DNA from: Alphaproteobacteria bacterium
Lineage (GTDB): Bacteria > Pseudomonadota > Alphaproteobacteria > UBA828
Direction: 5' to 3'
NCBI GenBank assembly: GCA_965237415.1
Contig: CBDEFM010000002.1
Span: forward strand, 2,336,001-2,400,000
Length of the DNA: 64,000 nt
The notes under the pieces were generated by a model. It did not search any database. It worked only from the letters and a program-made list of their open reading frames with translations, and was not told the origin of the DNA. The position numbers and the translations under genes are program-made. Position 1 is the first letter of the stretch, and every line of letters begins with the position of its first letter. Shown here one piece after another: positions 1 to 64,000 of this stretch.

Positions 1-584
1 AAGGCCCTGAGACCCGCGTCCGGCGGCGCGGTGTAGTCGCCGCCTGCGAATGTCCTGTCCGCCGTGAGCGCCGCCTTCACTCCCTCCAGGAATACCTTGT
101 TGTGCGGCGAGGTCCGCGCAGACGCGCAGAACGGCAGGATGGCGTCCACCAAATCGGGATACTGGGCGCCCCACTGATACGACTGGCAGCCGGCCATCGA
201 CCATCCAAGCACGAGCGCGATGCGCTTGACGCCGAGCGCCTCGGTGAGCAAGCGGTGCTGGCAGGCCACGTTGTCGTGGAGGGTGACGGCGGGGAAGCGC
301 GGGCCGTCGAAGGGTGGCGGGGTGTTGCTCGGCGATGACGAGAGACCGTTGCCGAACATGTCGATCGAGACGATGAGGTAGCGTGAAGGATCGAGCGCCG
401 GCACCGCCCTTACGTAGCCCTCGTTGCGGACGTGTGTGCCGGTATAGAAGGTCGGCATGACGATCGCGTTGTCGCCGCGCGCGTTGAGCGAGCCGTAGGT
501 CTTGTAGGCGAGCTTGGCTCCCGGCAGCGCGACGCCGGATTGCAGCGTTACCGCGCCGAGCTCGTACAGCTTGTGGTCGTGCAC
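1..584 (-). CDS. alpha/beta hydrolase, homoserine O-acetyltransferase (MetX)-like; runs off window start
   Basis: Manual translation of the minus strand: VHDHKLYELGAVTLQSG...LAYKTYGSLNARGDNAIV...MFGNGLSSSPSN...LGWSMAGCQ (GxSxxG-type nucleophile elbow). Not in the ORF track because it is incomplete. GTG start at 584 or 587. Confidence 0.8.
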   Translation of the reverse strand, partial: MHDHKLYELGAVTLQSGVALPGAKLAYKTYGSLNARGDNAIVMPTFYTGTHVRNEGYVRAVPALDPSRYLIVSIDMFGNGLSSSPSNTPPPFDGPRFPAVTLHDNVACQHRLLTEALGVKRIALVLGWSMAGCQSYQWGAQYPDLVDAILPFCASARTSPHNKVFLEGVKAALTADRTFAGGDYTAPPDAGLRA

Positions 585-639
585 CACGTGGACCAGCCCT
601 CACGCCCGCACCCGAAGCCGGCGCCGTTGGCCGTGTATC

Positions 640-2058
640 TCAGTAGAGCCGCAGGTATTCCTGCACCTCCCAGTCCGTCACCGTCTGGTGGTAGCGCTCC
701 CACTCGTCGACCTTGTAGCGCAGCCAGGAGTTCAGCATCGCGGGGCCGAGCACCTCGGCCGCCAGCGCATCGTCTCGCAGGATCTCGGTCGCTTCGAGCA
801 GATTGCGCGGCAGGCGCTGCCCGCCGCTGGCCCGGATCTCTTCGTCCGTGAGGTCGTAGAGGTCCTTGTTGAGCGGCGGCCCGGGGTCGATACCCTCCAT
901 CACACCCTTGACGGCCGCCGCGCTCGTCATGCCGAGCGCCAGGTACGGATTCATGCAGAGGTCGGAGGCGCGATTCTCGACGCAGAAACGGTTTTGCGGC
1001 AGGCGCAACATGGCGGAGCGGTTGTTGTTGCCGTAGGTCATGTGGGTCGGCGCCCAGGTTACCGTGCCGCCCTCGAACCCGCCGACCCGGGGCACCAGGC
1101 CATTGTACGAATTGACATTCGTGCAGGTGAGGGCGGTGAGCGCGCCGCCGTGGCGTAGCAGCCCGCCGACCGCATGGTAGGCGGCGTCCGCCCAACCGGA
1201 GCCGTGATCCCCGAAAAGGTTCACCCCCGGATTGTCGAGCCGCTGCATCGAGTAGTTGATGTGTGCGCCCGAGCGCCAGTCGCCGGTGGTGGGCTTGGGC
1301 ATGTAGGTGACGAAGAGGCCTTGGCTCTTGGCGACCTCCTTCAGCAGCACGCGCAGGAACACCAGCCGATCGGCCATGCCGAGCAGGTCCGTGTAGCCGA
1401 AATCGAGCTCGAACTGAGAGTAGGCGCCCTCGCAGACCACATCCTTCAGCCCCCAGCCCAGGTCCTCCAGGATGTCGATGACCGCGCCGAGGAATTCCAT
1501 GGAATCGATGGTGTACTCAATGTCGTAGCCGAACGCCTGGCGTCTCGGCCGCACGCCTTCTCCGGGGAGCGGATCGTTGTCGAACGCCTTGACCGGCTGG
1601 CCGCCCTGCCAGCGCATCACGATGAACTCGGGCTCGATGCCGGCGTGCCCCACGAAACCTTTGGCCGCCGCATCATGCATCGCACGCTTTAGCGCCTGGC
1701 GCGGACACAGGTTATAGGGCGCGTCCTCCCACCAGAGATCCGCGAACATCCAGGCGCAGGTCGGGTCCCAGGGGCAGATGACCAGGGAGTCGAGGTCAGG
1801 CACCGGAATCTGGTCGGAATCGGCCGCCCCAAGCTCGGGCACGAAGGAGATCGAATGCACGGCGAACTGCGGCCCCTTGCCCATGCAGAGGTTCTCGAAA
1901 TCGCTGATCGGCACCGGCTTGGTCTTCGGCAGGCCGTGCATGTCGATCCAGCAGGAGAACACGTAGCGGACCCCCGCCTCGGCGAGCTTCGCCTTCTCCT
2001 CGCGGACGCGCTCGATGGGAGGGAGCGCCTCGGCCATGGTCCGTGGTGTCGCAGTCAT
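640..2058 (-). CDS. glutamine synthetase-like gamma-glutamyl-amine ligase (GlnT/GmaS/PuuA-like)
   Basis: GIEPEF, EGAYSQFE, FVTYMPKP, SGAHIN, NNRSAMLR, VENR motifs of the GS catalytic domain. Confidence 0.85.
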   Translation of the reverse strand: MTATPRTMAEALPPIERVREEKAKLAEAGVRYVFSCWIDMHGLPKTKPVPISDFENLCMGKGPQFAVHSISFVPELGAADSDQIPVPDLDSLVICPWDPTCAWMFADLWWEDAPYNLCPRQALKRAMHDAAAKGFVGHAGIEPEFIVMRWQGGQPVKAFDNDPLPGEGVRPRRQAFGYDIEYTIDSMEFLGAVIDILEDLGWGLKDVVCEGAYSQFELDFGYTDLLGMADRLVFLRVLLKEVAKSQGLFVTYMPKPTTGDWRSGAHINYSMQRLDNPGVNLFGDHGSGWADAAYHAVGGLLRHGGALTALTCTNVNSYNGLVPRVGGFEGGTVTWAPTHMTYGNNNRSAMLRLPQNRFCVENRASDLCMNPYLALGMTSAAAVKGVMEGIDPGPPLNKDLYDLTDEEIRASGGQRLPRNLLEATEILRDDALAAEVLGPAMLNSWLRYKVDEWERYHQTVTDWEVQEYLRLY

Positions 2059-2361
2059 CGGTTCGGCCTCCTCAGCAAGCAGCTCTATATGTCATCTCTT
2101 CCGCGCATAACCAGGCATCGGCCGGGCCGGTGCCGAATCGTCCTCGAACCATCCTGATGCATTCATGGCATCGGGATCGGTTGTAGACCGCTGAATCACG
2201 GCGCATCTGTGGACGCCGAGATCAAATGCCATCACGCGCGACAGCATCTCGGCCATTCACCGATGAAGGCCCCCCGCACGGTCGGTACGCCGCACCCGAC
2301 ATCCCCGACAGGCCGTTCGCTTGAACCGGGATGGCGGCGGCGATCGGCAGCATCCTGGCGC

Positions 2362-3477
2362 TCACCGCAGGCTCTTCACCACGCGTTCCTGGAAGCTGCG
2401 CACGGCGTCCTCCCACAGCGGGGAGAGCACGCCGCCGTCGTCGGCGATGGCGGACGCGCGACCCTCCTGCAGCCGCTCGCAGATCACCTGGTCCTCCACG
2501 TGCACGTCACGCCAGAGCCTCGCGAGCTCGTCCGCATGCTCGTCGGAGACCGTCTCGGCCTGGAGGCTGTAGACGGCGCGGCGCTGACCGGTGCGACCGG
2601 GCGCCAGCGGCACGTCGAGATGGACGCCGACCTGATCGGGGAGGTAAAGCCCGAGCACGAAGTTGGGGAAGAGCGTGAGGTAGCGGGAGTCCGCAGACAG
2701 CGTGTCGTCCCGCGTCGCCGTGCCGGAGACGTCCACGGCGCAGCCGAGGCAGCCCGGCTCGTTCACCGTGTAGTGGTCCGTCAGCGGCTGTTCGGTGGTC
2801 GTCGCGTGCACGAAGGGCACGTGGTAGGGCTCGATGAAGTTCTCCATCATGAGCTTCCAGTTCGCGGCGATCTCGCCCAGATCGATGGTGACGACGTGGC
2901 GCATCCGGGAGAGGTCGAGCCCCCCGAGGTGCCTCTGGAGCGGCGCGACGAAGTCCTCGATAGAAGGCGCCTCGCCGTTCAGGTTGACGAAGACCCAGTC
3001 GTGCCAGGTCGCCACGCGCACGGGCACCAGCCCGTGCTCCGCGCGGTCGAAGCCGGCCGGCACCGCGCGCGGGTCGTGCCCGCCGAAGTAGGGGGCGAGG
3101 TGCAGCGCACCGTCGAGCCTGTAGGTCCATGAGTGATAGGGGCACTGGATCGCCGGCCCCACGTTGCCGGGTTGGTCGACGAGCTTGAGACAGCGGTGGC
3201 GGCACACGTTGTGAAACGCCCGGACTTGCTGTTCGGCATCGCGCACCAGCAGCACCGGCCGGCCGGCGACGGTGACCGGCACCACGTCGCCCGGCCGGGC
3301 CAGCTCGTGGACGAGGCCGGCGAAGACCCAGGAGTCGGCGAAGATGCGCTCGTTCTCGAGTTGGAAGACCGCCTTGCTGGTGTAGGCCGCAGCCGGAAGC
3401 CCCCTAGCCACCGGCCCCGGAGCCTCGAATGCGGCCAGAGCCTCGGCCCCCAGGATCGATTGCAGCGACAGGCTCAT
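2362..3477 (-). CDS. Rieske non-heme iron oxygenase alpha subunit (choline monooxygenase-like), copy 1
   Basis: CRHR...CPYHSW Rieske motif; ENFIEPYHVPFVH mononuclear Fe site; ATG at 3477. Confidence 0.9.
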   Translation of the reverse strand: MSLSLQSILGAEALAAFEAPGPVARGLPAAAYTSKAVFQLENERIFADSWVFAGLVHELARPGDVVPVTVAGRPVLLVRDAEQQVRAFHNVCRHRCLKLVDQPGNVGPAIQCPYHSWTYRLDGALHLAPYFGGHDPRAVPAGFDRAEHGLVPVRVATWHDWVFVNLNGEAPSIEDFVAPLQRHLGGLDLSRMRHVVTIDLGEIAANWKLMMENFIEPYHVPFVHATTTEQPLTDHYTVNEPGCLGCAVDVSGTATRDDTLSADSRYLTLFPNFVLGLYLPDQVGVHLDVPLAPGRTGQRRAVYSLQAETVSDEHADELARLWRDVHVEDQVICERLQEGRASAIADDGGVLSPLWEDAVRSFQERVVKSLR

Positions 3478-4002
3478 GACGATCCCCTGTGCGATCCCCC
3501 TGGAGCGCGCACCAGCTAAGGCACGTGGCCCTTGAGCAGAAACTGGTTCTTGAACATGCCGAGCCGGGTCATGACCTCGACGTGGGCGACATCGGGCTGG
3601 CCGTGGATGTGGTCGTTGAGGAAGGTCGTGAGCTCGGTTTCCTCGTCGCACACGACCTCGACCAGCAGGTCGAAGCGGCCGCTGACCCACATGACGTAGA
3701 CGACGGCCTGGTGGGGATCGAGCCGCTGCGCGACTGCGGTGGGTGCGACGCCCGGCGCTGTCTTGATGCCGAGCATGGCGTCCGACTCGTAGTCGACGGC
3801 GACCGGGTCGACCACAGCGACGATGCGGAGCATGCCGGCGTCGCGCATCCGGGTGATACGGTTGCGGACCGTCCCGCCCGATACGCCGAGCTTCTGCCCG
3901 ATCACGTCGTAGGCTTCCCGCCCGTCTTCCTGGAGCAGGCGGATGATCTGCTGGTTGAGATCGTCGTAAGGAGACGAGAGTGGCGAAATGTCGCCGGCGT
4001 CG
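2366..4002. repeat. 1637-bp inverted duplication (asnC-Rieske), partner 56983..58619
   Basis: Near-identical reverse-complement sequence and near-identical proteins. Confidence 0.95.
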
Positions 4003-4055
4003 CCGCCGCTGTCGTCGGTCACTGACTGAACCGCTCGTGGTGTGAATCGGGACAT
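3516..4055 (-). CDS. Lrp/AsnC family transcriptional regulator, copy 1
   Basis: DDLNQQIIRLLQEDGR..IGQKLGVSGGTVRNRI HTH; SGRFDLLVEV RAM domain. Confidence 0.9.
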   Translation of the reverse strand: MSRFTPRAVQSVTDDSGGDAGDISPLSSPYDDLNQQIIRLLQEDGREAYDVIGQKLGVSGGTVRNRITRMRDAGMLRIVAVVDPVAVDYESDAMLGIKTAPGVAPTAVAQRLDPHQAVVYVMWVSGRFDLLVEVVCDEETELTTFLNDHIHGQPDVAHVEVMTRLGMFKNQFLLKGHVP

Positions 4056-4519
4056 GAGTCACCTCGTAGCGTCGTTCGTCGCGGCTTGCCGTCTCCGATA
4101 TCGATTCAGAAGCTGAGTGTGCCAATGATAACGAAATATCAAGAACACGCAACAAATAGTTGTAAATAAGCAAAACATCCGGCTGGAGCGTACAAATCGT
4201 CATCCGGGTCGCTCGCTGGGGTGCCAGGGTGAGCACCCGATGATCGCGCCACCACGGAGTATGGCCGGGGTGCATGCTCTCATCGAGCGGGTCGCCACGA
4301 CGGCTGTGCTGACTCGCAAGGGAAGCGGTGACGCATGCGAACGAACCGGTCCCAGGCGGTTCCCGATCGCCGATGCGGCGCTCGAGAACAACCGTCCGCC
4401 GATCCTCGCCTCGAGGGAACACCGACGCGCCGCTGCGCGAACGTTACTAGGAGAAGCGGGCTGGCGATCCGCCCACCGGTTCAACTATCTTGCCGCACCA
4501 TCATCCAAGGAGAATGACC

Positions 4520-4921
4520 ATGCAGCTTCTACACACCATGCTCCGCGTGGGCGACATGCAGCGCTCCATCGATTTCTACACCAAGGTAGTCGGCATGGAC
4601 CTGCTGCGTACCACGGAGCGCCCGGACCAGGGGTACACCCTTGCCTTCGTCGCGTTCCGGGGCGGCAACGAGAACGGCGAGGCCGAGCTGGAGCTGACCT
4701 ACAACCACGGCGTGTCGGAATACGACCTCGGTTCCGCGTACGGACACATCGCGCTGGGCGTGGAGAGTGTCGCCGAGACCTGCGAGCGCATTCGGGCGGC
4801 GGGCGGCAACATCACGCGCGAGCCGGGGCCGGTGAAGGGCGGCACCACCGTGATTGCGTTCGTGGAGGATCCAGACGGGTACAAGGTGGAGCTGATCGAG
4901 GCGGGTACGCACGGAACCTGA
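4520..4921 (+). CDS. gloA: lactoylglutathione lyase (glyoxalase I)
   Basis: [40 protein letters not shown]; AAGGAG RBS. Confidence 0.95.
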
Positions 4922-4988
4922 ACGCGTCCCCGTGCGGCCGGCTTTACGTCGGTCGCGGGCCCACGTCTGACTCCCGGACCGCTTGCGC

Positions 4989-5010
4989 AGCCTAGCCGAT
5001 CGGCTAGGCT
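4989..5010. promoter_or_regulatory. perfect 22-bp palindrome upstream of cupin gene
   Basis: AGCCTAGCCGATCGGCTAGGCT is self-complementary; function unknown. Confidence 0.45.
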
Positions 5011-5038
5011 CGGGCCGCCACCCGAAGGAGAACACCCG

Positions 5039-5557
5039 ATGAGCCAAGCCGCCGCCCCCGTCGCCCGCGTCTCCGCACCGAGCGCGCATCCCTTCTCGCC
5101 GCCCGATATCGTGCTCCCGACCGAACCGGAGGACGAACGGATCTGGGTGCCGCTGAAGGAGGGCGTCTGGCTGCGCCCGCTGATGTACAACACGGTGCAG
5201 GGTGGCTGGTGCGAGGTCGTGAAGGTCACGGGCGGGGGCTTCGTCTCGCGCCACCGGCATCCGGCGCCGGTCCACGGCCTCGTGCTCAAGGGCGCCTTCC
5301 GCTACCTCGAGCACGACTGGATCGCTGATCAGGGAACCTACATCTACGAGCCGCCGGGCGAGGTTCATACCCTCGTGGTCGACGACGACTGCCCGGAGAT
5401 GCACTGCTTCTTCGCGATCTCGGGCTCGGTCAACTATGTGGACGAGGAAGGCCGGGACGTCCGCGCGGAGGATGTCTTTCACCGCCTCGACCGCGCGCGG
5501 CAACACTACGAGGAGGTCGGCCTCGGCGCCGACTACGTCAAGAACTTCGTGCGTTAG
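5039..5557 (+). CDS. 2,4'-dihydroxyacetophenone dioxygenase-family cupin
   Basis: SRHRHPAPVHGLVLKGAFRYLEHDW..YEPPGEVHTL cupin motif. Confidence 0.8.
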   Translation: MSQAAAPVARVSAPSAHPFSPPDIVLPTEPEDERIWVPLKEGVWLRPLMYNTVQGGWCEVVKVTGGGFVSRHRHPAPVHGLVLKGAFRYLEHDWIADQGTYIYEPPGEVHTLVVDDDCPEMHCFFAISGSVNYVDEEGRDVRAEDVFHRLDRARQHYEEVGLGADYVKNFVR

Positions 5558-5616
5558 AGCGCGCGCCTTGCGAACGGGATAGGCTTCGCGGGCATCGGAA
5601 TTGGGAGCGATTTGCC

Positions 5617-5829
5617 ATGCAGAAAGGATTCACGGCCGTCGTGAAGCAATCCGGTCCCTGGTGGATCGGCTGGATCGAAGAGATTCCCGGTGTCAATTGC
5701 CAGGAGCGCACGAGAGAGGAGTTGCTGGAAACTCTCCGTGTGACGTTGCGGGAAGCGCTGGAGCAGAATCGCAGCGAGGCCATCGAGGCCGCCGGGCAAG
5801 ACTATGAAGAAGCAACCGTCGTTGTATGA
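5617..5829 (+). CDS. hicB: HicB-like antitoxin (short, UPF0150-type)
   Basis: FTAVVKQSGPWWIGWIEEIPGVNCQERTREELLETLR; ATGA overlap with hicA. Confidence 0.8.
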   Translation: MQKGFTAVVKQSGPWWIGWIEEIPGVNCQERTREELLETLRVTLREALEQNRSEAIEAAGQDYEEATVVV

Positions 5830-6047
5830 AGCGTCGGAAGCTTCTGCGGCATCTGCGCAACCATGGCTGCGCGTTGTTGCGTGAAGGCGGACGGCACTCT
5901 TGGTGGCACAACCCGTCGTCGAACAGGCGTTCGGCCGTTCCGCGACACGTAGAGATCGACGAGTATGTGCGGCCGGCGACGGTCGCCGACGCGCTTGCCG
6001 CCCTCGGCCGCTACGACGAAGGCGATGCGGCTCATTCTGCGTCTTAA
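5826..6047 (+). pseudogene. hicA: HicA toxin N-terminus fused in frame to a fragment of a coxM-like gene
   Basis: MKRRKLLRHL..GCALLREGGRHSWW..SAVPRHVEI followed by IDEYVRPATVADALAAL, which matches the 7274 ORF. Confidence 0.75.
5954..6031 (+). repeat. 78-bp direct repeat of 7288..7365 (coxM-like 5' end)
   Basis: 74/78 identical; all 4 mismatches are at third codon positions. Confidence 0.9.
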
Positions 6048-6099
6048 CGAACACCGTTCTTCGGCCATGTCCTCGAAGCTCTCCGACATTTGAAGTAAC

Positions 6100-7092
6100 G
6101 TGCTCAAGCGCGACGCGGTTGCATACACTGCTCGCAGCTTCGAACGCGTTTACGATAGTGACGAGGCGGGCGACCTGGAGCTGCGGAAGACGGCATACAA
6201 GGATCTCACCAACAATTACTACGAACTGGTGACGGATTTTTATGAGTACGGTTGGGGCAAATCATTTCATTTTGCGCCACGTGCCCCGGACGAAAGTTTC
6301 GCAGACTCCCTTGCCCGCCACGAACGCAACCTCGCACAACGACTTGACCTGCGAACCGGAATGCGGGTGGCGGATCTGGGTTGTGGTGTCGGTGGTCCGT
6401 TGCGTGAGATTGCCCGCTTCTCCGGAGCCACGATCGTCGGCGTGAATAACAATGAATACCAACTCGACAGGGCCCGGAAGCTGACCGAAGAAGCGGGACT
6501 GGGGCACTTGGCGGAGTTTCTCAAGTGCGACTTCATGCACATGGATGCGCCGGACAATTCATTCGACGCCGCCTACGCGATCGGGGCCACCATCCACGCG
6601 CCGAGCAAGGTCGGCTGTTACGGTGAAGTGTTCCGGGTGCTCAAGCCAGGAGGATGCTTCGCGGCCTACGAGTACTGTCTCACCAGCCGCTTCGATCCGA
6701 ACAACCCGCGGCACCGGAAGATAAAGAGCGATCTCGAGGTCAGCGGCGCATTGCCGGACGTCGCCCTTCCACACCAGGTCGACGACGCACTGCGGCAGGT
6801 CGGGTTCGAGTTGCTGGAATCCAGAGACCTGGCCGAGAATCCGGGGCCAGGCATCCCCTGGTACCAGCCCCTCGCCGGTTCGCGAATCTCGTTTGCCGGC
6901 TTTCGCAGTTCGAGAACGGGACGCCTGGCGACCCATGGCACTCTACAGCTTATGGAAGCGCTCGGAATTGTGCCCCAGGGAACCGTGCGCGCGTCCACAC
7001 TCCTGAACATGTGTGCAAAGGCTTACGTGGCATGCGGTCGCCTGGGTATCCTCACGCCGATGTACTTCGTGTACGCGCGCAAGCCGCAGTAG
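6100..7092 (+). CDS. sterol C-24 methyltransferase (ERG6/SMT1-like)
   Basis: FYEYGWGKSFHF, DLGCGVGGP, NNNEYQ, YAIGATIHAP, RVLKPGG, YEY and IPWYQPL motifs. Confidence 0.85.
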   Translation: MLKRDAVAYTARSFERVYDSDEAGDLELRKTAYKDLTNNYYELVTDFYEYGWGKSFHFAPRAPDESFADSLARHERNLAQRLDLRTGMRVADLGCGVGGPLREIARFSGATIVGVNNNEYQLDRARKLTEEAGLGHLAEFLKCDFMHMDAPDNSFDAAYAIGATIHAPSKVGCYGEVFRVLKPGGCFAAYEYCLTSRFDPNNPRHRKIKSDLEVSGALPDVALPHQVDDALRQVGFELLESRDLAENPGPGIPWYQPLAGSRISFAGFRSSRTGRLATHGTLQLMEALGIVPQGTVRASTLLNMCAKAYVACGRLGILTPMYFVYARKPQ

Positions 7093-7273
7093 CGCCGCGA
7101 TCCCGCGCGGGCCACGTCGTCCGGGATAGAGGCCCGCGCACCCGGCTGGCGCCATCTGTGCCGGCTCGCGGCGGCGACCGGTCGGTGCCGGTGGAGCCTT
7201 TCGAATCAACCGTGCAAGGCGGCGGCGCCCGCACCTATAATGGCGCGCCGGTAAGCGACGGGGAGCAGCCAGC

Positions 7274-8152
7274 ATGTATCCAGCACCGATCGACGAGTAT
7301 GTGCGGCCGGCGACGGTCGCCGAGGCGCTCGCCGCCCTCGGCCGCTATGAGGAAGGCGATGCGGCCTTCATCGCCGGCGGCCAGAGCCTCATGCAGGCCG
7401 TCAAGGCGCGGCTGGTCCGCCCGCGCTGCCTGATCGACCTCCAGGCGGTTTCCGGGCTCTCCGGCATCGAAGTGGGCGCCGATGGGGTGCGCATCGGGCC
7501 GATGACGCGCTACGTGGAGATCGCCCGCGACCAGCGACTCAGCGGTGCCCATGCGGCGCTCCGCGACGCGGCGCAGCGCATCGGCGACCGCCAGGTTCGC
7601 AACCGGGGCACCATCGGCGGAAGCTTGTGCTGGAACTATCTCGCCGCCTGCATGCCGCCCACCGCAATCGGGCTCGGCGCAGAACTTGAGTTGACCGCGG
7701 CCGACGGCGGCAAGCGAACCTTGGCGGCGGAGGATTTTATCGGCGGCCCACTGGAGACGGCGCGGGAAGAAAACGAGATTCTCACCGCCATCACCATCCC
7801 AGCGGCAACGGGGAATGGCGGCAGCGCATACAAGAAGTGGGGCCTCGTGACCGACGCGCTGCCGGTGATCGGCGTCTGCGTTGCGCTGGAGGTGGCCGAC
7901 GGGCGCTGCGCCAGCGCGCGGGTGGCGGTCGGCGGCCTCGCGACCGGGCCCAGGCGCTCGGGCGCCGCCGAGGAGGCGCTGATCGGCGTGGCCACCGGCG
8001 ATGGGGACGGCATCGCGGCGGCAATGGACGCGGCCGCGGCAGAGATCGAGACCCAGGAGGACCTCTGGGCCGACAGCGACTATCGCAAGCTGCTCATCCG
8101 CTCGCTCGGCGCCGAGGTCGCGGCCACGGCCTTCGCGCGGGCGGCAGGCTAA
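7274..8152 (+). CDS. xanthine dehydrogenase family FAD-binding (medium, CoxM-like) subunit
   Basis: AGGQSL, QVRNRGTIGGS, DYRKLL; TATAAT at 7236-7241 upstream. Confidence 0.9.
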   Translation: MYPAPIDEYVRPATVAEALAALGRYEEGDAAFIAGGQSLMQAVKARLVRPRCLIDLQAVSGLSGIEVGADGVRIGPMTRYVEIARDQRLSGAHAALRDAAQRIGDRQVRNRGTIGGSLCWNYLAACMPPTAIGLGAELELTAADGGKRTLAAEDFIGGPLETAREENEILTAITIPAATGNGGSAYKKWGLVTDALPVIGVCVALEVADGRCASARVAVGGLATGPRRSGAAEEALIGVATGDGDGIAAAMDAAAAEIETQEDLWADSDYRKLLIRSLGAEVAATAFARAAG

Positions 8153-8174
8153 GGGCGGGGAGAGGAAACCGGCA

Positions 8175-8648
8175 ATGAGCACGACCACGATCACGGTGAC
8201 GATCAACGGCGAGGTCTTCGAGGAGACCGTGCCGGTCCGCATGCTGCTGGTCGACTTCATCCGCGAGCGCGCAGGCCTCACCGGCACCCATATCGGCTGC
8301 ACCTACGAGGGCGTCTGCGGCGCGTGCACGGTCCAGCTCGACGGCGAAGCGGTGAAGTCCTGCCTGATGGTCGCCGCCCAGGCCGACGGGCACGAGATCA
8401 CCACTGTCGAGGCCTTGGCCAAGGGCGGCAAACTCTCGCCCCTGCAGCGGGCCTTCAACGAGCAGCACGCCCTGCAATGCGGCTACTGCACGCCGGGCAT
8501 TCTGATGAACATGGACGAGTTCCTGCGCGAGAACCCGGACCCCACCGACGAGGAGATCCGCCACGGATTGGTCGGCAATCTCTGCCGGTGTACCGGCTAC
8601 GTGCACATCGTCGATGCGGTTCGTCAGGCCGCGAAAGAGACCAGGTGA
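8175..8648 (+). CDS. xanthine dehydrogenase family 2Fe-2S (small, CoxS-like) subunit
   Basis: GCTYEGVCGACTV, QCGYCTPG, NLCRCTGY. Confidence 0.95.
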   Translation: MSTTTITVTINGEVFEETVPVRMLLVDFIRERAGLTGTHIGCTYEGVCGACTVQLDGEAVKSCLMVAAQADGHEITTVEALAKGGKLSPLQRAFNEQHALQCGYCTPGILMNMDEFLRENPDPTDEEIRHGLVGNLCRCTGYVHIVDAVRQAAKETR

Positions 8649-11062
8649 CGGAGAAGAAGCGGATGACCGGGACAAGCGAAGGCTGGGTCGGTGCTCAGTT
8701 CCACCGGAAGGAAGATCATCGGCTCACCACCGGGCGGGGCCGCTTCTTCGCCGACATCGTGATGCCGGGTGCGGTGCACATCATGTTCAAGCGCAGCGAT
8801 CACGCGCACGCGCGGATCAAGAGCATCGACGTGAGCGCGGCCAAGGCGATGCCGGGCGTCATCGCGGTCGTCACCGGCGACGACATCAAGGACAAGATCC
8901 TGTCCATGCCGCAACCGGTCGTACAGCCGGCGCTGCCCGCCACCTACCCAAAGCACTGGCCGCTCGCGGTCGGCAAGGTGAAGTGGCATGGCGAGCCGGT
9001 GGCGGCCGTTGTCGCCCGCGACCCCTACATCGCCGAGGACGCAGCCGAGACGATCGAGGTGGAGTACGACCCGCTCCCCTATGTCGGCGATCCCGAGAGC
9101 GCGCTCGCTGAGGGAGCGACCATCGTCCACGAGGGCTGGCCCGACAACGTCATCTTCGAGATGGACTTCACCGGCGGCGCCGACGCCGAAAGCCAGGCGG
9201 CGCACGAGGCCAAGGTCCAGGAGGTCTTCGATAGCGCCGATATCGTGATCAAGCAGCGTTTCACCTGCCACCGCTGCGGCGTTACGCCGATGGAGACCCG
9301 CGGTGCGCTCTTCGATTGGGATGAATCCGATGGCATGACCGGCTGGATCACCACCCAGCGCCCGCATATCGACAGGCTGGCGCTGTCGGACATCCTCGAG
9401 ATCCCGGCGGAGAAGATGCGCATCATCGCGCCGCGCGATCAGGGCGGCGGCTTCGGCGTCAAGGCGCCCTTCTACCGAGAGCCGATTCTGGTGGCCTATC
9501 TGGCCAAGACGCTCGGCCGCCCGGTGCGTTGGGTGGAGACCCGCCAGGAGCACCTGATGGCGGTGAGCCAGGAGCGCGATCAGATTCACGATCTCGAGGT
9601 CGCGGCGGCCCGCGACGGCAAGCTGCTTGCGATCCGCGATCGCGGTCTCGCCGACTGCGGCGACGGTTGCGAGGGGGTCTATTGGGGCTTCCTTATGCCC
9701 TTCCTCGGCGCGATCGAGCTTCCCAACGCCTACGATTGGCCGATCGGCGACGTCAAGGTGAAGGTCGCCATCACCAACAAGTCGGCGCTGTCGCCGGCCC
9801 GCGCCTTCGGCGAGCTGCCCACCCGCTTCGCCATGGAGCGCGCCATCGACATGGTGGCCAAGAAGTGCGGCATGGAGCCCGCGGACGTGCGCCGCAAGAA
9901 CCTCGTCGCCGAGTTGCCCTATACCTCGATCACCAACGAGTATTTCGACAGCGGGGACTTCATCAAGGTATGGGACAACCTGATGGCAGAGGCCGACCTG
10001 CCGGGCTTCCGCGCCCGCCAGGCCGAGGCGCGGGCGGAGGGCCGCTATCTCGGGATCGGCTTCGGCCTGGGCGTCGAGCTCTCCGGGGTCGCCTCCGAGC
10101 TGTTCGTCCCGATGGAGAACCAGCCGGGCTACGGCGCAGCGACCGTGCGGCTCGACCCGCGCGGCAAGGTGCTGGTCTTCGAGGGCGATGCGCCCGGCGG
10201 GCAGGGACACGAGACCACAGTCGCCCAGGCCATCGCCCACAGCTTCGGCATCCACCCCAACGACGTGGTGGTGACGACCGGGGATACGGGCACGACGCCC
10301 TTCGGCTCCGGCACCGTCGGTGCCCGCGCCGGCTCCTACTTCGTCAGCGCCGCGGTCCAGGCCTGCGATTTCCTCAAGGAGAAGATCGCGCGAATCATGG
10401 CCCACGACCTCGCGCTCGCCGACGCGTCGCCGGCCGACTTCGAATTCAGGGACGGCTTCGTGACCTATGCGAAGGACACGAACATCAAGAAGACGTTCCG
10501 GGAGGCGGTGGAGCGCATCATCATGGCGCCGATCAACATGCCGAAAGGGGAATCCGGCGGCCTCGAGCACACCGCCTTCTTCGAGGCCGAGAAGCCGATG
10601 ATCGCCTTCAACGCCGATGTCTGTACGGTCGAGGTCGATATCGAGACCGGGCAGTTCAAGATCCTGACCTGGACGACGTCGGAGGACGTGGGGCAGATCA
10701 TCAACCCCCAGATCGTCGAGGGGCAGATGCAGGGCGCCATAGTTCAGGGCCTCTCCAACACCATGTTCGAGCAGTTCGTCTACGACGAGAACGGCCAACA
10801 GCTCACCGCCGATTTCGAGAACTACAAGCTCGCGACAGCGGCGGACGTGCCGGACATCAAGGTGACGCATGCGCCGACGCCCTGCCCCTACACGCCATTG
10901 GGAAGCCGCGGCATCGGCGAGGGCCGCCCGTCGGACGTGCCGGGCACGCTCTGCAACGCCATCTGCGACGCGCTCAGCCCCTTCGATATCGAAATCACGG
11001 ATCTTCCGCTCCGCCCGGATTCGCTCTGGCGCAAAATTCAGGCGGCGCGCGGGGCCTCGTAA
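8645..11062 (+). CDS. xanthine dehydrogenase family molybdopterin-binding (large) subunit
   Basis: RKEDHRLTTGRG, GGGFGVK, GQGHETT, INPQIVEGQMQG, SRGIGE; GTGA overlap with the small subunit. Confidence 0.9.
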   Translation: MTEKKRMTGTSEGWVGAQFHRKEDHRLTTGRGRFFADIVMPGAVHIMFKRSDHAHARIKSIDVSAAKAMPGVIAVVTGDDIKDKILSMPQPVVQPALPATYPKHWPLAVGKVKWHGEPVAAVVARDPYIAEDAAETIEVEYDPLPYVGDPESALAEGATIVHEGWPDNVIFEMDFTGGADAESQAAHEAKVQEVFDSADIVIKQRFTCHRCGVTPMETRGALFDWDESDGMTGWITTQRPHIDRLALSDILEIPAEKMRIIAPRDQGGGFGVKAPFYREPILVAYLAKTLGRPVRWVETRQEHLMAVSQERDQIHDLEVAAARDGKLLAIRDRGLADCGDGCEGVYWGFLMPFLGAIELPNAYDWPIGDVKVKVAITNKSALSPARAFGELPTRFAMERAIDMVAKKCGMEPADVRRKNLVAELPYTSITNEYFDSGDFIKVWDNLMAEADLPGFRARQAEARAEGRYLGIGFGLGVELSGVASELFVPMENQPGYGAATVRLDPRGKVLVFEGDAPGGQGHETTVAQAIAHSFGIHPNDVVVTTGDTGTTPFGSGTVGARAGSYFVSAAVQACDFLKEKIARIMAHDLALADASPADFEFRDGFVTYAKDTNIKKTFREAVERIIMAPINMPKGESGGLEHTAFFEAEKPMIAFNADVCTVEVDIETGQFKILTWTTSEDVGQIINPQIVEGQMQGAIVQGLSNTMFEQFVYDENGQQLTADFENYKLATAADVPDIKVTHAPTPCPYTPLGSRGIGEGRPSDVPGTLCNAICDALSPFDIEITDLPLRPDSLWRKIQAARGAS

Positions 11063-11096
11063 ACCGCCCCCTGCCGCCCTGCGGGGGTCGGGGACG

Positions 11097-12449
11097 ATGG
11101 CGGCAACGCGGGTGCGCATCGGCTCCGGCGCGGGCTTCGCCGGCGACCGTTGGGAGCCAGCGGTGGAGCTGGTCGAGCAGGGCGGCCTCGACTACATCGC
11201 CTTCGAGTGCCTCGCCGAGCGCACCATCGCGCGCGAAACCCTCGCCGTGCGGCGAGGCCAAGGAAGCGGCTACAACCCCCAGCTTGAAGACCGCATGCGT
11301 GCCGTCCTGCCGCCGGCAGCGGCACGGGGCGTTCGGGTGCTCAGCAACATGGGCGCCGCCGACCCGCTGGCGGCGGGCCGCAAGACCTCCGAGATTGCGG
11401 GCGACCTCGGGCTTGCCGACCGGCGCTGCGCGGTGTTGCTGGGCGACGATGTACAGGATGCCGTCGCCGCCCAGCCGGGCCTCCCGTTGATGGAGACCGG
11501 CGCGGCGCTGGAAAGCATCCTGCCCCGCATGGCGTCCGCGAACGCCTATCTCGGCGCGGACGCGGTGGCTTCGGCGCTCGCCACCGGGGCGCCGGCGGTG
11601 GTGACGGGCCGGGTCGCCGACCCCTCGCTCTTCGTCGGCCCCATCGTCCACGCGCTCGGCTGGAGCTACGACGATTACGCCCGTCTCGCCCAGGCCACGG
11701 CGGCCGGGCACCTGCTGGAATGCGCGGGCCAGGTGAGCGGCGGCTACTTCGCCGACCCCGGCGTCAAGGACGTGCCCGAATTGGCACGCCTCGGCTTCCC
11801 CTTCGCCGACGTGACCGCCGAGGGCGACGTGACCATCGGCAAGTGTGCCGGCACTGGCGGGCGCATCGATACCGCCACCTGCACCGAGCAGCTTCTTTAC
11901 GAGGTCGACGATCCCGCGGGCTATGTCACGCCCGACTGTGTGCTCGACATGACCGGCATCGCCTTTCGCGAGGTGGGGCCCGACCGGGTGGCGGTCTCCG
12001 GCGCGCGGGCGCGCTCGCGGACCGCGACCTACAAGGTGAGTGTCGGCTATTTCGACGGCTATCTGGGCGAGGGGCAGCTCTCCTACGGTGGGCCCAACAC
12101 TGTCGCGCGCGCCCGGCTCGCCAGCGAGATCGTGGCGGAGAGGCTGCGCCTGCGCGGCTTCGCCTACGACGCCCTCGATGCCCGCCTGATCGGTCTCGAC
12201 AGCCTGCATGGGCCTGGCGCAGGCCGGCCCGAGCCCTACGAGGTCAGGCTCCGCGTCACCGGCCGCACGCAGGACAAGAAGGCGGCCGAGGCCGTAGGTT
12301 TCGAGGTCGCAGCGCTCTACACCAACGGGCCAGCGGGCGGGGCGGGAGACGCCGCGTCGGTCCGCGAAATCCTCGCGGTGCAGTCGGTCCTGCTACCGCG
12401 CGATCAGGTGCGCCCACGCGTCGAGGTGGTGGAGTCCGGGCGATGCTGA
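11097..12449 (+). CDS. AtuA-like (DUF1446) acyclic terpene utilisation protein
   Basis: GSGAGFAGDR, FECLAERT, GHLLECAGQVSGG, EQLLYEV, YTNGPAGG. Confidence 0.85.
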   Translation: MAATRVRIGSGAGFAGDRWEPAVELVEQGGLDYIAFECLAERTIARETLAVRRGQGSGYNPQLEDRMRAVLPPAAARGVRVLSNMGAADPLAAGRKTSEIAGDLGLADRRCAVLLGDDVQDAVAAQPGLPLMETGAALESILPRMASANAYLGADAVASALATGAPAVVTGRVADPSLFVGPIVHALGWSYDDYARLAQATAAGHLLECAGQVSGGYFADPGVKDVPELARLGFPFADVTAEGDVTIGKCAGTGGRIDTATCTEQLLYEVDDPAGYVTPDCVLDMTGIAFREVGPDRVAVSGARARSRTATYKVSVGYFDGYLGEGQLSYGGPNTVARARLASEIVAERLRLRGFAYDALDARLIGLDSLHGPGAGRPEPYEVRLRVTGRTQDKKAAEAVGFEVAALYTNGPAGGAGDAASVREILAVQSVLLPRDQVRPRVEVVESGRC

Positions 12450-12766
12450 CGGTGCGCGATCTGGCGCACGCCCGCGCCGGCGACAAGGGGCGTTCGGTCA
12501 ACATCTCGGTCATCGCCTACGACGAGGCGGGCTACGAGCGGCTTCTGCGCGAACTCACCGAGGCGCGAGTGGCGTCGGCCTTCGCGTCGCTGGCGGAGGG
12601 CCCCGTGCGCCGCTACGCGCTGCCGGGGCTCGGGGCGTTCAACTTCGTCATCGAGCGGGTGCAGGGCGGCGGAGTCACCGCGACCGGCGCGCTCGACATC
12701 CACGGCAAGAGCCTGTCGTCGCTCATGCTCACGATCCCGCTGCCGGGAAACGAGCCCGAGAAGTGA
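12443..12766 (+). CDS. AtuA-related small ferredoxin-fold protein
   Basis: LAHARAGDKG..NISVIA..GGGVT..LDIHGKSLS. Confidence 0.85.
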   Translation: MLTVRDLAHARAGDKGRSVNISVIAYDEAGYERLLRELTEARVASAFASLAEGPVRRYALPGLGAFNFVIERVQGGGVTATGALDIHGKSLSSLMLTIPLPGNEPEK

Positions 12767-12775
12767 GTGCGTCGG

Positions 12776-13219
12776 TCAGCCCGCCGTATCGATCCAGATC
12801 GTGACCGGGCCGTCATTGACGAGTTGGACCTGCATGACCTGTCCGAAGCGCCCGGTTGAGACGGGCACCCCGTGCTCGGCGAGGGAGGCTGTGAAGAGCT
12901 CGTAGAGCCGCAGGCCTTCGTCTGGCGGCGCGGCGCGCGAGAAGCCCGGGCGGTTGCCGCGGCTCGTGTCGGCGGCGAGGGTGAACTGGCTGACGACAAG
13001 GGCGCTCCCGCCGCTCGCCAGGATCGAGAGGTTCATCTTGCCGGGCTCGCTCTCGAAGATGCGCAGGTTGGCGATCTTGCGCGCGAGCAACCGGGCCTCG
13101 TCGTCGCCGTCGCCCTGCATGGCGCAGACGAGAATCAGCATGCCGTTGCCGACCTCGCCGACCGTCTCCCCGGCAATATCGACGCGGGCCTCGGCGACCC
13201 GCTGGATGAGCGCCCTCAT
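12776..13219 (-). CDS. dtd: D-aminoacyl-tRNA deacylase
   Basis: [34 protein letters not shown]. Confidence 0.95.
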
Positions 13220-13509
13220 GGGTCGAGCGGCGCGTAGTAGGTGCGGACGGGCTCTTCGGCGAGCAGTGCCAGAAAGTCGTCCAGGCCGCCGGCCTCCTGC
13301 AGCGCGGCGAGGTTGGCCTTGTGAGTTTCCGCCGAGGTCCATTCCTCAAGGAGGACGACGCGATCCGGGTCAGTGGCGTCTACCGCTATCTCGATGCGAG
13401 AGCAGCCGTCCATCCCGGTGTCCTCGCCCACAAAGGGCGCAAGCATGTCCGTAACCTCTTTGCCTTTTCCCGGTTTCGCCGCGGCCCGCACCAGCACCAG
13501 AACAGCCAT
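13216..13509 (-). CDS. antibiotic biosynthesis monooxygenase (ABM) domain protein
   Basis: [26 protein letters not shown] pattern. Confidence 0.75.
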
Positions 13510-13585
13510 CGTCGCGCCCCTCCCGATTGCGGCCACGCGGCCACCGTGTACCATCGGCCCGGCCGAGGGCAAGCGGAGAAGGCCG

Positions 13586-14995
13586 GTGACAAGCCGACCT
13601 GCGACGGATGACGCGCCCGGCGCCACGCTCCGGCTGGGGCACTGGGTCGCCGAGGCACCGCAGGCGTGGAGCGAGGAAGCGCAGCGCCGGGCAAGCGGCG
13701 CCTTCGTGGATACCGCCGCCTGCATGTTGGCGGGTGCGGACGATGCCGCGCCGCGCGCGGCCTATGACGCGGTGTCGCGGTGGGGTGCGGGTGGCGCGGT
13801 CGTCGCGGGCACGCCGCATCGGCTCGCGGCACCCTGGGCTGCGCTCGTCAACGGCACGGCGGCCCATGCGCTCGACTACGACGATGTGCTGGAGATCAGC
13901 AACGCGCACGTCAGCGCCGTACTGGTGCCCGCTCTGCTGGCGCTTGGGCAGGAACGCGGCGCCGACGGCGCGGCCTGCGTGGATGCGTTCATCGTGGGCG
14001 TCGAGGTCATGGCCCGGCTCGGCGAGGCGCTCAACATGACCCACTACTTCAAGGGCTGGCACACCACGTCGACCCTGGGGGCGCCCGCGGCGGCTGCGGC
14101 TTGCGCCCGGCTGCTCCGCCTCGACGCCGCGAAGACCACCGCCGCGCTCAGCCTCGCCACCAGTTTCGCCTCCGGCGCCAAGCGCCAGTTCGGCACCATG
14201 ACGAAGCCGCTCCATGCCGGGCTCGCGGCCAAGAACGGGATCATGGCGGCGGTGCTCGCCGAGTCCGGTGTCAGCGCCGCGACGGACGCCTACGAGGGCG
14301 AGCGCGGCTTCGTCGCGCTCTTCGCAGGCGTCCCGTGCGAGCGGCTGGAGGCGGCAGTCGCGGATTTCGACGGGCCGCCCGCGATCGAGCGCCACGGCCT
14401 CTGGCAGAAATACTATCCCTGCTGCGCCAGCGCCCACCGCCCTCTCGACGCCCTGCTCGCGCTTTATGACGACGGCGGGATGACGCCGCAGGCAGTGGCC
14501 GAGATCGATGCGCTGCTGCCGGAGATCGCGGTGCAGAACCTGCCTTACGACGCCCCTGCCGATGCCATGCAGGCGCGCTTCAGCCTCCACTATCTGCTGG
14601 CGAGCGCATTGATCGATGGGCGCCTCGCGCTCGACGCCTTCAGCGGCCAGGCGCTCGCCCGGCCCGCCGTCCGCGCGCTGCTGCCCAGGATTTGCATGCG
14701 CCCGGACCCGGATCAGCCAGGCGATGCCAATGTCGACGAGGTGCCCCAGCGGGCGACGGTCACGGTGCGGCTTGCTGGCGGCGGTGAGCGCGCGAGGACG
14801 GTCCGCGAGCCAAGGGGCCACCCGCGCCGGCCCCTCGGCCGCGATGCGCTCCATGCCAAGTTCGTGGACTGCGCATCGCGGGCCCTGCCGGCGGCAGCGC
14901 ACGACGAGGCGTTCGAGGCGCTTGACGGGATCGCCGGGGCGCGCAGCCTGGATGCGATCGCAGGCAAAATCGGAGCGGGCCATGGCCAAGGATGA
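13586..14995 (+). CDS. MmgE/PrpD family protein
   Basis: AALVNGTAAHALDYDD, GWHTTS, KPLHAG, KYYPCC; start uncertain. Confidence 0.85.
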   Translation: MTSRPATDDAPGATLRLGHWVAEAPQAWSEEAQRRASGAFVDTAACMLAGADDAAPRAAYDAVSRWGAGGAVVAGTPHRLAAPWAALVNGTAAHALDYDDVLEISNAHVSAVLVPALLALGQERGADGAACVDAFIVGVEVMARLGEALNMTHYFKGWHTTSTLGAPAAAAACARLLRLDAAKTTAALSLATSFASGAKRQFGTMTKPLHAGLAAKNGIMAAVLAESGVSAATDAYEGERGFVALFAGVPCERLEAAVADFDGPPAIERHGLWQKYYPCCASAHRPLDALLALYDDGGMTPQAVAEIDALLPEIAVQNLPYDAPADAMQARFSLHYLLASALIDGRLALDAFSGQALARPAVRALLPRICMRPDPDQPGDANVDEVPQRATVTVRLAGGGERARTVREPRGHPRRPLGRDALHAKFVDCASRALPAAAHDEAFEALDGIAGARSLDAIAGKIGAGHGQG

Positions 14996-16007
14996 CCCGG
15001 TGGCGACGGAGGCCGCCGAGAGGGCGCGGGCCTTCACTCAAGGCTCGACGGTGTTCGACTGCCTCGGGCTCTTCTACGTGCTCGACGAGCCCTATGCGAC
15101 GCGCTGCCTGGAGGCCGGCGTCAACGTCTGCAACGTGACCTTCGCGCTGGAGAGCACGTGGGACCAGACCATGAGCGCGGTCGACGAGGGGTTCGCCAAG
15201 ATCGAAGCCAGTCCCGTGCTCGCGCTCGCCCGTAACACGGTGGAGATCGAGGCGGCGATGGCGGCGGGCCGGCTCGCGGTTATTCCCGGCACCCAGGGCT
15301 CCAGCATGATCGGCAAGGAGCTCGCGCGGGTCGGCATCCTCGCCAGGCTCGGGTTCCGCTTCTTCGGCCTCGCCTACACCGGCGCCACCCTCTTCGCCGA
15401 CGGTTGCGGCGAGAAGCGCGACGCGGGGCTCAGCTTCCTCGGCGAGGAGCTGATCGCGGCGGTGAACGAGACGGCGATGATCCTCGACCTCTCCCACACC
15501 GGCCACCGCTCGCGGGCCGAGGCGGTGCCGCTCGCCCGCGCGCCGGTCTGCACCCATTCCAACGCCTGGCACCACGTGCCGAACGACCGCAACACCAAGG
15601 ACGAGACGGTGCGCGCGATCTGCGCCAAGGGCGGCATGATGGGCGCCTGCTGCCTGCCGCTTTCGGTGAGCCCGTTGGACCAGACCCTCGACCACCTGAT
15701 CGACCACATCGACCACTTCAAGGCGCTGGTCGGCGCGGAGCACATCGGCATCGGGCTCGACTTCACCGAGGCCTATCAGGAGTCCGAGACCGTGCTGCCG
15801 GAATCGATCCGCTGGCGCACGCTCCGGCCCGACATCTTCGGCACGGTGGACGCCTTCGTAACCCAGCGCTATCCGGAGGGTCTGGGAGGTATTCGCGAGC
15901 TACCCAATCTCGCAGGGCGGATCTTCGAGCGGGGTTACGGGGAGGATGAGGTAGCCGGAATCCTCGGCGCGAACTGGCTCCGCACCTTCACCCGCTTCGT
16001 GGGCTGA
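14982..16007 (+). CDS. membrane dipeptidase (M19)-like amidohydrolase
   Basis: ILDLSH, CTHSNA, RNTKDE, HIGIGLDF, ILGANWLR. Confidence 0.8.
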   Translation: MAKDDPVATEAAERARAFTQGSTVFDCLGLFYVLDEPYATRCLEAGVNVCNVTFALESTWDQTMSAVDEGFAKIEASPVLALARNTVEIEAAMAAGRLAVIPGTQGSSMIGKELARVGILARLGFRFFGLAYTGATLFADGCGEKRDAGLSFLGEELIAAVNETAMILDLSHTGHRSRAEAVPLARAPVCTHSNAWHHVPNDRNTKDETVRAICAKGGMMGACCLPLSVSPLDQTLDHLIDHIDHFKALVGAEHIGIGLDFTEAYQESETVLPESIRWRTLRPDIFGTVDAFVTQRYPEGLGGIRELPNLAGRIFERGYGEDEVAGILGANWLRTFTRFVG

Positions 16008-16035
16008 GCCCGACCGCCGCCGGCCGCATCGCGCA

Positions 16036-18411
16036 TCAGCCCAGGCGCGTGACTTCGCAAAGATACGAGCGGTGCGGCACCGAGCCGGAGATCGGGTCCG
16101 TGTCCTGATTGCCGATGACCGCGTTGACGTTGGCGCCGTCTGCGCTCGTCGCGTCGTGGCCCGGCAGATCGAGCGCCGCGCAGGCTTGCCACCAGCCGTG
16201 GGTGGCGCTGACCACGCGCGGGTCGAGGCTCGGCTTGAATGCGGCGCGGGCGCGGGCGGCCCCATGGGGCGTCGTGAGGCGCACCCAGTCGCCGTTCTCG
16301 ATGCTGCGCGCAGCCGCGGCCTCGGGGTGCATCTCGACGGTGGGGTCCGGCTCGCGCCGGCGCAGCGAGGGCATGCCGCGGTGCTGGCTATGGCAATAGT
16401 GAAGCGACTTCGCTGACGTCAGCACCAGCGGGTAGTCGGCGGCGAGGTCGGCCCGGCTCACGGGGCCGATGGCGGGCTCCACATAGTCCGGCAGCGGGGC
16501 CTGGCCCGCCGCGAGCAGCCGTTCGGAGAAGACCTCGACCTTGCGCGACGGTGTCGCGAAGCCCGCCGCCTGGCCGTTGCCGCCGGCGTACTTGCGGTAG
16601 CGGGTCTCGTGGTCGACGCGCACGCCGCCGGGCGACTGGCGCAACGCCTCGAGATCGAGGCCCGAGGGGCTCAGCATCTCCCGGTAGGAGGCATCGATGT
16701 CGCCGCCCCAGAACTGATTGGCGAGGCCGAGGCGCTGGGCCAGCTCGAACACGATCCAGACATCGCTCTTCGACTTGCCCAGGGATTCGATGGCCGGTGG
16801 GCGGAGCTGCGCGAAGGCGCTCGCGTCGGCGCCGACCTTGAAGTTCGTGCAAAGCCCCTCGCGCTCGAACGGCGTGTTGACCGGCAGCACGATGTCGGCG
16901 AGCGCGGCCGAGGGCGTCATGAACAGGTCCACATGCACCGCGAAGTCGAGCGCCTTCAGCGCCGCCTCGCCGCGCGCCGTATCCGCGTGGCTCACCAGGA
17001 TGTTGGTGCCGAAACTCACCATGCCCTTGATGGGATAGGGCTCGCCCTCGAGGACCGCACGGTAGAGATCGTCGCTGGTGATCCAGCCCTGCTGCTCGGG
17101 CCCGAGCGGGCGGCCCGCACCGCCCACAGCCTTCGCCATCTGCCGGGGCTCGATCATCTCCCGACCTCTGATGTCGTTGGTCGGGATCGTGTCGAACAGC
17201 ACATTGCCGCCCGGCGCGTCGAAGCTGCCGCTCAGCGCATAGAGGAGCGCGATGGCGCGCGAGGTCTGGCTCGCATTGGTGTGCTGGCCCACGCCGGACC
17301 AGCTGTATGAGGAGACCGCGTCCGCCTCGCCCATCAACCGCGCCGCCGCACGGAGCTGGTCGGCCGGCACCCAGGCGATCTCCTCGACCCGTTCGGGCGT
17401 GAAGGCGCGGCAGCGCTCCCGATAGAGATCGAACGCGGTCCGGCAGGGAATTGCCGCGCCGTCCGCGCCCGCGATTTCGTGGCGTCCGTCGAGCGCAGGC
17501 ACCCCGCCGTCGTAGCGGCCGGCGCCTGAGTCGTAGAGCATCGGCGCGCCCGCCTCCGCATCCCACGCCACCCTGAGCGCCGGGTCTCCGTCCGCACGCA
17601 GGTGGTCGGCGCGGAGCGGGGTGCCGTCGTCGTCGCGCACCAGCAGCGGGCCGTTGGTCCAGTCCCGCATGAAGGCCGCGTCGTAGTGCCCGGCTTCCAG
17701 GAGCAGGTTGGCGAGGCCCAAGGCGAGCGCGCCGTCGCTGCCGGGCCTGACGCGGAGCCACGCATCCGCCTTGACCGCGAGGCCTGCGCGGCGCGGGTCG
17801 ACGACGATGAGCTTGGCGCCGCGCGCCTTGGCCTCGGCGACCCGGCTGGCGTAGGCGAGCCAGGTGGTGCTCGGGTTGTGCCCCCAGAGGACGATGCAAC
17901 CGGCGTTCTGGAAATCCGGCATCGGCGTGTCGACGCCGAAGGTGAGCGCGTAGATGTCGTCACGGTGGAAGTTGCAGATCTCCGTGCCGTAGGGGGCGTT
18001 GGGGCTGCCGTAGGCGTGGCGCAGGCGCTCGATCCAGGGATACGAGTCCTGAATGCCGGTGCCCGACGGCGTGGTGATGGCGAACGCCACACTCTCCGGC
18101 CCGCACTCGGCGGCGAGCCGCTTGAGGTGCCGGGCGGTCTCGTCGAGCGCCTCGTCCCAGCCGATCCGCTCCCACTCGCCCGGCGCGTCTTTCGGTGTGA
18201 CGCGGCGCAGGGGATGCAGCACGCGGTCCTCGTGATAGACCAGCTCCGGCGCCGCCCGCCCCTTGCCGCAGAGCGCCTTACCCGTGGGATGCGAGGGGTC
18301 GGGCTCGACCGCAACCAGGCGGCCGTCCTCGACCACGGAGATGCAGCCGCAGACGGAGGTGCAGAGCGCACAGTAGCCTGGAATCCGCTCGATAGTCGTC
18401 TCGGCCGCCAT
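16036..18411 (-). CDS. DMSO reductase-family molybdopterin oxidoreductase with N-terminal 4Fe-4S
   Basis: CALCTSVCG..CGKG, WGHNP, VVDPR, ADIVLP, HSQHR, HGWW. Confidence 0.9.
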   Translation of the reverse strand: MAAETTIERIPGYCALCTSVCGCISVVEDGRLVAVEPDPSHPTGKALCGKGRAAPELVYHEDRVLHPLRRVTPKDAPGEWERIGWDEALDETARHLKRLAAECGPESVAFAITTPSGTGIQDSYPWIERLRHAYGSPNAPYGTEICNFHRDDIYALTFGVDTPMPDFQNAGCIVLWGHNPSTTWLAYASRVAEAKARGAKLIVVDPRRAGLAVKADAWLRVRPGSDGALALGLANLLLEAGHYDAAFMRDWTNGPLLVRDDDGTPLRADHLRADGDPALRVAWDAEAGAPMLYDSGAGRYDGGVPALDGRHEIAGADGAAIPCRTAFDLYRERCRAFTPERVEEIAWVPADQLRAAARLMGEADAVSSYSWSGVGQHTNASQTSRAIALLYALSGSFDAPGGNVLFDTIPTNDIRGREMIEPRQMAKAVGGAGRPLGPEQQGWITSDDLYRAVLEGEPYPIKGMVSFGTNILVSHADTARGEAALKALDFAVHVDLFMTPSAALADIVLPVNTPFEREGLCTNFKVGADASAFAQLRPPAIESLGKSKSDVWIVFELAQRLGLANQFWGGDIDASYREMLSPSGLDLEALRQSPGGVRVDHETRYRKYAGGNGQAAGFATPSRKVEVFSERLLAAGQAPLPDYVEPAIGPVSRADLAADYPLVLTSAKSLHYCHSQHRGMPSLRRREPDPTVEMHPEAAAARSIENGDWVRLTTPHGAARARAAFKPSLDPRVVSATHGWWQACAALDLPGHDATSADGANVNAVIGNQDTDPISGSVPHRSYLCEVTRLG

Positions 18412-18444
18412 CACGCCCTCTTGTATTTGTCTCGCCCCGGTTGA

Positions 18445-19632
<1,188 letters not shown>

Positions 19633-19716
19633 TCCCCGCCCGCCCACTCACCCGATCGCCGGGCCGGCAGCGGCCGCGGCGTGTATAATCCAATACCAGG
19701 ACAGGGAAGCATCGCC

Positions 19717-20865
19717 ATGACCGTGGACGGACCGCTCAGCGGCGTCACCGTGATCGACCTGACGCGGGTTCTCGCCGGGCCCTACTGCACCCTGGTGCTC
19801 GCCGATCTCGGCGCCCGCGTGATCAAGGTGGAGACGCCGGGCGGCGGCGACGATTCCCGCACCTTTGGCCCTTTCATCGAGGGGAAGTCCGCCTACTTCA
19901 TGTCGATCAACCGCGGCAAGGAGAGCATCTCCCTCAACCTCAAGGAGGACGGCGACCGCACGGTCTTCGAGGACCTGCTGGCGGGCGCCGACGTGGCGGT
20001 CGAGAACTTCCGCGCCGGCACGATGGAGCGACTCGGCTACGGCTGGGAGGCGCTGCACGCGCGCTTCCCCCGGCTCATCTATGCGGCGTGCTCGGGCTTC
20101 GGCCACACCGGGCCCTACGCCGGTCGGCCGGCCTATGACGTGGTGGTGCAGGCCATGGGCGGCATCATGAGCCTGACCGGCCAGCCCGGCGGGCCGCCGG
20201 CGCGGGTGGGAAGCTCCGTCGGCGATATCGTCGCCGGCCTCTTCACCGCCATCGGCATCAACGGCGCGCTCTACCGGCGGACGACGACGGGCGAAGGCAT
20301 GAAGCTCGACGTCTCCATGCTCGATTGCCAGGTGGCGATCCTGGAGAACGCGCTCGCGCGCTACTTCGCGTCCGGCGAGGTGCCGGGGCCGCTCGGGACA
20401 CGCCATCCCTCGATAGCACCCTTCCAGGCCTACGCGACCGCCGACGGTCACGTCGTCATCTCCGCCGGCAACGACGCGCTCTTCGCGACGCTCTGTGCCG
20501 CGCTGGAGCGGCCGGACCTCGCCGAGGACGCGCGCTTCGCCGACAATGCCGCCCGCAACGCCAATATCGACGCGCTGGAGGCCGAGTTCGAGGCGATCCT
20601 GACGGCGCACCCGACGGCGCACTGGCTCACGGTGCTGGAAGAGGCCGGCGTGCCATGCTCGCCGATCAACAGGGTGGATGACGTGCTCGCCGACCCCCAG
20701 GTGGCGGCGCGCAACATGGTGATCCGGGCGCTGGACCCGGTCGCAGGCGAGGTGAAGATGGCAGGCAACCCAATCAAGCTCTCCGCCTATCCCGACCCGG
20801 CGGAACGGCCGCCCGCGCCGGAGCTCGACCAGCACCGGCGGGCGATCGTCGGCGGAGACGCATGA
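19717..20865 (+). CDS. class III CoA transferase (CaiB/BaiF)
   Basis: DLTRVLAGP, NRGKESI, ENFRAG, SVGDIVAG. Confidence 0.9.
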   Translation: MTVDGPLSGVTVIDLTRVLAGPYCTLVLADLGARVIKVETPGGGDDSRTFGPFIEGKSAYFMSINRGKESISLNLKEDGDRTVFEDLLAGADVAVENFRAGTMERLGYGWEALHARFPRLIYAACSGFGHTGPYAGRPAYDVVVQAMGGIMSLTGQPGGPPARVGSSVGDIVAGLFTAIGINGALYRRTTTGEGMKLDVSMLDCQVAILENALARYFASGEVPGPLGTRHPSIAPFQAYATADGHVVISAGNDALFATLCAALERPDLAEDARFADNAARNANIDALEAEFEAILTAHPTAHWLTVLEEAGVPCSPINRVDDVLADPQVAARNMVIRALDPVAGEVKMAGNPIKLSAYPDPAERPPAPELDQHRRAIVGGDA

Positions 20866-23297
20866 TGCGTGCCGCAGCTTCCGGCAGGGGAGGCTGGCGG
20901 CGGAGCTTCAGCCTCAGGCGACTGCGACCGTACTGCGCGGCGTTCGGCGCCGCGGCGCTGCTTGCGTTGCTGCTCGCCGCAGGCTCCTGCTCGTGGTTCG
21001 CCCTCCCCTCCTACGACGGGGCCGAGGAGGTCCTGGGCCTCGATGCGCCGGTGGAGATCGTCCGCGACGCGCACGCGATCCCCCACATCTACGCCCAGTC
21101 GCCGAGGGACGGCGCGTTTGCCATGGGCTATGTCCACGCGCAGGACCGGCTCTGGCAGCTGGAGATGCAGCGCAGGATCGGCCAGGCGCGGCTTGCGGAG
21201 GTCGTGGGCGAGCCCGCCGTTGGGACCGACAAGTTCCTGCGCACGCTCGGCATCTACCGTGTCGCCGAGCGGAATTTCGAGAGGCTCTCTCCGCAAGCGC
21301 AGGCGATCTACGAGGCCTATGCGGCGGGTGTGAACGCCTATCTGGAGTCCCGCTCCGAGCTGCTGCCGCTCGAGTTCCAGCTGCTCGGCCATGAGCCCGA
21401 GCCCTGGCGGCCCGCCGACAGCCTCGTTTGGCTCAAGATGATGGCCTGGGACCTCGGCGACAATTTTAAGGACGAGCTGCTGCGCGCGCGCCTCGCCGGC
21501 AAGCTCGACCGGGCGCAGCTGCAGGACCTCTGGGCCCAGCATCCCGACGACCCCCCCATGGGGCCGCACGGGCAAGCGCCGGACTTCGACCCCGCCGGCA
21601 TCGACTTCGATGCGCTGGCGGCCGCCCTGCCGCTGCAGCGTGCGTCCGGGCTCGGCTCCAACGCCTGGGCGCTGAGCGGCGAACACACGGAATCCGGCAA
21701 GCCGCTGCTCGCCAACGACCCGCACCTGCGCCTCGAGGTGCCGAGCGTCTGGTACCTCGCCCATATCTCGACGCCGGAGTTCGAGGTCGTGGGCGCGACG
21801 CTGCCGGGGATGCCCTTCCCTTTGCTGGGCCGCACCCGCAACCTCGCCTGGGGCTTCACCAACACCGGGCCCGACGTCCAGGACCTCTTCATCGAGCGCA
21901 TCGACCCCGAAGACCCCGCGCGCTACCTCGCGCCGGAAGGGAGCCTGCCCTTCGAGGTCCGCAGCGAGACCATCGAGGTCAGCGGGGGCGATCCCATCGA
22001 GCTTACGGTGCGCGAGACGCGTCACGGGCCGGTGGTCTCCGACGTGCTGGAGAAGAGCGGGGAGTTCCTGGAGGCCGGCCACGTGCTCGCCTTCTCGTGG
22101 ACCGCTTTGGATGACGACGACGTGAGCGCCCAGGCGCTGGTGCAGGGCGTCACGGCCGCGGACTGGCAGGGCTTCGTTGAGGCGCTTCGCGACTTAAGCG
22201 TGCCGCAGCAGACCATCGTCTTCGCCGACAGCGACGGCACCATCGGCTTCGTGGCGCCGGGCCGGGTGCCGATCCGCGCGTCGGGCCAGGGGCACCTGCC
22301 CGCACCGGGCTGGACCGGCAGCCACGACTGGGTGGACCGCGTGCCCTTCGACGCGCTGCCGGGGGACTACAACCCGCCGTCGGGCCGCATCGTCACCGCC
22401 AACAACCGCGTGGTCGCCCACGACTATCCCTACTATCTGACCGACGACTGGACTCCGCCCTACCGCGCGCAGCGGATCGACGCCCTGCTCGACGCCAAGC
22501 CCAAGCACGATGTGGCGAGTTTTTCCGCGATCCAGCAGGACCAGGTCTCGCTCGCGGCGGCGCGGCTTATGCCGGTGCTCCTCGGGTTGGCGGAGCCCTC
22601 GAACGACACCGGGCGCACGGCGCTCGCCATGCTCGGCGAGTGGGACCACACCATGGGGCGGGACAGCACCGAGGCGCTCATCTACATGGCGTGGCTCAGG
22701 GAGCTGATGCACGTGCTCTTCGCCGACGAGCTGGGCGACGTGTTCGAGGACTACTGGAAGATCCGCACCGAGGTCATCCACCGCGCGCTCACCGAGCGCA
22801 CCCAATGGTGCGACAATGAGACGACCGTGCAGCAGGAGACCTGCGCCGAGGCCGTGAGCCGGGCGCTCAAGGTCTCGCTCGAATACCTCGCCGTCACCTA
22901 CGGCCACGACATGGAGGACTGGCGCTGGGGCGAGGCCCACGCGGTCCACATGAAGAGCCGGATCCTCGGCGAGTTTCCGGCCATCGGCTCCTGGTTCGAG
23001 ATCGACATGCCGACGGGCGGGGAGAAGGAGACGGTGAAGGCCGGTGGGTTCGACGTAGCCGACACGACGCGCCCCTTCGCCCAGAACCACGGCGCCGGCT
23101 ACCGCGCGGTCTACGACTTGGCCGAACCGGAACGCTCGGTCTTCGTCATCAGCACCGGGCAATCCGGCAACCCGCTCTCGTCCTACTACGAGGACTACGC
23201 CGAGCCCTGGCGCGACGGCCGCTACCTCCCCATGCTCACCGAGCGTTCGCGAGCGGAGGAGGACGCGCTGGGGACGCTGGTGTTGACGCCGAGGTGA
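20862..23297 (+). CDS. penicillin acylase family (S45 Ntn-hydrolase), exported
   Basis: HAQDRLWQ, GSNAW nucleophile, LANDPHL, TANN, GQSGNP. Confidence 0.9.
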   Translation: MMRAAASGRGGWRRSFSLRRLRPYCAAFGAAALLALLLAAGSCSWFALPSYDGAEEVLGLDAPVEIVRDAHAIPHIYAQSPRDGAFAMGYVHAQDRLWQLEMQRRIGQARLAEVVGEPAVGTDKFLRTLGIYRVAERNFERLSPQAQAIYEAYAAGVNAYLESRSELLPLEFQLLGHEPEPWRPADSLVWLKMMAWDLGDNFKDELLRARLAGKLDRAQLQDLWAQHPDDPPMGPHGQAPDFDPAGIDFDALAAALPLQRASGLGSNAWALSGEHTESGKPLLANDPHLRLEVPSVWYLAHISTPEFEVVGATLPGMPFPLLGRTRNLAWGFTNTGPDVQDLFIERIDPEDPARYLAPEGSLPFEVRSETIEVSGGDPIELTVRETRHGPVVSDVLEKSGEFLEAGHVLAFSWTALDDDDVSAQALVQGVTAADWQGFVEALRDLSVPQQTIVFADSDGTIGFVAPGRVPIRASGQGHLPAPGWTGSHDWVDRVPFDALPGDYNPPSGRIVTANNRVVAHDYPYYLTDDWTPPYRAQRIDALLDAKPKHDVASFSAIQQDQVSLAAARLMPVLLGLAEPSNDTGRTALAMLGEWDHTMGRDSTEALIYMAWLRELMHVLFADELGDVFEDYWKIRTEVIHRALTERTQWCDNETTVQQETCAEAVSRALKVSLEYLAVTYGHDMEDWRWGEAHAVHMKSRILGEFPAIGSWFEIDMPTGGEKETVKAGGFDVADTTRPFAQNHGAGYRAVYDLAEPERSVFVISTGQSGNPLSSYYEDYAEPWRDGRYLPMLTERSRAEEDALGTLVLTPR

Positions 23298-23361
23298 GGG
23301 GTGTGCTGCGCAGGTTCTTGCCCATGGTCGTGCATTCTCGCACTATGGACCGCAAGAATAC

Positions 23362-23401
23362 TTGATTGCGGCGGAGAGGGTGACTAGAACATTCTAGGTA
23401 C
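23362..23401 (+). promoter_or_regulatory. sigma70-type promoter with overlapping alpha-type LexA box
   Basis: TTGATT-N17-TAGAAC; GAAC-attctag-GTAC at 23387-23401. Confidence 0.65.
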
Positions 23402-23433
23402 ATTGGAATCTTCAGAGGAGGGGAGGAGACGAG

Positions 23434-23637
23434 ATGGCAGAGCGAAAGGCAGCCCTCGAGCGCGCACCGGAGCGACCCCGGCTGCGGACACTCCTTGATG
23501 ACGCGAAGACAGTCACGGTGACGGACGCTGAGTTGCGGGCACAGCGTGCGAGCTTCGTATACGGTAATGCACCAAAGGGGTCCCGTATCACAAAGGACTC
23601 TGCCACCAAGTCGGTTGATCGGATTCGCGTTCGGTAG
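23434..23637 (+). CDS. small putative antitoxin upstream of Fic
   Basis: Strong RBS GGAGGAG; QRASFVYGN..RIT motif; position directly before Fic. Confidence 0.6.
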   Translation: MAERKAALERAPERPRLRTLLDDAKTVTVTDAELRAQRASFVYGNAPKGSRITKDSATKSVDRIRVR

Positions 23638-23685
23638 GAGTGGGCATGACGTACAATGCCTTGGTAACGGTCAGGTATTTTCTAA

Positions 23686-24285
23686 ATGTTTATATTGGAA
23701 AAAGAAAACCCCGAACTGTATGATAGAGTTCAAGAGCAAAACCTTAACCGACAATACGAGCTCCTCACGAATTGCGTCGAAATTGGACTTATGAAGGGCC
23801 CGGTCTCTTTCGACAAGTATCTTCTTTGGGCGCTAAATCATGCAGCAGTAGCAAATATTTCTCAGTTTGGAGGACGATTTCGTAAGGAGCCGATTTATGT
23901 TGGAAATCACAAACCTCCACACTTCAATGATGTTTCGGACTGGATGGACCGATGTATTTCCACCATTCAAGAGAATTGGTACATATGGACTGAAACTCAG
24001 CTGGCAGCATATGGACTTTGGCGATTAAACTGGATACACCCTTTCATAGAGGGCAACGGGAGAACTGCTCGTGCCGCATGCTACTTCCTTTTGTGCGTGA
24101 GGTCGGGCTGTCTGCTGCCGGGAACCAAAATTGTTCCAGAGAGGATAAGGGAGAGCAGGGAATCATATGAGGCAGCACTAACCGCTGCTGATCGAGCTTG
24201 GGATGACGGGCATCTCGATTTTAGGGAAATGGAGGAATATCTCGCTAATTTGCTCCAGGAACAGCTTGAGGAAGCTCTGAGTTAA
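23686..24285 (+). CDS. Fic/DOC family protein
   Basis: Canonical HPFIEGNGRTAR motif; low GC. Confidence 0.9.
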   Translation: MFILEKENPELYDRVQEQNLNRQYELLTNCVEIGLMKGPVSFDKYLLWALNHAAVANISQFGGRFRKEPIYVGNHKPPHFNDVSDWMDRCISTIQENWYIWTETQLAAYGLWRLNWIHPFIEGNGRTARAACYFLLCVRSGCLLPGTKIVPERIRESRESYEAALTAADRAWDDGHLDFREMEEYLANLLQEQLEEALS

Positions 24286-24781
24286 ACTAGAGCATGATTC
24301 CGTCAAGATCAAATGAAAAGAACTTCCATGATCTCGAACCTGTAGTTCCAAATTTCTTTACGAGCACATTGACTGCCTGTTGCTTGCATTGGTTCCCTTG
24401 CATTCACCAATGTTCGACGCGAACGCGCGTTTTCCGGAAGTGCAGGACACGCAACAGGTGAGACGAAGGCGTTGCTCACGCACCGGTGAGCTTTTTACGT
24501 GTGCAGATAAGGTCATCGCCTGACAGTTGCCGTTCCCGGCGGAAAGCCGCGCTTATTCGCTCTCGCCGATAGACAGAGGCTCGTCGTTGATGTCTTAGCC
24601 AGGGGCACGCAGGCGGCGAGGGCGGGGGGATACCTCATTGCAAACGTCGCGTAGGTTGTCGGACGCGCCGTCCGGGCCTGCGGCCCGGTAGGGCGGAGAG
24701 GGGACGCAGGCGGGACCGGCCTTGCCTTCCTCTGAAACCGCGAGGCGGAGGGGGACGAAGGCGGCGACGGCGAGGGTCTCT

Positions 24782-24821
24782 CCCTCTCCTCCCCCACGGG
24801 GAGGAGAGGGCCGGGGTGAGG
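24782..24821. repeat. BoxC-like palindromic element
   Basis: CCCTCTCCTCCCC-CAC-GGGGAGGAGAGGG perfect 13-bp stem followed by CCGGGGTGAGG. Confidence 0.7.
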
Positions 24822-24944
24822 TGGGCGCGCTTCATCAAATCCTTCAGGCGCCGGGCGCTTGCGCCGTTCGGGCCTCTTCGCAGCCCCGCTCACGTCATGG
24901 CTGACTCCTCGTCGACTCCAACGGGCGACGCGGACGTGCAAGAC

Positions 24945-25285
24945 GCTACCTACCGCGCGCACGACCTTTCAGGCCCGCGCGACCCGGACCATGGTGCGGT
25001 GCACGGTGCGCGGCGCATGCGTCAACATCGCGTCATGTAGCGCGACAGCAAGCAGGTCACGGCACGCGGAGGCATGATGGGCAGGCGTGCAAGACCCTAT
25101 CTACCGCACGCGCGGCCCATTCTTCCACGCCTGCAAGTGAGACAATATGCCACGCGCTCGACCCTATGTGACGCGCGCGCGACCCCATCTACCGGGCGCA
25201 CGACCTTTCGGGCGTGCACGACTTTGCCACGCGGAATCCCACTTATCCCACTTAATCCCACTTAATCCCGGCGAATCCCGCATAG
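24945..25285 (+). repeat. dispersed non-coding repeat, copy A (GCGCGCGACCC units plus AATCCCACTT boxes)
   Basis: Shares multiple blocks with the reverse complement of 43275..43660; boundaries approximate. Confidence 0.8.
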
Positions 25286-25346
25286 GAAATGTGTTGCCCC
25301 AGGCGGGATGGCGGAACCGGACCGCGACCGTGGCGAGAAATGCGGG

Positions 25347-26117
25347 TTAGCGATCTTCGCGCCGTCGGCGCTTGAGCCGCTCTGCGCCGGCGCGGAGGCG
25401 GGCCTGCGCGTCTGTGCCATGCCAGATTTCCACCTGGCGGGCGATGCGGGAGGGCATCTGCTCTCTCAGGTCGGCACAGAATTTGCCGAGCCGCATGCGC
25501 TTCGATTCCTGGAACGCATCCGGCGCGAGGTCGCGCAGGAACAGCAGACGCTGCCACGCCATCTGCTCGATCTCCGCCTTCGGCCCGGTCTCGTGGACGA
25601 GGTTGAGGGCGCGGCCCTCCTCGGCGCGGACAAGCTTGCCGGTGTAGATCATGTCGGAAGCGACGAAGTCTCCGGCGACGAAGCGCAGAAGCCGATCGCC
25701 GTAATAGGGGTTGGGCACGCCGAGCAGGACTTCCGGCTTGCCGATCAGCACGCGGCCGGTGGCGGCGTAGCGATAGTCGCAGGCCAGGTAGATGGCCATG
25801 GCGCCGCCGATGGCGTGGCCCTTGATGGCGCCGACGATGGGCAAGGGCGATTCCAGCATGCCGAGGATGAGGCCCGCCAGCGCGTGAAACATCTCCTCGA
25901 TCTCGGCGCGCGACTGTGTGAGCGCCCAGTCGAGGTCCACGCCGTTGGAGAAGAATCGATCGCCGCCGCAGAGCATCGCGCCGCGCGCATCGCGGTTGGC
26001 CTCCGCGACCGCCTGGGCCAAGTCCTGGATGACCGCCGTCGTCAGCGCGTTGGTGGTGCCGCTGCTGAGGCGGATGCGGCGGCAACCGTCCTCGTGCTCG
26101 CTCACGATGTTGGCCAA
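25347..26117 (-). CDS. enoyl-CoA hydratase/isomerase family protein
   Basis: FFSNGVDL, GHAIGGA, ACDYR, GKPEVLLG; TTG start with GGGAGG RBS. Confidence 0.85.
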   Translation of the reverse strand: MANIVSEHEDGCRRIRLSSGTTNALTTAVIQDLAQAVAEANRDARGAMLCGGDRFFSNGVDLDWALTQSRAEIEEMFHALAGLILGMLESPLPIVGAIKGHAIGGAMAIYLACDYRYAATGRVLIGKPEVLLGVPNPYYGDRLLRFVAGDFVASDMIYTGKLVRAEEGRALNLVHETGPKAEIEQMAWQRLLFLRDLAPDAFQESKRMRLGKFCADLREQMPSRIARQVEIWHGTDAQARLRAGAERLKRRRREDR

Positions 26118-26144
26118 GACTCCCTCCCTCGTTCGGTGGGCCGC

Positions 26145-26558
26145 TCAACCCTGGCGCGGGCGGAAGCGCGGCAGCGTGAGCGCCTCCGTCACGCGGTCGA
26201 ACACGACCTCGACGGGAAGCCCGACGCGAAGCGCATCCGCCGGGCACTCGACGATGTTCGCGGTCAACCGCACGCCTTCCGCAAGCTCGATCTGCGCCAC
26301 GGCATAGGGAATATCGGCCTTGAATGCGGGGAACCAGTCCTTGTGGACCACGGTCCAGGTGGAGACCGTGCCGTGACCCTTCGCCTCCTCCCAGCCGATC
26401 CGATCGGAGAAGCAGGCCGGGCAGACCGGACCGGGCGGCCAGTGCCAGGCCCGGCAGTCCCCGCAGCGGGGCAGGCGGAGCGCGCCCTCGTGCGCGCTCT
26501 CCCAGAAGCGCGCGTTGTCCGGGTTGATGCGAGGTGTGGGTTTCTCGTATCCGCTCAT
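26145..26558 (-). CDS. Zn-ribbon/OB-fold (DUF35, ChsH2-C-like) protein
   Basis: FW..LRLPRCGDC..PPGPVCPAC, GTVSTWT, LAEGVRL. Confidence 0.9.
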   Translation of the reverse strand: MSGYEKPTPRINPDNARFWESAHEGALRLPRCGDCRAWHWPPGPVCPACFSDRIGWEEAKGHGTVSTWTVVHKDWFPAFKADIPYAVAQIELAEGVRLTANIVECPADALRVGLPVEVVFDRVTEALTLPRFRPRQG

Positions 26559-26575
26559 CAGCTGCGTCCGGCCCC

Positions 26576-27754
26576 TCAGTTCCGCAGGATGACGGAATCG
26601 CCCCAGGCCGTCGCCCATTGCAGCGCGCGTGCCCCGGCGATCTGGCGCGGCCCGGCCTCGCCCCGCAGCTGGCGCACCATCTCGCAGAGCGAGTTCCAGC
26701 CGGCGACGTGGGCTTCGGAGAGCAGGCCGCCGGAGGTGTTGACCGGCAGCGCGCCGCCGGGGCCGATGCGACCATCCTGCACCCAGGCCGCAGCCTCCCC
26801 CGGCGCGCAGAAGCCGAAGCGCTCCAGCACGAACAGCACCAGCGGCGAGAAGGCGTCGTAGGTATAGAGGCCCTGGATCGCATCGCGCGGGATATCGGCC
26901 GAGCGGTAGACGGCAAGGTCGCGCTCGGCCGGGCGGCCCGGTCGAGCCGCGCTCTGCTGATTGATGCCGAGGCCCGGCGGGGCGAAGATGAACTCGTTGC
27001 GGCCCGCCTTCATGCCCTGCATCCCGGCGATGAGGACGGGGCGTTGCCTGAGGCCGCACGCGCGCTCGGCCGCCGTCACCAGCACCACGGCCGCCCCGTC
27101 GCTGACGATGCAGCAGTCGAAGAGCCTGAGCGGGTCCACGACCATGCGGGAAGCCTGATGGTCGGCCACGCTCATGGGCTTTTGCATCGCAGCGTTCGGG
27201 TTGAGCCTCGCATGGGCGCGGAGTGCCACCGGCACCGCGGCAAGCTCGGCGCTGGTCGTGTCGTAGAGCGCCATGTAGCGCTGCATGGCGAGCGCGGCGC
27301 CGCCCGCAGGCGCGGTCAGCCCGTAATGCGGCGTCTCCGCATGGGTGCCGCCGGTCTCGCGGTAGCCTTCGAAGTCGTGCGGCCCGCCGAGGATGTCGCG
27401 CTCCCGCGTGAAGCTCAGCACGTTCACGCAGGCGACGACGTCGGCCATGCCGGTGGCCACCGCCATCGCCGCCATCTGCAGGCTGCCGGTGACGAAGCGG
27501 CCGTGGGTCCAGGCCTGGTTGACGAAGCCGATCTCCAGGCCGAACGCCTGGGCGACCTGGTCGTAGTCGACGCCGAGAGGCCAGCCGATATGGATGGAAA
27601 GGCCGTCGATATCGCCTCGCTCGAGCCCTGCGTCTTCGAGCGCCGCCTTGAACGCGGCGGCGGCAAGCGCAAGCTGGCTCTCGGGCAGGTGACGGCCGAA
27701 CCGACTGGTACCGACGCCGACGATCGCCGCCTTGTCGCGCAGCGCCAGGGACAT
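26576..27754 (-). CDS. thiolase-like (SCP-x/Ltp2-type) protein
   Basis: AIVGVG, LFDCCIVSDG, YDAFS, NTSGGLLSEAH; no Cys at the thiolase nucleophile position. Confidence 0.85.
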   Translation of the reverse strand: MSLALRDKAAIVGVGTSRFGRHLPESQLALAAAAFKAALEDAGLERGDIDGLSIHIGWPLGVDYDQVAQAFGLEIGFVNQAWTHGRFVTGSLQMAAMAVATGMADVVACVNVLSFTRERDILGGPHDFEGYRETGGTHAETPHYGLTAPAGGAALAMQRYMALYDTTSAELAAVPVALRAHARLNPNAAMQKPMSVADHQASRMVVDPLRLFDCCIVSDGAAVVLVTAAERACGLRQRPVLIAGMQGMKAGRNEFIFAPPGLGINQQSAARPGRPAERDLAVYRSADIPRDAIQGLYTYDAFSPLVLFVLERFGFCAPGEAAAWVQDGRIGPGGALPVNTSGGLLSEAHVAGWNSLCEMVRQLRGEAGPRQIAGARALQWATAWGDSVILRN

Positions 27755-29340
27755 CAGGCCTCGTCCGCTGCGAAGAATTCCGCGAGGCGGGCCTTCTGCA
27801 GCTTGCCGGTGTTGGTGAGCGGCAGGGCGCCGGCGGCGGCGAAGCGGAACTCGCGCGGCACCTTGTAGGCGGCCAGGTGTTCAGCGCAATGGGCGGTAAG
27901 AGCCTCGGCCGTAGGCGCGGCACCGTCGCGCGGCACGATGACGGCGGCGACCCGCTGGTCGCGCTCCGGGTCCGGCAGGCCGATCACATAGGCGAGCTCG
28001 ACCTCGGGCACCTCGGTCAGCACCGCCTCGACCTCCGCCGGCGAGACGTTGATGCCGCCGGTCTTGATCATCTCCTTCAGGCGCCCGCGGAAATGCAGAA
28101 AGCCGTCTTCGTCCAGCAGCCCGAGGTCGCCGGTGCGGAACCAGCCCTCGTGAAAGCTTTGCTCATCGAGCGCCGGGTCCTTGTAGTAGCCGCAGGTGAC
28201 GTAGCCCCGGACCAGAATCTCTCCGACCGAGCAAGCCGGCAGCGTCGCGAAGCTTTCGGGGTCGGCAATGACGATCTCCGTGCCCGGCAGCGTCCGGCCG
28301 ACCGTGTTGAGCCGCTTCTCCAGCGGGTCGTCCACGTCGGTGACGTTGGAATTGCCGTAGGTCTCCGTCAGCCCGTAGATGTTGCAGATCTCGCTCACGC
28401 CGAGGTCGATCAGGCGCTTGATCTGCTCGGGCGAGCCCAGCGTCGCCCCGGTGCGCAGCGAGGAAATGTCGCGCGCCGGCCGCTCGGGATGGCGCTCCAG
28501 CGCATGCACCATATTGGGTGTGCCGTAGAAGACCGTGCAACGCTCGGCCTCGATCAGACGCAGCGCGCGGCCTGCGTCGAAATGCTCCTGGAGCACCACG
28601 CAGCCCGCGTGGGTCATGACCGCGAAGAGTGCGTTCTCACAGCCGAGGCCCCAGAAGAGCGAGACCGCGAGCCAGAGCCTGTCGCCGGGGCGCAGATGCT
28701 GGCGCTCGCCGATGTTCCACATGTTCTCGATCAGGGCGTAGTGCTGGAGCTGGACGCCCTTGGGCAGCGCCGTCGTGCCCGAGGTGTAGAGCAGGTAGGC
28801 CACGTCCTCGCCGCGCACGGCGGCCTGGGCCTCTTCGATCACTGCGTCGTCGACGGTCTCCGCCAAATCCCACAGCGTCTCGAAGCGCCGCGCCGGGTGA
28901 TCGGCCGGGCCGCCGAGGCGGACAATCTCCTCGATGCGGGCGAGGGCATCGCCTTCGCGGCCGAGCGCGTCGAGGGTCTCCAGATAGTCGTACTTGAGGA
29001 AGCGATCGACCGTGATGAGGAACCTGGTGTCCGAGTGTCGGAGCACATGGGCGAGCTCGCGCGCCGTCGCCCAGGTGTTGATGGCGACCATGGTGCCGCC
29101 GAGGAGCACGATCGCGAAATCGGCGAGAATCCACTCGGGCCGGTTGCCCATGAGGAGGCCGACCTTGTCGCCCCGGCGCACGCCCAGCGCGTGGAGGCCC
29201 TTGGCGAGCCGGCGCACCGCGTCGCGCAGTTCGCGATAGCTGAGCCGCGTCTCGCCGCCGACCAACGCCTCGTGGTCGGGGTATCGATTCGCCAGCTCGT
29301 CGAGCAGGTCCGGAATGGTCTTCGCGTCGGGCGGCCGCAT
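27754..29340 (-). CDS. acyl-CoA synthetase (AMP-binding)
   Basis: YTSGTTALPKG, YGLTE, TGDLG, GRLKEMIKTGG, TGKLQK. Confidence 0.9.
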   Translation of the reverse strand: MRPPDAKTIPDLLDELANRYPDHEALVGGETRLSYRELRDAVRRLAKGLHALGVRRGDKVGLLMGNRPEWILADFAIVLLGGTMVAINTWATARELAHVLRHSDTRFLITVDRFLKYDYLETLDALGREGDALARIEEIVRLGGPADHPARRFETLWDLAETVDDAVIEEAQAAVRGEDVAYLLYTSGTTALPKGVQLQHYALIENMWNIGERQHLRPGDRLWLAVSLFWGLGCENALFAVMTHAGCVVLQEHFDAGRALRLIEAERCTVFYGTPNMVHALERHPERPARDISSLRTGATLGSPEQIKRLIDLGVSEICNIYGLTETYGNSNVTDVDDPLEKRLNTVGRTLPGTEIVIADPESFATLPACSVGEILVRGYVTCGYYKDPALDEQSFHEGWFRTGDLGLLDEDGFLHFRGRLKEMIKTGGINVSPAEVEAVLTEVPEVELAYVIGLPDPERDQRVAAVIVPRDGAAPTAEALTAHCAEHLAAYKVPREFRFAAAGALPLTNTGKLQKARLAEFFAADEA

Positions 29341-29451
29341 GTCGTTGACTTCGCCACGGGGATCGGTCGCCAGAGAGTAGTCCGGGCGGCAGTCCGGGTG
29401 AACCTTCGCGGCCCCGGCGGGGCCTGGGTCGAAGGCGTCTGCCCGCTGCAC

Positions 29452-30180
29452 TCAGGCCCAGCCACCGGCGAACGGCACGACGTGGCCGGTGATGAAATCG
29501 CTCTTGTCGGAGGCGTAGAACGCCACCAGAGCGGCAACCTCTTCGGGCTTGCCGAGGCGCTTCAGCGGAATGTTCCGGGTCATCTTGGCCAGGGTTGCCG
29601 GATCGCTGACCAACTCGGGCGGGAAATAGGTCGGGCTCTCGACGTAGTTGGGCGCGATCGCGTTGACCTGGATGTTGTCGCGACCGAGTTCCTGGGCGAG
29701 CGACACGGTGAGCGCATTGGTCGCGCCGCGCGCCGTCACGTACATCGAGTAATTCGGCAGCCCCCGCAGGGGCGTCGCCGAGGTGATGAACAGGATCTTG
29801 CCGCTTCTGCGCTCCTTCATTTGCGGCACGACCGCACTGGCTATCTCGAACGGAAAGACCACCATGTCTTCGAGCGCCGCACGCAATTCGTCCGGGCTCG
29901 CCGCCTCGATAGGCGCGCGGACCGCGGCGCCCGCGTCGTTGCAAATAACCACGTCGACCCTGCCGCGAGCCTCGGTTGCGCGCGCGACGATCTCGGCCGG
30001 CGTTTGCGCACGGACGACGGTGAGTGCGGGATTGGCCGCCGCGAATGCCTCCGCCGCTGCGGCATCGGCGAAGCTCTTATCGTGGCAGACCACCGCCGCC
30101 CCCTGAGCGACGAGCTCGGCCGCGACGGGCCGGCCCACGAAATGTTCCACGTTGGTGATCAGGACGACACGGTCCTTCAT
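29452..30180 (-). CDS. halohydrin dehalogenase (SDR-fold, HheA/HheC-like)
   Basis: T-x4-F-x-G (TNVEHFVG) replaces TGxxxGxG; S-x12-Y-x3-R triad (SATPLRGLPNYSMYVTAR). Confidence 0.85.
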   Translation of the reverse strand: MKDRVVLITNVEHFVGRPVAAELVAQGAAVVCHDKSFADAAAAEAFAAANPALTVVRAQTPAEIVARATEARGRVDVVICNDAGAAVRAPIEAASPDELRAALEDMVVFPFEIASAVVPQMKERRSGKILFITSATPLRGLPNYSMYVTARGATNALTVSLAQELGRDNIQVNAIAPNYVESPTYFPPELVSDPATLAKMTRNIPLKRLGKPEEVAALVAFYASDKSDFITGHVVPFAGGWA

Positions 30181-30474
30181 CGGGTCTCCTACGGCGCGGT
30201 CTCGTTCGCGGCGGTCACCCGCCTGCCCGTTCTCCCCCATGAAGGGAATCAGGTCCTCCCACGCGTAGTCTTGCACGAAGTATTCCCTCGCGCTTCAGCT
30301 GCAGTTGTTGGTGTCGGAGAGCGATTCCGGCCCCGGGAAGCCGATGCCCCCCAGCCAATGCGATTCCTGTTTCCCCGTAGGCCGGGTCGGAACACATGCC
30401 CTGCCGGGTATGCAGACAACACACCTCGAAAAAACCTAGGCCGAGCCTTGCCCGGCACCCGCCCTAAACAACCG

Positions 30475-31428
30475 TCACTCGCGGCCGCGCCGGATATAGA
30501 CCGCTGCCGCGAGCAGGATCAGCGCACCTTTCACCACCATCTGGAACTCGATGGACAAGCCCAGGATGACGACGATGTTGAAGAGCGAAGCCAGGATCAG
30601 CGCCGCCAGCAGGGCGCCGATCACGCTGCCCTTGCCGCCGCGAAGGGACGCGCCGCCGATCACTGCCGCCGCGATGCTGTCCAGCTCGTAGCCTTGGCCG
30701 GTCCAGTTGTCGACGATTCCGACATAGCCGACCAGGAAGAGGCCGGCCGTGGCGGCAAGAACGCCGGAGATGACATAGGCCCCGATCACGATGCGCTTGA
30801 CCGGCAGGCCGGCCATATGGGCGGCGTCGGGATTGTCGCCGTAGAGCAGGAGCTGCCGTCCGGGAACGCTGCGCTCCAGCATCCAGTGCGCAGCGATTGC
30901 GACCGCGATCAACACGATCAGGATCACCGGGACGCCGCCAATGTCACCCGTCGCCAGGAACCGAAAGGTCTCCGGCAAGGATCCGCTCGGCGCGCCCTTG
31001 GTGTAGGCGAAGCGGATGCCCTGCAGCACGATCATCGTAGCCAGCGTCGCCAAGAACGGCGTCACCCGCCGATAGCTGACGAGATAGCCGTTGACGCCGC
31101 CGACCAGGGCGCCGAGCAGCAAGGCGGCGACGAAGGCGGTGGCCGTGTTGTCGAACGCGCCGATGGAGAGCACCGCAGCGGTCGCCATGATCGACGCCAC
31201 GGAGAGGTCCAGGCCCCGCACGACGATCACGATCATCTGGCCGATGACGACAAAGCCGAGCGGTGCGGCCTGGACCAGAATATCGGTGATGTTCTTGACG
31301 CTGAGAAACCGCGGCGACAGCACCGTCGTGATCGCCCAGATCAGGACCAGGAAGCCCAGCAGCAACAGGACTTCGCGGGTTTTCCGGCCCCTGACTGTGC
31401 CGCCGCCGCCGAGGAGTTGCGCGATCAT
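30475..31428 (-). CDS. sugar ABC transporter permease (RbsC-like)
   Basis: GLDLSV, PFLATLAT, YELDSIAAAVIGG. Confidence 0.9.
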   Translation of the reverse strand: MIAQLLGGGGTVRGRKTREVLLLLGFLVLIWAITTVLSPRFLSVKNITDILVQAAPLGFVVIGQMIVIVVRGLDLSVASIMATAAVLSIGAFDNTATAFVAALLLGALVGGVNGYLVSYRRVTPFLATLATMIVLQGIRFAYTKGAPSGSLPETFRFLATGDIGGVPVILIVLIAVAIAAHWMLERSVPGRQLLLYGDNPDAAHMAGLPVKRIVIGAYVISGVLAATAGLFLVGYVGIVDNWTGQGYELDSIAAAVIGGASLRGGKGSVIGALLAALILASLFNIVVILGLSIEFQMVVKGALILLAAAVYIRRGRE

Positions 31429-32372
31429 GACCGCGCCTTTACGACGAACAGCGAGACGGCGACGACGATGATGACTCCCTCGACGATCCACAGATAGAAA
31501 TTCGAAACGTTCAGGAAGTTCAGGACGTTCGCCAGAAGGGCGAGCAGGATGACTGCCAGAAACGTGCCCAGCACGCCGCCGCGGCCGCCGGCAAGCAGGG
31601 TGCCACCGACGATCACCGGCGTGATGGAGCGCAAGTCGAACCCGATCCCGGCGCGCGGATCGCCCACACCGAACCGGCCCACCAGGTAGATCGCGGCCAG
31701 AGCAACGATAAATCCCGACAACGCATAGATCAGCACCTTGGTCTGTTTGACCGGGACGCCGGAAATCGTCGCCGCCCGCTCGTCATCGCCGATGGCGTAG
31801 ATGCGGATGCCGAAGCGGGTTCGCCAAAGCACGAAGCCGACGATTGCGTAGGCCGCGATGGCGAACGACGTTCCCCACGGAACGAAGCCAAAAAAGCGGG
31901 CATACACGATGTCTTCGAAGAAGATCGGCACAGAACCGGCCGGTTGCTTGGTATGGAGCAGCGCCGCGCCAGCCATGATGGTCGATGTCGCGAGCGTCAC
32001 GATCAGCGGGTGAATGCCGGTGTAAGCGACGATCCCGCCGGTGAGCGCGCCGATCGCCGTGCCGAGCGCAAGGATGCCGATATAGGCGCCGGCGAAGGTC
32101 GCCGGATCGGATCCGGCGAAGGAGGCGAACAACACCGAGAGGAGGCCGAGGAGACCGGCAAAGGAGAGGTCGATGCCGCCCGACAGGACGACGACCGTCT
32201 GGGCGAGCGCAACCAGCGCGAGCGCGACCAGCTGGTCCTGGACATTGGCGATATTCAGCACGGTGACAAAGCGGTCGGACGAAATCACGCCGACGATGAA
32301 GACTGCCGCGATCAGACCGACAATCGCCAGATGGACGTTCTGGAAGCGGACGGCGCGCGCAAAGTCAGTCAT
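31425..32372 (-). CDS. sugar ABC transporter permease (RbsC-like)
   Basis: GGIDLS, PLIVTLAT, DLRSITPVIVGG. Confidence 0.9.
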   Translation of the reverse strand: MTDFARAVRFQNVHLAIVGLIAAVFIVGVISSDRFVTVLNIANVQDQLVALALVALAQTVVVLSGGIDLSFAGLLGLLSVLFASFAGSDPATFAGAYIGILALGTAIGALTGGIVAYTGIHPLIVTLATSTIMAGAALLHTKQPAGSVPIFFEDIVYARFFGFVPWGTSFAIAAYAIVGFVLWRTRFGIRIYAIGDDERAATISGVPVKQTKVLIYALSGFIVALAAIYLVGRFGVGDPRAGIGFDLRSITPVIVGGTLLAGGRGGVLGTFLAVILLALLANVLNFLNVSNFYLWIVEGVIIVVAVSLFVVKARS

Positions 32373-33891
32373 GGGATTGGGATGCGAGCTCGTCACCTCC
32401 CGTCGCGGCGGCGGCGATCGCCATGATGCCGTCTTCCGTAATGGCGTCGCCAAGCAGTTCGGCGACGAACGCGCCGTCGCGCATGACGTGGACGCGGTCG
32501 CACAGCCCGACGATTTCGATCAGTTCGGAGGAGATGACCAGGATTGCCACGCCATCGCGGGCCAGAGCACGCAAGGTGCGGTAAATCTCAGCCTTGGTGG
32601 CGACATCCACGCCGCGCGTCGGCTCGTCGAGGAGCACGATTTTGGGGGCATTCTCGAGCAGCCGGCCGATCAGCACCTTCTGCTGGTTGCCGCCCGACAG
32701 GGCCGATATGGGCTGCCCGACATGATCGACGACAACGCTGAACCGCTCGACGACGGAACGGGAGCGCTCCTCCTCGTTGCGCGGCGAAAGCGCAAGCGAC
32801 CGGGCGCCTTTGCCCAGCGTCGACGCCGCGAAATTCCAGGCGACCGAGGCGTCGGGAAACAGGCCGTTGGCCTTGCGGTCTTCCGTCAGCATGGCAAGGC
32901 CGGCGGCGAGACTGCGGCCCGGCGTCCTTCTGCCGTAGGTCACGCCAGAGAGCTCGACGGTCCCGGCTCCGCGTGCCGCCCCGAAGATCGCCAGCGCCAG
33001 TTCGGTCCGTCCGGAGCCGACGAGGCCCGCCAGCCCCGCGATCTCGCCAGGGCGGAGATCCAGGTCGACCGGCGGCGCGCCGCCCTCTGCGGTGAGGCCG
33101 CGCAGCGAGAGCACCGGCTCTTTGTCGGTCGCAGCCCCGCTCTTCGGGGGAAACAGTTCGCCCAGGCTGCGCCCAACCATCGCGGCGACGACCCTGTCGT
33201 GGTCGTAATCGTCGATTGGCCCGGACGAGGTGACATCGCCGTCCTTCAGGACGCAGATGTCGGTGCAGACGTCGAAAATTTCGTCCAAGCGGTGCGAGAC
33301 GTAGACGAGACCCATCCCCTGCTCCCGCAGGTCGCGCAGAATCAGGAACAAATGGTCGATCTCCCGGTGCGAGAGCACCGCCGTCGGCTCATCCAGAATG
33401 AGCACGCGGGCCCGGGATCGAAGCGCCTTGGCGATTTCCACCATCTGCGCGTCGGCGACGCTAAGCCGGTCGAGCGTCGCGTCGGGGTCCAGATCGATGC
33501 GGAGCTGTTGAAGCAGGTCGACACAGTCGCGGCGAAGCGCGCGCCGGTCGACCAGGCCGAGCCGGTTGCGCGGCTCCTTCTCCAGAAACACGTTCTCGGC
33601 CACCGTGAGCGCCGAGATGGTCGAAAATTCCTGATGGACAACGGCGATGCCGGCGGCAATCGCCTCTTTTGGTCCGGCGAAGACCACCGGGTCGCCATCC
33701 AGCAGGACCTGCCCGACCGACGGCGTATAGACGCCGGTCATAAGCTTGATGAGAGTCGACTTCCCGGCGCCGTTCTCGCCGCAGAGCGCGATGGTGCGGC
33801 CGGCATTGACCTCGAAATCGATATTGCGGAGGACCTCGTTGCTGCCGAAGGATTTCGTCAAGCCCTTAGCGGCAAGCGCCGGATGAGCCAT
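32365..33891 (-). CDS. sugar ABC transporter ATP-binding protein (RbsA-like)
   Basis: GENGAGKST, LDEPT twice, LSGGNQQK. Confidence 0.95.
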   Translation of the reverse strand: MAHPALAAKGLTKSFGSNEVLRNIDFEVNAGRTIALCGENGAGKSTLIKLMTGVYTPSVGQVLLDGDPVVFAGPKEAIAAGIAVVHQEFSTISALTVAENVFLEKEPRNRLGLVDRRALRRDCVDLLQQLRIDLDPDATLDRLSVADAQMVEIAKALRSRARVLILDEPTAVLSHREIDHLFLILRDLREQGMGLVYVSHRLDEIFDVCTDICVLKDGDVTSSGPIDDYDHDRVVAAMVGRSLGELFPPKSGAATDKEPVLSLRGLTAEGGAPPVDLDLRPGEIAGLAGLVGSGRTELALAIFGAARGAGTVELSGVTYGRRTPGRSLAAGLAMLTEDRKANGLFPDASVAWNFAASTLGKGARSLALSPRNEEERSRSVVERFSVVVDHVGQPISALSGGNQQKVLIGRLLENAPKIVLLDEPTRGVDVATKAEIYRTLRALARDGVAILVISSELIEIVGLCDRVHVMRDGAFVAELLGDAITEDGIMAIAAAATGGDELASQSHD

Positions 33892-33986
33892 GTCGCCTTC
33901 CTCCCAGGCGCCGGCGGCATCCAGCCGCCGTAACGAACGGCCCCCCAGCCAGAACGGCTGAGGGACCGTCCATCGTCGTCGGCAGA

Positions 33987-35114
33987 TTACTTCGGATAGT
34001 CGGCGGTGAAGGTCTCCGGATCGTAGTCCGGGCCGACGCCGCTCGACATGATGACCGAGCCCGGCTTGTCCATAAGGGCATAGTCCTTGACGAAGACATC
34101 CGCCTGGACCGACGCGGTCTCGTGACCCTCGGAGACCACGATCTGCTGGTTCACCTCGATCCGGCGCGGAATGCCCTTGCCCGCCAGCACATCGAACAGC
34201 AATTCGAACGACACGGCGCCCATGGCCGGCGGATAGTCGATGCCGACCATCGGAACCTGGTTCTGCACGCTCAGCTGGTACATCGCGTTGAAGTCTCCGC
34301 CGGTATGCGGCGGGATCGCGCCGGCCTCGTAGCCGGCGGCGAGGAAGGCTTCGATCGAGCCCGAGCCCTGCAGGCCGGAATCGGCCCAGACGCCGGCGAT
34401 GTCATTGCCGTACTTCTGAATGAGGGCCGACATGATCGTCTTGCCGTTGGCCGGCGACCAGGACGTGTACTGGACTTCCAGGACCTCGATGCCGGGATAT
34501 TGGTTGAAGACCTCGTGCGCCGCCTTGATGCGGTTCTCCGCCGGCGAAGCGCCGGCCAGGCCGCCCAGCATCACGACCTTGCCTTCGAAGTTCAGCGTCT
34601 CAGCCAGCCACTGTGCAGAGATCCGGCCCAGCGCCTGGTCGGAGGCGGTGACAAAGGTAATGTAGCTGTCCTTGGACGTAACCTCGCGGTCCACCAGAAC
34701 GATGGGGACGCCGCTCTTGTTGGCGCGGCGGAGTGCGGGATCCAGCGCTTCCGCGGTCGCCGGGCTGACGAGGAGAATGTCGACGCCCTGAGCGAGCAGA
34801 TCCTGAATATCGGCGGCCTGCTTGGAGGGGTTGTCGTTGGCGTCGGTGATGATGAAGCGCTTCAGCTTGTCCTTGTTGCGCTCGGCGGCGGCTTCGATGC
34901 CGTGCAGCATGGCCACGCGCCAGGGATTGGAGAGGCTCGCGTTCGAAAAGCCGATGACGTAGGGGCCATCCTTCTTGTACTCGGCTGCGTCGTAGATGTC
35001 GACGCCGCCGGGGTTCCACAGGAAGGTGCGCGGAACGCCTTGGTAGTCGGCGCTTGCCGAGAGTGCGTAGACCAGCCCGACGGCGGCCAGGGCACATATC
35101 TTGAGCAGTCGCAT
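33987..35114 (-). CDS. sugar ABC transporter substrate-binding protein
   Basis: Signal peptide; IGFSN..NPWR, PIVLVDR. Confidence 0.9.
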   Translation of the reverse strand: MRLLKICALAAVGLVYALSASADYQGVPRTFLWNPGGVDIYDAAEYKKDGPYVIGFSNASLSNPWRVAMLHGIEAAAERNKDKLKRFIITDANDNPSKQAADIQDLLAQGVDILLVSPATAEALDPALRRANKSGVPIVLVDREVTSKDSYITFVTASDQALGRISAQWLAETLNFEGKVVMLGGLAGASPAENRIKAAHEVFNQYPGIEVLEVQYTSWSPANGKTIMSALIQKYGNDIAGVWADSGLQGSGSIEAFLAAGYEAGAIPPHTGGDFNAMYQLSVQNQVPMVGIDYPPAMGAVSFELLFDVLAGKGIPRRIEVNQQIVVSEGHETASVQADVFVKDYALMDKPGSVIMSSGVGPDYDPETFTADYPK

Positions 35115-35334
35115 GGTCTTCTCCCTCTGCTGCGAAGTTTGCCTATCGGTCGTGACAAAGCGGATAGGGCGGACCCCAATGGATCCTTTGGTTTGAATAC
35201 TAGTTGAGTGCGGTCAGTGAGGCCATGTGTGGGTGGCCGGCCGCGCGCCGTCAAGCGCCGCCCTCGCAATGCAGCGCGCTTGTCTGGGCCGAGCGCCGGC
35301 GGCAGTGGCCGCCGCCCCCGCTGCCGTGACCGCA

Positions 35335-36450
35335 TCAACCGGCGGGCTTCCGTGGGGCGTTCTTGCGCCGATCACGATCCGTGGCGAGCCGTAGGAGATC
35401 AAAGGGCAGACGAGCAAGACGCCATGGCCTGTGTGCGGAATTGGCCAATAGAGTTCCTACTTGCCAGCGCATGCTGTTCTGCATATCACGAACCTTGTTC
35501 CTTTCTTCCCGAAGCTGTCGTTCGACCTTTCCAACCCTCTCGTTGGCCGCCTCAATCTCTAGTTCGAGACCTAAGACAGTCTTTCTCGGCTCTCTAACTT
35601 CACTTTCGAGTTTTGCGGTTTGGCTTCGAGTCGAAGTCTCGCTCACGTGTTCACTCTCCACTAGCGAACCGTGAACGACTGTTGCGTTCAAAAAATCGCG
35701 CTCCAGATCGGTCTTTGAATATCGTGACAGCACATCTTCAAAACGATTATAGAAACCCTCATCAAACTGTGAACAAGAGAACCATTCCTTTTGAACTTCG
35801 AATCCGAGAATCTCAAAATAGTGCCTATATCCTGAGTACGTCAACTTATTCACCCACGCAGGTCTGTTCGGTTTTCTACCAGTATTAAGGTAGAATTCTT
35901 CGAAGACATCATCCGTAAACAGGAGATGCGGCCACGGAAAGAACACTTCTCTATATCGATGGGATGCCTGTGGACCTCGATAAAGATTTGCACTTAGAAA
36001 GAAGTGCCCATCATTCCTTAGAAGCCGCTTGACCCCTTGAAGGGCTGCGTAGGGATGCTTGATATGTTCCCAAACAGCGGAAGAATAGATTAGGTCGAAT
36101 TGCCCTATATCCTCGTGATCCTTGGAGCTTACATCCAAAACACGCAGATCGAGGTTCGGAACAGACTTATAGTCAGACCACTCTCGTTCCACAATATCGA
36201 CACCCACTACGTCGCAGGCATAATTTCTGGCAAGCACATATGAGAACGCACCGCGGCCACAACCGATTTCAAGCACGCGCTTGTCACGAACATTCAGCAA
36301 TTTATCTATGTTGGCGGCTCGCCGTTTCGCCGCCTCTTCCAAATCCACCTTTCCAGTACGTCTCGGCCGCGGTACAATCGGTTTATCCTTATATTCTTCG
36401 TTTAACTCAAGAAACAAATCGAGGTTGAAGCTTTTATTTTCCCTAGTCAT
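35335..36450 (-). CDS. class I SAM-dependent methyltransferase with C-terminal coiled coil; low GC
   Basis: VLEIGCGRG, VVGVD, FDLIYSSAVWEH; coiled coil plus SMRWQVG tail typical of glycan-associated proteins. Confidence 0.75.
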   Translation of the reverse strand: MTRENKSFNLDLFLELNEEYKDKPIVPRPRRTGKVDLEEAAKRRAANIDKLLNVRDKRVLEIGCGRGAFSYVLARNYACDVVGVDIVEREWSDYKSVPNLDLRVLDVSSKDHEDIGQFDLIYSSAVWEHIKHPYAALQGVKRLLRNDGHFFLSANLYRGPQASHRYREVFFPWPHLLFTDDVFEEFYLNTGRKPNRPAWVNKLTYSGYRHYFEILGFEVQKEWFSCSQFDEGFYNRFEDVLSRYSKTDLERDFLNATVVHGSLVESEHVSETSTRSQTAKLESEVREPRKTVLGLELEIEAANERVGKVERQLREERNKVRDMQNSMRWQVGTLLANSAHRPWRLARLPFDLLRLATDRDRRKNAPRKPAG

Positions 36451-36740
36451 GCCGCTTTCCATCTATTCTACATTCCGATCGTCAGATGTCTTCTCCAGGC
36501 GTTTGTCAGAACATTGTGACGGTAACAGTTCGCAGATGGTGAAACGCAGGCGAGTCGGAATGAGTGCTCCGACGATCGGACGCACAATCGAGATCCTGTC
36601 TCGCGCCATTGGGTCATCTCGCAGCTACACGCGAGGTTAAGGCACTTCAAGCGTGCCATCTTCGCGATCCCCTCTCTGCCAACATCGATGAGACACCTGC
36701 ACCCCTTGGAATTACTGTGGGGCGGTGGAGATGAGAACCG

Positions 36741-37229
36741 ATGGTCACAGAGAGAGAATCGATGGCATTGAACGAGATGGGCGCTCGGGCTCTGGGGATT
36801 GAGGAGCGGAGCGACGAGACCCCCAGAGCCCGAGCGAGCGGCGCGAGGCCGGCGCCGGACCCCGAGGTGGTAGCCAAGCCGAAGCGGCGCCAGTTCACCG
36901 CCGAGTATCGACTGCGAATCCTAGAGGAGGCCGACCGCTGCACGCAGCCCGGCGAGGTCGGACGGCTGCTTCGCCGGGAAGGGTTGTACACCTCCCACCT
37001 GTCGGCTTGGCGCAAAGCGCGTCGTCAAGGCTCGTTGCGGGGCCTGACCCCGAACAAGCGCGGCGCCAAGCCTGCCGAGCATAACCCGCTCAGCGCGAAG
37101 GTGCGCGAGCTCGAGGCGAAAGTGGCGCGGCTGGAGAAGGAGTTGCACACCGCGCATACCATCCTGGATGTCCAGGGAAAAGTTGCCGGGCTGCTGGGAT
37201 TCAACCTCAGCGACGCGAAGGACTGCTGA
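36741..37229 (+). CDS. IS3-family transposase OrfA
   Basis: KRRQFTAEYRLRILEEAD..LLRREGLYTSHLSAWR HTH; start uncertain. Confidence 0.85.
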   Translation: MVTERESMALNEMGARALGIEERSDETPRARASGARPAPDPEVVAKPKRRQFTAEYRLRILEEADRCTQPGEVGRLLRREGLYTSHLSAWRKARRQGSLRGLTPNKRGAKPAEHNPLSAKVRELEAKVARLEKELHTAHTILDVQGKVAGLLGFNLSDAKDC

Positions 37230-38230
37230 TGGCGGCCCAAGGGCTCGCCTCACAGGTCGGTGTGGCCCCAGCGTGCCGAGCGCTGGGTGTGTCACGGACC
37301 ACCTTCTACCGTCGTCACAAGGTCACTCCCGGGCACCAGCAGCCCCGTCCAACGCCCGCCCGGGCGCTGTGCGAGTCCGAACGCGAGCATGTTCTCAACG
37401 TGCTCGCCTCCCCTCGCTTCGTCGACCGCGCGCCCGCCGAGGTCGTCGCCACGCTACTCGATGAAGGCCAGTACCTGTGCTCGGAGCGCACGATGTATCG
37501 GATCCTGGCCGCGAATCAGCCGGTGCGAGAGCGGCGCAATCAGCTCGAACATCCTCCCTACAGCAAGCCCGAGCTGGTGGCCACCGCGCCGAACCAGACG
37601 TGGTCCTGGGACATCACTCGACTGCTGGCACCGACACGCTGGACCTACTTCTACCTCTACGTCTTGCTCGACATCTTCAGCCGCTACGTGGTCGGCTGGA
37701 TGGTCGCCGAGAGGGAGAACTCCGCCCTCGCCGCAACGCTGATCGAGCAGACCTGCCTCAAGCAAGGCATCGCGCCCCAGGTCCTCACCCTGCACTCCGA
37801 CCGCGGGGCGCCCATGACCAGCAAATGCACCGCACAACTGCTCGCCGACCTCGGCGTCACACGCTCGCTGAGCCGCCCCCAGGTCAGCGATGACAACCCC
37901 TTCTCCGAGGCCCAGTTCAAGACCCTGAAGTACCATCCCGGCTTCCCTGGGCGATTCGACGATATCCACGCCGCCATCGCCTTCTGCCAGTCGTTCTTCC
38001 CTTGGTACAACACCGAGCACCGCCATGGCGGAATCGCCATGCTCACCCCCGATGACGTCCATCACGGCCGTGCCCACACCGTGCTGCAACAACGTGAACA
38101 GACCCTGCGCGCCGCCTGGAACCATCATCCTGAGCGCTTCGTTCGCGGCATCCCCAAACCCCTGCCGCTTCCCAAAGCGGTCTGGATCAATCCACCTGAC
38201 ACATCCACAACAGGAGAGACTGCTCAGTAA
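37229..38230 (+). CDS. IS3-family transposase OrfB (DDE/rve)
   Basis: WSWDIT, LHSDRG, DNPFSEAQFKTLKY; TGATG coupling to orfA. Confidence 0.9.
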   Translation: MAAQGLASQVGVAPACRALGVSRTTFYRRHKVTPGHQQPRPTPARALCESEREHVLNVLASPRFVDRAPAEVVATLLDEGQYLCSERTMYRILAANQPVRERRNQLEHPPYSKPELVATAPNQTWSWDITRLLAPTRWTYFYLYVLLDIFSRYVVGWMVAERENSALAATLIEQTCLKQGIAPQVLTLHSDRGAPMTSKCTAQLLADLGVTRSLSRPQVSDDNPFSEAQFKTLKYHPGFPGRFDDIHAAIAFCQSFFPWYNTEHRHGGIAMLTPDDVHHGRAHTVLQQREQTLRAAWNHHPERFVRGIPKPLPLPKAVWINPPDTSTTGETAQ

Positions 38231-39872
38231 ATCGCAATCGACGGTGTCTCAAAGTCGTTGACAGGTTCCGATCCTGCGCGACTCTACTTGCCGATCGCCG
38301 GGCGAAATCGCCGAAGCCCGCGCCTCCGCCCGTGCTCATCACCAGGCGGTCGCCCTTCGCCAGGCGGAAGCTCGTCTTCGAGCCGAGCACGATCTTCTCG
38401 TTGCCGCGCAGCACGCAGGCATGCGCCGCACCGCCGTCCGCACCGCCGAATAACCCCTCCGGCGGGATTGTGAAACGATCGGAGTAGGACTGGTACTCGA
38501 CGTCGTCCGCCAGCACCTCGTACACCCGCCTGATACCGAGCCCGCCGCGCCATTCTCCTTCGCCGCCCGAGCCCGCCACGAGCGCGTACTCCGCCACGCG
38601 GAAGAACGCGTGCTCCATGTCGATGGCCTCGACGGGGATGTTGGAGCAGTTGGAGAGGGGGCTGTCGACCGCGTCGCAACCGTCGCCCAGCGCGCTCGCA
38701 CCGTAGCCACCCCCGAAGATCTCAAGATAGATGCCGTAACCCTCCTCACCGAGGTGCGAGAGGCACGTGGCGTGCGTGGTGTCGAAGCCGGCCGCCATCA
38801 CCCGCTCGGGCACCGCCTCGGCGAGAGCCTTCATCACCGCATTGTACGCGCGGTAGGCGGACAGCATTCGCGCGCGCACCGGGGCCGGAGGGCGCGGATT
38901 GAGCAGCGAGCCGTAAGGCGCAGCAATGCTGATCGGCCGCTTCGCGCCCTCGTTGAAGGGGATGTCGGGGCTCGTGAGCACCGACTTGACGCACGAGAGC
39001 CCCGCCGCGATCGTCGATGCGAAGGGGCAGTTCACGTTCGTACGCACCTGATCGCACGTCCCCTCGTAGTCGACCGAGACGGTATCGCCCGCGATCTCCA
39101 CCCGCGCGCGCACCACGAGCGGCTGGTCGTTCTCTCCGTCGCTGTCGAGCTGGTCCTCGCCGTGGTAGACGCCGTCGGGTGCTGCGGCAATCGCGGCCCG
39201 CATGCGCTGCTCGGTGTAGTCGAGCAGCCCCGCCATCGCCTCTTTGACCGTGTCCGCCCCGAACTTCCCGCAGAGCTCGATCACGCGCCTCGCTCCGACC
39301 CCGTTTGCCGCGAACTGCGCATTGCAGTCCCCGATCGTCTTCTCCGGAACGCGCACATTTGCGCGTACCAGACGCTCGAAGGGGCCGCCGTTCCAGTCGC
39401 GGTTCACGTTGTAGCGGCTCGGCGGAAAGATGAGGCCCTCCTGATGGACGTCGCCGGCCGCCATGTTGAGACCCGGCGCCCCGCCGCCGAGATCGAGGTG
39501 ATGGGCGACGGTTGCGCTGAACCCGACGAGCCTGGTGCCGAAAAAGATGGGTGTGAAGATGAATATGTCGGGGACGTGCTGCCCGCCGTGATACGGATCG
39601 TTGTTGATGTAGAAGTCGTCGGGCTCCAGCGTCTCGGGCGGATAGAGCTCTGCACAGGCTCGGAAGGTCGTGGCGATCGGGCCGAGTTGCATGGGAATGA
39701 GCTCCGCCTGGCTCACCACGTTGCCGTCCACGTCCAGCAGCGCAGCGGAGCAGTCGTTCGCCTCCCGCACGATCGGCGAGTAGGCCGAGCGCACGAGTTT
39801 GATCCCCATTTCCTTTGCGGCAGCGATCAGCGCCTGGGAGATGATCGCCTGGTCGACCTGATCGAGCGACAT
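38187..39872 (-). CDS. hydantoinase B/oxoprolinase family protein; C-terminus replaced by IS sequence
   Basis: SAYSPIVRE, NDPYHGGQHVPD, HHLDLGG, EGLIFPP, GGGAGFGD. Confidence 0.9.
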   Translation of the reverse strand: MSLDQVDQAIISQALIAAAKEMGIKLVRSAYSPIVREANDCSAALLDVDGNVVSQAELIPMQLGPIATTFRACAELYPPETLEPDDFYINNDPYHGGQHVPDIFIFTPIFFGTRLVGFSATVAHHLDLGGGAPGLNMAAGDVHQEGLIFPPSRYNVNRDWNGGPFERLVRANVRVPEKTIGDCNAQFAANGVGARRVIELCGKFGADTVKEAMAGLLDYTEQRMRAAIAAAPDGVYHGEDQLDSDGENDQPLVVRARVEIAGDTVSVDYEGTCDQVRTNVNCPFASTIAAGLSCVKSVLTSPDIPFNEGAKRPISIAAPYGSLLNPRPPAPVRARMLSAYRAYNAVMKALAEAVPERVMAAGFDTTHATCLSHLGEEGYGIYLEIFGGGYGASALGDGCDAVDSPLSNCSNIPVEAIDMEHAFFRVAEYALVAGSGGEGEWRGGLGIRRVYEVLADDVEYQSYSDRFTIPPEGLFGGADGGAAHACVLRGNEKIVLGSKTSFRLAKGDRLVMSTGGGAGFGDFARRSASRVAQDRNLSTTLRHRRLRFTEQSLLLWMCQVD

Positions 39873-39910
39873 GGGTCCTCTCCTTGGGCTCTCCGTGCTC
39901 TATCCCGAAC

Positions 39911-41932
39911 TCAGCGCGTCAGGATGACATTATGGTGTGCGTCCACCCGCGCGCGCCATCCCGGCGGGACGTAGGCGGTGGAGGTCTCGTCCGCGATGAG
40001 CAACGGTCCTTCGCCCACGCCCACATCGAGCAGCGCGCCGCGGTTGAGCCGACGGGCTTTTCTGCGCTCGCCGCCGTCGAAGAGCGTGACATCCGCTGCG
40101 TGCGGGGAGTCGTCCGTCCCGACAAGTGCGGGGACGGCCGGGGGCGGGGACGCGATGCCGAGCCGGAAGGAGACGATCTCCGGGCGGTTGGTCCGCGAGT
40201 CGTCGAACTCGAAGATGCGATGGTGCGCCTCGTTGAACCGCTCCCGCAAGAGACCCGCATCGAGACGCGCAATCTCGTCTTCGTTAAGCAGGATCGGGAC
40301 CTCGAAGGCCTGGCCCACGTAGCGCATTTCGAGCGCATGGGTGTAGCGGAGCCCGCTCGTCAGGCCGAGTTCCGCAAAGGCGGCGTCTGCGTCTGCGCGC
40401 ATGGCCGTAAACTGCGCGCGAACGCGCTCTGCGGCGCCAGCCTCGTCGAGGGCAATTCGCACCGTGCGGTTCTCGTAGCGCACGAAATCCGAGGCGACGA
40501 GGCCGAAGGCCGAGAGCACGCCGGCCTCGGGCGGAACGGCGATGGTCGAGATACCCAGCACCTCGGCGACCCGCGCCGCGTGCAGCGGCCCCGCGCCGCC
40601 GAAGGGGACGAGCACGTAATCACGCGGATCGCGGCCCCGCTCGGTCGAGACGAGCTGGATCGCCCGCACGATGTTGTGTTCGGCCACCCGTACCGCGTCG
40701 TCGGCGAGTTGCTCCACGCTTCGGCCGAACTGTTTCGCCAGCATGGCGAAGGCGCCTCGGGCAAGTTCGGGATCGACGTCCATGCGCCCGCCGAGGAAGG
40801 TGTCGGCGAGCACGGTGCCGCGCACCAGGTGCGCGTCGGTGATTGTCGGGTCGGCGCCGCCGCGCCGGTAGCAGGCCGGGCCGGGCTCCGCGCCGGCCGA
40901 GCGCGGACCGACCCGCAGCATGCCGCCGTCGTCGCGCCAGACGATCGAGCCGCCCCCCGCCCCCACCGTCACGATGTCGAGCACCGGAATGCGAATGGGC
41001 AGACCGTCGATCTCGGCGTCGCTCGTCAGCACCGGTGTCCCACCCTGCACCAGGCACACGTCGGTGCTCGTGCCACCCATGTCGAACGTGATGAGGTCGC
41101 GATAGCCCGAGCGCTCTGCCTGTCGGATCGCGCCCATCACGCCTGCCGCCGGGCCTGAGTAGAGCGAGGTAATCGCGTTGCCGGCCATGCCGCGCGCGGG
41201 CAGCCTGCCCCCGTTGGACTGCATGAGGCTGAAGCGGCCGTTGAAGCCCCGGCCGTCCAGCGCGCGCGCGAACTCGCCGAGATAGCGGTCGATGACGGGC
41301 TGCACGTACGCCGCAAGCACGGTGGTCGAGGCGCGCTCGTATTCGCGGAACTCGCGAGTCACGTCGCACGAGCACGTGATTCCGACGTCGGGAAAGGACT
41401 CGGCGACCATCGCTGCGACTCGTCGCTCATGCGTGGGGTTCGCGTAGCTGTTCAGGAAGCAGATCGCGACGGACTCATAGCCGGCGCCGTGCAACGTCTG
41501 GTGAATTCGCTGCCGCGCAGCCCCTTCATCGAGGGCGGTCACCACCTCGCCATGCGGGCCGACCCGCTCGGGGATTTCGAACGTGTCGCGGCGCGGCACC
41601 ACCGGCTCTGGCTTCCGGTAATGAATGTCGTAGATGGAGCGCCGGCTTTGCCGCTGCAGCGCGAGCAGGTCGCGAAATCCCTCCGTCGCGAAGAACGCCA
41701 CCTTGGCACCCTTGCGCTCGAGCACCGCGTTGGTGGCCACGGTCGAGCCGTGGACGAGATCGCCGGTAGCCTCCAGCACCAAACCCGACTGATCCAGCGC
41801 TGCGATGGCCCCGCGGTGCGGCTCCTGCGGCGTGCTCGGCACCTTGGTGATGCGCACACCGCCGGCCTCGAACGCGACGAGATCGGTGAACGTACCGCCG
41901 ACCTCGACCCCCACCCGGACAGCTTCGCTCAT
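39911..41932 (-). CDS. hydantoinase A/oxoprolinase family protein
   Basis: VGGTFTD, HGSTVATNA, SGPAAG, DMGGTSTD, GAGGGS. Confidence 0.92.
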   Translation of the reverse strand: MSEAVRVGVEVGGTFTDLVAFEAGGVRITKVPSTPQEPHRGAIAALDQSGLVLEATGDLVHGSTVATNAVLERKGAKVAFFATEGFRDLLALQRQSRRSIYDIHYRKPEPVVPRRDTFEIPERVGPHGEVVTALDEGAARQRIHQTLHGAGYESVAICFLNSYANPTHERRVAAMVAESFPDVGITCSCDVTREFREYERASTTVLAAYVQPVIDRYLGEFARALDGRGFNGRFSLMQSNGGRLPARGMAGNAITSLYSGPAAGVMGAIRQAERSGYRDLITFDMGGTSTDVCLVQGGTPVLTSDAEIDGLPIRIPVLDIVTVGAGGGSIVWRDDGGMLRVGPRSAGAEPGPACYRRGGADPTITDAHLVRGTVLADTFLGGRMDVDPELARGAFAMLAKQFGRSVEQLADDAVRVAEHNIVRAIQLVSTERGRDPRDYVLVPFGGAGPLHAARVAEVLGISTIAVPPEAGVLSAFGLVASDFVRYENRTVRIALDEAGAAERVRAQFTAMRADADAAFAELGLTSGLRYTHALEMRYVGQAFEVPILLNEDEIARLDAGLLRERFNEAHHRIFEFDDSRTNRPEIVSFRLGIASPPPAVPALVGTDDSPHAADVTLFDGGERRKARRLNRGALLDVGVGEGPLLIADETSTAYVPPGWRARVDAHHNVILTR

Positions 41933-42011
41933 GCGTGCCCGCGCGTGCTCTTGCCCAATTGAGTGGGGGACGGGGTCATCTCACTCTCCCGATTGCAGGG
42001 TGCGGCAGATA

Positions 42012-42144
42012 CTAGTCACCTGAATCTGAAGTTCGCCACATAAAGACAACTATATTGCACGACCACATTCTTCGACAATAGAGCGACTTAGTGTGACGAC
42101 ACTGCCAATTGAAAATGATCTCAACTTCAGTGTCAGGTGACTAG
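42012..42144. mobile_element. MITE with CTAG/TA ends (IS630- or IS5-type)
   Basis: TIRs CTAGTCACCTGAATCTGAAGTT / AACTTCAGTGTCAGGTGACTAG around an AT-rich non-coding core. Confidence 0.8.
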
Positions 42145-42312
42145 TGCCTCGGTTTTGAGGTTTCTAGCCGCGTTGGCCGCTCCGCAATACGCCGCGCCGC
42201 GCTCGTGATGATCTCCTCGGCGTCGAAGCGGATGAGCGATCAGCGGGCGGGATAGCCTTCAAATCAAGGACTCCGTGTTGGCGGTCGAGAGACGCCGATC
42301 CCGCCGTCAGCG

Positions 42313-43101
42313 TCAGGGCCAGACGACGGGATATTGCGTGCTATCGAGCGGGTCGCCGTCGGCGAGAGCCGGGTTGCGCAGGTCGCGGTTCGGGCCGGGT
42401 CCGGCGAAATAGGTGCAGCCCTCGCCGCAATAGCGCACTGCGTAGCCGCGCCGGCGGACATCCGTCGTGAGGTTGCCGCCCGCGCCGTGGACGGTCATCG
42501 CATGGAAGGCGAGCGCGTCGCCCGGCTCCATGTCCCAGGAGAGCATGCGGTATCCGCCGGCGTCGATATCGGGCATGAGCTCGTAGCCCTCGCCCTGCTC
42601 GTAGGCTGCTCCGCCTTCGGCGAAGGGCTCAGGCTGGAACCATCGGTCCCAGCGGTGCGAGCCGGCAACGAAGGCGAGCGCGCCGCTCACGCGCGTGACC
42701 GGGTCGAGCGGCAGCCAGAAGGACATCACCGGCCAGCCGCGCACGGGCCAGTAGGGCTGGTCGTTGTGCCAGCGCGTCGGCTGCGGCGTGCCCGGCTCCT
42801 TCACGAAGAGCTGGTCGTAGAAGAGGTTGAGGCGTTCGGCGCTCAGGAACCGCGCCGCCAGCTCCCTGAGCGGCCCCTCGCAGCAGAAGGCCCGGAAGCC
42901 CGCATCGATTTCCCAGACGCGCTGGTTACCGTGGAAGCGGCCCACCTCCGGCCGGTAGCCGGTGAAGTACGGTCCCGGCTCCGCAATATCGCGCTCGATC
43001 GCGTCCGCCAGAACGCTGAGCCACGCGGCCGGCACGACACCCTTCACCAGCACCGCGCCATCGCGGTCGAAATCCGCCCGTTCGCGCGCTGTCGGCCGCA
43101 T
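42313..43101 (-). CDS. phytanoyl-CoA dioxygenase (PhyH) family 2OG-Fe(II) oxygenase
   Basis: WHNDQPYW (HxD), GSHRW, PGDALAFH..TVHGA. Confidence 0.88.
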   Translation of the reverse strand: MRPTARERADFDRDGAVLVKGVVPAAWLSVLADAIERDIAEPGPYFTGYRPEVGRFHGNQRVWEIDAGFRAFCCEGPLRELAARFLSAERLNLFYDQLFVKEPGTPQPTRWHNDQPYWPVRGWPVMSFWLPLDPVTRVSGALAFVAGSHRWDRWFQPEPFAEGGAAYEQGEGYELMPDIDAGGYRMLSWDMEPGDALAFHAMTVHGAGGNLTTDVRRRGYAVRYCGEGCTYFAGPGPNRDLRNPALADGDPLDSTQYPVVWP

Positions 43102-43274
43102 GGCATCCTCCTCTCCGGCCCGACACCTGGCCCGAGCCCCACCGCAGCCAGGCAACACCCTTCGTCGTCACCGCCCCTGGGCGCGACGCAGGCTGGATCC
43201 GCACGCCCCGTGACCCTGGATCCGCACGCCCCGGTACTAGCACTGGCACGCACGAGACGGGCGAGAAATTAAAT

Positions 43275-43660
43275 GTCATGCGGGATTAAGTGGGATTAAG
43301 TGGGATAAGTGGGATTCGGTGGGACAGGCGGCGGCAGTCCTGGATGACGCTGGCGACGACAACGCGGACTGTCGCGCACGCCCACAGGGTCACGAACGCG
43401 GTAGATGGGGTCGCGCGCGGGCGTGGAAGAATGGGTCGCGCGCGGCATATTGTCCCTCGCTCGCCCGTAGGGTCGCGCGCGCCTTTCCCTGCCTCCACCT
43501 GTCGCGGCCCGTGTTCTCTCGTGTTTCAGGACGCGATCCTGACGCAGAATCCGCGCCCGGTGCACCGCACCACGGTCCGGGTCGCGCGCGCCTGAGAGGC
43601 CACGCGCGGTTCAACAGAGTCGCGCACGCCCGCAGGGTCGTGCGCGCGGTACATATGGTC
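43275..43660 (-). repeat. dispersed non-coding repeat, copy B (inverted relative to A)
   Basis: CGGGATTAAGTGGGATTAAGTGGGATAAGTGGGATTC is the exact reverse complement of the copy A end; further shared blocks. Confidence 0.8.
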
Positions 43661-44053
43661 GCGGGCGCCCGCATTGATGCCCTGGAAGCTGTAGTAGCCG
43701 CCGACCATCATCAGGCCGCGGCCTTCGCCCACATAGTCACGGATGAGCTTGAGCCGGTTCGGCGTGGGCTTGCTGTCGATCCACGTATCGGGATGCAGGA
43801 GAAGAGTGTTGGAGCCGATGTCGCTGAGAATGACGGCGTCGAATTCCCGAAGCCCGGCGAGCGTCGACGGAAAGTGCGTCTGCGCCTCGTGAGCCGGCAT
43901 GTAGGTGAGCGCGAAATCGCTGTCTGCCAGCGCGTCGGCCAGCGCATCCGCGCCGCGATGAAAGGTGACCGTGGGAAACTGATCGAAGCCCTTGATGTGC
44001 GTTGCGGTCGTCACCCACGATTCGCCCGCCAGCAGAATCTTCGATCGCGCCAT
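43660..44053 (-). pseudogene. glutamine amidotransferase-like (DUF1355) gene truncated by repeat copy B
   Basis: KILLAGESW..HIKGFDQF..ILSDIGSNTLLL..GGYYSFQGINAGAR, then reads into the repeat. Confidence 0.8.
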
Positions 44054-44398
44054 TCTGGTCTCCTCAGCCAGTCTCCATCACGCCGCTCAGGCCATCCCCG
44101 CCACCCGCTCCGACCGGCGCCCGCCGGGCGGTCCGGCCCGAATGCTAGTTCATGCCCGGTCCCGTCTCCAGCGAGATGTCGCGCCCGCCCGAATCGCGCA
44201 AGCCCGTAGGGTCTTGCGCGCGACAAGAGGAGTCGGGCGCGCGGGACTAGGACCGGCGCCCGCGGCTGCTTCCTCCACAACCCCGGCTACGACGTCAACG
44301 ACGAGATTCTCCTCATCGGCGCCAGCTACCGGGCGACGCTGGCGGAACGGGAGCTGGCGAAGAGAGCTACGGCAGGCGGCTAACCCCTCACAGCCCAC

Positions 44399-44438
44399 TT
44401 GCATTTCCCGCTTAGTCATATTAGAACATACATAGAAC
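44399..44438 (+). promoter_or_regulatory. sigma70-type promoter with overlapping alpha-type LexA box
   Basis: TTGCAT-N17-TAGAAC; GAAC-atacata-GAAC at 44424-44438. Confidence 0.7.
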
Positions 44439-44472
44439 ACGCAATCAACTTGACTAACGCTACATCTTGTGG

Positions 44473-45864
44473 ATGAGTGGTCTCGTGACCATACATTTAG
44501 CGAAGCGCCAGCAACGCATACGCGATCCCGTCCACGGACTTATAGCATTTTCTGCATCCGACGACTTCGAGCAGCTGATGTGGTCCCTGATCAATGCATG
44601 CGAATTCCAGCGCTTGCGGCGCATTAAGCAGCTCGGCTTTTCGGAACTCGTTTACCCTGGTGCAACTCACACTCGCTTCTCCCACAGTGTGGGCGTTTTT
44701 CACACTTCTCGTCAATTAGTCGATCTTCTCAAGACCACTCTGGGAGACACTTTCTCGCAGGAAAGAGCAAACGTCGCAATGTGCTCCGCCCTTCTTCATG
44801 ACCTTGGTCATGGCCCCTTTAGTCATGCGTTTGAAGGCGTAGAGAAGGCACGGGGTGCGCGGAAGAGGCATGAGAAATGGACGGCCGAAATTATAAGGGG
44901 CGACACGGAAGTTGGACAAATTCTGGCGACGTATGATAAGTCTTTTCAGATCAATGTGGCAAGTCTTCTTGAGCAAGAGTACCCGGTGGACATCTATTCT
45001 TCTATTGTATCAAGCCAGTTTGACGCTGATCGAATCGACTATCTTCAGCGAGATAGAATTATGACTGGAACCGAATATGCCGGACTGGACTGGGATTGGC
45101 TGCTGAATAACTTGGAAGTTGGGGAGTTAACGATTGGCGGTGATGACGCAAAGGACCCGTTTGTTGTTGAGGGATTTATTCTCAGTGCTAAAGGTCTCAA
45201 GGCGGCGGAGGGTTACCTTATCGGTCGGTACCATATGTACACGCAGGTGTACATGCATAAGACTACGCGCGCCGCAGAAAAAATGCTCGAATCCCTACTC
45301 ACACGTACCGCTAAGATAATCAATTCGGGAGATCCCTCCAAAACCGGATTACCTAAGAATCACCCGCTCAGATTATATTTTGAAGAAGATGGAAATTCCA
45401 TCGAGCACTATTTGCGTCTGGATGACGCTACAATTTGGGGTGGCCTTGCGCTAATGGAGCAGGCACGAGATAAGGAAATTGTGGATTTGGCCAACCGCTT
45501 GAGAAACAGAGCACTGTATAAATGCTTAGATGTCGGCGCGCGACACAAAATCGTTGGAGGAGATGCTAGAGGGAAATTTCAAAAAGCACTGTCGGATGCG
45601 AAAAGAAAGGGCAGCTTTAAGGATATGGATGTTCTTGAGGACAGGGCGACTGTTTCAGCTTATAAATTTCGCAGCTACGAGAGTCCTGATGCCTTGACAA
45701 AGATCACAATCAGGTTGCCCGATGGAACGGAGCGTCACGAGGACGTGGCGGAGTTATCACCCGTAATTCAAACCCTAAAGGAGGAAAAAGTATTCCGAGT
45801 ATACGGGCGAAATGGCGAAGTGATGGCGAAGTTAACCGAGCTATGGAAGGGAGCGGCGCAATGA
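44473..45864 (+). CDS. HD-domain phosphohydrolase, SAMHD1/YwfO (COG1078)-like putative dNTPase
   Basis: RDPVHG, FQRLRRIKQLG..YPGATHTRFSHS, LLHDLGHGPFSH, DADRIDYLQRD, VYMHK; low GC; start uncertain (44467/44473/44485). Confidence 0.9.
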   Translation: MSGLVTIHLAKRQQRIRDPVHGLIAFSASDDFEQLMWSLINACEFQRLRRIKQLGFSELVYPGATHTRFSHSVGVFHTSRQLVDLLKTTLGDTFSQERANVAMCSALLHDLGHGPFSHAFEGVEKARGARKRHEKWTAEIIRGDTEVGQILATYDKSFQINVASLLEQEYPVDIYSSIVSSQFDADRIDYLQRDRIMTGTEYAGLDWDWLLNNLEVGELTIGGDDAKDPFVVEGFILSAKGLKAAEGYLIGRYHMYTQVYMHKTTRAAEKMLESLLTRTAKIINSGDPSKTGLPKNHPLRLYFEEDGNSIEHYLRLDDATIWGGLALMEQARDKEIVDLANRLRNRALYKCLDVGARHKIVGGDARGKFQKALSDAKRKGSFKDMDVLEDRATVSAYKFRSYESPDALTKITIRLPDGTERHEDVAELSPVIQTLKEEKVFRVYGRNGEVMAKLTELWKGAAQ

Positions 45865-46358
45865 TGGATCAGTCTGACTACGTCAGCGCCATAGTGCGTT
45901 TGGCAGGCGGGGAAATCGTCGGCAAGACGCGATTGCAGAAAATCGCGTATTTGCTCCAAGCTAAGGGTTCTGGATTTAGGGATGTAGAATTCGACTATCA
46001 CAATTTCGGACCCTATAGCGCGGAGTTAGCCTTTGCAGCCGAAGATGCCGAATCTTTGGGTTTCTTGTCCATGGAAGAACGAACTGGTTATCATAGTGTG
46101 CCATATACGGTATTTAGATCGACGGATTGTGCCGCTAGGCTAGATAACTGTGAAGAGATAAAGGCGTGCAAAGCCGACCTTGAAGTGATGAGCGGCTATT
46201 CTGCACTGGTGCTTGAACTGGCCGCAACAGCAATTTATCTGAAGCGGAATGGCTACGCGGAAGACTTCTGGGAGGAAGTGCGGAAACGCAAGTCACTCAA
46301 AGCCACGCAGCCAAGAGTGAGGCAAGCAAAGAAGTTGCTGCAACAGCTAGATCTTTAA
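45861..46358 (+). CDS. YwgA-like protein (winged-helix/Panacea-like fold suspected)
   Basis: GEIVGKTRLQKIAYL..FDYHNFGPYSAEL..LELAAT; ATGA overlap with the HD gene. Confidence 0.75.
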   Translation: MMDQSDYVSAIVRLAGGEIVGKTRLQKIAYLLQAKGSGFRDVEFDYHNFGPYSAELAFAAEDAESLGFLSMEERTGYHSVPYTVFRSTDCAARLDNCEEIKACKADLEVMSGYSALVLELAATAIYLKRNGYAEDFWEEVRKRKSLKATQPRVRQAKKLLQQLDL

Positions 46359-46452
46359 CCTCGGAGTTCATGAGGAAGTGTCATGTCTTGCTCGGCGTGG
46401 GTCCTTAGGGACACAAGAATTGTCTTGGCATGACGTAAGAACGCCCTAAGCC

Positions 46453-46736
46453 TCACCTCGGCCTCAACACCAGCGTCCCCAGCACATCCTCCTCCACTCT
46501 GGCGCGGTCGGTGAGCATGGGGAGGTAGCGGCCGTCGCGCCAGGGCTCGGCGTAGTCCTCGTAGTGCGACGAGAGCGGGTTGCCGGATTGCCCGGTGCTG
46601 ATGACGAAGACCGAGCGCTCGGGCCAGCCCAAGTCGTAGATGGCGCGGTAGCCGGCGCCGTGGTTCTGGGCCAAGGGGCGCTCCTCGTCGGCCACGTCGA
46701 ACCCACCGGCCTTCACCGTCTCCTTCTCGCCGCCCG
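46453..46736 (-). pseudogene. diverged 284-bp 3' fragment of penicillin acylase (inverted copy of 23014..23297)
   Basis: GGEKETVKAGGFDVAD..GQSGNPLSS..GTLVLRPR* aligns without gaps to the pac C-terminus. Confidence 0.9.
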
Positions 46737-46786
46737 ATGGCTGGAGGGTGATCGCGACGCGCTCGCTCACGGAGCAACGCCGCCGC

Positions 46787-47075
46787 TCATTCAATCCCCA
46801 TGACCAGTCTCGGCAGCGTCAGCGAGAGGTCCGGGATGAAGGTGACGATCAGCACCATGGGCAGATGGCCCAAGCACAATAGCTTCATCGTCGGAACGAT
46901 ATACTTGTCCAGCGAGAGCTTGCTGATCCCCGCCGCCATGTAGAGCATCGGCGCGCAGGGGGGCGAGACGTTCCCGAGACCGAGATTGGTGCCGACGATC
47001 GCGGCGAAGTGGATGGGATGGACACCGATCTCCGTCGCCACCGGCAGCAGCACGATCGCCGCGAGCACGCTGCCG
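46787..47075 (-). pseudogene. 3' fragment of TRAP transporter large permease (DctM)
   Basis: LLPVATEIGVHPIHFAAIV..GNVSPP..TFIPDLSLTLP; no 5' part. Confidence 0.8.
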
Positions 47076-47218
47076 GGGGTACGGCTCGGCACACGAAAAT
47101 TTGACAACACCGCCGCGCCTGCACAGATCATGCTATGTGAGCAGGAACGATCGGTCGGAGTCGGCGCGTCGGCTCTTGCAGAGCGATACTCGACGATAGG
47201 GACGTGAGGAGACGACCC

Positions 47219-47689
47219 ATGCACAAGTTCAAGTTCGCGGTACTCGGCATCGCCGCGCTGGCGCTGGCAGGCTGCAGCGAGACTGTCGGCCAGAAACAAG
47301 GCCTCGGCACGCTTCTCGGCGCTGTGGCTGGCGGCGTCGCCGGTGCGCAGGTCGGCAAGGGCCGCGGCAAAGTGGTTGCCGTCGGCGTCGGCACGCTCCT
47401 CGGCGCGCTTATCGGCAGCGAGATCGGCAGGTCGCTCGACCGCGCCGATCAGCTGGCAATGCAGCATGCAACACAAAGTACCTTGGAGACGGTGCCCTCC
47501 GGCACGACGAACACGTGGCACAACCCGGACAGCGGCAACCGAGGCACGATCACGCCGACCCAGACCTACCAGCAGAGCGACGGGGCCTATTGCCGCGAGT
47601 ACACCCAGACTGTGACGGTCGGTGGCCGCACCGAGGAGGCCTACGGCACCGCCTGCCGCCAGCCCGACGGCAGCTGGCAAATCATCTAG
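47219..47689 (+). CDS. 17-kDa surface lipoprotein family (glycine zipper)
   Basis: LAGC lipobox, glycine zipper, WHNPDSGNRG, YCREY, ACRQPDGSW. Confidence 0.9.
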   Translation: MHKFKFAVLGIAALALAGCSETVGQKQGLGTLLGAVAGGVAGAQVGKGRGKVVAVGVGTLLGALIGSEIGRSLDRADQLAMQHATQSTLETVPSGTTNTWHNPDSGNRGTITPTQTYQQSDGAYCREYTQTVTVGGRTEEAYGTACRQPDGSWQII

Positions 47690-47738
47690 CGCGGAGCAAC
47701 CCGTCTCGGGAGACGCCGTCCCGAGGCGCGGGCAGCCG

Positions 47739-48593
47739 ATGGCGCCTTCGATTCTCGACAGCGTCGCCGGCCTGCGCGGAGCCGTCGCCGCGTGGCGTGC
47801 AGCCGGCCTGACGGTCGCTCTCGTTCCCACCATGGGAGCGCTGCACGAGGGCCACATGGCGCTGGTTCGGGCCGCGCGCGCGCATGGCGGGCGCACAGTG
47901 GTCAGCCTCTTCGTCAACCCGACCCAGTTCGCGCCTGACGAGGACTTCGCCCTCTATCCGCGCGACCCGGCCGACGACCTTGCCAAGCTGGCCGAGGCGG
48001 GTGTCGAGGCGGCGTTCATGCCGCCGACAGACGCGATCTACCCGCCGGGCTTCGCAACCGCGGTGCACGTGGACGGTGTCACCGCCGGGCTCGAGAGCGC
48101 CACCCGGCCCCACTTCTTCACCGGCGTCGCCACCGTCGTCACCAAGCTTCTGCTCCAGTGCCTGCCGGATGTCGCGCTCTTCGGCGAGAAGGATTATCAG
48201 CAGCTCGCCACAGTGCGCCGCCTGGTGGCCGATCTCGATATCCCCTGCCGGATCGAAGCGGTGCCTACCGTGCGCGCAGCCGACGGACTCGCGCTCTCCT
48301 CGCGCAACGCCTATCTCTCGGCGGAAGAGCGCCGGGTTGCGCCTCGGCTCTTCGAGGTGCTGAGCTGGATGGCGGCGGCGCTGAGCCAGGGCGCGAAGTC
48401 GGCCGACGCGGTGGCCAACGGCACCGCCGCGCTCAAGGCCGCGGGCTTCACCCGTATCGACTATCTCGCGGTCTGCGATGCCGAGACGCTCGCACCGGTG
48501 GAGAGCATCACGGCACCGGCGCGCGTACTCGCCGCCGCATGGCTCGGCGAGACGCGACTTATCGATAACGTGCCGGTGAACCCTGCCGATTGA
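47739..48593 (+). CDS. panC: pantoate--beta-alanine ligase
   Basis: VPTMGALHEGH, FVNPTQF, FGEKDYQQ, LALSSRN, RLIDN. Confidence 0.97.
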   Translation: MAPSILDSVAGLRGAVAAWRAAGLTVALVPTMGALHEGHMALVRAARAHGGRTVVSLFVNPTQFAPDEDFALYPRDPADDLAKLAEAGVEAAFMPPTDAIYPPGFATAVHVDGVTAGLESATRPHFFTGVATVVTKLLLQCLPDVALFGEKDYQQLATVRRLVADLDIPCRIEAVPTVRAADGLALSSRNAYLSAEERRVAPRLFEVLSWMAAALSQGAKSADAVANGTAALKAAGFTRIDYLAVCDAETLAPVESITAPARVLAAAWLGETRLIDNVPVNPAD

Positions 48594-48624
48594 CGGCCCT
48601 GAGGGCCGTAGTGTGAAGTGCGGG

Positions 48625-48789
48625 TTAGTGGGTGCCCCTGGATCCGGCGTCAACGTCGCCGGGGCCCGCATCGGTGCCTTCCCGCCGGCGCGCCTCGAAG
48701 AGCAGCGTTTTCGCCGACCAGAAGATCCCGAGCGACAGGATGAGGGTGGCGAACGCGACCAGCAACGGCAGTCCAAGGTCCCAGGGCAT
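48625..48789 (-). CDS. 54-aa single-pass membrane protein (hypothetical)
   Basis: Manual translation MPWDLGLPLLVAFATLILSLGIFWSAKTLLFEARRRE...; below the ORF-track cutoff. Confidence 0.45.
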   Translation of the reverse strand: MPWDLGLPLLVAFATLILSLGIFWSAKTLLFEARRREGTDAGPGDVDAGSRGTH

Positions 48790-48869
48790 GGGTTACGAAG
48801 CCCCCGATTGGCGATCCTGCAGCGCTGAATAGCCAAGCGCCCCCGCCACGTCAAGGCAGGGGTTGTACC

Positions 48870-49772
48870 TTATTCCGGCACGATCATGGTGCCGGTGCCG
48901 TGCTCGGTGAAGAGCTCCAGCAGGATCACGTGCGGCACGCGCCCGTCCAGGATGTGGGCGGCCCCGGTCGAGCGCTCGATCGCCGCGAGGCAGGTTTCGA
49001 GCTTCGGGATCATGCCGCCGCTCACTGCGCCGCCGGTGAGCATTCGCCTCGCCTCGCCGGCGGTCATCTGGCTGACGAGCGCGCCGTCGCCGTCGAGCAC
49101 GCCGGGGACGTCGGTGAGCAACAGCAGCTTGATGGCGGAAAGCGCTGAGGCAATGGCGCCGGCCGCGGTATCGGCATTGATGTTGTAGGTCTCGCCTCCG
49201 GCGCCCACGCCGATCGGCGCGATGACCGGAATGATGTCGGACTCGCCCAGATGGCCGAGCAGTTCCACATTGATGTGGCCCGGCTCGCCGACAAAGCCAA
49301 GGTCGGCCACGCGCTCGGCCCCGGTCTCCGCATCGCGCGTGCGCCGTTGCAGCGGCGTCGCCTCGATGAGGCGGCCGTCCTTGCCGCTGAGGCCGACTGC
49401 GGTGCCGCCCTCCGCGTTGATCGTGGTCACGATCTGCTTGTTGATGGTGCCGGCGAGCACCATCTCGACGACTTCGATGGCCGCTGCATCGGTGACTCGC
49501 AAGCCGTCGACGAAGTCGCTCTCGATGCCGAGGCGGCCGAGCATCCGGGCGATCTGCGGGCCGCCGCCATGCACCACCACCGGGTTGATGCCGACCTGCT
49601 TCAGCAGGACCACGTCGCGCGCGAAGTTCTGGGCGAGCGCGGCATCGCCCATGGCGTGGCCGCCGTACTTGATCACCACGCTCCGGCCGGCGAAGCGCCG
49701 CATATAAGGCAGCGCCTCGGAGATCGTGGCTGCGGTGCGCAGCCAATGTTTGGTGTCGCTGATGCGCTGCAT
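48870..49772 (-). CDS. argB: acetylglutamate kinase
   Basis: VIKYGGHAM, VHGGGPQI, YNINAD, GGMIPK. Confidence 0.97.
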   Translation of the reverse strand: MQRISDTKHWLRTAATISEALPYMRRFAGRSVVIKYGGHAMGDAALAQNFARDVVLLKQVGINPVVVHGGGPQIARMLGRLGIESDFVDGLRVTDAAAIEVVEMVLAGTINKQIVTTINAEGGTAVGLSGKDGRLIEATPLQRRTRDAETGAERVADLGFVGEPGHINVELLGHLGESDIIPVIAPIGVGAGGETYNINADTAAGAIASALSAIKLLLLTDVPGVLDGDGALVSQMTAGEARRMLTGGAVSGGMIPKLETCLAAIERSTGAAHILDGRVPHVILLELFTEHGTGTMIVPE

Positions 49773-49838
49773 GGGGTGCCCGGTCGGTCGCAGGCGCCGG
49801 CGCCGGCGCACCCGTGGGCGCCGGCCGGCCGCGGATCA

Positions 49839-50525
49839 CTAGCCTATTCTCTCCGCCGTGGCCAGCGCGGCCAGGTGGCTCCTGAGCGCTGCGATCCCCG
49901 CCCCGGTACGCGCGCTGGTAGCGATCAACGACGGATAGGCAGCAACGTGCGCGGCAAGCGCCGCCTCGATGGCGGCGGTCTGCGCCGTCAGCGCCTCCGG
50001 CGCGAGCTTGTCGCACTTGGTCAGCACCGCGAGGAAGGACACCGCGCTCTGGTCGAATGCGGTCATGACGGGCTCATCGGCTGATGTGATGCCGCGCCTT
50101 GCGTCGAGCAGCAGGCAGACCCGCCGGAGGGTCGGCCTGCCGCGCAGGTAGGCCTCCGCGAGGCGTGTCCAGGCCTTGATCTTCTGTCTGGAGGCGGCGG
50201 CGTAGCCGTAGCCCGGCAGGTCGACGAGCGTGAGCCGGCCGTCCAGGTCGAAAAAGTTCAGCTCGCGCGTGCGCCCCGGCGTGTTCGAGATGCGCGCCAG
50301 CGCGCGCCGGCCGGTAAGCGCGTTGACGAGGCTCGACTTGCCGACATTGGAGCGGCCGGCGACGGCGATCTCGGGCAGGGTGGGCGCAGGCAGACCATCG
50401 GGCCCGGCGACGCCTGCGACGAAGCGGCAGGGCCGCGCGAACAGCCGGCGGCCGGCTTCTAGCGCCGCCGCGCGCGCTTCCGCGTTCTCTGGCGCCGGGG
50501 CCTCGGCCGGTCCTGGCTCGTCCAT
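49839..50525 (-). CDS. engB: ribosome biogenesis GTPase YihA/EngB
   Basis: GRSNVGKSS, TPGRT, DLPGYG, TKCD. Confidence 0.95.
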   Translation of the reverse strand: MDEPGPAEAPAPENAEARAAALEAGRRLFARPCRFVAGVAGPDGLPAPTLPEIAVAGRSNVGKSSLVNALTGRRALARISNTPGRTRELNFFDLDGRLTLVDLPGYGYAAASRQKIKAWTRLAEAYLRGRPTLRRVCLLLDARRGITSADEPVMTAFDQSAVSFLAVLTKCDKLAPEALTAQTAAIEAALAAHVAAYPSLIATSARTGAGIAALRSHLAALATAERIG

Positions 50526-53110
50526 TCGCCGCCGTCGGCGGACGTGTCCGGGGATGATTCCGGCGCCGCCGCGTCGCTTTCCTCTGTCGCAGCGTCGGCG
50601 GCCGCGCCGGTCGGTTGCGGCGCCTCGTCCGCTGGCGCCGCATCGACGGACGCTTCGGCCGGAGCGTCGCCCTCGACGCCGGCACGAGTGGCGGCGCGTT
50701 CCGCCTTGCGCTGGCGACGCGATTTCCGGGGTTCTTCCTCGGCCGCAGGCGCGGGAGTGGGCGGGGGAGCACCCTCGGCGGGGGGGATCCCGAGACCCGC
50801 CTTGAGGCGCTCCATGAAGCTCGTGGGCCGGGCGGCGGTGGGCGCCTGCTTGCGCCGGCTCGCGCCCTTTTGCCGTTGCTTGCGGGCCAAGGCCTTCCGC
50901 CGGGCGATCCGTGCGCGCTCAGCGGCGGCGCGCTTGACCGACGAGGTACCGGCACCCGTCGTCTCGCTCCGTGCTTCGCTCTTCCGCTCGGTGCGGGCGC
51001 GGGGAGCGCTCTTGGCGCGTGTCTTCTGCCCGCCGGCGGGTTCTGTACGCCGGGAGCGTGTTGAGGTCTCCGCCCGCTTGCTGTTGCCCGTCGCGGTGCC
51101 AGACTTGCGGCGGGGTGCATCATCGCGTTGCGCTTCGCTGGCCCGGGGCTGGGCCTTGCGGGCACGCGCGGCGCCGTCACGCCGTGTCGCATCCTCGGTA
51201 CCGGCGCGCGCGCCTTCCTTGTTCGGCCCTGAGCGCGTGGACTTCTTGCGGGAAGAGCGGCTCGGCTTCAGCAGTGTGCCTTTCTCCGCCGCTTCCTTGA
51301 TCTTCTTAATCTTCTCGGCGTCCTGGGCGAGGCTCTGCCGGGTGATGCCCATGCGGCGCATGATCAGCCATTGCTGACCGATGGAGAGGACGTTGTTCCA
51401 GGTCCAGTAGACCACCAGCCCCGCCGGGAACCGCGCGAACAGGAAGAGGAAGATGATGGGCAGCGCCATCATGATCTTCTGCTGGATCGGCTCCATCGGC
51501 TGCGGGTTGAGCTTCATCTGGAGCCACATGGTCGCGCCGAAGACGAGCGGCCAGATGCCGACCAGCAGGAACTCCGGCGCCGGCCAATCGAGGAACCCGA
51601 ATGCAGTGATGAAGGTCATCGGATCCGGCGCCGAGAGATCGTCGATCCAGCCGAAGAAGGGCGCATGGCGCATCTCGATGGTGACGAACAGCATGTAGTA
51701 GAGGGCGAAGAACACCGGAATCTGCGCCACCAGCGGCAGGCAGCCCGCGACCGGGTTGGCTTTCTGCTCCCGGTAGAGCTTCATCAGCTCCGTATTCATC
51801 CGCTGCTTGTCGTCCTTAAAGCGCTCGCGCAGGCGGATCATCTCCGGCTGGAGCTTGCGCATCCGGCTCATGGACGCGTAGGCCTTGTTGGCCAGCGGGA
51901 ACAGCAGCACCCGCACGCAGATCGTCAGCAGCAGGATGGCGACGCCGAAATTGCCGGTGGCCCTGTTGAAGAAGTCGATGACGTAGAACATCGGCTTCGA
52001 CAGGAACCACGCCGGCCCGAAGTCGACGGCGAGGTCCAGGCGGTCCACCCCCAGCACGTCCTCGTAGCGGTCGAGGAGGCTGATCACCTTGGCGCCGGTG
52101 AAGAGGTGCGAGGTGAGCGAGACAGTCTGCCTCGGATTTACTGTGAGCGGCTCGGCCTCGTAGATGGTCTGGAAGGAGTCGGCCTGCCCGTCGTCGACCG
52201 GCACGTACTCGAAGCTGCCGTGGAGCGACGTCGCCTGATCGGGAATGAGTGCGACGAGCCAATACTTGTCGGTCAATCCCATCCAGCCGCCGGTGGACTC
52301 GTAGCGGTAATCGGCGCCGGCGCGGGGGTTCTTCACCTGCGCGTCGTAGGCGTCGCGCATGTCATCGTAGTCGGCTTCCTGATAGTCCTCGCCGAAGATA
52401 CCCAGCGCGCCGTCCTGGAAGATGAAGAGCGGCTTGAACGGCAGAATGGATTCGGTGGCGTCGCTGAATCGCGCGATCCGCGAGTAAGGCGCGAGCGCGA
52501 TTGGGGCGGCGGTGGTGTTGCGCACCGATTGGGTCACGGTGAAGACGAAGTCGTCGTCGACGGCGATTTTGCGCGTGAACGAGAGGCCCGCGCCGTTGTC
52601 CCAGTGGAGCGTGACCGGCCTGCCGGGCGAAAGGGTGGTGCGATCGGCGTCCCAGAGCGTGTCGGGCTGGGGAAGCGCGATGCCCCCGGCCGCGCTAATC
52701 CAGCCGAAATCGGCGAAAAAGGGCCGCGCCGCGTCGCGGGGCTGGAACAGCACGATGTTCGGGCTCTCCTCGTCCGCGGTCTCGTGATAGTCGAGGAGCG
52801 TGACGGAATCGATGCGCCCGCCGAGCCGCGCGATGGAGCCGCTGAGCCTGCGTGACTCGATCGTGATGCGCGGGCTGTCGATACCCGCTTGGCGCAACTG
52901 GGCTTGGTCCGGAGCGTCCGCGCCGGTCGTCATCTCCGGCGCGGCCTGATCCAGCGACGGCGGTGCCGTCCCCGGTTCACGCTGCTCCACGACGCGCCGC
53001 GGCCGTTCATCGGACGGGAAGAGCGCAGGCATGAGGAACTGCCAGGCGACGAGGATCACGAAGATCACGCCGATCGCGATGAAGAGGTTGCGTTTGTCCT
53101 CGCCGAACAT
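50459..53110 (-). CDS. yidC: membrane protein insertase YidC with long C-terminal extension
   Basis: DKYW, VDFG, GNFGVAIL, NPVAGCLP, YWTWNN; context yidD/rnpA. Confidence 0.95.
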   Translation of the reverse strand: MFGEDKRNLFIAIGVIFVILVAWQFLMPALFPSDERPRRVVEQREPGTAPPSLDQAAPEMTTGADAPDQAQLRQAGIDSPRITIESRRLSGSIARLGGRIDSVTLLDYHETADEESPNIVLFQPRDAARPFFADFGWISAAGGIALPQPDTLWDADRTTLSPGRPVTLHWDNGAGLSFTRKIAVDDDFVFTVTQSVRNTTAAPIALAPYSRIARFSDATESILPFKPLFIFQDGALGIFGEDYQEADYDDMRDAYDAQVKNPRAGADYRYESTGGWMGLTDKYWLVALIPDQATSLHGSFEYVPVDDGQADSFQTIYEAEPLTVNPRQTVSLTSHLFTGAKVISLLDRYEDVLGVDRLDLAVDFGPAWFLSKPMFYVIDFFNRATGNFGVAILLLTICVRVLLFPLANKAYASMSRMRKLQPEMIRLRERFKDDKQRMNTELMKLYREQKANPVAGCLPLVAQIPVFFALYYMLFVTIEMRHAPFFGWIDDLSAPDPMTFITAFGFLDWPAPEFLLVGIWPLVFGATMWLQMKLNPQPMEPIQQKIMMALPIIFLFLFARFPAGLVVYWTWNNVLSIGQQWLIMRRMGITRQSLAQDAEKIKKIKEAAEKGTLLKPSRSSRKKSTRSGPNKEGARAGTEDATRRDGAARARKAQPRASEAQRDDAPRRKSGTATGNSKRAETSTRSRRTEPAGGQKTRAKSAPRARTERKSEARSETTGAGTSSVKRAAAERARIARRKALARKQRQKGASRRKQAPTAARPTSFMERLKAGLGIPPAEGAPPPTPAPAAEEEPRKSRRQRKAERAATRAGVEGDAPAEASVDAAPADEAPQPTGAAADAATEESDAAAPESSPDTSADGGEWTSQDRPRPRRQRTRKRARRR

Positions 53111-53130
53111 GCGCCGCTCGCTCGCCCCGG

Positions 53131-53397
53131 TCAGCGGGGGGCACGCCTCCAGGACGTGTTGAGGATGCGGAGCGGACGCTCAGGCACGTCGTCCACGCCC
53201 CCGGGGCAGAACGGGTTGCAGCGCAGGATCCGCCACACCGCGAGCGCGAGACCCACCGCCGCCCCGTGGCGCCTGAGCGCGGTCATTGCATAGTGCGAGC
53301 AGGTCGGCTCGAACCGGCAGCTCGGCGGTACAAGGGGCGAGATGAAATACTGATATCCGCGGATCAGGCCCACGATCAGTAACGCGATCGGTCTCAT
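53131..53397 (-). CDS. yidD: membrane protein insertion efficiency factor
   Basis: [25 protein letters not shown]. Confidence 0.95.
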
Positions 53398-53825
53398 GCG
53401 TCTCCCGCTTTCGGGCCCGCTGCGCGCTGCCGGCCGGCGGCGGCTCGCCGTCCGCCCTCGGGCGCCCGATCGCGCATCCGCGCGCCAACACGCGCGAGCG
53501 CTGCGGCCAGGTCGCCGATCAGCGCGTCGAACGGGCGGGTCAGCGTGGCGGCGCGCGCGATGACGACGTAGTCGCAGCCGCATTGCGCCGACGCCGGCAT
53601 AACATGGGCCACCGCCGCACGCAATCGGCGCTTGGCGCGGTTGCGGGCGACCGCGTTGCCGATCCGCCGGCTTGCGGTGTAGCCCACACGCATCAGCCCG
53701 CCTTCGGCATCCCCGGCCGCCGGTGCCGGCGCCGCCTGCAGCACCAGCCCCGGCGCGGCCCAGTGGCATGCCGCCGCCCGCACCCGCAGGAAGTCGCTCC
53801 GCTTCTTGAGTGTGGCGATACGCAT
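53394..53825 (-). CDS. rnpA: ribonuclease P protein component
   Basis: [31 protein letters not shown]. Confidence 0.95.
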
Positions 53826-54007
53826 CGTCATCACTCTCTGTCTCACGCTCGCACGTGTACGGGAACATTTCAGGCGTCCAAGCGCTCGCCAGGACGTGTG
53901 GTTCCCCGCGCTAGGATGCAATGCTCCTCTCGGCGTGGGCGCTCGATACGTCTAGGCATGTCCGGCACGTGAGGAATAACGGCAGGCGAAGCCAAGGCTC
54001 GCCGGGA

Positions 54008-54142
54008 TCAAACGGCGAGCCGCTTCCGTCCCTTCGCGCGCCTGCGGGCAAGTATGCGCCGGCCGGCCACGGTCTTCATGCGCTGCCTGAAGCCGTGGCG
54101 CCGCTTGCGCACGATGTTGCTTGGCTGATAGGTCCGTTTCAC
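54008..54142 (-). CDS. rpmH: 50S ribosomal protein L34
   Basis: Manual translation [44 protein letters not shown]. Confidence 0.97.
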
Positions 54143-54269
54143 GCCTCACCTCCGCTCCCGGCGCTGCGTCTGACAGGGACCAGGGCCGCCGCTGTATAAG
54201 CGCGCCCCTGGTCCCTGTCAACGCGCGCCTTGTGGATGGGCGCCAGTGGTCGCGCGGTGGTCTTTAGGT

Positions 54270-54365
54270 CGCGCGCGAGACGGTTCCCGCTCGCAATTCA
54301 ACTGACGCGCGCGAGACGGTTCCCGCTCGCAATTCAATTGACGCGCGCGAGACGGTTCCCGCTCG
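54270..54365. repeat. 36-bp tandem repeat x2.7
   Basis: CGCGCGCGAGACGGTTCCCGCTCGCAATTCAA(C/T)TGA at 54270, 54306 and partial at 54342. Confidence 0.9.
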
Positions 54366-54370
54366 TGCGA

Positions 54371-55321
54371 CTAGGGCGGGATACGGCCGGCGAGCCAGTC
54401 CTCGATCAGGCGGCGGGAGATCGAATAACGGCCCGGCAGGCGGAACGCATCGGTGTCTCGCTGGCCGAGCAGGTCGCGCCGCTCATACCAATGCGCGTAT
54501 TCCAGCTCGATTTCGTCGACCGCGATCTCGCGGGTGAGCGCCTGCGCCATGAAGCCCACCATGATCGTGCCGGGGAAGGGCCAGGGCTGCGAGGAGTGGT
54601 AGCGGATATCGCCGACCTTGACCCCGCTTTCCTCCTCGATCTCACGGGCGACGCACTCCTCGAGGCTCTCGCCCGGCTCCAGAAAGCCCGCAAGGGTCGA
54701 ATGCATCCCCGGGGGCCAACGTGACTGGCGGCAGAGAAGGCATTCGTCGCCGTCATAGACCAGCGTGATCACTGCCGTATCGGTCCTCGGGAAATGGACC
54801 GCCCCGCAGTCCTCGTTGGTGCAGCGCCGCTGGTGGCCGGCCTCGCGCGCCTCTGCCGGGGCGCCGCAGGCGCCACAGAAGCGGTGTCGCCGGTGCCAGT
54901 AGGTGAGCCCCCGCGCATAGGCGACGAGCGCCGCGTCCGTGCCCGGCAGGATCTGCACCAGCTCGCGCAAGTCCATCATCTCGCCACCGGGCGAGCGCGC
55001 GAGCAGGGTCTCGGCCTCCACGTGCGAGAAATCGACCACGAAATGCGCCGTGCCGGCAACACCGTCCTCGGCCTCGATGCCGAGAAGCGCGGGCTCGGCG
55101 CGGGCGTCGAGCAGCCCGTCGAGGGTCTCACGGTAGTGGATCACGGCACGCGGCTCGGGGCCGAGCCGGACGACGGCATTCTGCCGCCAGATCGCGAGGT
55201 AGCGCGTCGATGGATCGTCGAGGCGGGCCGCGAGCCAAGCCGGGTCGGTGCGCACGTTCGCGGCCCGGTCGAGCGGCATCCCGGAGAGCACGTTGCCATC
55301 GATGCGAGCGAGGCGGGTCAT
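54371..55321 (-). CDS. nudC: NAD-capped RNA hydrolase / NADH pyrophosphatase
   Basis: FCGACG, HFPRTD, LAGFLEPGESLEECVAREIEEESG Nudix box, SQPWPFP. Confidence 0.95.
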   Translation of the reverse strand: MTRLARIDGNVLSGMPLDRAANVRTDPAWLAARLDDPSTRYLAIWRQNAVVRLGPEPRAVIHYRETLDGLLDARAEPALLGIEAEDGVAGTAHFVVDFSHVEAETLLARSPGGEMMDLRELVQILPGTDAALVAYARGLTYWHRRHRFCGACGAPAEAREAGHQRRCTNEDCGAVHFPRTDTAVITLVYDGDECLLCRQSRWPPGMHSTLAGFLEPGESLEECVAREIEEESGVKVGDIRYHSSQPWPFPGTIMVGFMAQALTREIAVDEIELEYAHWYERRDLLGQRDTDAFRLPGRYSISRRLIEDWLAGRIPP

Positions 55322-55561
55322 CGCCCGAGCCTCGCACACCCCCTGTTCCTTTCATACCCCTCAGGCTTGGCATAGCCAGTCATGACAGCCCGAGGTGACC
55401 CCATAACCTACTGTAAGAACAGTAACATTTCACTTTCGGTGCAGCGTGGCGCGAGAGCGTCTTCGTAGTGCCCGCAAGCGTATCGCTAGCAGATTCATTA
55501 TAACTGCAGCGTATCAAACCGCGCAGGTGTCCGATTATTGCGACATCACCGCAGGAGAGCG

Positions 55562-55696
55562 GTATCCGTTCCGTCAGGCCGTGAAGGTCCGGACGGGCTG
55601 AGGTTGTGAACGACCGCTATGGCTCGAAGCGCTCGGCTGTGCGCTCCGACCAACCCCCCGGGGCCGTACGTATCCACGGTCTGACGGAACGGATAC
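55562..55696. mobile_element. 135-bp MITE, IS66-like ends, 8-bp target duplication
   Basis: TIR GTATCCGTTCCGTCAG(G/A)CCGTG 21/22; GGAGAGCG repeated at 55554-55561 and 55697-55704. Confidence 0.88.
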
Positions 55697-55741
55697 GGAG
55701 AGCGCCCCCGTCCAAGCCGGCATGGGAAGCGGCCGCGCATA

Positions 55742-56569
55742 GAGGTCGTCGACTTCTGGCATGCCTGCGAACATCTCCGAACGGCATCCGACCATGCGGT
55801 GGCCTCCGACTGGTTCGAGAGGTACAGCGAGGTTCTGCGTCACGACCCCTGCGGCGTCGACAAGGTGATCCGGGCGTTGCGCCAGCTTCGCGATAGCGCA
55901 AAGCCGGATCGGGCCGAGACCGAGCGGGAACTCGCCTTCTTCCGCAAGCGCCGCCAGCGCATGCGCTACCACGCCCTGAAGGCAGAGAGCGTCGCCGTCG
56001 GCTCGGGCTTGGTCGAGGCGGCCAACGAGACCCTGATGACCCAGCGCATGAAGCGCTCCGGCGTGCGCTGGCGGATCGCCGGCGGACAGGCTGTGCTGAC
56101 CTTCCGCGCCCTGATCAAGTCCGCTCGCTTCGAACGGGCATGGAAGGCCATCATCGGCGCAACCGACACACCGGCCATCTTCGAGCGCCAGGGGCAAGTC
56201 TATACCGAGATCGTTCCCGACTGCTCGAAGCCAACCCTGCAGGGCATCATCCGCGGCCGGGTGGACCCCCGCACCGTCATCAACTCCGACGGCTGGCGCG
56301 GCTACAACGGCCTGGTCGACCTCGGTTACGGCCACTTTCGCGTCGATCATTCCCGCGACGAGTTCACCAAGGGCACCGTTCACATCAACGGCATCGAGGG
56401 CTTCTGGGGGCTGGCCAAGGTCCGCCTGGCGAAGTTCAAGGGCCTCCCTCAGCACACCTTCCACCTGCACCTCAAGGAAACCGAATGGCGATATAACCAC
56501 CGACACGCCGACAAACACCAAACTCTGCTACGATGCCTCCGCGAAAACCCGCTCAGCTAGGCAAGACCC
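55742..56569 (+). pseudogene. chimeric transposase remnant: ISKra4-like C-terminus fused to IS1595-family C-terminus and right end
   Basis: DFWHACEHL, GSGLVEAA, RMKRSGVRW (ISKra4-like); after ~56175 INSDGWRGY, HINGIEGFW, ETEWRYN (IS1595); ends CTAGGCAAGACCC. Confidence 0.8.
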
Positions 56570-56574
56570 GAAAC

Positions 56575-56625
56575 AATTTTGAGCCACTATGAGCCACTAT
56601 ATCCCGCCAAATCCCACATAATAGT
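56575..56625 (+). repeat. partial third copy of the 10-bp box end of the dispersed repeat
   Basis: GAGCCACTAT GAGCCACTAT ATCCCGCCAA ATCCCACATA resembles AATCCCACTT..ATCCCGGCGAATCCCGCATA in copy A. Confidence 0.5.
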
Positions 56626-56941
56626 AGTGCACCGCCCGCGCCGCCGGGGACGCGGGCGGGAGCGCATGGAGCGGACCCGCGCCTCGCGCGTCTCGCCTGC
56701 TCTTCACGAACGTGCCCGATGGGCGGAGAGTGCCTCGATCTTTCTCCGCAGCGTCACAGTCATCGGGTGTTGACCTCCCCCCATCATGATCGATACGAAT
56801 AACGAATCAGGCATCTGGTCCCGCCGCCGACAGACGAATCGTTAATTCTGGCAAACTCGGTATCAAATTTATTAATATGTACAATCGTTTTATATTACTA
56901 GTGCGGCAAGAGAGCGCTAGGCGGCGCCAGGAGCCAAACAC

Positions 56942-57469
56942 ATGTCCCGACCCTCACTGCGGGCGTTTCGGGCGACGACGACCGACGCCGGCGACATTTC
57001 GCCACTCTCGTCTCCTTACGACGATCTCAACCAGCAGATCATCCGCCTGCTCCAGGAAGACGGGCGGGAAGCCTACGACGTGATCGGGCAGAAGCTCGGC
57101 GTATCGGGCGGGACGGTCCGCAACCGTATCACCCGGATGCGCGACGCCGGCATGCTCCGCATCGTCGCTGTGGTCGACCCGGTCGCCGTCGACTACGAGT
57201 CGGACGCCATGCTCGGCATCAAGACAGCGCCGGGCGTCGCACCCACCGCAGTCGCGCAGCGGCTCGATCCCCACCAGGCCGTCGTCTACGTCATGTGGGT
57301 CAGCGGCCGCTTCGACCTGCTGGTCGAGGTCGTGTGCGACGAGGAAACCGAGCTCACGACCTTCCTCAACGACCACATCCACGGCCAGCCCGATGTCGCC
57401 CACGTCGAGGTCATGACCCGGCTCGGCATGTTCAAGAACCAGTTTCTGCTCAAGGGCCACGTGCCTTAG
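56942..57469 (+). CDS. Lrp/AsnC family regulator, copy 2
   Basis: Identical to copy 1 from DAGDISP onward. Confidence 0.9.
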   Translation: MSRPSLRAFRATTTDAGDISPLSSPYDDLNQQIIRLLQEDGREAYDVIGQKLGVSGGTVRNRITRMRDAGMLRIVAVVDPVAVDYESDAMLGIKTAPGVAPTAVAQRLDPHQAVVYVMWVSGRFDLLVEVVCDEETELTTFLNDHIHGQPDVAHVEVMTRLGMFKNQFLLKGHVP

Positions 57470-57507
57470 CTGGTGCGCGCTCCAGGGGGATCGCACAGGG
57501 GATCGTC

Positions 57508-58623
57508 ATGAGCCTGTCGCTGCAATCGATCCTGGGGGCCGAGGCTCTGGCCGCATTCGAGGCTCCGGGGCCGGTGGCTAGGGGGCTTCCGGCTGCGGCC
57601 TACACCAGCAAGGCGGTCTTCCAACTCGAGAACGAGCGCATCTTCGCCGACTCCTGGGTCTTCGCCGGCCTCGCCCACGAGCTGGCCCGGCCGGGCGACG
57701 TGGTGCCGGTCACCGTCGCCGGCCGGCCGGTGCTGCTGGTGCGCGATGCCGAACAGCAAGTCCGGGCGTTTCACAACGTGTGCCGCCACCGCTGTCTCAA
57801 GCTCGTCGACCAACCCGGCAACGTGGGGCCGGCGATCCAGTGCCCCTATCACTCATGGACCTACAGGCTCGACGGTGCGCTGCACCTCGCCCCCTACTTC
57901 GGCGGGCACGACCCGCGCGCGGTGCCGGCCGGCTTCGACCGCGCGCAGCACGGGCTGGTGCCCGTGCGGGTGGCGACATGGCACGACTGGGTTTTCGTCA
58001 ACCTGAACGGCGAGGCGCCTCCCATCGAGGACTTCGTCGCACCGCTCCAGAGGCACCTCGGGGGGCTCGACTTCTCCCGGATGAAGCACGTGGTCACCAT
58101 CGATCTGGGCGAGATCGCCGCGAACTGGAAGCTCATGATGGAGAACTTCATCGAGCCCTATCACGTGCCCTTCGTGCACGCGACGACCACCGAACAGCCA
58201 CTGACGGACCACTACACGGTGAACGAGCCGGGCTGCCTCGGCTGCGCCGTGGACGTCTCCGGTACGGCAAAGCGGGACGACACGCTGTCTGCGGACTCCC
58301 GCTACCTCACGCTCTTCCCCAACTTCGTGCTCGGGCTCTACTTGCCGGATCAGATCGGCGTTCATCTCGACGTGCCGCTGGCGCCCGGTCGCACAGGCCA
58401 GCGCCGCGCCGTCTACAGCCTCCAGGCCGAGACGGTCTCCGACGAGCACGCGGACGAGCTCGCGAGGCTCTGGCGCGACGTGCACGTGGAGGACCAGGTG
58501 ATCTGCGAGCGGCTGCAGGAGGGACGCGCGTCCGCCGTCGCCGACGACGGCGGCGTGCTCTCCCCGCTGTGGGAGGACGCGGTGCGCAGCTTCCAGGAAC
58601 GCGTGGTGAAGAGCCTGCGCTAA
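57508..58623 (+). CDS. Rieske oxygenase alpha subunit, copy 2
   Basis: Same motifs as copy 1; a few substitutions. Confidence 0.9.
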   Translation: MSLSLQSILGAEALAAFEAPGPVARGLPAAAYTSKAVFQLENERIFADSWVFAGLAHELARPGDVVPVTVAGRPVLLVRDAEQQVRAFHNVCRHRCLKLVDQPGNVGPAIQCPYHSWTYRLDGALHLAPYFGGHDPRAVPAGFDRAQHGLVPVRVATWHDWVFVNLNGEAPPIEDFVAPLQRHLGGLDFSRMKHVVTIDLGEIAANWKLMMENFIEPYHVPFVHATTTEQPLTDHYTVNEPGCLGCAVDVSGTAKRDDTLSADSRYLTLFPNFVLGLYLPDQIGVHLDVPLAPGRTGQRRAVYSLQAETVSDEHADELARLWRDVHVEDQVICERLQEGRASAVADDGGVLSPLWEDAVRSFQERVVKSLR

Positions 58624-58954
58624 CGGTCGACATTCTTGCGGGCGTCGCAGGCCAGTCTACGCGGGCGTGCCGCCTGGACCGCAAGCGCGCATTGAGAGGA
58701 TTGCACAGCGCACCGAAGGCCGAGTCGAGCGCCAATCTTCGGGGGACGCGTCCTGCTCCAGCTTCGAGAACAGACATTCAGGCCCCTGCGCGCTCAGGGC
58801 TGCAACAAACCACACGCGATTCTCATGTACATTACATAATTGTTATGATCGTGCGTTGGTGCTCCACGGAACTTAGGCATAGGCATATCACACTGAAATT
58901 ATAAACATACCGATATCATTATCATTCCGACGTTCTCCACTAAATGGCATAGGC

Positions 58955-58970
58955 ATAACTCTTTAGTTAT
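58955..58970. promoter_or_regulatory. LysR-type inverted-repeat binding site
   Basis: ATAAC-tcttta-GTTAT in an AT-rich region upstream of the LysR gene. Confidence 0.5.
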
Positions 58971-59045
58971 TGCTTTAGCATCGCACAACATACCCGCCGA
59001 CAAAGTGAATTGCGCCATCAATATTATGGCTGTATCAAGCACGTT

Positions 59046-59972
59046 ATGTTGGAAGACAACTCATATCGGCTGCCCACGACGACCGCTTTGATCGCCTTCG
59101 ATTGCGCCGCCCGACATGGCAGTTTTGCTGCAGCGGCAAAGGAATTGGGCACGTCACAGCCCGCGGTCAGTCGCCATATCGCAAGCCTCGAGCGCCAGCT
59201 TCGCACACGCCTGTTTGAGCGATCCCGAACCGGGGTGAGCCTGACCGAAACCGGAAGGCGCTTTCACGATGCGGTCGCCACCGGCCTTGGCATGATCCAG
59301 TCGGCTGCGGCCGAGACCGTCCAGCCTTCAACGCCCGAACAGGTGGTGATCGCCTGCTCGGCCCCGGCATCGCACTACCTGCTGATGCCGCGATACAACA
59401 CACTCCGCGAAGAGGTCGGCGATAAGACTCAAATCGGAATTGTGGTGTTCAACAATTACTCTCGGAACCTGCCACTCGATCCGGTTGCCGATGTGGTGTT
59501 GGATTGGGAGAAAGCCATCGGGTCGGAAGACCGTACGGTGCTCTTCCGCGAGGCCGTGAGACCCGTCTGCTCATCCGAATACGCGGCAAAGCATGCAGAA
59601 ACGCTGAAGGGACTCGTCAGCGGGTGGAGCGGCCTGGCGTTTCTCGAACCCGGCCTCCACAACAGGGGTTGGGCGTCATGGGAGGATTGGTTCCAGGCCG
59701 TTGGCTACCCGGAGCCGCAGCCTCGGTTCACGAACTTCGACAATTACATCTATTCATTGGAAGCAGCCGTTGCGGGGCAGGGCATCGCGCTCGGCTGGAG
59801 GAACTTTGTCGATCAACATCTCGAAACTGGTGCGTTGGTCACGCTCGGCGATGGCTATGTCGAACGCGACAACCATTTTTGCGGCATGCTCTCCGAGCAG
59901 GGGCGCCTGCGACCCATCGCAAGCAAGTGCCTCTCGCTCTTGCAGCGATATGTATCGCCCCCAGAGAAATAG
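59046..59972 (+). CDS. LysR family regulator (GcvA-like)
   Basis: LIAFDCAARHGSFAAAAKELGTSQPAVSRHIASLE..LFER; AVAGQGIALGW. Confidence 0.92.
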   Translation: MLEDNSYRLPTTTALIAFDCAARHGSFAAAAKELGTSQPAVSRHIASLERQLRTRLFERSRTGVSLTETGRRFHDAVATGLGMIQSAAAETVQPSTPEQVVIACSAPASHYLLMPRYNTLREEVGDKTQIGIVVFNNYSRNLPLDPVADVVLDWEKAIGSEDRTVLFREAVRPVCSSEYAAKHAETLKGLVSGWSGLAFLEPGLHNRGWASWEDWFQAVGYPEPQPRFTNFDNYIYSLEAAVAGQGIALGWRNFVDQHLETGALVTLGDGYVERDNHFCGMLSEQGRLRPIASKCLSLLQRYVSPPEK

Positions 59973-60179
59973 AGGACCAGGAGCAAGAGGCCGCACCATT
60001 GGCGCAGTTTCCCTCGATCCTCTGATCGCGTCTTGTGACCCGATGCCACCACCTCGTCGCCCACCCCTTAGGGTCTGTCGGCCGGACGGCGCCGCGCAGA
60101 CCATGACCGCGGCGAGAAATTCGGGCTAGAGTACGCGCGGCCGGTCGGGGTCAGCCGCCGGCAAACGGAGGCTGTACCC

Positions 60180-61235
60180 ATGGCGCACTACCGAATTGCG
60201 GTCATTCCGGGCGATGGCATCGGCAACGAGGTCATGCCGGAGGCGATGCGGGTGCTGGAGGCCGCCGGCCGGCGCTTCGGCGTGCGGTTCGATTGGCAGC
60301 ATTTTGACTGGAACTGCGAGACCTACGGCAAGACCGGGCGCATGATGCCGGAGGACGGGATCGAGGTGCTGCGCCCGTTCGATGCGATCCTGCTGGGCGC
60401 GGTTGGCTTCCCCGGCGTGCCGGACCATGTGTCGCTCTGGGGCCTCCTGATCCCGCTGCGCCGGGCCTTTCGGCAATACGTCAATCTGCGCCCGATCAAG
60501 CTGCTCAAGGGTGTTAGCTCGCCGCTTGCAGGCCGTGGCCAGGCCGACATCGACTTCGTCATCGTCCGCGAGAACAACGAGGGCGAGTATTCGGAGATGG
60601 GCGGGCGGATCTACGCCGGCACCGAGCAGGAAGCGGTGGTGCAGGAGAGTGTCTTCACCCGCCAGGGCGTCGACCGGGTGATGCGCTACGCCTTCGAGCT
60701 CGCCCGCACAAGGCAGGGCCGCGTCGCCTCGGCGACCAAGTCGAACGGAATCATCCACACCATGCCCTATTGGGACGAGCGCTTCGCCGTCGCCGCCGCG
60801 CAGTACCCGGACGTGGAGACCGAGAGCTACCATATCGATATCCTGAGCGCGCACTTCGTGCAGCATCCGGACTGGTTCGACGTGGTGGTGGGCAGCAACC
60901 TGTTCGGCGATATCCTCTCGGATCTCGGCGCGGCGGTGGCCGGCGGCATGGGGCTCGCGCCGGCGGCCAATCTCAACCCGGACCGCGAGCATCCTTCCAT
61001 GTTCGAGCCGGTCCACGGGTCTGCGCCGGACATCGCGGGGCGCGGCATCGCCAACCCGGTCGCGATGATCTGGACCGGCGCGATGATGGTGGACCATCTC
61101 GGCCATGGCGATGCGGCGCGCGCCATAGAAGGCGCCATCGAGACGGTGCTCGCCGCCGGCGCTCCCCTTACCCCCGACCTCGGCGGCAGCGCCAGCACCG
61201 AAGAGCTCGGCAAAGCCGTCGCTGCGGCACTCTGA
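60180..61235 (+). CDS. tartrate dehydrogenase/D-malate dehydrogenase (decarboxylating)
   Basis: IPGDGIG, VPDHVSLWG, RENNEGEYS, TKSNG, FEPVHGSAPDIAG. Confidence 0.92.
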   Translation: MAHYRIAVIPGDGIGNEVMPEAMRVLEAAGRRFGVRFDWQHFDWNCETYGKTGRMMPEDGIEVLRPFDAILLGAVGFPGVPDHVSLWGLLIPLRRAFRQYVNLRPIKLLKGVSSPLAGRGQADIDFVIVRENNEGEYSEMGGRIYAGTEQEAVVQESVFTRQGVDRVMRYAFELARTRQGRVASATKSNGIIHTMPYWDERFAVAAAQYPDVETESYHIDILSAHFVQHPDWFDVVVGSNLFGDILSDLGAAVAGGMGLAPAANLNPDREHPSMFEPVHGSAPDIAGRGIANPVAMIWTGAMMVDHLGHGDAARAIEGAIETVLAAGAPLTPDLGGSASTEELGKAVAAAL

Positions 61236-61419
61236 GCCGGGCGCTGCCCTTGATAATGGCCGCCAGATTGTGTTGTGAGGGGTTGGGGGTTTCCCGACGC
61301 GGACATCCGGAATCACTGGAGGCTTGACCATCGGCGCCAAAGCCCATCGACAGACGCACGTGCGAGGGGCGGCGGAGTGCTCCACACCCCTGTCAGCTCT
61401 TCGAAAGGAGGCTCATGCC

Positions 61420-61995
61420 ATGATCAAACGCGCTCTGGGGACCGCTCTCGCGGCGGCCGCCCTCATGGTCTCGGCCGCAGCGAGCCAAGCCGCCGACTAC
61501 AGGATCGATTCGGCGCACAGCTTCGTTCAGTTCAAGATCTCGCACCTGGGATACGCGTGGATGATCGGCAGCTTCGAAAAGGTGTCCGGCAGCTTCACGT
61601 TCGATCTCGACGCGGGGCCGGAGGGACAGACGGTCTCGGTCGAAATCGACACGGCCAGCGTCGATACAAATCACGCCGAACGCGACAAGCATCTGCGTTC
61701 GGCCGACTTCCTGAACGTCGACGAATTCCCCACGGCGACCTTTGTCAGCACCGGGTATGAAGGCGATGCCGAAGGCGGCACGATCATGGGCGACTTGACG
61801 CTGCACGGCGTCACCAAGCCTATCGCCATCGCCGTGAAGAAAGTGGGCGCAGGAAAGGACCCCTGGGGCGGCTACCGCGCCGGTTTCGACGGCACGGTGT
61901 CGCTGACGCGCAAGGATTTCGGCATGGGCTACAACCTGGGGCCTGCGTCCGAATCCATGGACCTCTTCCTCTTTATCGAGGGAGTCCGCCAATAG
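61420..61995 (+). CDS. yceI: YceI family lipid/polyisoprenoid-binding protein
   Basis: Signal peptide, HSFVQFKISHLG, NHAERDKHLRS, DPWGGYRAGF. Confidence 0.9.
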   Translation: MIKRALGTALAAAALMVSAAASQAADYRIDSAHSFVQFKISHLGYAWMIGSFEKVSGSFTFDLDAGPEGQTVSVEIDTASVDTNHAERDKHLRSADFLNVDEFPTATFVSTGYEGDAEGGTIMGDLTLHGVTKPIAIAVKKVGAGKDPWGGYRAGFDGTVSLTRKDFGMGYNLGPASESMDLFLFIEGVRQ

Positions 61996-62029
61996 CCTCA
62001 ACGTGAGAGCGGACATCTGCGGAACGACC

Positions 62030-62608
62030 ATGTGGAGGAGCGGCAAAGACCACTACGGGATCGTTTCTTCGGGCTTCCACTGGGCCATTGCCCTCGCCAT
62101 CGTCGGACTCGTCGGGCTCGGGGCCTGGATGGTCGGGCTCACCTACTACGATCCCTGGTACTACGATTCTCTCGCGCTCCATAAGGCAATCGGGATCGTG
62201 GTTCTGGCGCTCGCGTTGGCCAAGTTCGGCTGGAAGCTCGTCGATCGAAACCCTGGATTCGGGCCGGAGGTGAAGCCCCATGAACGCGCCGGCGCCACTG
62301 CGATGCATTGGCTCCTGAACGCGCTCATGGTCCTGCTACCGGTCACCGGTTACCTGATCTCGACCTCGGAAGGTGCCGGTATCGACATGTTCGGGCTCTT
62401 CGATGTGCCTGCGCTCGTCGATGTAACGGCGGAAACCCGCGACCTCGCCATCGACATCCATTTCTATGTTGCATACGGGGGTATCGCCTTGGTTGGGATG
62501 CACATCATTGCGGCGCTCAAGCACCATTTCGTCGATCGGGGATCGACGCTGAGACGCATGCTGATCCCGCGCTCCCGCTCTCCGTCGGCCGAGAAATCGG
62601 TGAAGTAG
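62030..62608 (+). CDS. cytochrome b561 (YceJ-like)
   Basis: FHW, LHKAIG, MHW..TGY, HIIAALKHHF heme ligands. Confidence 0.9.
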   Translation: MWRSGKDHYGIVSSGFHWAIALAIVGLVGLGAWMVGLTYYDPWYYDSLALHKAIGIVVLALALAKFGWKLVDRNPGFGPEVKPHERAGATAMHWLLNALMVLLPVTGYLISTSEGAGIDMFGLFDVPALVDVTAETRDLAIDIHFYVAYGGIALVGMHIIAALKHHFVDRGSTLRRMLIPRSRSPSAEKSVK

Positions 62609-62719
62609 AGGCGGGTCCGGGCGGGGATCGAGACCGTCATGGCGATCCGGTCGACCATTCGGCCGAGACCGCGTATTTGCCGCAAGACGTGACGCCAAGA
62701 CAGACATTGCCGGAGACCG

Positions 62720-63177
62720 ATGGCCGACTTCCCGGGGTATCTCCTGAATGGCTACCGCTCGTTCAAGGACAGCCGGTATGCTCGGGAACACGGCCGTTAC
62801 CGCTCGCTCGCCGAGCACGGGCAGACGCCAGAGGTCATGGTCATCGCCTGCTGCGATTCCCGGTCGGCGCCGGAAACCATTTTCGATGCCGCGCCGGGCG
62901 AGATTTTCGTCGCCCGCAATGTCGCCAACCTGGTGCCGCCCTATGAGCCGGACGGCGCCTACCACGGCACCTCTGCCGCGCTCAAGTTCGCCGTGCAGAG
63001 CCTCAAGGTCCGGCACATCGTCGTGCTTGGCCACGGGCGCTGCGGCGGTATCCGCACAGCATTGGACCCGGCGGCGGAACCCTTGTCTCCGGGTGACTTC
63101 ATCGGCAAGTGGATGAAGCTGCTCCGGCCCACCGCCGACGAGATCGCGGCTGGCGCCCGGCTGACGGATGCGGAGAC
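62720..63177 (+). pseudogene. beta-carbonic anhydrase, 3'-truncated by an IS end
   Basis: CCDSR, RNVANLVPP, GHGRCGG; reads into an IS end after ..LTDAET. Confidence 0.8.
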
Positions 63178-63233
63178 ACCAAACCGGACAACTCGTATGC
63201 TACCTAACCCGGACAAATCATGTGCTAGCGACA
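63178..63233 (+). mobile_element. orphan right end of an IS1202/ISNCY-type element
   Basis: Two CCGGACAA repeats ending ..TGTGCTAGCGACA. Confidence 0.6.
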
Positions 63234-63251
63234 CACCGGGGCCACGTGTGC

Positions 63252-64000
63252 TGTCGAGAACATTTTGAGTTGGCCGGTTTATGTACCATATGAGTTGACC
63301 GCTTCTGTTGTTGCTGGCCCTGTGGGGAAGTGGTCGGGCGCGGCGCGGCTGTCCACTTGTCCACAGGGCACCGGCGGGCTGCGTCGAAGCGGATCACGCG
63401 GCCTGCCGGGTTTGGCTGTCGATGGGCTCGCCGTCGGCGTTGTAGCGGGCCAAGCATCTGGGGCCGTGGAAGAGGGCGAGGGTTCCGTCTGGATACTCGT
63501 GCACCCTGACCCTTGCCTTGACGTAGTGGTGGCGATGGCGGGCGGGTGGGATCTGCAGGCTCAGGCCGTGGTAGCGCACGGTGTTGTCGTTGCCGACGGT
63601 GCGCTCCTGCTGCACGCAGAGGATGTCGTCGAGCGCGCCTGCGAAGGGCACGAAGGCGGAGCCCTTGTCCTCGGCCGGGGTTGCGAAGCGGGCGTTGTGG
63701 AGCGGCAGGTAGAGCTCCCTGAGGAAGCGGTTGGCCTCGGCCATCTCGGTGATGCCGGCGAGCCTGAGTTCCTGGGGCAGGCGTTTCTGCAAGGTCCCGA
63801 ACATGCGCTCGGAGCGCGCCCTGGCCTCGGGCGAATAGGCCGCGATCGGCTCGATGTCGAGCTGCTGAAGCGCACGGCCGACCTGGGTCGGCTTGTCCTT
63901 GTCCACCGTGCCGCCGGCCTCGGGCGTGTGCCAGTAGTGGCTGGCCCGGTCGGCGTAGAGCGAGCAGAACAGGCCCTTGGCCCGGATCGCCTCGGACAGC
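63252..64000 (-). mobile_element. IS1202/ISNCY-type IS, 3' part and right end; transposase stop at 63394, runs off window
   Basis: LYADRASHYW, AYSPEARARSERMFGTLQKRL, RTVGNDNTV; TGT terminus with repeated CAACTC motifs. Confidence 0.85.

Follow-up and report, generated by a model that had tools for sequence, protein, structure and literature searches.

What is the function of a SAMHD1-like HD phosphohydrolase whose gene is coupled to that of a small YwgA-type protein and preceded by a LexA-type box? A first-pass annotation of the 64-kb stretch of DNA analysed here (the window) had described such a low-GC cassette, with an intact HD gene whose stop codon overlaps the ATG of the 165-aa partner as ATGA, and all of these elements were recovered where it had placed them (Table 1). 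It had seen in the cassette a mobile, damage-induced dNTPase that is controlled by its partner and acts in abortive infection or as a toxin-antitoxin (TA) pair, and had proposed homology and structure searches, prediction of the complex and a survey of defence neighbourhoods. We favour, with a probability of roughly one half, the interpretation that the cassette is a horizontally acquired, LexA-repressed operon in which a dNTPase and a regulator binding to it lower dNTP levels after DNA damage. A role in defence is possible.

Table 1. Position of the cassette, its putative control elements and flanking gene remnants in the window.
Feature	Position	Strand	Basis
-35-like hexamer TTGCAT	44399..44404	+	CTTG columns invariant in five-sequence footprint; putative promoter element
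-10-like TAGAAC, 17 nt past the -35	44422..44427	+	TAGAACA invariant, overlaps first GAAC; putative promoter element
LexA box, alphaproteobacterial type, GAACATACATAGAAC	44424..44438	+	Perfect GAAC-N7-GAAC match
HD phosphohydrolase gene, SAMHD1/EF1143 (YwfO) type, 465 aa from TTG	44467..45864	+	Pfam and PDB matches
YwgA-family partner gene, 165 aa, DarG C-terminal-domain fold	45861..46358	+	Profile, structure and homology matches
Low-GC island containing the whole cassette	44278..46480		GC drop and contig of exactly this length
Flank: GATase1-like gene remnant, 175 aa	43526..44053	-	Putative, via relative L005
Flank: penicillin amidase C-terminal remnant, 113 aa	46453..46794	-	Via copy in L004

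The identity of the enzyme is suggested by several lines of evidence. The reading frame, for which ATG 44473 and GTG 44485 are alternative starts, encodes the motifs HTRFSH, LLHDLGHGPFSH and FDADRIDYLQRD, and Pfam recognizes an HD domain (PF01966, E = 1.6e-11) together with HD_assoc_2 (E = 6.1e-14). Residues 16-348 match PDB entries 2o6i, 3irh and 4lrl with an E value of 3.9e-50, and matches to SAMHD1 chains range from 1e-16 to 1e-19. Metal-binding or catalytic residues, among them H66, H109, D110, H113, H118 and D186, are invariant in 51 sequences. Judged by sequence, the HD protein is thus most likely a dNTP triphosphohydrolase, and this part of the earlier proposal is borne out by its close kinship to a solved enzyme of the dNTPase family. 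The models for anti-phage dGTPases, however, missed it: membership of the family NF041026 was rejected at 18.2 bits against a cut-off of 400 bits, and the dGTPase model of PADLOC scored 29.7 bits over a mere 73 positions (47-119 of 395).

HD genes of this type also occur alone. Among 20 genomes of the class with an HD match at E <= 1e-84, eight had no detected partner (partner profile, E <= 1e-5), and the six of these eight that were inspected contained full-length HD genes with neither a partner (HMM, E <= 10) nor a box nearby; two of the six adjoin truA-like genes. The existence of full-length solo relatives suggests that the enzyme is not inherently lethal, and their housekeeping contexts argue against a strict TA reading. 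Broken HD genes were found next to intact partners as well, being frameshifted in locus L004, interrupted in L018, L020 and L034, and affected by one stop each in L025 and L063. We draw no conclusion about toxicity from these cases because many of the sequences come from metagenomes assembled from long reads and because the HD gene has three times the length of the partner gene.

The partner protein is marked by the motifs GEIVGKTRLQK, FGPYS and LELAAT, with GP[YF]S being invariant among the aligned partners. A Pfam search of the protein matched no family. It was hit by the DarG model of PADLOC (E = 1.2e-9, positions 172-324 of 329) and, under the cut-off, by the NCBIfam model antitoxin_DarG (1.6e-6, positions 184-311 of 338). 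An AF2 model of the protein (pLDDT 95) found chain B of 7yk3 as its top Foldseek match (E = 5.4e-4, probability 1.00, TM 0.63/0.57; next match E >= 0.1), and a partner profile searched against PDB sequences retrieved the DarG C-terminal domain with an E value of 0.0021. On the predicted structure, the partner is folded like the C-terminal domain with which DarG binds its toxin; the N-terminal half of the partner is winged-helix-like and gave weak Foldseek matches to PadR. It is not a complete DarG, the N-terminal macrodomain being absent from the 165-aa protein. The likeness to Panacea/SocA-type antitoxins asserted in the first-pass annotation holds for the DarG-like fold and the GP[YF]S motif but does not extend to Pfam family DUF4065 (PF13274), which none of 51 partners matched at E <= 1. 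The suggested parallel with ywfO-ywgA of Bacillus subtilis was substantiated by Priestia megaterium, where the HD gene is followed by a gene whose product is 30.7% identical to the partner (94% coverage, E = 2e-7). Relatives of the partner carry the JGI name 'YwgA', and the family comprises about 5000 clusters at 50% identity. The homology and structure searches therefore place the two proteins in the SAMHD1/EF1143 type and, with a DarG-like fold, in the YwgA family, respectively.

The two genes travel together. An HD homologue lies directly 5' of the partner gene in 78 of 80 partner loci, and in the 51 intact pairs the genes overlap or are at most 14 nt apart. The partner of L045 lacks an HD gene; this locus was rejected as a case of partner swapping, its upstream ORFs giving no Pfam match. 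Structure prediction of the HD-partner complex yielded ipSAE values of 0.68, 0.67 and 0.67 compared with 0.00 for the best of three controls; for orientation, 116 of 157 solved complexes and two of 215 mismatched pairs come up to the mark, counts that apply approximately here because own alignments were used. The runs agreed in at least 87% of contacts, with a partner pLDDT of at least 82. In line with the control by a small partner that had been proposed, the partner is thus predicted to bind the HD enzyme. Its conserved residues G21, R24, Y46, G50, Y82, R143, K144 and K147 are part of the predicted interface, most of which is formed by the last ~115 residues of the HD protein; none of the HD catalytic residues is named in it.

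Control by LexA is likely, judging from where the box lies and how it is conserved. The sequence GAACATACATAGAAC is the sole perfect GAAC-N7-GAAC match in the window and ends 29 nt 5' of the HD start codon TTG. Its mere presence is insufficient, since about 1.55 matches are expected per window and the whole genome contains 68 matches as opposed to 75 of a reversed control, so that the bare motif is not above chance; its significance therefore rests on position and conservation. That the box overlaps the -10 element, as noted in the first-pass annotation, is backed by a footprint from five aligned upstream regions, the genes behind which share 56-99% identity; in this alignment the box is invariant while the flanking bases have diverged. 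A scan with a simple sigma-70 consensus revealed no plus-strand promoter upstream of the HD gene. GAAC-N7-GAAC is assigned to alphaproteobacterial LexA in the accessible parts of PMC3091678 and PMC9578287, in agreement with the earlier attribution, and the host lexA gene itself has a perfect box 13 nt 5' of its longest reading frame and 46 nt 5' of where the family match starts. Host recA is preceded by a box with one mismatch and ssb by a perfect box 243 nt upstream.

Related cassettes permit a similar conclusion. Within -300 to +60 of the HD start, 29 of 72 evaluable cassettes have a perfect box. Near HD starts, 30 boxes were counted in 25.6 kb (1.17 per kb) versus 28 in 766 kb elsewhere in the loci (0.037 per kb), a 32-fold local enrichment, whereas the reversed control was flat (2 vs 21 over the same stretches). 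Cassettes in records with a non-alphaproteobacterial label have no perfect box (0/10, compared with 29/62 of the others), and in a quick tree of 51 HD rows boxed cassettes (27 rows) appear in most clades. One might still argue that the box arose by chance or serves a different regulator, with the operon being expressed constitutively, given the genome-wide count, the AT-richness of the upstream region and the 39 of 72 relatives that lack a perfect box. The local enrichment, the invariance of the box amid diverging flanks, its restriction to alphaproteobacterial records and the motif at lexA make this explanation very improbable. Among the box-less cassettes, those of L014, L042, L018 and L078 lie directly behind, and co-oriented with, a boxed uvrB or uvrA gene; an upstream uvr gene accounts for only these four of the 39. 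The 97%-identical copy in L004 combines its frameshifted HD gene with a box that has one mismatch. A second, distant cassette in the genome of the window (L003) also has a box, but none of its three relatives is boxed; this box may be a chance match, and we leave it out of the independent evidence. No GAAC-N4-GTTC box was detected upstream of the Priestia HD gene, the one Bacillus-type record at hand, and SOS control is therefore not family-wide.

Metatranscriptome contigs from two libraries of one study span both genes and their junction, with DNA carry-over being possible. In the same two libraries, positions 44204-44448 are without a contig and one contig starts at 44449. We do not take this position as a transcript start because the observation comes from contigs of one study.

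The claim that the cassette is horizontally mobile is supported by its sequence and distribution. GC content drops to 0.47-0.52 across positions 44500-46500 of the window, as compared with 0.63-0.73 in the flanks (about 0.67 in the surroundings), and in 61 of 69 loci the cassette is more than 0.05 below its flanks (median -0.109). The partner is present in 17 of 401 genomes of the class, corresponding to 14 of 308 genera, and the cassette was found at the DNA level in two of 18 other genomes of the genus. In the quick HD tree, rows of Rhodothermales and Desulfovibrio are nested among alphaproteobacterial rows, and the cassettes are nested across families and phyla. Among the cultured, non-pathogenic carriers are Labrys okinawensis and Bradyrhizobium, and boxed cassettes are available in Bradyrhizobium sp. 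ORS 111, Caulobacter sp. 1776, Brevundimonas sp. SH203 and Methylocystis rosea SV97.

The island itself was assembled as a single contig of 2203 nt with exactly its limits in two DNA runs from different studies, in both of which its depth was below that of the flanking contigs. There are no tRNA genes in the 64-kb window and no convincing direct or inverted repeats around the island. Both neighbouring genes appear to be remnants. The GATase1-like one corresponds to an intact PF07090 gene of 258 aa in the same flank of L005, and the DNA match to that genome spans the remnant. On the other side, the 97%-identical copy in L004 (6596-6910) matches positions 595-674 of 675 of the Penicil_amidase model, and a complete amidase gene, whose end shares 91% DNA identity with the amidase remnant, is located at positions 20862-23297 of the window.

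From these data we infer that the HD protein hydrolyses dNTPs, in which direction the partner regulates it and what the physiological outcome would be, and propose the following course of events. In undamaged cells, LexA bound to the box overlapping the -10 element would keep expression low. DNA damage would lead to LexA cleavage and increased expression, and the HD-partner complex would then lower dNTP pools, with the partner binding the enzyme mainly at its C-terminal domain and gating its activity or assembly. Reduced dNTP levels might slow replication during excision repair and starve SOS-induced prophages or infecting phages. A point against this best explanation is that the benefit of lowering dNTPs at a time when repair synthesis needs them is not obvious.

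Alternatively, the cassette might be a dedicated anti-phage abortive-infection or type II TA module, in which the partner as antitoxin keeps the HD toxin inactive until its release upon infection or damage, whereupon the loss of dNTPs would halt phage replication. In darT-darG the gene of the enzyme comes first and that of its binder second, which is also the order in the cassette. The DarG C-terminal domain, with which the partner shares fold and motif, binds and inhibits DarT, and DUF4065/Panacea antitoxins are homologous to this domain (accessible part of a 2026 paper, PMC13621843). The signature GPV motif of Panacea is critical for neutralization (PMC8832971, accessible text), which recalls the invariant GP[YF]S of the partner, and SOS-regulated TA pairs such as HigBA of Caulobacter exist (PMC9578287, accessible part). 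Restriction-modification genes lie at most two to three ORFs away in seven of 80 loci, with the cassette of L024 located between hsdM and hsdS, and transposases or integrases are close in eight of 80. Nevertheless, we consider a dedicated TA or defence module doubtful in view of the full-length, unboxed solo HD relatives, the Priestia pair among housekeeping genes, the low score against the anti-phage dGTPase family and the fact that PADLOC names no system. Moreover, the partner search gave no match in phage records and a single one in plasmid records, which is the Bacillus-type region of Priestia. The strongest neighbourhood signal is adjacency to uvrA or uvrB in eight of 80 loci, about equal to that of restriction-modification genes and unexpected for a defence gene. 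Abortive infection or TA behaviour is the part of the earlier interpretation that found no support.

The uvr genes also lead to an explanation devoid of any immune role, namely that the complex is a DNA-damage accessory that works alongside excision repair or at stalled forks, where it either trims or cleans the pools of dNTPs or has a non-catalytic role at DNA. Roles of this kind have been reported for SAMHD1 in human cells. The cassette adjoins uvrA in L011, L018, L061 and L078 and uvrB in L014, L022, L041 and L042, and further neighbours are SMC (L047, L074), dCTP deaminase (L036, L037), thyX with a nucleoside transporter (L068), thymidine kinase (L077) and an SOS-response-associated peptidase (L082). 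LexA control would be common to the cassette and repair genes, and the winged-helix-like half of the partner is compatible with such a role. Adjacency to uvrA or uvrB fits a role in DNA damage at least as well as one in defence. However, the uvr counts include related genomes, since L014 and L042 belong to one genus, and the cassettes may lie next to these genes because they captured a LexA-controlled promoter there, not because of a common function. Low GC, patchiness and transfer across phyla are also features of an accessory gene and not of core repair, and we judge a pure repair function to be rather unlikely.

Humans and bacteria are both known to counter viruses by depleting dNTPs, and the SOS response is the best-studied stress circuit of bacteria. 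If the preferred reading of a LexA-repressed dNTPase operon is correct, the YwfO-YwgA-type pair gains a testable function, the DarG/Panacea binder fold extends to a nucleotide hydrolase, and the alphaproteobacterial LexA regulon gains a mobile effector. Going beyond this, one may speculate that in many alphaproteobacteria the SOS response directly commands nucleotide depletion via a LexA-derepressed mobile SAMHD1 homologue gated by a DarG/Panacea-type binder that, as a sensor, determines when the enzyme becomes active, so that damage would impose a 'nucleotide curfew' on SOS-induced prophages and infecting phages. Although improbable at present, this scenario would amount to a novel immune or stress module of two proteins that parallels, in bacteria, the dual role of SAMHD1 in antiviral defence and DNA repair. 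Our literature search retrieved nothing on a ywfO-ywgA-type pair and no paper joining the SOS response with dNTP depletion, which would make this link new; the accessible part of one ywfO paper merely guesses at a pyrophosphohydrolase role.

Comparison with known systems helps to delimit the cassette. EF1143 of Enterococcus faecalis and human SAMHD1 are HD-domain dNTP triphosphohydrolases. They share with the HD protein the same metal-binding and catalytic residues and homology over residues 16-348, whereas the alignment to EF1143 leaves out its last ~115 residues. We know of neither coupling to a YwgA-type gene nor a LexA box for EF1143 or SAMHD1. The ywfO-ywgA pair of B. subtilis represents the same two families in the same order, as shown via the P. 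megaterium region (pta, rsfA, HD gene, partner homologue, YwhD-family gene, speE, speB), whose pta/rsfA/YwhD/speE/speB neighbourhood we take to be the Bacillus 'yw' region. In this one record, however, the genes are 23 nt apart, reside among housekeeping genes and lack a GAAC-N4-GTTC box, while the cassette described here occupies a low-GC island and has an alphaproteobacterial box. The anti-phage dGTPase system is said to consist of a single gene without a partner. Its product is likewise an HD enzyme predicted to deplete dNTPs (10.1101/2021.04.26.441389, accessible part) but belongs to another HD family than the cassette enzyme, as reflected by the bit score given above. SOS-regulated TA pairs such as HigBA of Caulobacter and yafNO of E. 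coli are also two-gene modules with a LexA operator (PMC9578287, accessible part), yet their proteins are unrelated and the putative 'toxin' here is a nucleotide hydrolase. Panacea (DUF4065) proteins including SocA resemble the partner in being small helical domains with a conserved GP motif encoded beside varied enzymes, but differ in the PF13274 signature; the accessible main text of PMC8832971 makes no mention of 'HD domain', 'phosphohydrolase' or 'dNTP'. The closest structural counterpart of the partner is found in DarTG (PDB 7YK3), whose DarG C-terminal domain has the same fold and QK...YGP[YF]S motif and whose binder gene likewise follows that of the enzyme. Unlike DarTG, the cassette encodes no macrodomain and no DarT, and the enzyme upstream of the binder is an HD hydrolase.

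The genome that holds the window (4.75 Mb, 66.7% GC) drops to a GC content of 0.47-0.52 between about positions 44278 and 46480, where a gene for an HD phosphohydrolase and one for a YwgA-family partner protein form a cassette. Every motif that the first-pass annotation had quoted for it is present in the window sequence, and this observation is confirmed. The island is flanked by gene remnants, to its left 175 aa of a GATase1-like gene and to its right the end of a penicillin amidase gene that duplicates, with 91% DNA identity, the end of the full gene 23 kb away. Both flanking genes are complete in the relative L005. The island forms a separate 2203-nt contig of lower depth than the flanking contigs in two DNA runs from different studies, and neither a tRNA gene marking it nor flanking repeats were found. 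In relatives, the cassette-flanking pieces sit at separate genome places. Elsewhere in the window, the 199-aa ORF behind the complete amidase gene carries HPFIEGNGRTARA, presumably a Fic/Doc-type motif, and a 375-aa ORF with a SAM-methyltransferase-like VLEIGCGRG motif and its small neighbour, which resembles insertion-sequence orfA, may be another imported patch.

Coordinates of the features discussed (bare numbers, window positions; C2, contig of the window's own genome G000; L numbers, compared cassette loci)
Feature	Position	Strand	Remark
Perfect box GAACATACATAGAAC	44424-44438		upstream of HD gene
HD phosphohydrolase gene	44467-45864	+	TTG start; alternatives ATG 44473, GTG 44485
Partner gene, 165 aa	45861-46358	+	ATG overlaps HD stop as ATGA
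Penicillin amidase gene, last 113 codons	46453-46794	-	right flank
Penicillin amidase gene, complete	20862-23297	+	
199-aa ORF	23686-24285	+	low-GC islet (0.56), directly after complete amidase gene
375-aa ORF	35335-36462	-	low GC (0.55)
Small ORF	36741-37229	+	adjoins 375-aa ORF
Second HD + YwgA-like cassette	L003:5253-7280 = G000:C2:3885253-3887280	-	distant; 31% identical to first
Second-cassette HD gene	L003:5797-7131	-	
Second-cassette partner gene	L003:5253-5810	-	overlaps HD gene by 14 nt
lexA	G000:C2:1748264-1748965		GAACCAAACTAGAAC just upstream
Three identical GAACATATTGAGAAC boxes	G000:C2:3111353, 3112152, 3766722		
DUF5131 gene or Pfam-less 237-aa gene	G000:C2:1660869-1661636	-	
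DUF5131 gene or Pfam-less 237-aa gene	G000:C2:2962735-2963448	+	
Perfect GAACATAATGAGAAC box	L036:5930-5944		inside HD gene end, 21 nt before partner start
Partner gene at locus lacking an HD gene	L045:6001-6501		Azospirillaceae MAG
Cassette within type I restriction-modification operon	L024:290-8092		hsdM on one side, hsdS on the other

The GC content of the cassette lies more than 0.05 under that of its flanks in 61 of 69 loci (median -0.109). A DNA search, which more diverged copies would escape, covered 18 further genomes of the genus and detected it in two (97% and 75% identical); in the remaining ones only scattered flank pieces matched. Sampled evenly, the class yields the partner in 17 of the 401 genomes and 14 of the 308 genera. 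In a quick tree of HD proteins, rows from Rhodothermales and Desulfovibrio fall within alphaproteobacterial clades, and near-identical proteins come from six families of Hyphomicrobiales-type organisms. The partner was found in one plasmid record only and in no phage record. Parts of both genes are covered by contigs of two metatranscriptome libraries from one study, with one contig per library bridging the gene junction (45692-45912 and 45692-46299), where DNA carry-over is possible. The second cassette of the genome (GC 0.46-0.52) is 31% identical to the first; its box, GAACAATGAGAGAAC, lies 135 nt upstream and is directly preceded by TTGCAA.

The HD protein matches the Pfam families HD (1.6e-11) and HD_assoc_2 (6.1e-14). 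Of the solved proteins, 2o6i/3irh/4lrl stand nearest to it (E 3.9e-50, residues 16-348); these correspond to EF1143 of Enterococcus faecalis, a dNTP triphosphohydrolase, and are followed by two uncharacterised bacterial HD proteins and then by SAMHD1 chains (1e-16 to 1e-19). The metal ligands and adjoining catalytic residues are invariant among 51 homologues, including H66, R68, H71, H109, D110, H113, H118, H133, E134, D186, R187, D189, Y190, R193, D194, Y260 and H262 (counted from ATG 44473). The protein falls outside the anti-phage dGTPase family: it reaches 18.2 bits where the NCBIfam cut-off is 400, and it aligns with 73 of the 395 positions of the PADLOC dGTPase model.

No Pfam family was found for the partner, which matches only the C-terminal part of DarG models (PADLOC, positions 172-324 of 329, E 1.2e-9; NCBIfam, E 1.6e-6, far under the cut-off). 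A word-indexed search returned 94 relatives, some bearing the JGI name 'uncharacterized protein YwgA', and among 1.84 billion cluster representatives its profile reached 4985 at E <= 0.001, 1565 at 1e-10 and 166 at 1e-30; of the top 150, almost every one is a stand-alone protein some 165-180 aa long. The top PDB match of the AlphaFold2 model (mean pLDDT 95) in Foldseek is 7yk3_B, the DarG C-terminal domain in the Mycobacterium tuberculosis DarTG complex (E 5.4e-4, probability 1.00, TM 0.63/0.57), the remaining matches being weak PadR-type winged helices at E >= 0.1. The sequence profile reaches the same chain (E 0.0021) via the motif QK..Y....F...YGP[YF]S.

Scanning one genome per species yielded 98 confirmed partner relatives, and in the best 80 loci an HD homologue lies directly upstream in 78. 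The exceptions are L031, cut by a contig end, and L045, the sole locus with a partner and no HD gene, where the partner gene has a GC content near the host value and Pfam matches none of the ORFs upstream. In 51 full-length pairs the distance from HD stop to partner start is -23 to +14 nt, mostly 4- or 14-nt overlaps. Complex prediction with both alignments gave ipSAE values of 0.68, 0.67 and 0.67 (best of three controls, 0.00), which express model confidence and not a measurement; of 157 solved complexes 116 reach the mark, and of 215 mismatched pairs 2 do, counts that are rough because our own alignments were used. Contact agreement between runs was at least 87% and partner pLDDT at least 82. 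The predicted interface would comprise partner residues 20-24, 43-50, 54-67, 74-83, 114-117 and 142-152, with the conserved G21, R24, Y46, G50, Y82, R143, K144 and K147, and enzyme residues 125-132, 164-172, 219-232 and above all the C-terminal 358-439; the HD catalytic residues are absent from this predicted surface.

GTTCN7GTTC/GAACN7GAAC is the alphaproteobacterial LexA operator according to passages of PMC3091678 and PMC9578287. The bare motif is not above chance, with about 1.55 expected per window and 68 matches in the genome compared with 75 for a reversed control; the case for LexA therefore rests on host use, conservation, taxonomy and boxed uvrA or uvrB genes upstream. In the host, lexA has a perfect box, recA a version with one mismatch (GAACAAATAGGGTAC) and ssb a perfect one 243 nt upstream. 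A perfect box lies within -300 to +60 of the HD start in 29 of 72 evaluable cassettes, a density of 1.17/kb versus 0.037/kb in the other 766 kb of the same loci (reversed control, 2 near HD starts versus 21 elsewhere). Both orientations are seen, and the spacers are AT-rich. By record label, boxes occur in none of ten listed non-alphaproteobacterial or unclassified cassettes (Desulfovibrio, Desulfobacteraceae, Bacteroidota, Flavobacteriaceae, Rhodothermales, Lambdaproteobacteria, Mycobacteriaceae or unclassified) versus 29 of 62 others. Four box-less cassettes immediately follow, in the same orientation, a uvrB (L014, L042) or uvrA (L018, L078) preceded by a box of its own. The five closest upstream regions keep the box, a TTGCAT-like -35 and TAGAAC, which overlaps the first GAAC, while the remainder diverges; boxed cassettes are spread across most clades of the HD tree (27 of 51 rows). 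Against LexA control count the 39 of 72 cassettes without a perfect box, one mismatch in the box of the 97%-identical copy (L004), the absence of a Gram-positive-type box from the Priestia pair, and the box-less state of the three relatives, in the class sample, of the boxed second cassette.

Other boxes deserve mention. In Inquilinus limosus DSM 16000 (L036), where none lies upstream of the HD gene, the internal box may be due to chance or be a separate damage-inducible promoter for the partner. The GAACATATTGAGAAC boxes adjoin insertion-sequence-transposase-like ORFs, one with a zinc-ribbon N-terminus, and are a LexA-box-like motif borne by a repeated element. The DUF5131 gene (E 3.6e-97) and the 237-aa gene, both with perfect AT-rich-spacer boxes just upstream, are candidate members of the LexA regulon of this genome.

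A Pfam scan of the two or three nearest ORFs per side at the 80 loci (138, 100 and 81 ORFs) gave raw counts, with some loci from related genomes (L014 and L042 represent one genus). Near the cassette lie uvrA (L011, L018, L061, L078), uvrB (L014, L022, L041, L042), SMC (L047, L074), dCTP deaminase (L036, L037), thyX with a nucleoside transporter (L068), thymidine kinase (L077), an SOS-response-associated peptidase (L082), restriction-modification genes (L024, L025, L029, L041, L054, L056, L079) and transposases or integrases (L004, L007, L018, L020, L029, L039, L059, L071). The bulk of the other neighbours are ordinary metabolic genes, and the Priestia pair sits among housekeeping genes. In L024 the cassette is embedded in a type I restriction-modification operon.

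HD matches at E <= 1e-20 occur in 32 of the 401 class genomes, one of which is flagged as unpublished and carries no weight in what follows. Among the 20 genomes matching at E <= 1e-84, 12 have a partner-type gene adjoining the HD gene, and in eight none was found with the partner profile at E <= 1e-5. Six of these eight were inspected; all carry a full-length HD gene whose identity to that of the window is 30-43%, with neither a partner (HMM, E <= 10) nor a box, and in two of them, both small genomes, the solo gene adjoins a truA-like gene. Some lineages therefore tolerate the enzyme with no partner present, which counts against a toxin-antitoxin module in the strict sense and in favour of a partner that regulates. 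We consider most likely, with a probability of roughly one half, a mobile LexA-repressed operon encoding a dNTPase of the SAMHD1/EF1143 type together with its regulator, a binder resembling the DarG C-terminal domain; neither this pairing nor its SOS control was found in the literature searched. That the benefit is antiviral, through a dedicated defence or toxin-antitoxin module as the first-pass annotation had proposed, appears unlikely, and a benefit in damage physiology less likely still; between the two, sequence alone cannot decide.

The partner had initially been likened to Panacea. DUF4065 (Panacea) proteins are described as homologous to the DarG C-terminal domain in a section of PMC13621843. 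However, none of 51 members of the partner family matches PF13274 at E <= 1, and the partner is at most a distant relative of Panacea and not a member. Panacea is marked by a GPV motif that is critical for neutralisation, according to part of PMC8832971; the partner carries an invariant G50-P51-x-S53.
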